Shown: in pieces, positions 1-26,325 of the stretch | Layout: each line of letters begins with the position of its first letter | How positions within the stretch are numbered: position 1 is the stretch's first letter | Virus record (IMG/VR): IMGVR_UViG_3300030331_003157 | Span: 1 to 26,325 of that record | DNA: 26,325 bases | Direction: 5' to 3' (one strand) | Origin: a virus | Lineage: Duplodnaviria; Caudoviricetes | Program-made: the position numbers and the translations under genes | Notes under the pieces: generated by a model | Seen by the model: only the letters and a program-made list of their open reading frames with translations | Told to the model about the DNA's origin: nothing | Databases searched by the model: none

Positions 1-324
1 TCAATCGTTTGCAAAGAATTATATAACAAAAAAATGCTCTTTGAGGTGGACTTAGGATTGTTGGCGGCTTATTGCAACGAAATAGCTTTATATATTGAAA
101 CGGAAAAACACTTGAGAGAAAAAGGGAGGATTCAATATTTTTATAATGATGACGGTTCTGTCAAATATTCGCAAAGCGTTCCTGAGCAAAAGATTTCAAG
201 AGACGCGTTAAATTCTGCGTTACGTTTAGCTCGTGAGTTTGGATTCACTCCGTCCGCTCGAGCCTCAATTCCAAAACCTGATATTAACGACAAATACGAT
301 GACGATTTTAAATTCTTTGAATGA
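1..324 (+). CDS. terS: Terminase small subunit, P27 family (5'-truncated by the window edge)
   Basis: Frame is open from base 1 (SIVCKELYNKKM...). It has 'DLGLLAAYC' and the C-terminal 'EFGFTPSARASI' typical of P27 TerS, and overlaps the TerL start. Confidence 0.92.
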   Translation, partial: SIVCKELYNKKMLFEVDLGLLAAYCNEIALYIETEKHLREKGRIQYFYNDDGSVKYSQSVPEQKISRDALNSALRLAREFGFTPSARASIPKPDINDKYDDDFKFFE

Positions 325-1889
325 TGAAAAATGAATATTATCTTGACGAAGCTGAAGCAAAAAGAGTTATTGCTTTTATAGAAACATTTTGCTCTCATTG
401 TAAAGGCAAATTAAGCGGAGAGCCTTTTATATTGGAGCAATGGCAAAAAGACGAAATTATAGTTCCTCTATTTGCAATGAAAAATAAAAAAACAGGATTA
501 AGAAAATACAGGACCTGCTATATTGAAATCCCTCGGAAGAACGGAAAGACCTCGCTTATTTCTTGTATAGCTTTATATTGTCTTTTCGCGGATTCAGAAA
601 GAGGCTCAGAAATAATCTCCGCAGCTAACGACAGAGCTCAGGCTAGTTTATGTTTTGAGATAGCAAGACAAATGGTTTTAAATAATAAGCAATTAAATGA
701 GAGAGCAAAAGTTTTCAGAAATTCTATTGTATATGAAAAAAAGGGTAATTATTATAAAGCAATTTCTGCTGACGCTTTCACTAAGCACGGAATGAATTGC
801 AATGTTTTAATTTATGACGAATTACATGCCGCGAAAAATCAGGAGTTGTGGGATGTCATGACCACATCACAGGCAGCGAGAGACGAACCTTTGTCGATTG
901 CTATTACAACCGCGGGATATGATAAAAATTCGTTTTGTTATCAAATGAATGATTACGCAACTAAAGTAAAAAAAGGAATTATAAAAGACGAAACATTTTT
1001 GTCTGTTATTTATGCCGCTGACTTAGACGATGACTGGACGAAAGTTTCAACATGGAAAAAAGCAAATCCGAATTATGGTGTTTCTGTTAATAAAGATTAT
1101 TTAAAACAGCAATGTGAGAAAGCAAAAAAGCTCCCAAGTTTTGAGAACACTTATAAGCGTTTACATTTAAATATATGGACTACTCAGGACGTTAAATGGA
1201 TAGGGGACGACAAGTGGGAAAAATGCAATTTGAGACCAATTGATTTAGAACATTTAAAAGGTCGCGAATGTTGGGGAGGTTTAGATTTAGCGTCCGTCTC
1301 CGATTTAACAGCCTTAGTGTTATTGTTTCCAATGGATGACGGAACGTTTGACATTTTAAATTTTAATTGGATTCCTGCGGAGAACGCTTATCAAAGGACT
1401 TTAAAATATGGGATTCCTTTTGACGTATGGATTAATGACGGTTTATTGTATTCAACAGACGGGGATGTTACTGACTTCGAAGCGGTAAAAAATAAAATTT
1501 TAGACTTATCTGAAATATATAATATTAAAAGCATTGCTTTTGATAGGTGGTCAGCTTCCATGCTAGTGAACGATTTAATCGGAGAAGGAGTTAATATGAC
1601 TCCTTACGGTCAGGGTTTTGCGTCAATGTCGTTTCCTTCAAAACAATTGGAGCGTTGGATTTTAGAGAAAAAAATTAATCATGGAGCAAATCCTTTGCTA
1701 AGGTGGCAATTTTCTAACGTTCAAATACAGACAGACGCGTCAGGTAATATCAAACCAAATAAAGCAAAATCAAAGGAAAAAATTGACTCGATAGTTAGTT
1801 TAATTATGAGTATAGGCGATTATATGAACGACAATAACAAACCTAGCGAAAAAACTATTTATAATGATGACAATATAAAGTTTATATGA
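321..1889 (+). CDS. terL: Terminase large subunit (Terminase_1, HK97/cos-type)
   Basis: LEQWQ adenine-binding motif, Walker A IPRKNGKT, Walker B LIYDELH, coupling motif ITTAG, nuclease GGLDLAS and KIDSIVS. Confidence 0.97.
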   Translation: MMKNEYYLDEAEAKRVIAFIETFCSHCKGKLSGEPFILEQWQKDEIIVPLFAMKNKKTGLRKYRTCYIEIPRKNGKTSLISCIALYCLFADSERGSEIISAANDRAQASLCFEIARQMVLNNKQLNERAKVFRNSIVYEKKGNYYKAISADAFTKHGMNCNVLIYDELHAAKNQELWDVMTTSQAARDEPLSIAITTAGYDKNSFCYQMNDYATKVKKGIIKDETFLSVIYAADLDDDWTKVSTWKKANPNYGVSVNKDYLKQQCEKAKKLPSFENTYKRLHLNIWTTQDVKWIGDDKWEKCNLRPIDLEHLKGRECWGGLDLASVSDLTALVLLFPMDDGTFDILNFNWIPAENAYQRTLKYGIPFDVWINDGLLYSTDGDVTDFEAVKNKILDLSEIYNIKSIAFDRWSASMLVNDLIGEGVNMTPYGQGFASMSFPSKQLERWILEKKINHGANPLLRWQFSNVQIQTDASGNIKPNKAKSKEKIDSIVSLIMSIGDYMNDNNKPSEKTIYNDDNIKFI

Positions 1890-2101
1890 CAATATACGAC
1901 AAAACAATCTTAAAATTAATCTCATTTGAGGGGTTTAATCAAAGGTTTGAGCAGAATATGAGGGTCTGTAATACTTATAAAAACGCTTATTTAAAGACCG
2001 AGGAGCAATATAAGGATGTTTTTGGAGAGAAAAAATATGCAAGTTATGACTCATTTCGTATAGTTAGAGCAAGAAAAATGAAAAAAAATAAAAAAAAATA
2101 A
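1886..2101 (+). CDS. Small hypothetical phage protein coupled to TerL
   Basis: ATGA overlap with the TerL stop. 71 aa with a KYASYDSFR motif and a basic tail. Confidence 0.75.
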   Translation: MTIYDKTILKLISFEGFNQRFEQNMRVCNTYKNAYLKTEEQYKDVFGEKKYASYDSFRIVRARKMKKNKKK

Positions 2102-2145
2102 CAGATTAGATTCTATATATTTGTTAAAAAACTCTATTTATTTTG

Positions 2146-2175
2146 TTGATAATTAAAAAAAAAGTGTTATATTTG
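2146..2175 (+). promoter_or_regulatory. Bacteroidota/Flavobacterium housekeeping-sigma promoter
   Basis: TTG (2146-2148), 19-bp spacer, TATATTTG (2168-2175), matching -33 TTG / -7 TAnnTTTG. A second TATATTTG lies at 2116-2123. Confidence 0.75.
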
Positions 2176-2201
2176 AATATTATTAAACAAAACAAAACAA
2201 A

Positions 2202-2489
2202 ATGAAAAATAAAATTAAAACAAATAAAATTCTAGAACTAGCAAGCAAAGTTATTTTAAATGGAAACGCCGAGATTTTAGTTAGTCGCATGAATAACTTA
2301 GAAAGAAAGATTGAAGACAGAGAGGATGTCTTATCTCAAATGAAAGAACAACAATTTGAATTTTACAATCAATTAGAAGTAGAATTATGGAAAGCTGAAT
2401 TATTACTTTTACAAGGGAGACTAGATTTAGTTAGACACCAATCAAAATGTCATGCAATAAAAACAGAAACGACAGAAAAAACAAATTAA
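2202..2489 (+). CDS. Hypothetical coiled-coil protein (moron ORF1)
   Basis: 95-aa ORF behind the promoter, with leader AAACAAAACAAAACAAA-ATG. Confidence 0.75.
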   Translation: MKNKIKTNKILELASKVILNGNAEILVSRMNNLERKIEDREDVLSQMKEQQFEFYNQLEVELWKAELLLLQGRLDLVRHQSKCHAIKTETTEKTN

Positions 2490-2508
2490 TAATTAAAACA
2501 AATACAAA

Positions 2509-2634
2509 ATGGAAAATTTAAAAACAATTAAAGAGATTAAATATGAGTTATGGTTTGACAAAGGTTACGACTACTCATATCTTAATAAGATTAGTATTCC
2601 TGAATTAAAAGGAATTTATTATTCACACTATTAA
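2509..2634 (+). CDS. Small hypothetical protein, 41 aa (moron ORF2; not in the ORF track)
   Basis: MENLKTIKEIKYELWFDKGYDYSYLNKISIPELKGIYYSHY*. Leader AAAACAAATACAAA-ATG; fills the gap between ORF1 and ORF3. Confidence 0.7.
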   Translation: MENLKTIKEIKYELWFDKGYDYSYLNKISIPELKGIYYSHY

Positions 2635-2645
2635 AAACAAAACAA

Positions 2646-2831
2646 ATGGGAAAATTTAAAGACATGTCCATAGAAATTCAGAGAGACGAAAGGTTAATGC
2701 CTACTCAAAAAAAACTATTAAAAACAGCAAACATGGTGCAGCTTTTAAATGAATTAAGAGACGTTAAGTTGTTTAAAAAAGAATTAGAGAAAGAGATAGA
2801 AAAAAGAATAAAAGAAGAAAATAATATTTAA
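2646..2831 (+). CDS. Small hypothetical protein (moron ORF3)
   Basis: 61 aa, leader AAAAACAAAACAA-ATG, charged helical C-terminus. Confidence 0.72.
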   Translation: MGKFKDMSIEIQRDERLMPTQKKLLKTANMVQLLNELRDVKLFKKELEKEIEKRIKEENNI

Positions 2832-2872
2832 AAATATTTTCCTAAATTTAGGAGATTTTGTTTTGTATTGAG

Positions 2873-2900
2873 GGGAGATTTTTTAGTCTCCCTTTTTTTT
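2873..2900 (+). terminator. Intrinsic terminator
   Basis: GGGAGA...TCTCCC stem followed by T8. Confidence 0.85.
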
Positions 2901-2955
2901 AAATATGTAACAAAGTTACTTGTTTTTAAAAAATATATTTATATATTTTGCTGTT

Positions 2956-4242
2956 ATGGGAATAATAGACAATATCAGAAACGTTTTTAAAAGAAATTAC
3001 AGTCCTGAAAATCCTTCAAATCCAATTATACCGCCTTTAGATTACGGTCAGTCAACATCCTCGGGAGTTGATATTAACGAATCTAACTCGTTAACGTTGG
3101 CTGCGGTTTGGGGTTGTATAAGAACCCTCTCAGAGTCGGTTGCTTCGTTACCGATAAACGTCTATCAAAGAGACATGCAAACGGGAGGACGAGACGTTGC
3201 TTACGCTCATCCGATTTATAATTTATTACATAATGCACCTGCAATGAACATGACTTCATATTGTTGGTTTAATACAATGATGTTAAATTTGTGTTTATAT
3301 GGCAACGCTTATGCTCATATTAAGAGAGATAAAAGCATGAGACCAATTGACTTAGTTATCTTAGACCCTTCAAAAATAAAAGTTACTTTAGTTAAAGGAG
3401 AGAAATTTTATGTTCAAACTTATGAAGGCAAAAAAATAACTTATTCAGATAATGAAATAATCCATATTTTAGGATTGTCAACAAACGGATATATAGGAAA
3501 ATCTCCAATTTCTGCGGCTAGAGAAAACATCGGACTCGGTATAGCGTCACAGCGTTACGGGGGTGCGTTTTTTGGGAACGGTGCTTCGTTGTCAGGGGTT
3601 TTAGAACATCCTGCAACTCTATCAAAAGAAGCAATGGAAAGACTGGCTCACACATGGAATCAAAAATATAGTAACAATGGAGGAGCTAATGCTCATAAAA
3701 CAGCAATCTTAGAAGAAGGCATGAGCTTTAAAAATATATCAATTCCGCCAAATGAAGCTCAGTTCATAGAAACAAGAAAATTCTCAGTTGTTGAAATATG
3801 CAGGATTTTTAGAGTGCCTCCTCACTTGGTTATGAGTTTAGACGCTGCGACTTATTCGAATATTGAACAGCAGTCTCTCGAGTTTGTTAAGTATACGCTT
3901 TATCCTTATTTAAGAAATTGGGAACAAGAGTTAAATAAAAAATTATTTAAAGAAAACGAAAAAAGTCGATTATATTGTGAGTTTAAAGTTGACGGATTAT
4001 TGAGAGGAGATTCGAAAAGTCGTTCTGAGTTTTATAGAACTTTATGGAACATGGGAGTTATTTCACAAAACGAAATCAGAAGTTTTGAAAATTTAAACGC
4101 TATTGAAGGAGGAGACAAATATTATGTTCCATTAAACATGACTCCTGCGGACGCTCTAAAAGAGCCGACAGAATCAGTCGAGACAATAAAAGTAGATGAG
4201 GAGAAATCAAAAAAAGTTAATAACCGAAAAAAGAAAAAATAA
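2956..4242 (+). CDS. Portal protein, HK97 family
   Basis: AVWGCIRTLSESVASLP, LCLYGNAY, GKSPI, ILEEGM, EICRIFRVPPHLV, SNIEQQ, NEIRSFENL. ATG 2956 preferred over the TTG at 2920. Confidence 0.96.
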   Translation: MGIIDNIRNVFKRNYSPENPSNPIIPPLDYGQSTSSGVDINESNSLTLAAVWGCIRTLSESVASLPINVYQRDMQTGGRDVAYAHPIYNLLHNAPAMNMTSYCWFNTMMLNLCLYGNAYAHIKRDKSMRPIDLVILDPSKIKVTLVKGEKFYVQTYEGKKITYSDNEIIHILGLSTNGYIGKSPISAARENIGLGIASQRYGGAFFGNGASLSGVLEHPATLSKEAMERLAHTWNQKYSNNGGANAHKTAILEEGMSFKNISIPPNEAQFIETRKFSVVEICRIFRVPPHLVMSLDAATYSNIEQQSLEFVKYTLYPYLRNWEQELNKKLFKENEKSRLYCEFKVDGLLRGDSKSRSEFYRTLWNMGVISQNEIRSFENLNAIEGGDKYYVPLNMTPADALKEPTESVETIKVDEEKSKKVNNRKKKK

Positions 4243-6221
4243 TGCCTTACGTTAATTTTAATGTTGCTAGAGTTAGAAATAATAATGATTTCAAACAGGA
4301 TTCATTTAGGACAATAAAAGGAGGAGAGCATATGTTTCCAAAAGCGGGACTTGTTGTCGTGCCTGACGAAATCAGAGTTATTTCAGGACAGCTTAAACAA
4401 GTAGAAAATGAACAATATAGAGCTCCAATGGAGTTATTGTTTCCAATTGACAAATATCCCGCAGAATCGGACGTCAGGACATGGCTAGAAGACGAAAATA
4501 TTGAAATGATTAATTACTATCCCGCAGGAGAAGGCAAAATGGATGATGAGGAGGAGGAAAGAGCTTTAGAGGATATTGATTTAACTCCGACAGACGCAAT
4601 GATTAATGAGGCTAAAAAAGGTTTGGAATGGAGAAAAGAATTTAACAGAGGAGGGACAGACATCGGAGTCGGCACAGCAGAAGCTATTATTAACAAATCA
4701 ATCACTTTAGACAGAGTCAAAAGAATGTTTAGTTATTTTAGCAGACATGAAGTTGATAAAAAAGCCGAGGGTTTTGAATACGGAGAGGACGGGTTTCCTT
4801 CGAACGGTCGTATTGCGTGGGCCTTATGGGGAGGAGACGCAGGTTTTGAATGGTCACAAAGAAAAACAGAGCAAATAAAAGACGAGGAGGAGAGAAATAT
4901 ATATTTAGTAATGGGATGTTCATGCTCAGGAAAATCAACTTATATAAGAAACAACGCAAAATCAGGAGACTTAATTTTTGATTTTGACAAAATACATCAA
5001 GCGTTAACAATTAGCGAGAAACATCAACACAATGATATTATTAAAAAATATGTTTTTGAAATTAGAGACGCAATTTTCAATAAATTAAAAAGAGATAATA
5101 ATATTAAAGCATGGATAATTAATTCGTCTCCATTAAAAGACGTTAGAAAAAAATTAGTTAATCAATTAAACGCAAAAGTTATTTATATTCAAAGAGACAA
5201 AGACGACTGTTTAAAAATCGCAGAAAACGAAAGACCTGAAGAATATAAAAATTATATTAATAATTATTTTAATGATTTTGACGGTTTTGATGATGACGAA
5301 AATATTGAGATTATACAAATAGATAAAAAAAATCTAACGACACAAGAAAAAACAAACAAGAGAGACATTATCGGATATTTAATAACAGACGGAATTGAGC
5401 TTCCATTATTTGAGACAATAGAAGAAGCTCAACAAGAAGCCGAAAGATTAGGCGGGAACGGTTATCATGAGCATAAAGTCGATGACGTTATTTATTTTAT
5501 GCCTTTTGAAAGTCATGCAGAAGCAATGAATGTTTTAAAAGAAAATAATATCTCTGAAGAAAAAAAAATAAAAGAATATAATAATTTTAAAATTAATAAC
5601 ATGGAAAGAAGAATATTTGCTAACGAGTTTCGTGTCGTTGATGACAAGAAAAAGAAAAATAAAAAAATAATCGGATATGCTTCAGTTTTTTATAATGAAG
5701 AAAAACGTTCAGAATCAGAAAATCTAGGAGGTTTTTATGAGCGTATAAATCCGAGAGCTTTTGATAAAGTTATCGAAGAAAAACAAGACGTCAGAGCGTT
5801 GTTTAACCATAACGCAGATTTAGGCGTTTTAGGTCGCACAACATCAGGGACTTTGAAATTAGAAGTTGACGAAAAAGGTTTGAAATATGAGATTGACACT
5901 CCTGACACTCAACTAGCAAGAGACTTAGTTGCTTCAATGGAGAGAGGAGATATTTCTCAAAGTTCATTCGGTTTCACAATTTCTGAAAACGGAGATTCTT
6001 GGGACGAGGATTCTGACGGGAGAACTATAAGAACAATCAATCAAGTTGAACAGCTGTTCGATATTTCTCCAGTTGTATATCCTGCATATACTGACGCTTC
6101 AGTTGCATTAAGGAGTTTTAATAACTACAAAGAAAACAAACAAAAAACAGAAAACACGAAAGAAAAAACAGACTTACACGAGAGAAATTTAAGAGAATTA
6201 AAATTGAAAATAATTAAATAA
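4242..6221 (+). CDS. Multidomain HK97-type prohead protease (protease in aa ~454-659; four N-terminal domains including a P-loop kinase-like domain)
   Basis: C-terminal IGYASVF, LFNHN (His), SSFGF (Ser), DISPVVYPAY. Walker A GCSCSGKS at 4914-4937. Lies between portal and capsid genes. Confidence 0.9.
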   Translation: MPYVNFNVARVRNNNDFKQDSFRTIKGGEHMFPKAGLVVVPDEIRVISGQLKQVENEQYRAPMELLFPIDKYPAESDVRTWLEDENIEMINYYPAGEGKMDDEEEERALEDIDLTPTDAMINEAKKGLEWRKEFNRGGTDIGVGTAEAIINKSITLDRVKRMFSYFSRHEVDKKAEGFEYGEDGFPSNGRIAWALWGGDAGFEWSQRKTEQIKDEEERNIYLVMGCSCSGKSTYIRNNAKSGDLIFDFDKIHQALTISEKHQHNDIIKKYVFEIRDAIFNKLKRDNNIKAWIINSSPLKDVRKKLVNQLNAKVIYIQRDKDDCLKIAENERPEEYKNYINNYFNDFDGFDDDENIEIIQIDKKNLTTQEKTNKRDIIGYLITDGIELPLFETIEEAQQEAERLGGNGYHEHKVDDVIYFMPFESHAEAMNVLKENNISEEKKIKEYNNFKINNMERRIFANEFRVVDDKKKKNKKIIGYASVFYNEEKRSESENLGGFYERINPRAFDKVIEEKQDVRALFNHNADLGVLGRTTSGTLKLEVDEKGLKYEIDTPDTQLARDLVASMERGDISQSSFGFTISENGDSWDEDSDGRTIRTINQVEQLFDISPVVYPAYTDASVALRSFNNYKENKQKTENTKEKTDLHERNLRELKLKIIK

Positions 6222-6239
6222 TTTTTAAAAATTTATAAA

Positions 6240-7496
6240 ATGAGTAATATAAATAATTTAAAAGCGATTAAAGAGGACAGAGTTTCTTTAGTTCAAGAAA
6301 TGGACAACATTCTTGAGACTGCGAAAAAAGAGGACAGAAATTTGTCGAAAGACGAACAAGTTAAATGGGACGGATTATATGAAAAAGAAGCAGAACTAAG
6401 AAAAGCAGCGAACACTTTAAAAACGCAAGACGACTTAAATAAGTCATTAGCAGCAGACTCAACTCCTGTAAAGGATGACGTTTCTGTTGACCAAAAAGAG
6501 GCAAGAAGTGCCGCTTTCAATAAATACATCAAAAGAGGTTTTCAAGGTTTGAACGCTTCTGAAAAAAAATTAGTTGAAGTGAGGGGCACAGCGGCTCAAA
6601 CTACTGCGACTGATTCTTTAGGCGGTTACATCGTGCCGAAATCATTTTCGGATGAATTAAACGTGAAATTACAGGGAGGTTTTTCTTCTGTAATGACAGC
6701 AGGAGCAAGACATGGCTCAATCATAAACACTGCAACAGGTTCTCCATTGTATTATCCAAACACTTCGGACACTACAACAGGAGCAATGATGACAGAAGGC
6801 TCTGCGGTTGCTGTTTCTGACATAACTTTCGGAAACACAATATTAAACGCTTATACGTTTACGTCTAAAGTTGTTAAAATATCTAAACAGTTATTAACTG
6901 ACGAAGGTTTTAACGTTAACGATTGGTTAGTTGACATCCTTGCTAGAAGATTAGCGAAAGGTATAGATGAGCAACTAACAGGAGGTTCAGGTTCATCTGC
7001 TCCAACAGGTATTAACAATGCGGCAACTGATTCAGGTGTTGGTTTTGGAGCAGACACTCCAACATTAGCAGAGTTAAATGAGGTTTATCATGCAGTTAAT
7101 TCAGCATATAGAGGAGCTAATTCTTGTTGGTTTATGACAGATGGTTTATGGAAAAATATCAAACAAATGACAGTTAACAGCAATTTAATTGCTAATGCTG
7201 ACATTTTAAGCGGTGTTAGACCATCATTTAGCGAGGATGGAAATGCAGGGGTTATTTTCGGAAAGCCTGTTTATTTGAATGAAAATCTTTCAGCAGCAGG
7301 TGCTTCTGGAGGCAAAACAATGGTATTCGGAGATATTTCTCAATACAAAATCAGAATGGTTGGGCAACCTCAACTTCTTAGATTAGATGAGAGATATGCT
7401 GACGAGTTAAACGTTGGTTTCATTATGTTCCATAGATTAGACGGTCAATTGGTTACAGCAGCAACTGACGCTTTAGTTTATGCAACAAGAGACTAA
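6240..7496 (+). CDS. Major capsid protein, HK97 fold, with N-terminal delta (scaffold) domain
   Basis: Coiled-coil N-terminal ~115 aa, then GGYIVP, VKISKQLLTD, IFGKPV, VFGD, RLDG motifs. Confidence 0.95.
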   Translation: MSNINNLKAIKEDRVSLVQEMDNILETAKKEDRNLSKDEQVKWDGLYEKEAELRKAANTLKTQDDLNKSLAADSTPVKDDVSVDQKEARSAAFNKYIKRGFQGLNASEKKLVEVRGTAAQTTATDSLGGYIVPKSFSDELNVKLQGGFSSVMTAGARHGSIINTATGSPLYYPNTSDTTTGAMMTEGSAVAVSDITFGNTILNAYTFTSKVVKISKQLLTDEGFNVNDWLVDILARRLAKGIDEQLTGGSGSSAPTGINNAATDSGVGFGADTPTLAELNEVYHAVNSAYRGANSCWFMTDGLWKNIKQMTVNSNLIANADILSGVRPSFSEDGNAGVIFGKPVYLNENLSAAGASGGKTMVFGDISQYKIRMVGQPQLLRLDERYADELNVGFIMFHRLDGQLVTAATDALVYATRD

Positions 7497-7511
7497 AAAT
7501 AATTTAGATTA

Positions 7512-7700
7512 ATGATTAAATCTGTAATTATTAAACAATTTGAGAGAGGGGGAAACACTTATTTTCCGACTCAGGAATTAACTTTCCCTCCGTCTCAATT
7601 TATAGAATATTATAAATTAGGTTTTGTGAAACCATTAAAAAGAAAAATTGAAAAAAAAATTATAAATAAAGAAAAATCAATTATAACAAATGGAATATAA
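7512..7700 (+). CDS. Small hypothetical protein after the capsid gene
   Basis: 62-aa ORF filling the capsid-adaptor gap, with a basic tail. Confidence 0.6.
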   Translation: MIKSVIIKQFERGGNTYFPTQELTFPPSQFIEYYKLGFVKPLKRKIEKKIINKEKSIITNGI

Positions 7701-8298
7701 AAACGTTGGCGTATTTAGCAAAGTGTTACACACCGCAGCGACCTCAGAACCGATTGCGTTATCAGAGGCAAAATTATTTTTAAAAGTTGATACTTCTGAC
7801 GATGACGCGTTAATCGGAACGATTATAAGCTCAGCAAGAGAATACGTTGAAAACTTCACAGGTTATCAATTGCTTTCGGCTACATATAATCAATATTTAG
7901 ACAAGTTTCCTTATGGTAATGTAACAATTGAGCTTTTGGCGAATCCAGTTTCTGCGGTTACTCATGTTAAATATTATGACTCTCAGAATACTTTGCAAAC
8001 TTGGGACACTTCAAATTATGATACTGATTTAAAAGGCAAACCCGCGAGAATTACTCTAGCTTATAACTCAACGTTTCCGACTACTTACGAAAGAACTAAC
8101 GCTGTTGAAATTAAATTCGTTGCAGGATATGCTTCAACATCTGCGACAGGATTTCCAAAACAATTATTAAATGCAATGTATTTAATTATCGGGCATTTAT
8201 ACGAAAACCGTCAGGAGGTTATCGTTGGAAAAACAGCTTATAAAATACCGCAGGGAGCAGAATCAATATTAAGACAATACAGAATTTTTAATTTTTAA
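7690..8298 (+). CDS. Head-tail adaptor (HK97 gp6 / phiE125 gp8-like)
   Basis: EPIALSEAKLFLKVD..DDALI..AREYVE and LIIGHLYENR motifs. Confidence 0.92.
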   Translation: MEYKNVGVFSKVLHTAATSEPIALSEAKLFLKVDTSDDDALIGTIISSAREYVENFTGYQLLSATYNQYLDKFPYGNVTIELLANPVSAVTHVKYYDSQNTLQTWDTSNYDTDLKGKPARITLAYNSTFPTTYERTNAVEIKFVAGYASTSATGFPKQLLNAMYLIIGHLYENRQEVIVGKTAYKIPQGAESILRQYRIFNF

Positions 8299-8302
8299 CA
8301 TT

Positions 8303-8818
8303 ATGGCTAAAGGACTTCCATTAATGAAAAAAGGTTTATTGACAGCTGAACTTGTTGACAATGACGATGTTAAAAAGTTTTTAAAAACACTCCCTGAAGG
8401 TTATAAAAGACGTTTTTTAATATCTATATTAAGACAAAACTCAAAACCATTTATTAAAGCGGCAAGACAAAACCTATCAGCTTCAGTCGAAGGACAGTCA
8501 ACAGGATATTTAGCAAAAAGTATAGGATTTAAAGTTAAAAGAACTAAAAACAAAGACGTTGTTTTTGCAGGAGTTAGACCAAATGCAAACAAAAAATATT
8601 CAAAACAAAAAATCGGAAACGAAGAAGTCAGGACAGCTTCTTATGCGGTTGGTATTGAGTGGGGCATGTATAAAGGCGTTTTCTCGGGTTTTGGTTACAT
8701 GAGGAAGGCTTATGAGTCTCAAAAAGCCTTAGTTCGAAAAAACATGGTTAAAGACGCTCAGGAGGTTATCGAAAAAAGAACAAAAAGAATGTTAAAAAAC
8801 GGTAAATATAAAAGATAA
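8303..8818 (+). CDS. HK97 gp10-like neck/tail completion protein
   Basis: Basic protein with TGYLAKSI, YAVGIEWG and YMRKAYE motifs, plus synteny. Confidence 0.8.
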   Translation: MAKGLPLMKKGLLTAELVDNDDVKKFLKTLPEGYKRRFLISILRQNSKPFIKAARQNLSASVEGQSTGYLAKSIGFKVKRTKNKDVVFAGVRPNANKKYSKQKIGNEEVRTASYAVGIEWGMYKGVFSGFGYMRKAYESQKALVRKNMVKDAQEVIEKRTKRMLKNGKYKR

Positions 8819-9246
8819 TGGCAGCGATAGGGAAAGGCATATTCAATTTATTATCTAACAACGGGACAATTAGCTCAAATGTTGGAACGAGAATAATGCC
8901 TCAAATAGTTAATGCAACACAATCAGGAGCACGAGCTTTCCCTTATATAACATATAATATAGTTTCAGTTGACCCTGTTGCGGACAAGAGTATTTCTGCG
9001 GGTGGTTCAGCTTTAATTGATGTCTTTAGAGTTCAAATAACTATTTATACTGAAACGTATAGCGATTTGGAAACACTATCAGCAGCAGTTTTAGCAACGT
9101 TAAACCGCTACACAGGGACAGCAAATACAATAAAAATTCAAAGCGTTGATTATATAACTCAAGCGGACGACTTTCAAAAAGACGGAGGTAATAACGGGAT
9201 ATACGGTCGAGGGATGGATTTTAATTTTAGAATTAATAATGTTTAA
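8818..9246 (+). CDS. Tail terminator (DUF3168-like)
   Basis: VGTRIMP, FPYITY, RVQITIY motifs; sits before the tail tube gene. Confidence 0.82.
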   Translation: MAAIGKGIFNLLSNNGTISSNVGTRIMPQIVNATQSGARAFPYITYNIVSVDPVADKSISAGGSALIDVFRVQITIYTETYSDLETLSAAVLATLNRYTGTANTIKIQSVDYITQADDFQKDGGNNGIYGRGMDFNFRINNV

Positions 9247-9257
9247 AAAAAAGTAAT

Positions 9258-9455
9258 ATGAAAAAACTTGAATTAACAAAAGATGTATATTTTAATGAGG
9301 ATAATAATTGGAAAGCAGGAACAATTTTAACAGTTCCGTTTGATATAGGAGATTTGACTTATGAAAATATAATAAAAGCAGGAGACGGAAAAGTTTTCAG
9401 CGAACAAATAATGATGAAAGAAGAAAAAAAAGAGAAAAAAAGTAAAAAGAATTAA
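9258..9455 (+). CDS. Small hypothetical protein
   Basis: 65-aa ORF with an A-rich leader, filling the gap. Confidence 0.65.
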   Translation: MKKLELTKDVYFNEDNNWKAGTILTVPFDIGDLTYENIIKAGDGKVFSEQIMMKEEKKEKKSKKN

Positions 9456-9476
9456 TAATTATTAAAATATTTAGAA

Positions 9477-9899
9477 ATGGCGACTACTACATCACTCAAC
9501 GGAACGGATTTCATTGTTCAAGTTGACAAAGGAGCAGGATATGTCACAATTGCAACCTCAACAAGTGCCTCAATCTCAATGTCTTTAGAGACAAGAGATA
9601 CAAGTGCAAAGAGTTCGGCAGGTTGGGCAGAAGCTCTATACGGTCAACGTAGTTGGACAATTGATGTCGAAGGATTACTTAATTTCGGAACAGGAAACAT
9701 CACGGAATTGTGGTCTATATACGAAAACAGAACAGTTTGCACGATTAAATTCATTCAAACAACTCCAGTGACTGGAGATTCTTATTGGAGCGGAACAGCT
9801 CTTTTAACGAGTTTATCAGCAGACGCACCAATGGAAGACTCGATGACTTATTCGGCTTCTTTCCAAGGTTCAGGAGTTCTTGCAGACACAACGAACTAA
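9477..9899 (+). CDS. Major tail tube protein (Phage_tail_2 / TP901-1-like)
   Basis: LNGTDF, DTSAKSSAGW, RSWTIDVEG, TYSASFQGSG motifs. Confidence 0.92.
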   Translation: MATTTSLNGTDFIVQVDKGAGYVTIATSTSASISMSLETRDTSAKSSAGWAEALYGQRSWTIDVEGLLNFGTGNITELWSIYENRTVCTIKFIQTTPVTGDSYWSGTALLTSLSADAPMEDSMTYSASFQGSGVLADTTN

Positions 9900-9905
9900 T
9901 AAAAA

Positions 9906-9947
9906 TTAATATTATAGGGAGGAGTTTTCTCCTCTCTATTATATTAA
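9906..9947 (+). promoter_or_regulatory. Long RNA hairpin after the tail tube gene (attenuator, stabiliser or processing site)
   Basis: TTAATAT-T-ATAGGGAGGAG / TTTT / CTCCTCTCTAT-T-ATATTAA. Followed by an A-run, not a U-tract. Confidence 0.7.
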
Positions 9948-9983
9948 AAAAAACAAATATTAATGAATTAAAAAAGATAACTT

Positions 9984-10319
9984 ATGAAATACGAATTAAT
10001 TACGGTTGGCGGAAAAGAAAGAGCAATCCGTTATGGTTTTTGGGCGTTAGCTCAGTTTTGTGAAATGTGTAATATTAAATTAAGCGACTTAGGAAAATTA
10101 GAAAAGGATTTAACTCTAAAACAAGCAATATTTTTGATATATGTTGGCTTAGAGGACGGAGCAAGAAAATCAGGCACGGACTTCGATTTAAAAGTTGAGC
10201 AAATTGCTGACTATATTGACGAAGACGAAAGTTTAATTACAAGGTCTCTTGATATTTTTACCAAATTTCAATCAAAACCTGATAAAAAAGAAAAAGCTGT
10301 AACAGGAAAAAAAAAATAA
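9984..10319 (+). CDS. Tail assembly chaperone (lambda G-like)
   Basis: Lies between tail tube and tape measure genes; ends GGA AAA AAA AAA TAA. Confidence 0.85.
   Translation: MKYELITVGGKERAIRYGFWALAQFCEMCNIKLSDLGKLEKDLTLKQAIFLIYVGLEDGARKSGTDFDLKVEQIADYIDEDESLITRSLDIFTKFQSKPDKKEKAVTGKKK
10305..10319 (+). other. Programmed -1 frameshift site (G/GT)
   Basis: A10 run at 10307-10316 (A AAA AAA). The -1 frame is open through it and on to 10696. Confidence 0.85.
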
Positions 10320-10696
10320 AAAATAAAGATTCTTTAGAGTGGGAGGATTTATTTAAAATTGCTTTTGGAGTTTTGAATTTAAGTGAGGATGAGTTTTGGG
10401 ATATGACTCCTAAAACGTTTTCATTTAGGACTCAAGGTTTTTGGGAGCATTTTGAATTAAAAGAACGTTTAGAGTGGGAGAGGACAAGGTGGCTAGGGAC
10501 AATTATTTTGCAGCCTCATATGAAAAGAGGAAGGACATTAAAACCAACAGACTTAGTTAAGTTTGACTGGGAGAAAGGAGAAAGCAAAAAGATGAGCAAA
10601 GACGAGCTCGATAAGAGAAGAAAACATGCTGAATTTATAAAAAAGAAATACAGTAAAATTAGTAAAAATAAAAATATAACAACATGGCAGGATTAG
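10310..10696 (+). CDS. Tail assembly chaperone T segment (expressed as a GT fusion)
   Basis: -1 frame reads KKIKNKDSLEWEDLFKIAFGVLNLSEDEFWDMTPKTF. It has the EFWDMTP motif and no good upstream ATG. Confidence 0.85.
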   Translation, partial: KKIKNKDSLEWEDLFKIAFGVLNLSEDEFWDMTPKTFSFRTQGFWEHFELKERLEWERTRWLGTIILQPHMKRGRTLKPTDLVKFDWEKGESKKMSKDELDKRRKHAEFIKKKYSKISKNKNITTWQD

Positions 10697-13215
10697 GAAG
10701 TGTTACGGTAAATTTAGGAGCTAATATTAAAGATTTTAGAACCAAAATGCAACAAGCCGAGAAAACTTTTACAAAGTTCGGAAAAAAAATGCAAAACACG
10801 GGCAAATCTTTGACAATGGGTTTGACGTTACCGTTAGCAGGATTCGGAGCTCTTGCTGTTAAAACTTTCGATAAACAAGAAAAGGCAATCGCACAAGTTG
10901 AAGCGGGTATTAAATCAACAGGAGGAGCAGCGGGTTTCACAGCAGACGAGTTTAAAAAAATGGCTGCCGACTTACAAAAAGTTACAATTTTCGGAGACGA
11001 AGACATTTTGCAGGGAGCAACCGCTCAGCTTTTAACTTTTACAAATATAGCAGGAGAGCAATTTCAAAGAACTCAAGAAATCGCGTTAGACTTAGCGACT
11101 AGATTAGACGGAGATTTAAAAAGTTCGTCAATTATGTTAGGTAAAGCGTTGAACGACCCTGTTGCCAATTTATCTGCATTAAGTAGAGCGGGGATTCAGT
11201 TTTCAGATGAGCAAAAAAAGACGGTTAAGGCATTAGTTGAAACAAACCGACTTGCAGACGCTCAGACTTTAATATTAAACGAACTAGAGAATCAATATGG
11301 AGGCTCAGCTCAGGCAGCTGCTCAGGCAGGTCTCGGACCTATACAACAACTGAAAAACTCTTTCATGGATGTTACCGAACAAATCGGAGCAATATTAATC
11401 CCGCACCTTCAAAAATTAGCTACATTTATAAAAGGCATAGCAGACAAATTCGCAAATTTAGACACAGACACAAAAGAATTAATTGTCAAAATTGGAATGA
11501 TTGCAGCAGCTTTAGGACCGTTGTTAATGGCTTTCGGAAAAGTTATGATTATAATTCCAAAAATAGCAAGAACAATGGCAATGCTAACAGGACCAATAGG
11601 ACTAATCGTTGGAGCTTTAGCAATGGCAGCTGTTTTGATTGTTCAAAATTGGGAAAAAATAAAAGAATATTTTACATCAGGAGAAGGCTCTCAAATGTTT
11701 ACGACTATTAAAGAAATCGTTATTCAGACAATGTCATTAATTAGCAAAGTTGTTCAGGTAACAGTGCAATTCATTGCTGACATTTGGGCGAGGATAGGTC
11801 CATTTGTTATGAAAATAGTTACTAGAGTTTTTAACGTTATTGGTAACACTATTAAAACAGTATTAAATTTTATTTTAGATATTTTAGGATTTTTTCAGAG
11901 AATTTTTGCGGGAGGTTGGGAAGGTTTATTCAATGGTATAAAAACATTTTTTGTTAAAATATGGCGTTCAATAGTTAGATTTTTATTAAAGGGTTTAATT
12001 ACTGTCATGAAAGGCATGAAAAAACTTCTTGAGGCTTTTGGAGCAAAAAAATTAGCTGCTAAGGTTGACAATACAACAAGCAGTTTAGAGAATTACGGAA
12101 ACGGTTTGAAAAATGTTGCTAACGGAAGCGTCAGCACAGGCAAAGATATAAAAAAATTCAATAAAGAATTAAAAGAACAAAAAGACACAACTAAGGACGT
12201 AGTTGACGAAACGCTTGATTTAACAAAAGCAACTGAAGGATATAACAAAGAAATTGACTTGTCAAATATTGATACGACAAATAAAGATTTGAAAAAAAAC
12301 AAAAAAGCTACTTTTGACGCAACGGAATCAATGAAAGAGTTTACAACTCAATTCGAAGCTATTGACAAGAAAGCCGAAGTTTTTGGAGAAATGGGCAAAG
12401 ATTTTGACGCGAACGCTGAAAAAGCTAGTTTAATTGAGTCTCAAATTACAACTTTAATAGACAACGGGATTGACCCTGCGTCAGACGAAATAAAAAAATT
12501 AAAAGATGAGTTTGCAAAATTAGGAAAAGAAGGAAAAAAAACTAGCGAAGATTTAGCAAAAGGATTGCAAAAATTTGCTGACACAGCAGGGACAATCATG
12601 TCGGGTGTTGGTGCGATATTTTCTCAATATTTCGAAATGAAAATGCAGGGACTTGAAAATGACCAAGCTGCTGAAGAAGAAGCATTGCAGAAAGCGTTTG
12701 ACAATCAAGTTGAGGACATAGAAAATTCAACAATGAATCAACAATTAAAAGACGCTAAATTGCAAGAACTTCAGGAGACTCATGACGAAAACATGACAGG
12801 CGTTCAAGAGAAGTTTCAGCAAAAAATGGCTCAACAAAAAAAGAAACAAGCAATCGCAGACAAAGCAATGGCAATAGCAAACGCAGTTATAAACACAGCT
12901 GCGGGGGTGGCTTCCGCTTTACCAAATATCCCACTGGCGGCAGTTATTGGAGCAATGGGAGCGGCTCAGGTTGCCTTAATAGCTTCAACTCCTATTCCTG
13001 CAATGGCACAAGGAGGAATCGTGACTGGTCCTACAACTGCCCTCATCGGAGAGGCGGGTGCTGAGGCGGTTATTCCGTTAGACAAATTAAGCTCTATTAT
13101 GGGAGAGCAAACGCAAACAGTTAACGTAGTGGGTAAAATATCAGGAGACGATATAATTCTCGTTTCAGACAGAGCAAAACAAAACAGAACACGTGTAAGA
13201 GGTATAAATAGTTAA
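10684..13215 (+). CDS. Tail tape measure protein
   Basis: 843 aa, helical and Ala/Gly-rich. N-terminal VTVNLGA, GKALNDP, amphipathic aromatic repeats, C-terminal MAQGGIVTGPT..GEAGAEAVIPL. Confidence 0.95.
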   Translation: MAGLGSVTVNLGANIKDFRTKMQQAEKTFTKFGKKMQNTGKSLTMGLTLPLAGFGALAVKTFDKQEKAIAQVEAGIKSTGGAAGFTADEFKKMAADLQKVTIFGDEDILQGATAQLLTFTNIAGEQFQRTQEIALDLATRLDGDLKSSSIMLGKALNDPVANLSALSRAGIQFSDEQKKTVKALVETNRLADAQTLILNELENQYGGSAQAAAQAGLGPIQQLKNSFMDVTEQIGAILIPHLQKLATFIKGIADKFANLDTDTKELIVKIGMIAAALGPLLMAFGKVMIIIPKIARTMAMLTGPIGLIVGALAMAAVLIVQNWEKIKEYFTSGEGSQMFTTIKEIVIQTMSLISKVVQVTVQFIADIWARIGPFVMKIVTRVFNVIGNTIKTVLNFILDILGFFQRIFAGGWEGLFNGIKTFFVKIWRSIVRFLLKGLITVMKGMKKLLEAFGAKKLAAKVDNTTSSLENYGNGLKNVANGSVSTGKDIKKFNKELKEQKDTTKDVVDETLDLTKATEGYNKEIDLSNIDTTNKDLKKNKKATFDATESMKEFTTQFEAIDKKAEVFGEMGKDFDANAEKASLIESQITTLIDNGIDPASDEIKKLKDEFAKLGKEGKKTSEDLAKGLQKFADTAGTIMSGVGAIFSQYFEMKMQGLENDQAAEEEALQKAFDNQVEDIENSTMNQQLKDAKLQELQETHDENMTGVQEKFQQKMAQQKKKQAIADKAMAIANAVINTAAGVASALPNIPLAAVIGAMGAAQVALIASTPIPAMAQGGIVTGPTTALIGEAGAEAVIPLDKLSSIMGEQTQTVNVVGKISGDDIILVSDRAKQNRTRVRGINS

Positions 13216-13217
13216 TT

Positions 13218-13532
13218 ATGAATATAGGACAATTAGACAGACGAATTACAATTCAACAACCTTCAGAGTCTCAATCGGCTTTCGGAGACATGACGATTTC
13301 TTGGGCAACTTTGAGGAGCGTTTGGGCTCATGTAATTTATAAATCAGGAAATGAGAAAGACCAAGCGGACAGAATAACTGACATAACAACGGTCATTTTT
13401 ACTATTAGATACGCGTCAGACGTTACACAACAAATGAGAGTTTCTTTTGATTCTAACACATATTACATCGATGAAGTTTTGCACCATGGTCGTAAAAAAT
13501 GGACTCAACTTAAAGTTAAAATAAAACAATAA
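13218..13532 (+). CDS. Head-closure / head-tail joining protein (SPP1 gp16-like)
   Basis: MNIGQLDRRITIQ, VWAHV, FTIRY, MRVSF signature. Confidence 0.9.
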   Translation: MNIGQLDRRITIQQPSESQSAFGDMTISWATLRSVWAHVIYKSGNEKDQADRITDITTVIFTIRYASDVTQQMRVSFDSNTYYIDEVLHHGRKKWTQLKVKIKQ

Positions 13533-13545
13533 TAATCTAAAAAAT

Positions 13546-13716
13546 ATGAAATATATTAATAATATAAAAATCTTGTTTAAGGCTATTTTTAAGCGATTTA
13601 AGGGACTTTTACCTGTTTTTAATATATATACATTACTTGCATTGAGTTCTTTAAATAACAGATTAGAACAAAAATCAATAATAAATATTATGTTAACCAA
13701 CAAAAAACACAAATAA
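13546..13716 (+). CDS. Possible small protein, 56 aa (not in the track)
   Basis: MKYINNIKILFKAIFKRFKG...KKHK*, A-rich leader, very AT-rich, so could be a chance ORF. Confidence 0.4.
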   Translation: MKYINNIKILFKAIFKRFKGLLPVFNIYTLLALSSLNNRLEQKSIINIMLTNKKHK

Positions 13717-13734
13717 AAATATTATGTTAACCAA
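13683..13734. repeat. 18-bp direct repeat x2
   Basis: AAATATTATGTTAACCAA at 13683-13700 and 13717-13734. Confidence 0.9.
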
Positions 13735-13755
13735 AATAATTAAAAATATAAAAAA

Positions 13756-13878
13756 ATGGATAAAGAATACGACACAGAAAATCCAGAAATTCTGGACTGT
13801 CCTGAGGGTTCAAATTGTGAACCGTCTGACGAAAATCAAGAAATTTGCAAATGCAAAATTGATGAAAAAAAAGATTGA
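13756..13878 (+). CDS. Small acidic 4-Cys peptide, 40 aa (not in the track)
   Basis: MDKEYDTENPEILDCPEGSNCEPSDENQEICKCKIDEKKD*, with an A-rich leader. Confidence 0.55.
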   Translation: MDKEYDTENPEILDCPEGSNCEPSDENQEICKCKIDEKKD

Positions 13879-13910
13879 CAAATTCTTTTTAAAAGACGAT
13901 ATAAAATAAA

Positions 13911-15965
13911 ATGGCTTTATATAATAGATATAAAAACGAGCATTATTCTGAAAACGGGACTCTTTGGAAATTAGAAATTTTAGATTCTACTTTGTCCTCA
14001 GGAAACATGGACACTGAGTTTGATTTGACGCCAACGGGCGTCACTGTAAAATGGGACGGAGAAAACGACGAACGTTATCAACCAATAAAAGGAAGCTCTT
14101 GCAACTTTACAATGATGATAACAAACGCAACTTTAAACGGTTTTTTAGCATTATTAAGAGCAGCAGACGAGGGGCGTTTTACTGTTAAATTATCTTATTT
14201 TAGGAGTTCGTCTTGGGAGGTTTATTGGAGAGGTTTTATTGTAGCTGAAAATTTAGCCGAGGAGGACGTTGATTATCCTTTTGAGTTAGACGTAGAAGCA
14301 ATTGACGGATTAGGTAGATTAAAAGATTTGCCTTTTAATCATGTTGCAACATATAACGCAGGGACAGGATATAAAGCTCTAGCATATATAACAGACATGT
14401 TATCTTTGTGCGGTTATATTGCAGACTTCGGGACGGGAAATACCTTTTTATATACAATGGTTGATTTATACGAAGACTCCATGTCTAATATAGGAGCTCA
14501 GGCTTCTGACCCTGTTGAGAAAACGCAAATATATGCAGACGCATTTTTGCAAATAGACGAAAACGGAATCGAGAATCCTGTTTCCGCTTTAGAAGTTTTA
14601 GAAAATATCTGCAAAGTTTTCGGAGCAAGAATTTTTCAAAGTCGGGGAGCGTGGTATTTTATACAATTGCAAAGGTATCAAACAACGGGGACGGTTGAAT
14701 ATAGGCGTTATGACGAAGCGGACAACGCTCTCGGTAATGGGACTTGGGATTTAAACAAAATAGCGGGTTCAAGTTTTGTTGTCACTTTAGACGATACAAA
14801 TATTATAAAACTAGCGGGAATGAAAAAAGAGTTTTACGAGCCTTTGTTTAGAGCTGCGATAACATATGACACTTTTGGGAAAACTAGTTTATTAAAAGTC
14901 ACTCCGTCAAATCAATTCTCAGGAGGAACAGCGTCAACTCATGTTTTAGGAGCTTTAACAGCTACCGCTAACGATGCGATTGAGGTTTCTTGGTGGGTAA
15001 GCACAGACATTGTGACTAATAGTTTTAATTATAGCACTACTATCAACGGCTTTTCGGGTGCGTTGACAGCTTTTCAATATGTGGGCGTTCAATTATATAA
15101 TGACCACACAACGAATGAATATTGGGACGAGACGAATCAAGTTTGGGACTCGTCAGGAATACCTGTAACAAATTATTTTCAGGTGCAAAATTTAGGATTA
15201 CCAGTGACAGGGACAAATTTCGCAAGTCCTCAAACGGGAAGTTTTAATTTTATAACCGCTGAGCTTCCGAGAAGTGCTATTTATAGCATTAAATTTTCTG
15301 CTGAGCCTTGGGTTTTAGGGACAGGGACTTTAGCCACTCCTCCAAATGGAAGCGGTCAAGTTTCGGCAAGTTCAACAGCTTCAGTCGCGGCACAAGCTCC
15401 TCATCCTGTCACACAATTCATGAGTCCTTCTAAAAATTACGGACGTTATGTTTTATATAGCGTTGCGGGTAATATAACTGTTAAGCAAGATTATTTTTCA
15501 CAAGTTGGGAACGGTGCTTCGCTAGAATATCAGGACGAGGTTTTAATTGGAGACGGACCAACTAACGCCAGTGTCGGAAGGCTCGAAGTATGGAACGGTT
15601 CGGCTTATGTAGTTGCGGACACATGGCAACAGTCTCAAGCGGGGACATCAGCAACCTTATTAAATTTAATGGCGGAGTTAATTTTAGGGGGTCAGCGTGT
15701 TTTCGTTGACAAAAACCAAATGACAATATATTTAAAAGGTGGAGCGGGATATATTGTGGACTTTACAAACTCAATTAAAATCACAGAGGACTCGACAGAT
15801 TTTCGATACATTCCCAACGGGTTTGAAATTCAGACAGGACTTGACGAAGTGTCGGGAGAATGGTTTAAAAGCGTTTTAGATACTTCTTCAAGCACGAATA
15901 CAACAGTTCCCTCATATGTTACAACAAACACCAAAAAACCGAATAAAAACGCATATTTTAAATAG
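13911..15965 (+). CDS. Minor tail protein (tail tip/hub-like)
   Basis: 684 aa, beta-rich, first large gene after the tape measure. YWRGFI, EAIDGLGRLKD and LENICKVFGARIFQ resemble tail-hub proteins. Confidence 0.7.
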   Translation: MALYNRYKNEHYSENGTLWKLEILDSTLSSGNMDTEFDLTPTGVTVKWDGENDERYQPIKGSSCNFTMMITNATLNGFLALLRAADEGRFTVKLSYFRSSSWEVYWRGFIVAENLAEEDVDYPFELDVEAIDGLGRLKDLPFNHVATYNAGTGYKALAYITDMLSLCGYIADFGTGNTFLYTMVDLYEDSMSNIGAQASDPVEKTQIYADAFLQIDENGIENPVSALEVLENICKVFGARIFQSRGAWYFIQLQRYQTTGTVEYRRYDEADNALGNGTWDLNKIAGSSFVVTLDDTNIIKLAGMKKEFYEPLFRAAITYDTFGKTSLLKVTPSNQFSGGTASTHVLGALTATANDAIEVSWWVSTDIVTNSFNYSTTINGFSGALTAFQYVGVQLYNDHTTNEYWDETNQVWDSSGIPVTNYFQVQNLGLPVTGTNFASPQTGSFNFITAELPRSAIYSIKFSAEPWVLGTGTLATPPNGSGQVSASSTASVAAQAPHPVTQFMSPSKNYGRYVLYSVAGNITVKQDYFSQVGNGASLEYQDEVLIGDGPTNASVGRLEVWNGSAYVVADTWQQSQAGTSATLLNLMAELILGGQRVFVDKNQMTIYLKGGAGYIVDFTNSIKITEDSTDFRYIPNGFEIQTGLDEVSGEWFKSVLDTSSSTNTTVPSYVTTNTKKPNKNAYFK

Positions 15966-15967
15966 TT

Positions 15968-16792
15968 ATGAGCTTTTACTTAAATAATCAATTCAACACC
16001 AGAGCTATTGGAACGCTAACCGCAGCAGTTACAAGAGGGGCGACTATTACCTCGTTAACGACTTCAGAATTACCAAATTCTATAATTCAAGACGGGACAA
16101 AATTAATTTTACAAGCACCTGACGGAACAACAAAAATGGTCACAGCTTCAGCTCCCAACGCAGCAGCAGCTAAAATTATTAATATAGATTCTGTCACTAT
16201 TGCGTCAGGTTTTCCTATTGGGACAATGATATATTTTGAAGCGTCAGACTTTTATAATAAAACGTTAACGCAAAAAAAATATAATTTTAACCAACAAATA
16301 GTATTCTCAGGAGGAACAACAGACACTAATGATTATTTACGTAATTATTCACACGATACTCAATTTAATATAAATACATCGGCTTCGTTATCTAACGGAG
16401 ACTCTAAGAATAACAACTGGGGTGCGAGATATGGCTTTTTTGTTGCTCCTGTTGAATGTAATTTGACTAAGGTTTTTGGTTGGATTAATGGTCACGGAGT
16501 TTCTAGTTCAAAACCTGAAGCAATAACATTAAGCATATGGAAAAAAGATTCTACTGCTAACGGGACAACCGCAACGAGAATCTATTTATTATCTCAGACA
16601 ACTCACACCTTCCCTGCTAGTTCAGCTAATAATTACGTTGAACAAATTATCGACACGCCTTCTCCCGTTGCAATTAATAAATATGATTCATGTTTCGTGA
16701 CAATTAGAAGAATCGGAGACGAAGAACACGACAGGACCGCTACTTGGTATTTAAATTTTGAAGTAATTTTCGAAGCAACACAAATTAATTAA
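15968..16792 (+). CDS. Putative tail tip / receptor-binding protein
   Basis: Thr/Ser/Asn-rich beta protein at the end of the tail module. Confidence 0.55.
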   Translation: MSFYLNNQFNTRAIGTLTAAVTRGATITSLTTSELPNSIIQDGTKLILQAPDGTTKMVTASAPNAAAAKIINIDSVTIASGFPIGTMIYFEASDFYNKTLTQKKYNFNQQIVFSGGTTDTNDYLRNYSHDTQFNINTSASLSNGDSKNNNWGARYGFFVAPVECNLTKVFGWINGHGVSSSKPEAITLSIWKKDSTANGTTATRIYLLSQTTHTFPASSANNYVEQIIDTPSPVAINKYDSCFVTIRRIGDEEHDRTATWYLNFEVIFEATQIN

Positions 16793-16793
16793 A

Positions 16794-16976
16794 ATGGAAA
16801 ACGAAAAAAACATATTACAATGTTGGTATTCAGGACAGATTCCTGAAAGAGAGTTTTTTGACATGCTTTCTCAAAACCCTAAATTATTAAAATTATGGCA
16901 TGAACAAATAATAATAAACAGTAAAAAAAATGACAAAAAAAGAAAATCACAACAGGAGGAAATCCAACAGGATTAA
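16794..16976 (+). CDS. Hypothetical protein
   Basis: Starts 1 nt after the previous stop. Confidence 0.6.
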   Translation: MENEKNILQCWYSGQIPEREFFDMLSQNPKLLKLWHEQIIINSKKNDKKRKSQQEEIQQD

Positions 16977-17121
16977 TCCTAAAGTTATTGAATGGAATAA
17001 AAAACAGAGACACGAGTCACGTCCTGTCCCTGCATGGAAAATAGATTTATTTAAAATTGTCAGTAAATATGAAACAAAAAACCTTGTTAAATTAAACTCA
17101 AAAGATTATAATTCGAAATAA
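16930..17121 (+). CDS. Hypothetical basic protein
   Basis: 63 aa; its stop overlaps the next ATG (TAATG). Confidence 0.6.
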   Translation: MTKKENHNRRKSNRINPKVIEWNKKQRHESRPVPAWKIDLFKIVSKYETKNLVKLNSKDYNSK

Positions 17122-18212
17122 TGAAAAAAATATTATTTATATTATGTTTATTGATGACTTTAGGATTAAAAGGTCAAATTGACGATTTGTTTAAATTTTC
17201 GACTTTTTACGGTTCTTTGGGCGTTAACAATGCGTTATTTTCGCAGGGTCAATATGTTATGCAAAACAACCAGTTAATCGATTTAACACAAGACAATCCT
17301 TATGATTTTTCTTTAAATATAGGCATTAGAAAAATCGCTCGTTTTAAACATCAAAATAAAAAAAATAATTTTTATGACGGTTCGGAAAAATATCACACAG
17401 ATAACACTTTAATCGGAGCGGTTAAAGGTTTAGAATATAAATTCCAATTAGAAACAAAAAGACAACAAAATAGAGAGTTTAGAAATAAACATTATTTTCT
17501 TCGTTATTTATCAGACTATTATGTCATTAAAGCTGAACACTTAGAAAACGGTCTAGCAGACGTTAGATTTTATAATATTGACACGCGTTTTAGAGTTAAA
17601 ATCGGTAATAAATTAAATTTCACTTTTGGCGGTTTAAATACATGGAGACCGTTAGGTTATGAATATAACGCAATTCAGTCTTATATTGACGCGGGTCATC
17701 CTTGGTGGCAATTAGCTTTTGATTATGGCTATGAGGACCATTACTGGTATTTTGACGGAGAAGGTAACGGACAGGACGACTGGTATGATTATTACGACTG
17801 GTATTGGACGAATCCTGACGGAGAGCGTATTGCGGAGACAGACCAAGAATTTTATAAATATCATTACGGGAGAATCGTTAGGGAGTATCAGTTGGATATG
17901 CAGGACAGTCTCGGTTTAACTCATGAATTTTCATTCGCATTAGGATTGTCGTTTTATCATTATTCGGATAATTTTTGGATTCATAGTTGGACGGACGTTT
18001 TTCCGAAACGTTGGGTTAGTGACATAGACGACAATATTTCACAATATATAGAATTAAACAACGAAAGGATTGATTATAACATCGGATTAATTGTAGGGAC
18101 TAGAATCGGAAAAAACAAAAATTTCGGATTATTTGTCGAAGGCAATTACAATCAAATGTTTGAGAGAAATTGGTTTAACATAAAAACAGGAATTAACTAT
18201 TTATTTTTTTAA
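17121..18212 (+). CDS. Secreted, probable outer-membrane beta-barrel protein
   Basis: Sec signal MKKILFILCLLMTLGLKG-Q, alternating amphipathic strands, C-terminal beta-signal-like KTGINYLFF. Confidence 0.72.
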   Translation: MKKILFILCLLMTLGLKGQIDDLFKFSTFYGSLGVNNALFSQGQYVMQNNQLIDLTQDNPYDFSLNIGIRKIARFKHQNKKNNFYDGSEKYHTDNTLIGAVKGLEYKFQLETKRQQNREFRNKHYFLRYLSDYYVIKAEHLENGLADVRFYNIDTRFRVKIGNKLNFTFGGLNTWRPLGYEYNAIQSYIDAGHPWWQLAFDYGYEDHYWYFDGEGNGQDDWYDYYDWYWTNPDGERIAETDQEFYKYHYGRIVREYQLDMQDSLGLTHEFSFALGLSFYHYSDNFWIHSWTDVFPKRWVSDIDDNISQYIELNNERIDYNIGLIVGTRIGKNKNFGLFVEGNYNQMFERNWFNIKTGINYLFF

Positions 18213-18215
18213 AAA

Positions 18216-18485
18216 ATGACAAAAGAATTAAACGAAGACACAACTTTCAAATTCAGCATTAAAACTTTGATAGCTATTGGAGTTATTGTTGCTTCTTTTA
18301 TTGGCATGTATTATCAATTAAATGCAAAAATAGACGTAGCAATGGAAGAACCAAAACCCGAAGTTTCTGAAATAGAATTTACTTTAAAAGACGAAATGAT
18401 TAGAAACGAGATTTTAAATCAGAGTAAACAATTAGAGCAAATTTTATTAAGGATTGAAAGAATCGAAAATAAAGTTTATGAATAA
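18216..18485 (+). CDS. Single-TM protein with C-terminal coiled coil
   Basis: TM segment LIAIGVIVASFIGMYY, then LEQILLRIERIENKV. Confidence 0.75.
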   Translation: MTKELNEDTTFKFSIKTLIAIGVIVASFIGMYYQLNAKIDVAMEEPKPEVSEIEFTLKDEMIRNEILNQSKQLEQILLRIERIENKVYE

Positions 18486-18885
18486 ACAATTTATTGTTAA
18501 TAATATTATTTCATATATATTTATAATAGGATTTTTATTATTAAATTCTGTTTCATTATATAGTCAAGATTTTATAAATGCTAAAAGTTTTGATAAAAAA
18601 ATATCTAACGATATTGTTGTCATTGAATTTTGGGCAGAATGGAACGACAAAAATAAATTTGAAGACTTAAGCAAATTAAACGAATGTCAAAAATATAGAG
18701 TTGACATAAACGAAAACGAATCCTTAAAAGACAAATATAATATAATGGCTTTGCCGACTATTATCATTTTTAATGACGGGAAGCAAGAAAAAAGATTTAA
18801 CGCAAATATTTCTTTTGAATTAAATGCAACAAAAAAAGACATTCAAAATATTATTGATAATTTGATTTTACAAAAATTTAGATAA
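18478..18885 (+). CDS. Exported thioredoxin-fold protein lacking CxxC
   Basis: VVIEFWAEWNDKN at the WCxxC position, YRVDI, YNIMALPTIIIFNDG (cis-Pro loop). Signal-like N-terminus ending SLYS-Q. ATG 18478 preferred. Confidence 0.82.
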   Translation: MNKQFIVNNIISYIFIIGFLLLNSVSLYSQDFINAKSFDKKISNDIVVIEFWAEWNDKNKFEDLSKLNECQKYRVDINENESLKDKYNIMALPTIIIFNDGKQEKRFNANISFELNATKKDIQNIIDNLILQKFR

Positions 18886-19364
18886 TGGAGTTATTACTTT
18901 ATAGATATTCAACATCCTTAGAGTCAACATTAGGGATTTTATTTTCTTTAAATAACAAAAGAGCAGGACGAGAATTTCTTTGTTATACTATCGAGGACAC
19001 ATATAGAGATAAAAAAATAATGAATCACACAAGAATCCCGTCAGGAAAATATGAGATTAAATATAGAACCGAAGGGGGTTTTTATAATAAATATAAAACG
19101 AGATTTGCAGACATAGACAATAAAAGAGGAATGTTAGAGCTTCAAAACGTTCCAAATTTTAAATATATATTAATACACTGCGGAAACACATCAGCGGACA
19201 GCTCAGGTTGTTTGTTAGTAGCGGACAGCGTAAACAATAACCAAAACGAAAAAGGTTTCGCGGGTAAGTCGTCAATCGCATATAAAAACATTTATAAACG
19301 TCTTGCAGGACAATTAGACAAGGGAGACAAAGTTTACATTACTATTGAGGATTTTGACTCATAA
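18885..19364 (+). CDS. DUF5675-like putative endolysin (L,D-peptidase-type His/Cys motif)
   Basis: STLG, CYTIED, TRIPSGKY, VPNFKYILIHCGN...SSGCLLV; adjacent to holins. Confidence 0.8.
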   Translation: MELLLYRYSTSLESTLGILFSLNNKRAGREFLCYTIEDTYRDKKIMNHTRIPSGKYEIKYRTEGGFYNKYKTRFADIDNKRGMLELQNVPNFKYILIHCGNTSADSSGCLLVADSVNNNQNEKGFAGKSSIAYKNIYKRLAGQLDKGDKVYITIEDFDS

Positions 19365-19395
19365 AAATAATTTTAACATTTAAAAATATAAAAAC

Positions 19396-19617
19396 ATGGA
19401 TAACATTTTTGACACTTTAAACGGATTTTTCAAGGACTTCACTTCTTTATTATTTAACTTATTTGCGGTTGGCATATTAGCGGAGATAATATTCGGCTCT
19501 TTTTTTGGAGTTAATATTATCGGAAATATTGTGGGCGTAGTTAATAAACTAGGTAACGAGGGTTTTGTCGGCATTATTGCAATTTTAATTTTATTAAACT
19601 TCTTTAAACAAGACTAA
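19396..19617 (+). CDS. Small membrane protein (holin/antiholin-like)
   Basis: 73 aa, two or more hydrophobic segments, inside the lysis cassette. Confidence 0.65.
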   Translation: MDNIFDTLNGFFKDFTSLLFNLFAVGILAEIIFGSFFGVNIIGNIVGVVNKLGNEGFVGIIAILILLNFFKQD

Positions 19618-19619
19618 TT

Positions 19620-19997
19620 ATGATTTTAAATAATATATTTTCGAGTTTATTAAATAACGCAGAAGGGATTTTAGATAAAACTATTACTACCCAAAAAGAT
19701 AAATTAAAAGCGAAAGCGGAATTAAAACAATTATTAATGAACGCAGAATCATCAGCTCAACAGCAGGTCACGAGACGTTGGGAAGCGGACGCTAAAAGCG
19801 GTCACTGGTTGTCAACCAATATAAGACCTTTGATTCTTATATTCTTAACAGTTGTTTTTGTTATAATGAGCTTTTTTGACGGTAATGCAGGAGGATTCAC
19901 AATTAATGACGCTTATAAACCTATTTATCAAACGTTATTAATAACGTGTTACGGAGCTTATTTCGCGGGAAGGTCGATTGAGAAAATAAAAAAATAA
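19620..19997 (+). CDS. Holin, GTA 3TM-holin-like
   Basis: RWEAD...WLSTNIRPL, two hydrophobic helices, YFAGRSIEK. Confidence 0.82.
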   Translation: MILNNIFSSLLNNAEGILDKTITTQKDKLKAKAELKQLLMNAESSAQQQVTRRWEADAKSGHWLSTNIRPLILIFLTVVFVIMSFFDGNAGGFTINDAYKPIYQTLLITCYGAYFAGRSIEKIKK

Positions 19998-19999
19998 AT

Positions 20000-21259
20000 T
20001 TGAGAAAAATATTAAAACATAGCGAGTTTCAAGATGAGATGATTCTGTTATTTGAGCAAGGATTAAACTATACTCAGATAGCAGAACACCTCATTGAAAA
20101 ATATAACTTAAATATTTCTGCTCATTGGTTTAGAACCTCTGTTAGATATTTTATTCAAAATGGATTAACAGACAGAGAAATATTAAAAGAAAACGTTTCT
20201 CTAGCAAAATCAAATCAAAGACTCCAAGACAAAAACAGGATTAAAAATAAAGCGTTTAGAGAGGACGCAAGAATTGAAAATGCAGTCTCAGAATATAACA
20301 AAGAATTAATAAAAGTATTAAAACAAAACTCTTTTAAATTATCTAAAAAAAAATATAAAGAAATCAATCAAAAATCTGCAATGATAATTCATTTGTCTGA
20401 TTTACATTTTAACGAACTCGTTAATATATCGCATAATAAATATGATTTCAAAGTCGCGTCTCAAAGACTTTATAAATTTGCTCAAAGAATTAAAGAGCTT
20501 ATTAATTTATATAAAATAGAAAAAATATTAATTGCAAACACAGGAGACATTTTAAACTCAGACAGAAGACTTGACGAACTTTTGGCTTTAAGCACAAATC
20601 GTAGCAAAGCTACATTTTTAGCGGTTGACATATTATCTAAATTTATTATTGATATTTACGAGAACACTGAAATCCTAGAAATTAATTTCGCGACTACCAT
20701 AGGAAACGAGAGCAGGATAACTCAGGAAAATGGTTGGATTGATATTGTTGCGTCAGATAATTACGACTATACTGTTCACGAAATATTAAAAATATTATTT
20801 AGAGAGAATCCTGATATTAAATTTATTGGAGGCAATCCATTAGAAAAATTAATTAAAATAGCGGGACAAAATGTGTTGTTAATTCATGGACATCAAATAG
20901 GGAAAGCAAACTCAAACAACATGGCTAAGATAATTTCTAAATATTCTAAAAGACATATTATTGTTGATTTTATAATATTTGGACATATGCACGAATGTAA
21001 GATTTCTGACTATTACGCTCGAGGTTCTTCGTTAGTAGGAGCAAACGCTTACTCGGAAAATGCTTTAAATTTAAGCTCCAGAGCTTCTCAGAATACTTAT
21101 ATTTTATTTGAGGATAAAAGTCGAATTGACATAAGAATTGATTTACAACACACTAACTCCAAAGAATTTTATAATATTAACGATGAGTTAGCTGAATATA
21201 ACGCCAAATCTGAACAAAAGTCAAAAGTAAAATCGAAAATAATCGAGATTGTCATTTAA
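20000..21259 (+). CDS. Calcineurin-like metallophosphoesterase with N-terminal HTH and coiled coil
   Basis: SDLH, GDILNSD, GNE, HGH and GHMH motifs; N-terminal GLNYTQIAEHL; TTG start 2 nt after the holin stop. Confidence 0.85.
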   Translation: MRKILKHSEFQDEMILLFEQGLNYTQIAEHLIEKYNLNISAHWFRTSVRYFIQNGLTDREILKENVSLAKSNQRLQDKNRIKNKAFREDARIENAVSEYNKELIKVLKQNSFKLSKKKYKEINQKSAMIIHLSDLHFNELVNISHNKYDFKVASQRLYKFAQRIKELINLYKIEKILIANTGDILNSDRRLDELLALSTNRSKATFLAVDILSKFIIDIYENTEILEINFATTIGNESRITQENGWIDIVASDNYDYTVHEILKILFRENPDIKFIGGNPLEKLIKIAGQNVLLIHGHQIGKANSNNMAKIISKYSKRHIIVDFIIFGHMHECKISDYYARGSSLVGANAYSENALNLSSRASQNTYILFEDKSRIDIRIDLQHTNSKEFYNINDELAEYNAKSEQKSKVKSKIIEIVI

Positions 21260-21330
21260 TTTTTTATATTAGACCACTTAATTTCTTCATAAGTATTTGT
21301 TTGGCTTAAAAACTTTGTTTTTTTGTTGAG

Positions 21331-21361
21331 GAGGAGTGGATTCGTTCTGCTCCTCTTTTTT
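21331..21361 (+). terminator. Intrinsic terminator ending the late operon
   Basis: GAGGAGTGGA / TTCGT / TCTGCTCCTC followed by T6. Confidence 0.85.
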
Positions 21362-21379
21362 ATATAACTAACAAAATAA

Positions 21380-21454
21380 TGTTAATAACTTATTTTTAAC
21401 AATTTAGATAAAATGTTTAAAAACATTAAATTAGCATAAACAAATTACAAAACA
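21380..21454 (+). promoter_or_regulatory. Probable early-operon promoter/operator region
   Basis: -7-like TAAATTAG (21427-21434), inverted repeat AATGTTT-AA-AAACATT (21412-21427), TGTTAATAA (21380-21388), ACAAAACA leader. Confidence 0.5.
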
Positions 21455-21703
21455 ATGTATATAAAATTAAGAGAAAAATTAATTAACGATTTAAAGCATT
21501 TAGAGAAAATGTTTAAGGAATATCATGTCCCTGTTAATTTACCTTGGGACGAAATCAAAAAAGAAAAAAGAGAGATTATTTTGCAAAATTTAGTCACAAG
21601 ATTAAACACTCAATTAAACACATTTTTAAATCACAAACCGTCTTATAATGACTGGATGACTGAAATTGCAGAAGACATTAAAAAAACAAATGAAAATGAA
21701 TAA
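21455..21703 (+). CDS. Hypothetical protein
   Basis: First ORF after the terminator/promoter gap. Confidence 0.72.
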   Translation: MYIKLREKLINDLKHLEKMFKEYHVPVNLPWDEIKKEKREIILQNLVTRLNTQLNTFLNHKPSYNDWMTEIAEDIKKTNENE

Positions 21704-21866
21704 TATAGAGTTTATATATATAATTATCAGTTTTTTATGTTTAACATGTTTATTGTCTTATACTTTTTATAGTATAGGTTGGAGACAAGGTTATGACAAC
21801 GGATATGATGACGCCTACAAAGATTTTCAAAAGATTTTTAATGAATTAAAAAAAAGACATCAATGA
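21690..21866 (+). CDS. Small single-TM protein with a GxxxGYxxGY motif
   Basis: Hydrophobic N-terminus, then GWRQGYDNGYDDAY. ATG at 21690 or 21696. Confidence 0.7.
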   Translation: MKMNNIEFIYIIISFLCLTCLLSYTFYSIGWRQGYDNGYDDAYKDFQKIFNELKKRHQ

Positions 21867-22069
21867 ATTTACAAGAAATCACTACAATATCAATGCAAGG
21901 GATGTTAATTTGGAATATTATCGCATTTTTTCTCGGAATTATTATAACAATGGTTGTGTCATTATACACAACTGACTCTGTCAAAAAGCAAGAATATTTC
22001 AAAGGATATGAGGACGGAATGAATAACGCAAAACAAATTTTTAACGAAGTAATGAGAAACAATGAGTAA
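21863..22069 (+). CDS. Small single-TM protein with a YxxGYxDG motif
   Basis: TM segment, then YFKGYEDG; ATGA overlap. Confidence 0.7.
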   Translation: MNLQEITTISMQGMLIWNIIAFFLGIIITMVVSLYTTDSVKKQEYFKGYEDGMNNAKQIFNEVMRNNE

Positions 22070-22277
22070 AAAGAAAACACAAACTAACACAAGTTTAGAA
22101 ATTTTAAAAAAAATTAATGTTTTAAATAAGAGGATAAACAAACAAAGAAAATCTGTAATTAACAATTTAAAATCCTCTTTAGAGACTATTGAAAATCCTG
22201 TCTTAGTCAATGAATCTACAAAATTAGATAAATTAGAGAGAGAGAGAATTATGTTAATTAATAAATTAAAAAAATGA
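22062..22277 (+). CDS. Hypothetical basic coiled-coil protein
   Basis: Overlap-coupled on both sides. Confidence 0.65.
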   Translation: MSKKKTQTNTSLEILKKINVLNKRINKQRKSVINNLKSSLETIENPVLVNESTKLDKLERERIMLINKLKK

Positions 22278-22426
22278 TAAAGGATTTTATATTTAGATTA
22301 ATTGCTTTCGTTTTTATAGTAGTATTTTTACCTGTATTATTACTATTATTAGCGTTTGACATATTAATCCTTAATAATGACGGTAATTTTTTTACTAACT
22401 ATATAGATAAATGGAGAAAAAAATAA
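22274..22426 (+). CDS. Small membrane protein, 50 aa (not in the track)
   Basis: MIKDFIFRLIAFVFIVVFLPVLLLLLAFDILIL...; ATGA overlap. Confidence 0.65.
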   Translation: MIKDFIFRLIAFVFIVVFLPVLLLLLAFDILILNNDGNFFTNYIDKWRKK

Positions 22427-22536
22427 AAAGAACTACATATCTTGATTCTAATTGTAATTATATTATAACATATAATAAATCAAAAAATTATTATTGGAAA
22501 AAACACACTGATAAATTAATAATTAAACAAATATGA
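22411..22536 (+). CDS. Small hypothetical protein, 41 aa (not in the track)
   Basis: MEKKIKRTTYLDSNC...; its TGA overlaps the next ATG. Confidence 0.5.
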   Translation: MEKKIKRTTYLDSNCNYIITYNKSKNYYWKKHTDKLIIKQI

Positions 22537-22922
22537 GTAAAAATTTAAAAGGTCAAGAGTTCGTTAAACAATTATTTCAGGAAAACGATTTAAGTAAAAC
22601 GGACATTCATATTGACAAAACTAGAAATTTTGTAATAATAACAAGAGCAGGAATTGAAAAAATACAAGCAAAAAACAATCTAAAATGTATTTATGAAATT
22701 GTAAAATGCGAGAAAGATTTTGTTGTTATTAAATGCAATGTTTTTCAAGGAGATAAAAAAATGGTTGAAACATTTGCTTCAGCAAGTCCTGAGACATCTT
22801 ATTCTAAATATTTTGTTGAAATGGCGGAAAAAAGAGCCATGAGCCGAGGAATTTTAAAATCAATGAATTATTATCAACACGGAATCTTTGGAGAGGACGA
22901 ATTAAACGAAAAAAAATTATGA
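22533..22922 (+). CDS. Phage protein, possibly a Rad52/Sak-like ssDNA-annealing fold
   Basis: IITRAGIEKIQ and EMAEKRAMSRGILK resemble annealing-protein core motifs; sits in the replication module. Confidence 0.5.
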   Translation: MSKNLKGQEFVKQLFQENDLSKTDIHIDKTRNFVIITRAGIEKIQAKNNLKCIYEIVKCEKDFVVIKCNVFQGDKKMVETFASASPETSYSKYFVEMAEKRAMSRGILKSMNYYQHGIFGEDELNEKKL

Positions 22923-22990
22923 GACATTTAATAAAATGCTTAATAGCTTATTTTTCTTTGATAGTATTAATTTTAATAATTTTATTATAA
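22919..22990 (+). CDS. 23-aa hydrophobic peptide (not in the track)
   Basis: MRHLIKCLIAYFSLIVLILIILL*. ATGA overlap upstream; stop 1 nt before the next ATG. Confidence 0.55.
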   Translation: MRHLIKCLIAYFSLIVLILIILL

Positions 22991-22991
22991 A

Positions 22992-23327
22992 ATGTTTATC
23001 AAACATGTATTTTCATTTAAAATGCCCTCTAAATTGACTTTTAAGGGTGTATTTTTAAACGAACTGGGTAAATGGGGCGACAAGTATGATTTTGAAAAAG
23101 GATTGCAAAATTATCACAGATTTGAGCTTAACGGGAATAATGAGTTAATTGATTTTGAGGATAATATTATGGATAAATTATATAACGAAGGAGGCAAAGA
23201 GGTTTTTTATAAAGATTATATATGTAACAATAAAGGAGAAATAATAAGAGAATGTAAAGATTTTTATAAATACGATTCAACAGGAAGACCTTTGAATCAA
23301 AAAGGAGAGTTAATTAAATTAAATTAA
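22992..23327 (+). CDS. Hypothetical protein
   Basis: 111-aa tightly packed ORF. Confidence 0.7.
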   Translation: MFIKHVFSFKMPSKLTFKGVFLNELGKWGDKYDFEKGLQNYHRFELNGNNELIDFEDNIMDKLYNEGGKEVFYKDYICNNKGEIIRECKDFYKYDSTGRPLNQKGELIKLN

Positions 23328-23328
23328 A

Positions 23329-23751
23329 ATGAAAAACAATACAATTATAGAGGAGGAAATTAATATTATTAAAACCGCAGTTAATGAGTATTACGATTTA
23401 AAAGAAAAAGAAGTTTTGTCAAAAGACAGACACAGAAACGTCATGGAAGGGAGGAGATTAATTTGCTATATTTTGAGACATGACTTAGGCATGAAGTTTC
23501 AAAACATTGCTAAATGTTTAAATTTAAATCATAGCTCTGTCATATATCATTGTAAGACATTACAGGGATATTTAGACAATAAAGATAGCAAAGCGATAAA
23601 AGATTATAATTTTGTTATAAGCTCTTTAAATGCTGACAACACAACTATTGATTTGGTCAAAAACATTAAAGACATCGACAAAGACTTAAAAAGATTAACA
23701 CAAAAAAAAGATAGGTTAATAATGTTATTAAATAAAAAACAAAATATATGA
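23329..23751 (+). CDS. DnaA domain IV-like HTH protein
   Basis: SKDRHRNVMEGRRLICYILR...FQNIAKCLNLNHSSVIY matches the Bac_DnaA_C pattern; C-terminal coiled coil. Confidence 0.85.
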   Translation: MKNNTIIEEEINIIKTAVNEYYDLKEKEVLSKDRHRNVMEGRRLICYILRHDLGMKFQNIAKCLNLNHSSVIYHCKTLQGYLDNKDSKAIKDYNFVISSLNADNTTIDLVKNIKDIDKDLKRLTQKKDRLIMLLNKKQNI

Positions 23752-24272
23752 GCAAAAAAAGATTTACAGAGACCGCAAAATGGGAGGACAGTTGGTTCAT
23801 GGAGCTAACTCCAACAGAAAAGTTGTTTTATCTATATATATTAGATAGATGCAATAATTGCGGAGTTTGGGAGGTTAATTTTAGACTCGCTGAGTTTATG
23901 ATTGGTTTGCCTTTAAATCAAACAGAAATCTTAGAGAGATTTAAAAACAGGATAAAGCTGCTAGAGAACGGCAAAAAGTGGCTCATCCCTAAATTTATCC
24001 AATTTCAATATGGTCAATTGAATCCTAAATGCAAACCTCATTTAGCAGTTATTAAATTATTAGAAAAACATAATTTGTTAACAGTATTCAAAGACTTAGT
24101 TAAGGGTTACGATACACTTAAAGAAGAAGAAGAAGAAATAGTAATATACAAGGAAATAGAAAAGGATAAAAAAAAAGAGATAAATAAAAGAGATATTAAG
24201 ATTCTTAACAGTAAGATTGATTTATTAGGTGAAATTGCCGAAAATAATAAAAAAGCGTTTAACAATTTATAA
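23748..24272 (+). CDS. Putative replication initiator / replisome organiser
   Basis: KRFTETAKWEDSWFMEL..EKLFYLYILD..G N-terminal domain followed by a charged EEEEE..EKDK linker. Confidence 0.72.
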   Translation: MSKKRFTETAKWEDSWFMELTPTEKLFYLYILDRCNNCGVWEVNFRLAEFMIGLPLNQTEILERFKNRIKLLENGKKWLIPKFIQFQYGQLNPKCKPHLAVIKLLEKHNLLTVFKDLVKGYDTLKEEEEEIVIYKEIEKDKKKEINKRDIKILNSKIDLLGEIAENNKKAFNNL

Positions 24273-24282
24273 AATTATAATT

Positions 24283-24606
24283 ATGGAATTATTTGAAATA
24301 CAAGGAAAATTAATTAAGGTCGAAAACACTGTTAAAATAAGCGACAAGTTTTCTTATAGACAGTTTGTGATTGAGTTAGATAGACAATGGAATAAAGAAG
24401 TTATGATACAACTAAACAACGACAATATAGGTTTAATTGACAAAGTAGCTATTGACGACATTATAGAGATTCAATTTGACATCAATTGTAAGTCATATAC
24501 TGACAAAAAAGGTCAGTCGAAATGGTTTACTAATTTAATATGCAAAGAGTTAAGAGTAGCATATCAGGACATTGACGAGGATAATAATAATAATGATATA
24601 TTTTAA
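24283..24606 (+). CDS. DUF3127-like OB-fold ssDNA-binding protein
   Basis: IQGKLI, FSYRQFVIE, IQFDI, WFTNL, acidic tail ending DIF. ATG 24283 preferred. Confidence 0.82.
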   Translation: MELFEIQGKLIKVENTVKISDKFSYRQFVIELDRQWNKEVMIQLNNDNIGLIDKVAIDDIIEIQFDINCKSYTDKKGQSKWFTNLICKELRVAYQDIDEDNNNNDIF

Positions 24607-24609
24607 AAT

Positions 24610-24675
24610 ATGGAAGCAGTAACATTTGGAATTATAGTATTAACATTCTTAGGAATAATAATAATATCAATATGA
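24610..24675 (+). CDS. 21-aa hydrophobic peptide (not in the track)
   Basis: MEAVTFGIIVLTFLGIIIISI*; ATGA overlap with the next ORF. Confidence 0.55.
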   Translation: MEAVTFGIIVLTFLGIIIISI

Positions 24676-24824
24676 GTTCAGAAATAAAATTAATAACCAC
24701 ATTACAAGAAGACAATAACCAGTTAAGAAAAGAAAACGCAGAACTTAAAAAAGAACTAGAATCTTATGAAAAGAAAAAAAGGTTTTGGCAGTTTACTTTT
24801 TCTATTAGAAACATATTTAAATGA
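24672..24824 (+). CDS. 50-aa coiled-coil protein (not in the track)
   Basis: LQEDNNQLRKENAELKKELE heptads; ATGA overlaps at both ends. Confidence 0.65.
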   Translation: MSSEIKLITTLQEDNNQLRKENAELKKELESYEKKKRFWQFTFSIRNIFK

Positions 24825-25009
24825 TATATAAAGGAGAACAATATTATCTATTAGAAACATCAGGGAGACTGGAATGTCTAAGGAAAAAAGCTAGGCTGTT
24901 AAAGTCAGGTTATAAAGCTAGAGTAAAACGCGAGACAGGTTTTTCTTATGATTTTGAATTGTGGTGTAATAAAAATTTAAACAATGAGAGTAGTAGTAAC
25001 AAAAGTTAA
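24821..25009 (+). CDS. Hypothetical protein
   Basis: Coupled 62-aa ORF. Confidence 0.65.
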   Translation: MIYKGEQYYLLETSGRLECLRKKARLLKSGYKARVKRETGFSYDFELWCNKNLNNESSSNKS

Positions 25010-25268
25010 AAAAGAACGTTCTAAATATGGAGACATATTTTATTATGTTTTTTTTAAAGATAGAGAGGGCAACAGCTATAAGTCTTGTATTTATCCTAAA
25101 ATGAGGAATTATACAAATTGGATAGGTAAATTAAAAGCGGGTTTAATGTTAGACAATATAAATGTTAAAATGTCAAATAAGAAATTAATTGACGCAGACA
25201 GCAAACCAATTGTATATAAGGATTTAACTTTAATCAATCCTGACTTAAAACAAATAAAATTATTTTAA
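24984..25268 (+). CDS. Hypothetical beta-rich protein
   Basis: 94-aa ORF ending QIKLF. Confidence 0.7.
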   Translation: MRVVVTKVKKERSKYGDIFYYVFFKDREGNSYKSCIYPKMRNYTNWIGKLKAGLMLDNINVKMSNKKLIDADSKPIVYKDLTLINPDLKQIKLF

Positions 25269-25273
25269 ACAAA

Positions 25274-25624
25274 ATGAGTAAAGAAGAACAAAGATTGCAA
25301 ACATCAATTGTTAAATATATTAAATTGGCTTATCCAAATACTTTATTCACTGCGACAATGGGAGGAGTTAAATTAAATAGTTGGAGTCAACGCAATGCGT
25401 TAAAGTCAACAGGATATTTGAAAGGAGTAGCTGATTTATTAATCTTTGAAAGTAAAGGAATGTATAAAGGACTATTCATTGAATTAAAAACATTAAAAGG
25501 TAAAATGACTAAAGAGCAAAAACAATTTCAAACTAATGCCATTGCAAGAGGTTATCTTTGTGTATGTTGTAAAGGTTTTGATGACACTAAAAAAATAATA
25601 GACGACTATTTAAATGAGATATAA
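25274..25624 (+). CDS. VRR-NUC (PD-D/ExK) nuclease / resolvase
   Basis: EQRLQ, GVADL, FIELK, EQKQF motifs. Confidence 0.9.
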   Translation: MSKEEQRLQTSIVKYIKLAYPNTLFTATMGGVKLNSWSQRNALKSTGYLKGVADLLIFESKGMYKGLFIELKTLKGKMTKEQKQFQTNAIARGYLCVCCKGFDDTKKIIDDYLNEI

Positions 25625-25895
25625 AGATTATAAATATACTAAGTTAAATGATTATAATAGTGACGTTATAAACGAAGCTATAAACAATACTTATAAAATA
25701 TTATTTGAGGACTGGACGATTGACGAATTGTTGGACATAGGAGCTCAACACTTTTTAATTAATCCTGATATAGTTGAAATACCTATCGACATAATTGAAA
25801 CAATGTTGTTATATTATGAGGGGGAGGAGGCTTACGAGAAATGTTCTAAGATTAAGACAGTCCTTGATAAATTTAAAACTAAAGCAAATGATTAA
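25614..25895 (+). CDS. Hypothetical acidic protein with a C-terminal UVR-like motif
   Basis: YEGEEAYEKCSKIK. Confidence 0.68.
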   Translation: MRYKDYKYTKLNDYNSDVINEAINNTYKILFEDWTIDELLDIGAQHFLINPDIVEIPIDIIETMLLYYEGEEAYEKCSKIKTVLDKFKTKAND

Positions 25896-25942
25896 ATTCT
25901 ATCAAACAATATCAATAACAAATTTAAAAATAAAATATATAT

Positions 25943-26299
25943 ATGACTCCAATAAAACCTAAAGGAAAAAATAAAACATGGATAGCTAAAACTAAACAGG
26001 ACTCTAAGAGTTTTAAAGATAGAGGCAATGACAATCCTTTTTATAATACTACTAAATGGAGAACCCTTAGGAAATACTATATTACTAAGCAACCATTGTG
26101 CGAAGTATGTCAGCGTTTTGGAAAAATAATTGAGGGCAAAGTAGTTGACCACATTAAAAGAGTTAAGACTAATCCTGAGTTAGCATTAATAGAGTCTAAC
26201 CTTCAAACATTATGTAATCGATGTCATAACATAAAGTCAGGGTCTGAGGGGCATAGAAAAAAAAAATACTATAATAATAACATAGGGAGGGTGTCTTAA
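25943..26299 (+). CDS. HNH endonuclease (HK97 gp74-like terminase cofactor)
   Basis: FYNTTKWRTLR, PLCEVC, VDHI, NLQTLCNRCHNIKS; would precede terS on a circular map. Confidence 0.93.
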   Translation: MTPIKPKGKNKTWIAKTKQDSKSFKDRGNDNPFYNTTKWRTLRKYYITKQPLCEVCQRFGKIIEGKVVDHIKRVKTNPELALIESNLQTLCNRCHNIKSGSEGHRKKKYYNNNIGRVS

Positions 26300-26325
26300 A
26301 TCATGAAATCCTATTAGATAAACAA

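Follow-up and report, generated by a model that had tools for sequence, protein, structure and literature searches.

The 3′ tail of a small gene cassette in a tailed phage carries a U/G-rich tract that is complementary to the leaders of the genes on the same transcript, and this element is real, conserved and recurrent. With a probability of roughly 0.55 we read it as a negative-feedback device, in which the tail of the cassette transcript, acting in cis or released as a stable 3′ fragment, would pair with positions −10 to +2 of the cassette genes and limit their translation. The window, that is, the whole stretch of 26,325 nt that was analysed (IMG/VR record IMGVR_UViG_3300030331_003157), is nearly the whole genome of a small HK97-like tailed phage, as judged from its gene content: terminase subunits, portal, protease, capsid, tail genes, holin, an exonuclease-like gene, a replication module and an HNH gene. 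The small terminase gene has no start in the window, and the relative L001 reaches 206 nt further. INPHARED yielded only distant terminase relatives, all below 60% identity. The head maturation protease (4242-6221, 659 aa) has extra N-terminal domains fused to it, a P-loop-like segment included, and matches several PHROG families. The source phage is uncultured and marine and carries Bacteroidota-type signals. Its leaders are A-rich and without Shine-Dalgarno runs, and a box search of the window found TAnnTTTG boxes upstream of the cassette, a motif that we take to be part of the Bacteroidota-type −33/−7 promoter consensus. Hosts of the Bacteroidota initiate translation without Shine-Dalgarno guidance. 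From the leaders and the boxes together we therefore infer a Bacteroidota host.

The cassette lies between terminase and portal and consists of a promoter-like sequence, three small ORFs, a short UTR (41 nt) and a terminator (Table 1). The −7 box of its promoter recurs unchanged in L001, L002, L807, L809, L810, L813 and L815, and from there to 2900 (2176 to 2900) the + strand has no further TAnnTTTG box. A terminator scan of the + strand found none between 1 and 2870 and none from 21358 to the window end; because no terminator separates the terminase genes from 2870, terminase read-through would stop at the cassette terminator. Both in the stretch 2176-2831 and at this junction in L001, L002, L809, L810 and L813-L815 the gene cassette is hypervariable, and its repeated leaders could be exchange points. 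In L814 the cassette includes glutamine amidotransferase and gamma-glutamyl cyclotransferase genes.

Table 1 Features of the cassette, the tract and related sites (window positions unless a relative is named; ranks are among 48 start regions)
Feature	Position	Strand	Remarks
Promoter-like sequence of the cassette, Bacteroidota-type	2142..2175	+	TTTG/TTG 2142-2148, TAnnTTTG 2168-2175; putative activity
ORF1 leader, AAAC repeats into start codon	2185..2203	+	pairing 2192-2203; best predicted target, rank 1/48
Cassette ORF1, 95 aa	2202..2489	+	no family hit; unrelated ORFs instead in relatives
ORF2 leader, predicted target	2495..2509	+	rank 2/48
Cassette ORF2, 41 aa	2509..2634	+	no family hit
ORF3 leader, predicted target	2634..2646	+	rank 4/48
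Cassette ORF3, 61 aa	2646..2831	+	no family hit; final gene before the element
Small hairpin directly 3′ of ORF3 stop codon	2840..2853	+	
U/G-rich anti-leader tract (predicted)	2855..2869	+	invariant core 2857-2866
Intrinsic terminator, 11-bp stem and U-run	2870..2900	+	stem 2870-2895; fold z about −4
Start region of late gene 13911 (684 aa, structural; tail gene)	13897..13912	+	same leader in L810
Second U/G-rich 3′ UTR, before late-operon terminator	21284..21327	+	tracts kept in L818, anti-start-codon letters not
Terminator closing structural/late unit	21328..21358	+	
Leader of first replication/early-module gene	21446..21455	+	predicted weaker target
DnaA-type helix-turn-helix protein	23329-23751		PF08299
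Hammerhead-like stretches in relatives	L001:3018-3080, L002:2689-2751, L809:2339-2401, L810:2648-2710, L813:328-390, L814:3351-3422		

An earlier note on this DNA had reported that the tract is complementary to four leaders, and all four matches proved exact, with reverse complements at 2192-2203 (12 nt), 2501-2509 (9 nt), 2637-2646 (10 nt) and 21446-21455 (10 nt), each extending to the start codon. The complementarity also exceeded that of shuffled controls, one of the comparisons on which the note had staked its claim (p = 0.0007 for base shuffles of the 15-mer against the four named start regions). Among the 26,310 15-mers of the + strand the tract was the best partner of these four regions on average, and only two paired that well, both of them at the tract site. 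The three cassette genes form a target set that is fixed by position and independent of the matching. Against this set, dinucleotide shuffles gave p = 0.001 for the 41-nt UTR and p = 0.023 for the leaders, and when the 15-mer itself was dinucleotide-shuffled, 6 of the 360 distinct versions paired equally well. The strand bias described earlier was likewise borne out: TTTGTTT occurs 5 times on the + strand and its complement 33 times, and three of the five + strand copies sit in two terminator-proximal UTRs, for a motif that was chosen after inspection. Matches of 10 nt occur outside start regions too (8601-8610 and 13175-13184), and one additional start region with such a match, missing from the earlier note, lies at 23736-23745.

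Energy calculations ranked the cassette genes high. With the cost of opening included, pairing reached −10.5 kcal/mol for ORF1, −9.0 for ORF2 and −7.7 for ORF3, and the cassette genes stood apart from the other 45 start regions (p = 0.0001). The predicted duplexes span about −10 to +2 of all three genes, and in-silico replacement of the G's of the tract weakened ORF1 binding to between −3.9 and −5.4 kcal/mol. When the cassette transcript was folded, the tract paired with the ORF1 leader at a pair probability of about 0.9, in a long-range fold that leaves ribosomes on the message out of account. In the isolated 3′ unit the tract lies between two hairpins, and its 5′ half is partly paired with an upstream A-run. 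The predicted pairing energies are modest and the sequence is of low complexity.

Nine relative loci reach the terminase-portal junction, and six sequences were aligned. The conservation in related phages that the earlier note had called for was found: the 10-nt core is invariant in 6/6 aligned loci and is the longest invariant non-coding run of the alignment, while both adjoining hairpins turn over. The terminator stem takes four forms, differing in L809/L815, L810 and L814, and the upstream hairpin of L814 is unrelated sequence in the same place, not in register with that of the window. Four-fold sites of the portal gene are only 27-49% identical in L809, L810, L814 and L815 (93% in L002), a contrast that somewhat overstates selective conservation of the core, because the promoter region is conserved as well and the intergenic region as a whole has 78% mean column identity. 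The cassette genes vary between loci, and the leader type is common to nearly all of them (two of three in L814 lack it). When T/G-rich 15-mers were scanned within at most 9 kb per locus, the tract was the top-scoring site against the locus's own, differing cassette genes in 7/7 loci, marginally so in L814. UTR shuffles gave p values of 0.001-0.017 in 5/5 loci; against leader shuffles the pairing did not stand out in L809 (p = 0.07) and L814 (p = 0.24). Cis pairing with the first leader was predicted in the window and in 5/5 relatives folded (pair probability 0.5-0.99). No compensatory change was seen in the close clade, where it is invisible because leader tag and tract are both nearly constant.

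These data bear on whether the match could have arisen by chance between low-complexity sequences of an AT-rich genome and been kept by descent only. The modest energies, a local base composition of 24% GC around the element, several further 9-10 nt matches outside start regions and the fairly conserved intergenic region would all suit such an origin. It is largely refuted by the first place of the tract genome-wide, the invariance of the core between hairpins that turn over, and the per-locus top-site and shuffle tests, and we regard it as very unlikely.

Beyond the close clade, the tract was absent from the junction of the distant portal relatives L004-L011, read by eye. These carry small opposite-strand genes between terminase and portal that end at a two-way hairpin (also by eye). 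Of the 80 loci retrieved with query P0005, which matched portals, the 20 examined had no comparable cassette. The opposite-strand genes would fit a view of the tract as a relic of an inverted gene start, or of tract and ORF1 leader as arms of an invertible DNA segment, as would the 16-nt arms, 94% complementary, that flank the cassette. Against this, the cassette keeps one orientation throughout, in the window as in each of the 9 close loci that reach it, no recombinase was found among the 44 window proteins scanned against PHROGs, and the minus strand has no start codon behind the tract; an inversion or relic is the least probable of the explanations considered here.

Directly upstream of their cassette leaders, relatives of the phage also carry stretches that resemble type I hammerhead ribozymes and are absent from the window. 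The letters of what we take to be the hammerhead core consensus (CUGANGA, GAAA, GUC) are kept. Stem III of L810 shows paired changes, and the stems of L814 are different. An Rfam search did not call these stretches, and a literature search on hammerheads returned no match. Cleavage there would split the cassette message and favour action of the tail in trans. L814 has in addition a hairpin at 4337-4375 whose U/G-rich loop is complementary to a start codon and the codons after it, preceded by another hairpin and a U/G run; it is a candidate loop-type variant of the anti-leader unit.

The recurrence of the element was surveyed in IMG/VR. A scan for tract, G-stem and U-run returned 119 loci (about 160 estimated), and a C-for-G control 115. 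Intergenic hairpin terminators without an opposite-strand gene start made up 30/49 G-type clusters vs 6/41 of the C-type control. The tract-plus-terminator unit recurs in many AT-rich phages, and its recurrence in unrelated phages far beyond the control further argues against chance. For covariation, 80 flanked loci were taken for each of three tract spellings (240 in all); filters and a length of at least 4 kb left 129, which formed 69 clusters, and the 68 with at least 4 genes were used as dereplicated loci, with gene starts set by a simple ORF rule rather than a gene caller and kinship handled by clustering alone. Tract spelling tracked local leader spelling (permutation p = 0.0065), so that the covariation proposed earlier as a check was found, but it was weak and absent in some subsets. 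Each leader spelling was commonest where the tract spelling matches, and own-locus pairing beat foreign-locus pairing over the 68 loci (z = −2.25, p = 0.014); within the GT set, which includes this phage, there was no such advantage (p = 0.81), and in loci below 40% GC it was weak (p = 0.11). TTCAT, the complement of ATGAA, preceded the tract in 10/68 loci vs 3.8 in shuffles (p = 0.0075), an excess that is not significant over generic terminators (3/55, p = 0.14). A −33/−7 promoter-like pattern stood directly upstream of the tract in 4/68 clusters (random background 0.4; 1/55 generic terminators, not significant at p = 0.38), L156 having been excluded (from 5 to 4) because its −7 box overlaps the tract. 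In L140, L379, L423 and L534 a promoter-like box, a U/G tract and a terminator follow one another within about 60-90 nt, and these are candidate stand-alone anti-leader small RNAs of other phages.

The survey also informs two alternatives to RNA pairing. The tract may be bound in single-stranded form by a host protein (an RRM protein such as RbpB, S1 or a nuclease), or it may act as a spacer for termination or 3′-end stability, the leader match being a side effect of U-rich against A-rich composition. Both strong terminators of the genome carry a conserved U/G tract, the second without a clear target set (p = 0.135), and the pattern is present in bacterial genomes, though thinly spread (about 380 stretches in 596 Gb) and over mixed taxa. 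RbpB is described as binding single-stranded motifs of Bacteroides small RNAs (PMC11697453). Such a tract precedes only 2/55 generic viral terminators, so that termination does not require it, and a protein or stability site would leave the spelling covariation, the TTCAT excess and the promoter-headed copies unexplained. We consider this alternative unlikely, though it deserves to be kept in mind.

The other places the function in DNA. The portal (late) promoter would have the tract as an upstream element, or a phage protein would bind it and recognize the inverted motif at the cassette leaders as well. As double-stranded DNA, tract and leader are indeed one motif (inverted repeat 2188-2203 / 2855-2870), the core keeps a distance of about 88-103 nt to the portal start codon in aligned relatives, and the genome encodes a helix-turn-helix protein. 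Across phages, however, the tract precedes terminators whatever lies downstream, with a TAnnTTTG box within about 150 nt in 13/68 cases vs 7/55 generic terminators, and the separate palindrome at 2907-2919 is a better candidate operator. A DNA site is accordingly improbable in our judgement. The palindrome itself (GTAAC-N3-GTTAC) is perfect and has its sole exact copy in the window there; L809 and L815 keep its arms and change its spacer, and it could serve the portal promoter as an operator. An antisense promoter at 2911-2918 on the minus strand was rejected, as the −33 box is absent and the letters vary in relatives while the palindrome stays.

The second U/G-rich UTR, before the late-operon terminator, gave mixed results when early and late genes were compared (p = 0.016 in one test, p = 0.135 in another). 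Only L818 is informative on this terminator, because the exonuclease relatives (43-49%) differ in gene order. An anti-start-codon role for 21284-21305 was rejected, since the letters differ in L818. No U/G tract precedes a weaker terminator-like hairpin at 9917-9933, which follows the major tail gene.

The earlier note had gone on to propose that the tract silences a whole class of leaders as an early-to-late switch, with no repressor needed; the genome does encode a DnaA-type helix-turn-helix protein (23329-23751, PF08299). Several findings speak for a pairing role of the tract: its rank, the shuffle tests, its conservation, its register on the ribosome-loading region and, weakly, the covariation across phages. 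The class-wide switch was not supported: by energy, early genes paired no better than late ones (p = 0.32; with opening energies p = 0.40). On opening energies the start of late gene 13911 ranked 3/48, pairing as well as the cassette genes do, that of gene 16794 5/48 and that of gene 21455 6/48. The start of gene 13911, read from the sequence, can pair with the tract over 16 contiguous positions, 3 of them G-U. AAACAA stands just upstream of 10/24 early, packaging or cassette starts vs 1/24 structural starts (Fisher p = 0.004), a skew that appears to count in favour of a leader class. Silencing of the host likewise found no support: in three Flavobacteriales genomes (2.8-4.0 Mb), which are not known hosts, the exact leader motif stood before ATG 3, 4 and 1 times and a reversed control 7, 1 and 0 times. 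Self-limiting feedback fits better than a switch between late and early genes because the tract lies at the end of the transcript it would regulate, and since this transcript carries its best targets, negative feedback on the cassette genes is probably the simplest model.

Under negative feedback, the host-type promoter at 2142-2175 and terminase read-through would both give rise to RNAs with their 3′ end at 2900. Loading of ribosomes on the leaders would precede synthesis of the tail; the finished tail would then fold back onto the ORF1 leader in cis, or a short hairpin-tract-terminator fragment might persist and bind leaders in trans. The pairing would cover unpaired adenines that Bacteroidota ribosomes would require. 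For F. johnsoniae it is reported that adenines at −3, −6, −12 and −13 favour initiation, which is also tuned by mRNA structure (PMC6847099). Cassette protein would be made in a burst that is then shut off, with the cassette muted when carried on the terminase message, and the shared leader tag would place any newly swapped-in gene under the same control.

Known systems work in similar ways. In the icaR mRNA of Staphylococcus aureus, initiation is blocked when a short motif of the 3′ UTR pairs with the site of ribosome loading on its own message (PMC3868564). For the phage, folding predicts a pairing of this kind in 6/6 cassette transcripts. The icaR motif, however, is C-rich and meets the Shine-Dalgarno sequence of one gene from a long UTR, whereas the phage has a U/G tract in a 40-nt UTR and A-rich leaders, without an SD-like purine run, repeated before several exchangeable genes. 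OppZ and CarZ of Vibrio cholerae are 3′ UTR-derived autoregulatory sRNAs that pair with start regions of their own operon in translational negative feedback (PMC7398697). The tract, too, lies in a 3′ UTR and is complementary to start regions of its own operon; OppZ and CarZ are demonstrated RNAs cut out by RNase E, whereas a separate RNA from the phage tail is putative and its predicted target is a repeated leader tag. The FopS family, with GibS of Bacteroides thetaiotaomicron, has a single-stranded seed followed by an intrinsic terminator and pairs around SD-less start codons; one FopS is 3′ UTR-derived, and a copy is reported in a phage (PMC11697453, PMC7366714). In folds of the phage unit a single-stranded 5′ seed likewise precedes the terminator hairpin, apart from the partly paired 5′ half. 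FopS differs in being defined by an R1 seed in a 41-nt motif and in repressing host glycan transporters, whereas the phage seed has 10-15 nt and its predicted targets are the phage's own genes.

By its GC-rich stem and the U-run that follows, 2870-2900 is an intrinsic terminator, and the conserved upstream tract lies outside the standard definition. Rfam 15, a release that may not contain a FopS model, gave no window hit at gathering score and no FopS or GibS hit at E ≤ 1 in L813-L815. The element thus works like icaR, OppZ/CarZ and FopS/GibS in what it is predicted to do, and these tests did not establish membership of any family. In the literature searched, mostly outside subscription journals, we found no description of such tails in Bacteroidota phages.

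To our knowledge, little is known of gene timing in small Bacteroidota phages. With a conserved tail that recognizes the leader tag common to these genes, a phage would have a compact means of controlling whichever gene enters its cassette, and among uncultured aquatic phages the motif seems to be common. If this holds, feedback of the icaR/OppZ type and seeds of the FopS type would extend to self-regulation by phages. More tentatively, and with considerable doubt, we suggest that Bacteroidota-type phages may use a tag/anti-tag code, in which a repeated leader spelling marks a gene class and matching tails or stand-alone small RNAs switch that class off. If true, such a code would provide timing control free of protein, inherited at once by newly acquired cassette genes, and could silence incoming related phages with the same spelling.

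What the first reader, a model, noticed from the sequence alone, without database searches (positions are those of the whole stretch)
4242..6221. Prohead protease as a five-domain polyprotein with Arg-ending linkers: possible self-cleaving capsid cargo system
Seen: the 659-aa ORF parses into D1 (aa ~1-96), D2 (~108-213, RGGT...RMFSYFSRH...SNGRIAWALWGGDAG), D3 P-loop kinase-like (~219-362), D4 (~375-430) and the protease (~454-659). Junctions read EEEER|A, DEEER|N and TNKR|D. Similar sites occur at the capsid delta-domain end (VEVR|G, aa 115/116), the portal N-terminus (VFKR|N) and the protease C-terminus (VALR|S). Known: HK97-type proteases are normally about 200 aa, are co-assembled inside the prohead and cut after basic residues. 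Inference: the extra domains are carried into the head on the protease, released on maturation, and possibly ejected into the host.
Basis: partly seen in the sequence, partly recalled or inferred. Interest (0 to 1): 0.85.

Follow-up and report, generated by a model that had tools for sequence, protein, structure and literature searches.

The report
Phage head protease carrying cleavable cargo
A marine phage's head-maturation protease carries four small, freely swapped protein modules in front of it, each of the inner three preceded by an arginine that is usually lysine or another residue in phages with a different protease, so the protease likely brings these modules into the new capsid and cuts them loose, probably for delivery into the next host.

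Summary
Window 4242-6221 is one 659-aa frame between an HK97-type portal and major capsid gene: four modules, an S78 protease with His523/Ser575, and a helical tail. The modules shuffle (29 architectures among 121 relatives; close relatives lack D3 or D4) and also sit on portals, MuF proteins and protease-capsid fusions. Key test: the residue before a module follows the resident protease. It is Arg where the protease tail site and capsid delta site are Arg, Lys where those are Lys (37 of 37 protease clusters, after setting aside 12 kinase-to-D2 junctions), and other residues with other protease families. This rests on only 1-2 independent switches. The kinase junction (R218) is the weak one, and Met454 looks like an internal start that could give a plain protease. 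D3 is a P-loop kinase fold; D4 is DUF3721-like; D2 is an unnamed five-helix family of about 5,000 clusters with no solved match. Cleavage, packaging and ejection are inferred, not shown. This scan noted the same theme on other DNA, mostly T4-type phages. Verdict: new variant of a known kind (T4 internal proteins, polyvalent proteins), testable in cultured phages.

The parts
4242..6221 (+). Whole gene: four-module cargo plus HK97-family (S78) head-maturation protease, 659 aa
4242..4529 (+). D1 (aa 1-96), small beta/alpha module, net acidic; probably a divergent member of a family also found in Synechococcus S-CBS1 and roseophage protease-capsid fusions
   Evidence: profile comparison E 1.6e-4, 24% over 74 columns, probability 50%; model confidence low
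4560..4562 (+). Arg107, predicted cut before D2 (best-fitting site)
   Evidence: rank 1 of 38 Arg under a profile trained only on capsid sites, rank 4 with tail sites added; conserved in relatives
4563..4889 (+). D2 (aa 108-216), unnamed five-helix domain, mostly on head proteins
   Evidence: 4,977 representatives at E<=1e-3; 47 of 74 long ones scanned carry a head-protein family; model pLDDT 90; best solved match Z 5.2
4893..4895 (+). Arg218, possible cut before D3 (weakest site)
   Evidence: R 21, K 10, N 3 sequences in Arg-type relatives; rank 14 and 32 of 38
4896..5327 (+). D3 (aa 219-362), P-loop kinase fold with Walker A, D-x-D and one lid Arg; family usually encoded next to or fused with the packaging HNH
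   Evidence: removed in frame in P0004 and in a contig of run X10 (4887 to 5350)
5361..5363 (+). Arg374, predicted cut before D4
   Evidence: Arg in 35 of 35 distinct Arg-type junctions; Lys in 20 of 23 Lys-type; poor fit to the capsid-site profile at P1'
5364..5549 (+). D4 (aa 375-436), DUF3721-like module with His410, His412, His426; Cys/His in many relatives, likely metal-binding
   Evidence: absent from P0005
5581..5603 (+). A/T-rich stretch and Met454: candidate internal translation start for a plain 206-aa protease
   Evidence: score 4.9, like true starts; 1 of 75 internal ATGs scores as high; Met at this place in 91 of 148 module-bearing relatives
5601..6113 (+). S78 protease domain (aa 454-624), catalytic His523 (5808-5810) and Ser575 (5964-5966); N-terminal Arg457 and Arg464 as predicted self-cuts
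   Evidence: His in 276 and Ser in 278 of 278 aligned domains; T4 gp21 fold Z 10.8
6111..6218 (+). Arg624 site and C-terminal basic helix (aa 625-659, pI 9.7), likely capsid-targeting tail
   Evidence: column basic in 275 of 278; helix in model; targeting role recalled from HK97 work, not read
6582..6584 (+). Major capsid protein Arg115, end of delta domain, equivalent of HK97 K103/S104
   Evidence: 15 of 15 Arg-type clusters R, 9 of 9 Lys-type K; PMC10275583 passage
2956..4242 (+). HK97-type portal; candidate N-terminal cut at Arg13 (2992-2994)
   Evidence: basic site follows protease type by eye, not counted
6240..7496 (+). HK97-type major capsid protein with 115-aa delta domain

Best explanation
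This is an HK97-family, likely arginine-specific head protease with four shuffled modules fused in front of it, which it likely carries into the prohead and cuts free, and the freed 10-19 kDa domains probably stay in the head and enter the next host with the DNA. Steps: (1, shown) one frame, five domains, intact catalytic pair, between portal and capsid genes. (2, shown in sequence) modules are gained, lost and reordered at the linkers, and move between protease, portal, MuF and capsid fusions. (3, inferred, about 0.8) the fusion co-assembles with the capsid delta domains through its C-terminal tail. (4, inferred, about 0.8; 0.55 for R218) the protease cuts capsid R115, its tail R624, portal R13 and linkers R107, R374, R457/464; D2 and D3 may stay joined. 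(5, inferred, about 0.55) folded modules are retained and ejected, as T4 internal proteins are, and act early in infection, most likely against host defence: D3 phosphorylating a nucleotide or nucleic-acid end, D4 binding a metal, D2 binding a target common to bacteria and archaea (nucleic acid or small nucleotide) since it occurs in viruses of both. An internal start at Met454 (about 0.5) would add cargo-free protease and set the cargo dose.
For: Shuffling: 29 architectures among 121 proteins; P0004 lacks D3 and P0005 lacks D4; D3-plus and D3-minus contigs in one run. Head association: D2 on an HK97-type portal in 56 of 80 loci and a Mu-type portal in 8 (counted); 47 of 74 long representatives carry portal, protease, capsid or MuF families. 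Site code: tail site R 227, K 48, other 3 of 278; capsid site follows it 15/15 and 9/9 clusters (76 of 139 capsids had the anchor motif); D2 junction R in 92 and K in 12 Arg-type sequences, K in 38 and R in 0 Lys-type; D4 35/35 and 20/23; a third module 16 R and 2 K clusters; new representatives 14 of 14 for three other modules. D2 is 60-67% identical across phages whose proteases are 16-25% identical or of another family, and its junction changes to aromatic-Ala/Ser with Mu-like proteases, Asn in HATV-3 and Ala-Ser in DSL-LC01, matching motifs repeated in those head proteins (by eye). Co-cargo in relatives includes ADP-ribosyltransferase, HAD phosphatase, ferritin-like and Tudor domains. Precedent: T4 Alt and MuF fusions, and assemblin-like peptidases at the C-termini of polyvalent proteins (PMC5512222 passages).
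Against: No cut, packaging or ejection observed. Only 1-2 independent R/K switches on the protease tree, sign test p 1; one clade of Arg-type D2 not rejected (p-AU 0.32) and of Lys-type barely (0.043). Offsets for D4 and one D2 subtype were set after seeing the data. All 12 D3-to-D2 junctions in Arg-type proteases are Lys, and 13 of 34 junctions before D3 are not Arg. P0128 has Lys before D2 with an Arg-type tail; of 6 new D2 junctions in Arg- or Lys-type proteins only 2 matched at the fixed offset. R218 and R374 fit the capsid-site profile poorly. D3 relatives are HNH-linked packaging genes, and BH1 ORF57 is not among 17 virion proteins. D1, D2, D4 are acidic (pI 4.6-4.9). No defence-system match.
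Confidence: 0.52

Rival explanations
1. The modules are packaged and cut free but work inside the head (protecting or organising DNA, binding metal, aiding packaging or maturation) and need not enter the host.
For: Same site and head-association evidence. Ferritin-like co-cargo and metal-ligand D4. D3 family tied to the HNH/terminase module. D2 occurs across bacterial and archaeal hosts, fitting a DNA or small-molecule target.
Against: Modules are dispensable and swap rapidly among close relatives, the pattern of conflict genes; enzymatic co-cargo such as ADP-ribosyltransferase needs host substrates; acidic charge argues against plain DNA condensation.
Confidence: 0.2
2. Fusion is only a route to late expression: the protease is made mainly from Met454, and the modules are cut off in the cytoplasm and act in the infected cell late in infection.
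For: Met454 scores like a true start and is the top-scoring ATG in several related loci. Stand-alone D2-like proteins of about 100-125 aa exist. A D3 relative is not in BH1 virions.
Against: 57 of 148 module-bearing proteases have no such Met. The modules ride almost only on proteins inside the head, including 1:1 protease-capsid fusions and portals, which must enter the prohead. The A/T-rich signal may only reflect Asn/Lys/Ile codons.
Confidence: 0.13
3. The modules are near-neutral hitchhikers that spread by recombination because any insert flanked by protease sites is removed and degraded at maturation.
For: Free gain, loss and duplication; matching sites would be needed in this case too.
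Against: D2 keeps 60-67% identity across distant phages with many nearly invariant residues and D3 keeps its catalytic motifs; no mobility enzyme is present in the modules.
Confidence: 0.08
4. The linker Arg are not cut; the protein stays whole and the residues are structural caps of the modules.
For: No loose linker at R218 in the model; poor profile fit of R218 and R374; few independent switches.
Against: Several unrelated modules switch R to K together with the capsid and tail sites, and to non-basic residues with other protease families.
Confidence: 0.07

Closest known systems
HK97 gp4-type (S78) prohead protease and delta-domain maturation
   Same: Catalytic domain, portal-protease-capsid order, basic P1 at the delta-domain end (HK97 K103/S104, PMC10275583 passage), C-terminal tail. 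Recalled, not read (Duda, Oh, Hendrix 2013): the tail targets the protease and engineered N-terminal fusions into proheads.
   Different: Three times the usual length; natural, shuffled N-terminal cargo; Arg rather than Lys sites.
T4 internal proteins IPI-III and Alt with capsid-targeting sequence and gp21 processing
   Same: Small proteins loaded into the head, processed by the head protease, delivered to the host (PMC9024508, PMC5512222 passages).
   Different: No separate genes or N-terminal targeting peptide; the protease itself is the carrier; HK97-type head; Arg not Glu (T4 specificity recalled); modules unrelated to IPs and mostly acidic.
Polyvalent proteins (Iyer et al. 2017, PMC5512222)
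   Same: Disparate domains in one chain among late genes; the paper notes assemblin-like peptidases at C-termini and suggests processing by embedded peptidases.
   Different: None of the named polyvalent domains was detected; short chain; in the passages seen, no protease-matched linker code and no D1, D2, D4. The paper's FTP supplements were not seen.
MuF- and portal-fused phage effectors
   Same: Effector domains fused to head proteins; D2 itself occurs on MuF and portal proteins.
   Different: Carrier here is the protease, cargo is N-terminal and multiple, no toxin or immunity gene recognised.
HNH-linked phage P-loop kinase (Lactobacillus phage A2 ORF61, BH1 ORF57, Tortellini gp76)
   Same: About 30% identity over 106-114 aa, shared Walker A and D-x-D.
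   Different: Moved from the HNH/cos end of the genome onto the protease; this window's HNH (25943-26299) stands alone.

Membership tests
HK97-family prohead protease (S78) | Profile score above curated cut-off | tested here: met
   PF04586 160 bits vs 21; TIGR01543 101.5 vs 59
HK97-family prohead protease (S78) | His/Ser catalytic pair | tested here: met
   H523 and S575 in columns conserved 276/278 and 278/278
HK97-family prohead protease (S78) | Gene between HK97 portal and delta-domain capsid gene | tested here: met
HK97-family prohead protease (S78) | Cleaves the delta domain inside the prohead | not testable with these tools
   Site R115 inferred by alignment to relatives
HK97-family prohead protease (S78) | C-terminal tail binds delta domain and targets the prohead | not tested
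   Helical basic tail present; role recalled; no complex prediction obtained
T4 internal protein / CTS system | T4 gp21-family protease cutting after Glu | tested here: not met
   Protease is S78 by sequence; sites are Arg; fold shared with gp21 only
T4 internal protein / CTS system | Cargo on separate genes with an N-terminal targeting peptide | tested here: not met
   Cargo is in the protease frame
T4 internal protein / CTS system | Cargo retained in virion and ejected | not testable with these tools
   No proteome of a carrier phage found
Polyvalent proteins (Iyer 2017) | Several disparate domains in one chain among virion genes | tested here: met
Polyvalent proteins (Iyer 2017) | Characteristic domain set (MPTase, LPD, PBECR, ART and others) | tested here: inconclusive
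   No such Pfam hit in P0001; an ART domain occurs with D2 in one relative; the paper's own profiles were not available
MuF polymorphic toxins | MuF domain in the protein | tested here: not met
   No PF04233 hit
P-loop kinase (polynucleotide/gluconate kinase fold), D3 | Fold and Walker A, D-x-D, lid Arg | tested here: met
   Z 10.4-11.9, rmsd 3.1-4.5 A over 130-150 residues to several kinases, tied; motifs (one lid Arg only)
P-loop kinase (polynucleotide/gluconate kinase fold), D3 | Substrate specificity | not testable with these tools
   Top matches have different substrates
DUF3721, D4 | Profile score above cut-off | tested here: inconclusive
   13.4 bits vs 27 here; 28 bits in relative P0076

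The most novel reading that the evidence does not exclude
Aquatic tailed viruses share a pool of small effector modules that dock onto any protein inside the head (protease, portal, MuF, capsid fusion) and re-tune one linker residue to the resident maturation protease (Arg, Lys, Ala/Ser, Asn). The head protease then acts as loader and release enzyme of a general injected-cargo system, and D2, a five-helix fold of about 5,000 families in viruses of bacteria and archaea, is a widespread counter-defence protein delivered with the genome.
Probability: 0.3. Interest if true: 0.88.

Novelty: new variant of a known kind. Interest (0 to 1): 0.7.

Why it matters
Small HK97-type phages are usually thought to carry little protein inside the head. 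If the protease doubles as a carrier, they have a built-in route to deliver day-zero effectors, and thousands of long 'prohead proteases', 'portals' and 'major capsid proteins' in marine viromes are really polyproteins. The linker rule also predicts protease specificity and mature N-termini from sequence, and it points to several large unnamed domain families (D1, D2, DUF3721, DUF5824) as candidate counter-defence proteins. Cultured carriers exist (Synechococcus S-CBS1 and S-CBS3, Roseobacter CRP-811 group, phiPsal1, HRTV-4, HATV-3), so the claim is directly testable.

Tried and rejected
Assembly chimera or hidden stop: rejected. Solved relatives by sequence: none at E<=1. D2 fold search: no Foldseek match at E<=0.001, best VIA Z 5.2, rmsd 4.2 A over 83 residues, within the range of common helical arrangements; this does not prove a new fold. 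D1 and D4 were not folded alone, so their folds are barely tested. PADLOC: nothing meaningful. D4 in cultured phages: no match. D3 scan of IMG/VR with one sequence: only the two near-identical loci. First site table lost most Lys-type proteases and was redone; the capsid alignment failed to give a column and was replaced by a motif rule. The DUF5824-like module gave no clean fixed offset and was not counted. D2 trees are too weak to show repeated transfer (11 long-branch or unclassified rows left out in 136). Joints with only 21 letters on one side and the 93-base skip inside D2 were not used. RNA run X13 covers parts of the gene as contigs only, no evidence of expression. No complex prediction of tail with delta domain was obtained, so step 3 rests on analogy. 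Literature: no paper holds DUF3721, DUF5824, DUF6321, PF12518 or PF19141; searches listed nothing describing this arrangement; the library lacks most subscription journals.
Full report
Setting. The window is a 26.3-kb linear virus record, about 60% complete, held by marine metagenomes. It is a siphovirus-like HK97-type late operon: small terminase 34-324, large terminase 321-1889, portal, protease, capsid, neck and tail genes. A/T-rich starts without a Shine-Dalgarno motif and DUF3127 suggest a Bacteroidota host; that link is recalled and untested.

Observation. The gene is one 659-aa frame, confirmed by other assemblies and by relatives at 98% and 87%. An AlphaFold model from a 36-row alignment gives separate domains with low-confidence linkers at 97-107, 362-376 and 437-450, but none at R218. 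The protease passes curated cut-offs and keeps His523 and Ser575.

Modules shuffle. The search found 1,508 relatives at E<=0.001 among 7,999 scored candidates; the best 120 were examined. With the query they show 29 architectures built from D1-D4 and other modules, including a DUF5824-like one. P0004 lacks D3 and P0005 lacks D4 with clean ends in the linkers. Run X10 holds a contig joining 4887 to 5350 (462 bases, in frame, depth 30.6) beside a D3-bearing contig (depth 16.9). Of the best 80 of 152 IMG/VR loci with D2, 56 carry it on an HK97-type portal and 8 on a Mu-type portal (my count); the rest are protease, protease-capsid fusions or fragments. A D2 profile finds 4,977 representatives at 50% clustering; of 145 new ones listed, 74 long ones were scanned and 47 carry a head-protein family. 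D2 is in 33 cultured-phage records with hosts among proteobacteria, cyanobacteria, actinobacteria and haloarchaea.

The linker test. If the Arg are protease sites, they should change with the protease. In 278 S78-type domains the column of R624 is R in 227, K in 48, other in 3 (four KR pairs were treated as R). The capsid delta site follows it: R in 15 of 15 Arg-type clusters, K in 9 of 9 Lys-type (76 of 139 capsids had the anchor motif). Before D2: Arg-type R 92 sequences (15 clusters), K 12 (3 clusters, all directly after D3); Lys-type K 38 (9 clusters), R 0; four of a Tyr subtype fell off the fixed offset. Before D4: R in 35 of 35 distinct Arg-type junctions, K in 20 of 23 Lys-type, at offsets chosen after viewing. 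Another short module: 16 R clusters, 2 K clusters. In newly fetched representatives three other modules matched 14 of 14; D2 matched 2 of 6, with one real mismatch (P0128), one likely column slip, one subtype and one unexplained; some of these proteins duplicate loci already counted. Pooled, 37 of 37 clusters agree after setting aside the 12 post-D3 junctions and shifting the Tyr subtype. With other protease families the D2 junction is non-basic and resembles motifs repeated through those head proteins (by eye). D2 is 60-67% identical between phages whose proteases are 16-25% identical or unrelated, so it has moved between head systems.

Limits of the test. The protease tree needs only two changes, giving 1-2 independent pairs, and D2 trees do not show repeated transfer, so the Fisher values overstate the case. 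The kinase is the exception: R 21, K 10, N 3 before it and K after it. A profile from capsid sites ranks R107 first of 38 but R218 14th and R374 32nd; P1' is free at module junctions, so recognition would rest on P1 and exposure.

Internal start. The 20 bases before Met454 score 4.9 under a model from 34 gene starts of this window, against a leave-one-out range of -4.8 to 7.8; 1 of 75 internal ATGs scores as high. A Met sits there in 91 of 148 module-bearing relatives (12 clusters with, 15 without) and is the top ATG in several loci. It may be a working start or a relic; Asn/Lys/Ile codons confound it.

What the modules are. D3 has the fold of polynucleotide, gluconate and related kinases, with ties at Z 10-12 and intact motifs. 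Its nearest cultured relatives follow or are fused to the packaging HNH; BH1 ORF57 is not among the 17 proteins of that phage's LC-MS table. D4 is DUF3721-like with His or Cys ligands. D2 models confidently as five helices with no clear solved match. D1 weakly joins a family found in S-CBS1 and roseophages, preceded by Arg in all 3 internal cases. D1, D2 and D4 are acidic, D3 and the tail basic. Relatives carry D2 with ADP-ribosyltransferase, HAD phosphatase, ferritin-like and Tudor domains.

Mechanism. Most likely the fusion co-assembles through its tail, cuts capsid, portal, tail and linkers after Arg, and leaves folded modules in the head to be ejected with DNA (0.52). Rivals: action inside the head (0.20), late cytoplasmic action (0.13), neutral passengers (0.08), no cutting (0.07). 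That cargo fused to an HK97 protease enters proheads is recalled from Duda, Oh and Hendrix 2013, which I could not read (only its citation was seen).

Comparison. It is a member of S78. It works like T4 internal proteins with gp21 but fails that system's defining features. Iyer et al. 2017 (PMC5512222, passages) already note assemblin-like peptidases at the ends of polyvalent proteins and fusions of effectors to MuF and portal; their FTP supplements, not seen, may list such architectures. Other papers seen as passages: PMC13728456, PMC9024508, PMC12629253 (no mention of protease or mass spectrometry), PMC10275583, PMC8508860, PMC6950654, PMC10612066. Ten searches listed no paper on this arrangement. 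Earlier notes of this scan describe protease-linker polyproteins on other DNA; my reading was written before I saw them, and I did not check them.

Verdict. Real feature; new variant of a known kind; interest 0.70.

Noticed in passing
window 5581-5603: Candidate internal translation start giving a cargo-free protease; several relatives have a top-scoring internal ATG before the protease or before another module.
   Followed up: partly
L006-L076 (for example L013:1628-3766): Portals extended at the C-terminus by D4, D2 and a DUF5824-like module, up to three D4 copies (L027), all with Lys junctions; several kb of small genes lie between portal and protease.
   Followed up: partly
L039:3317-7479, L063:236-4865, L077:2656-6276: Mu-type portal-MuF fusions and Mu-like proteases carry the same modules with aromatic-Ala/Ser junctions.
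   Followed up: partly
L168:3983-5956, L169:2588-8295: Vibrio phage 1.013.O and Haloarcula tailed virus 3 head proteins are rich in Ala/Asn-Asn motifs, suggesting an Asn-specific maturation protease.
   Followed up: no
L078:2276-5263; P0167, P0208, P0249: Ferritin-like domains, and in P0208 a HAD phosphatase, ride on proteases together with D2.
   Followed up: no
P0194, P0203, P0227: D2 is also fused to ClpP-type head proteases.
   Followed up: no
P0123, P0125, P0126, P0253: Proteins with three D2 copies, two of them with DUF5872.
   Followed up: no
window 17121-18885: After the tail genes: a 363-aa protein with a signal-like N-terminus and no Pfam hit, a small membrane protein and a thioredoxin-like protein, then DUF5675 and a holin-like gene.
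   Followed up: no
window 1886-2831: Three small unannotated genes between terminase and portal; relatives differ in this interval.
   Followed up: no
window 8303-8818 and 13218-13532: The head-completion gene lies after the tape measure gene, away from the other neck genes.
   Followed up: no
window 25943-26299: Stand-alone HNH at the end of the record next (circularly) to the small terminase; lacks the kinase that follows or is fused to it in A2, BH1 and Tortellini.
   Followed up: partly
window 4730-4824: Contigs of runs X9 and X11 skip 93 bases inside D2, letters between not known.
   Followed up: no
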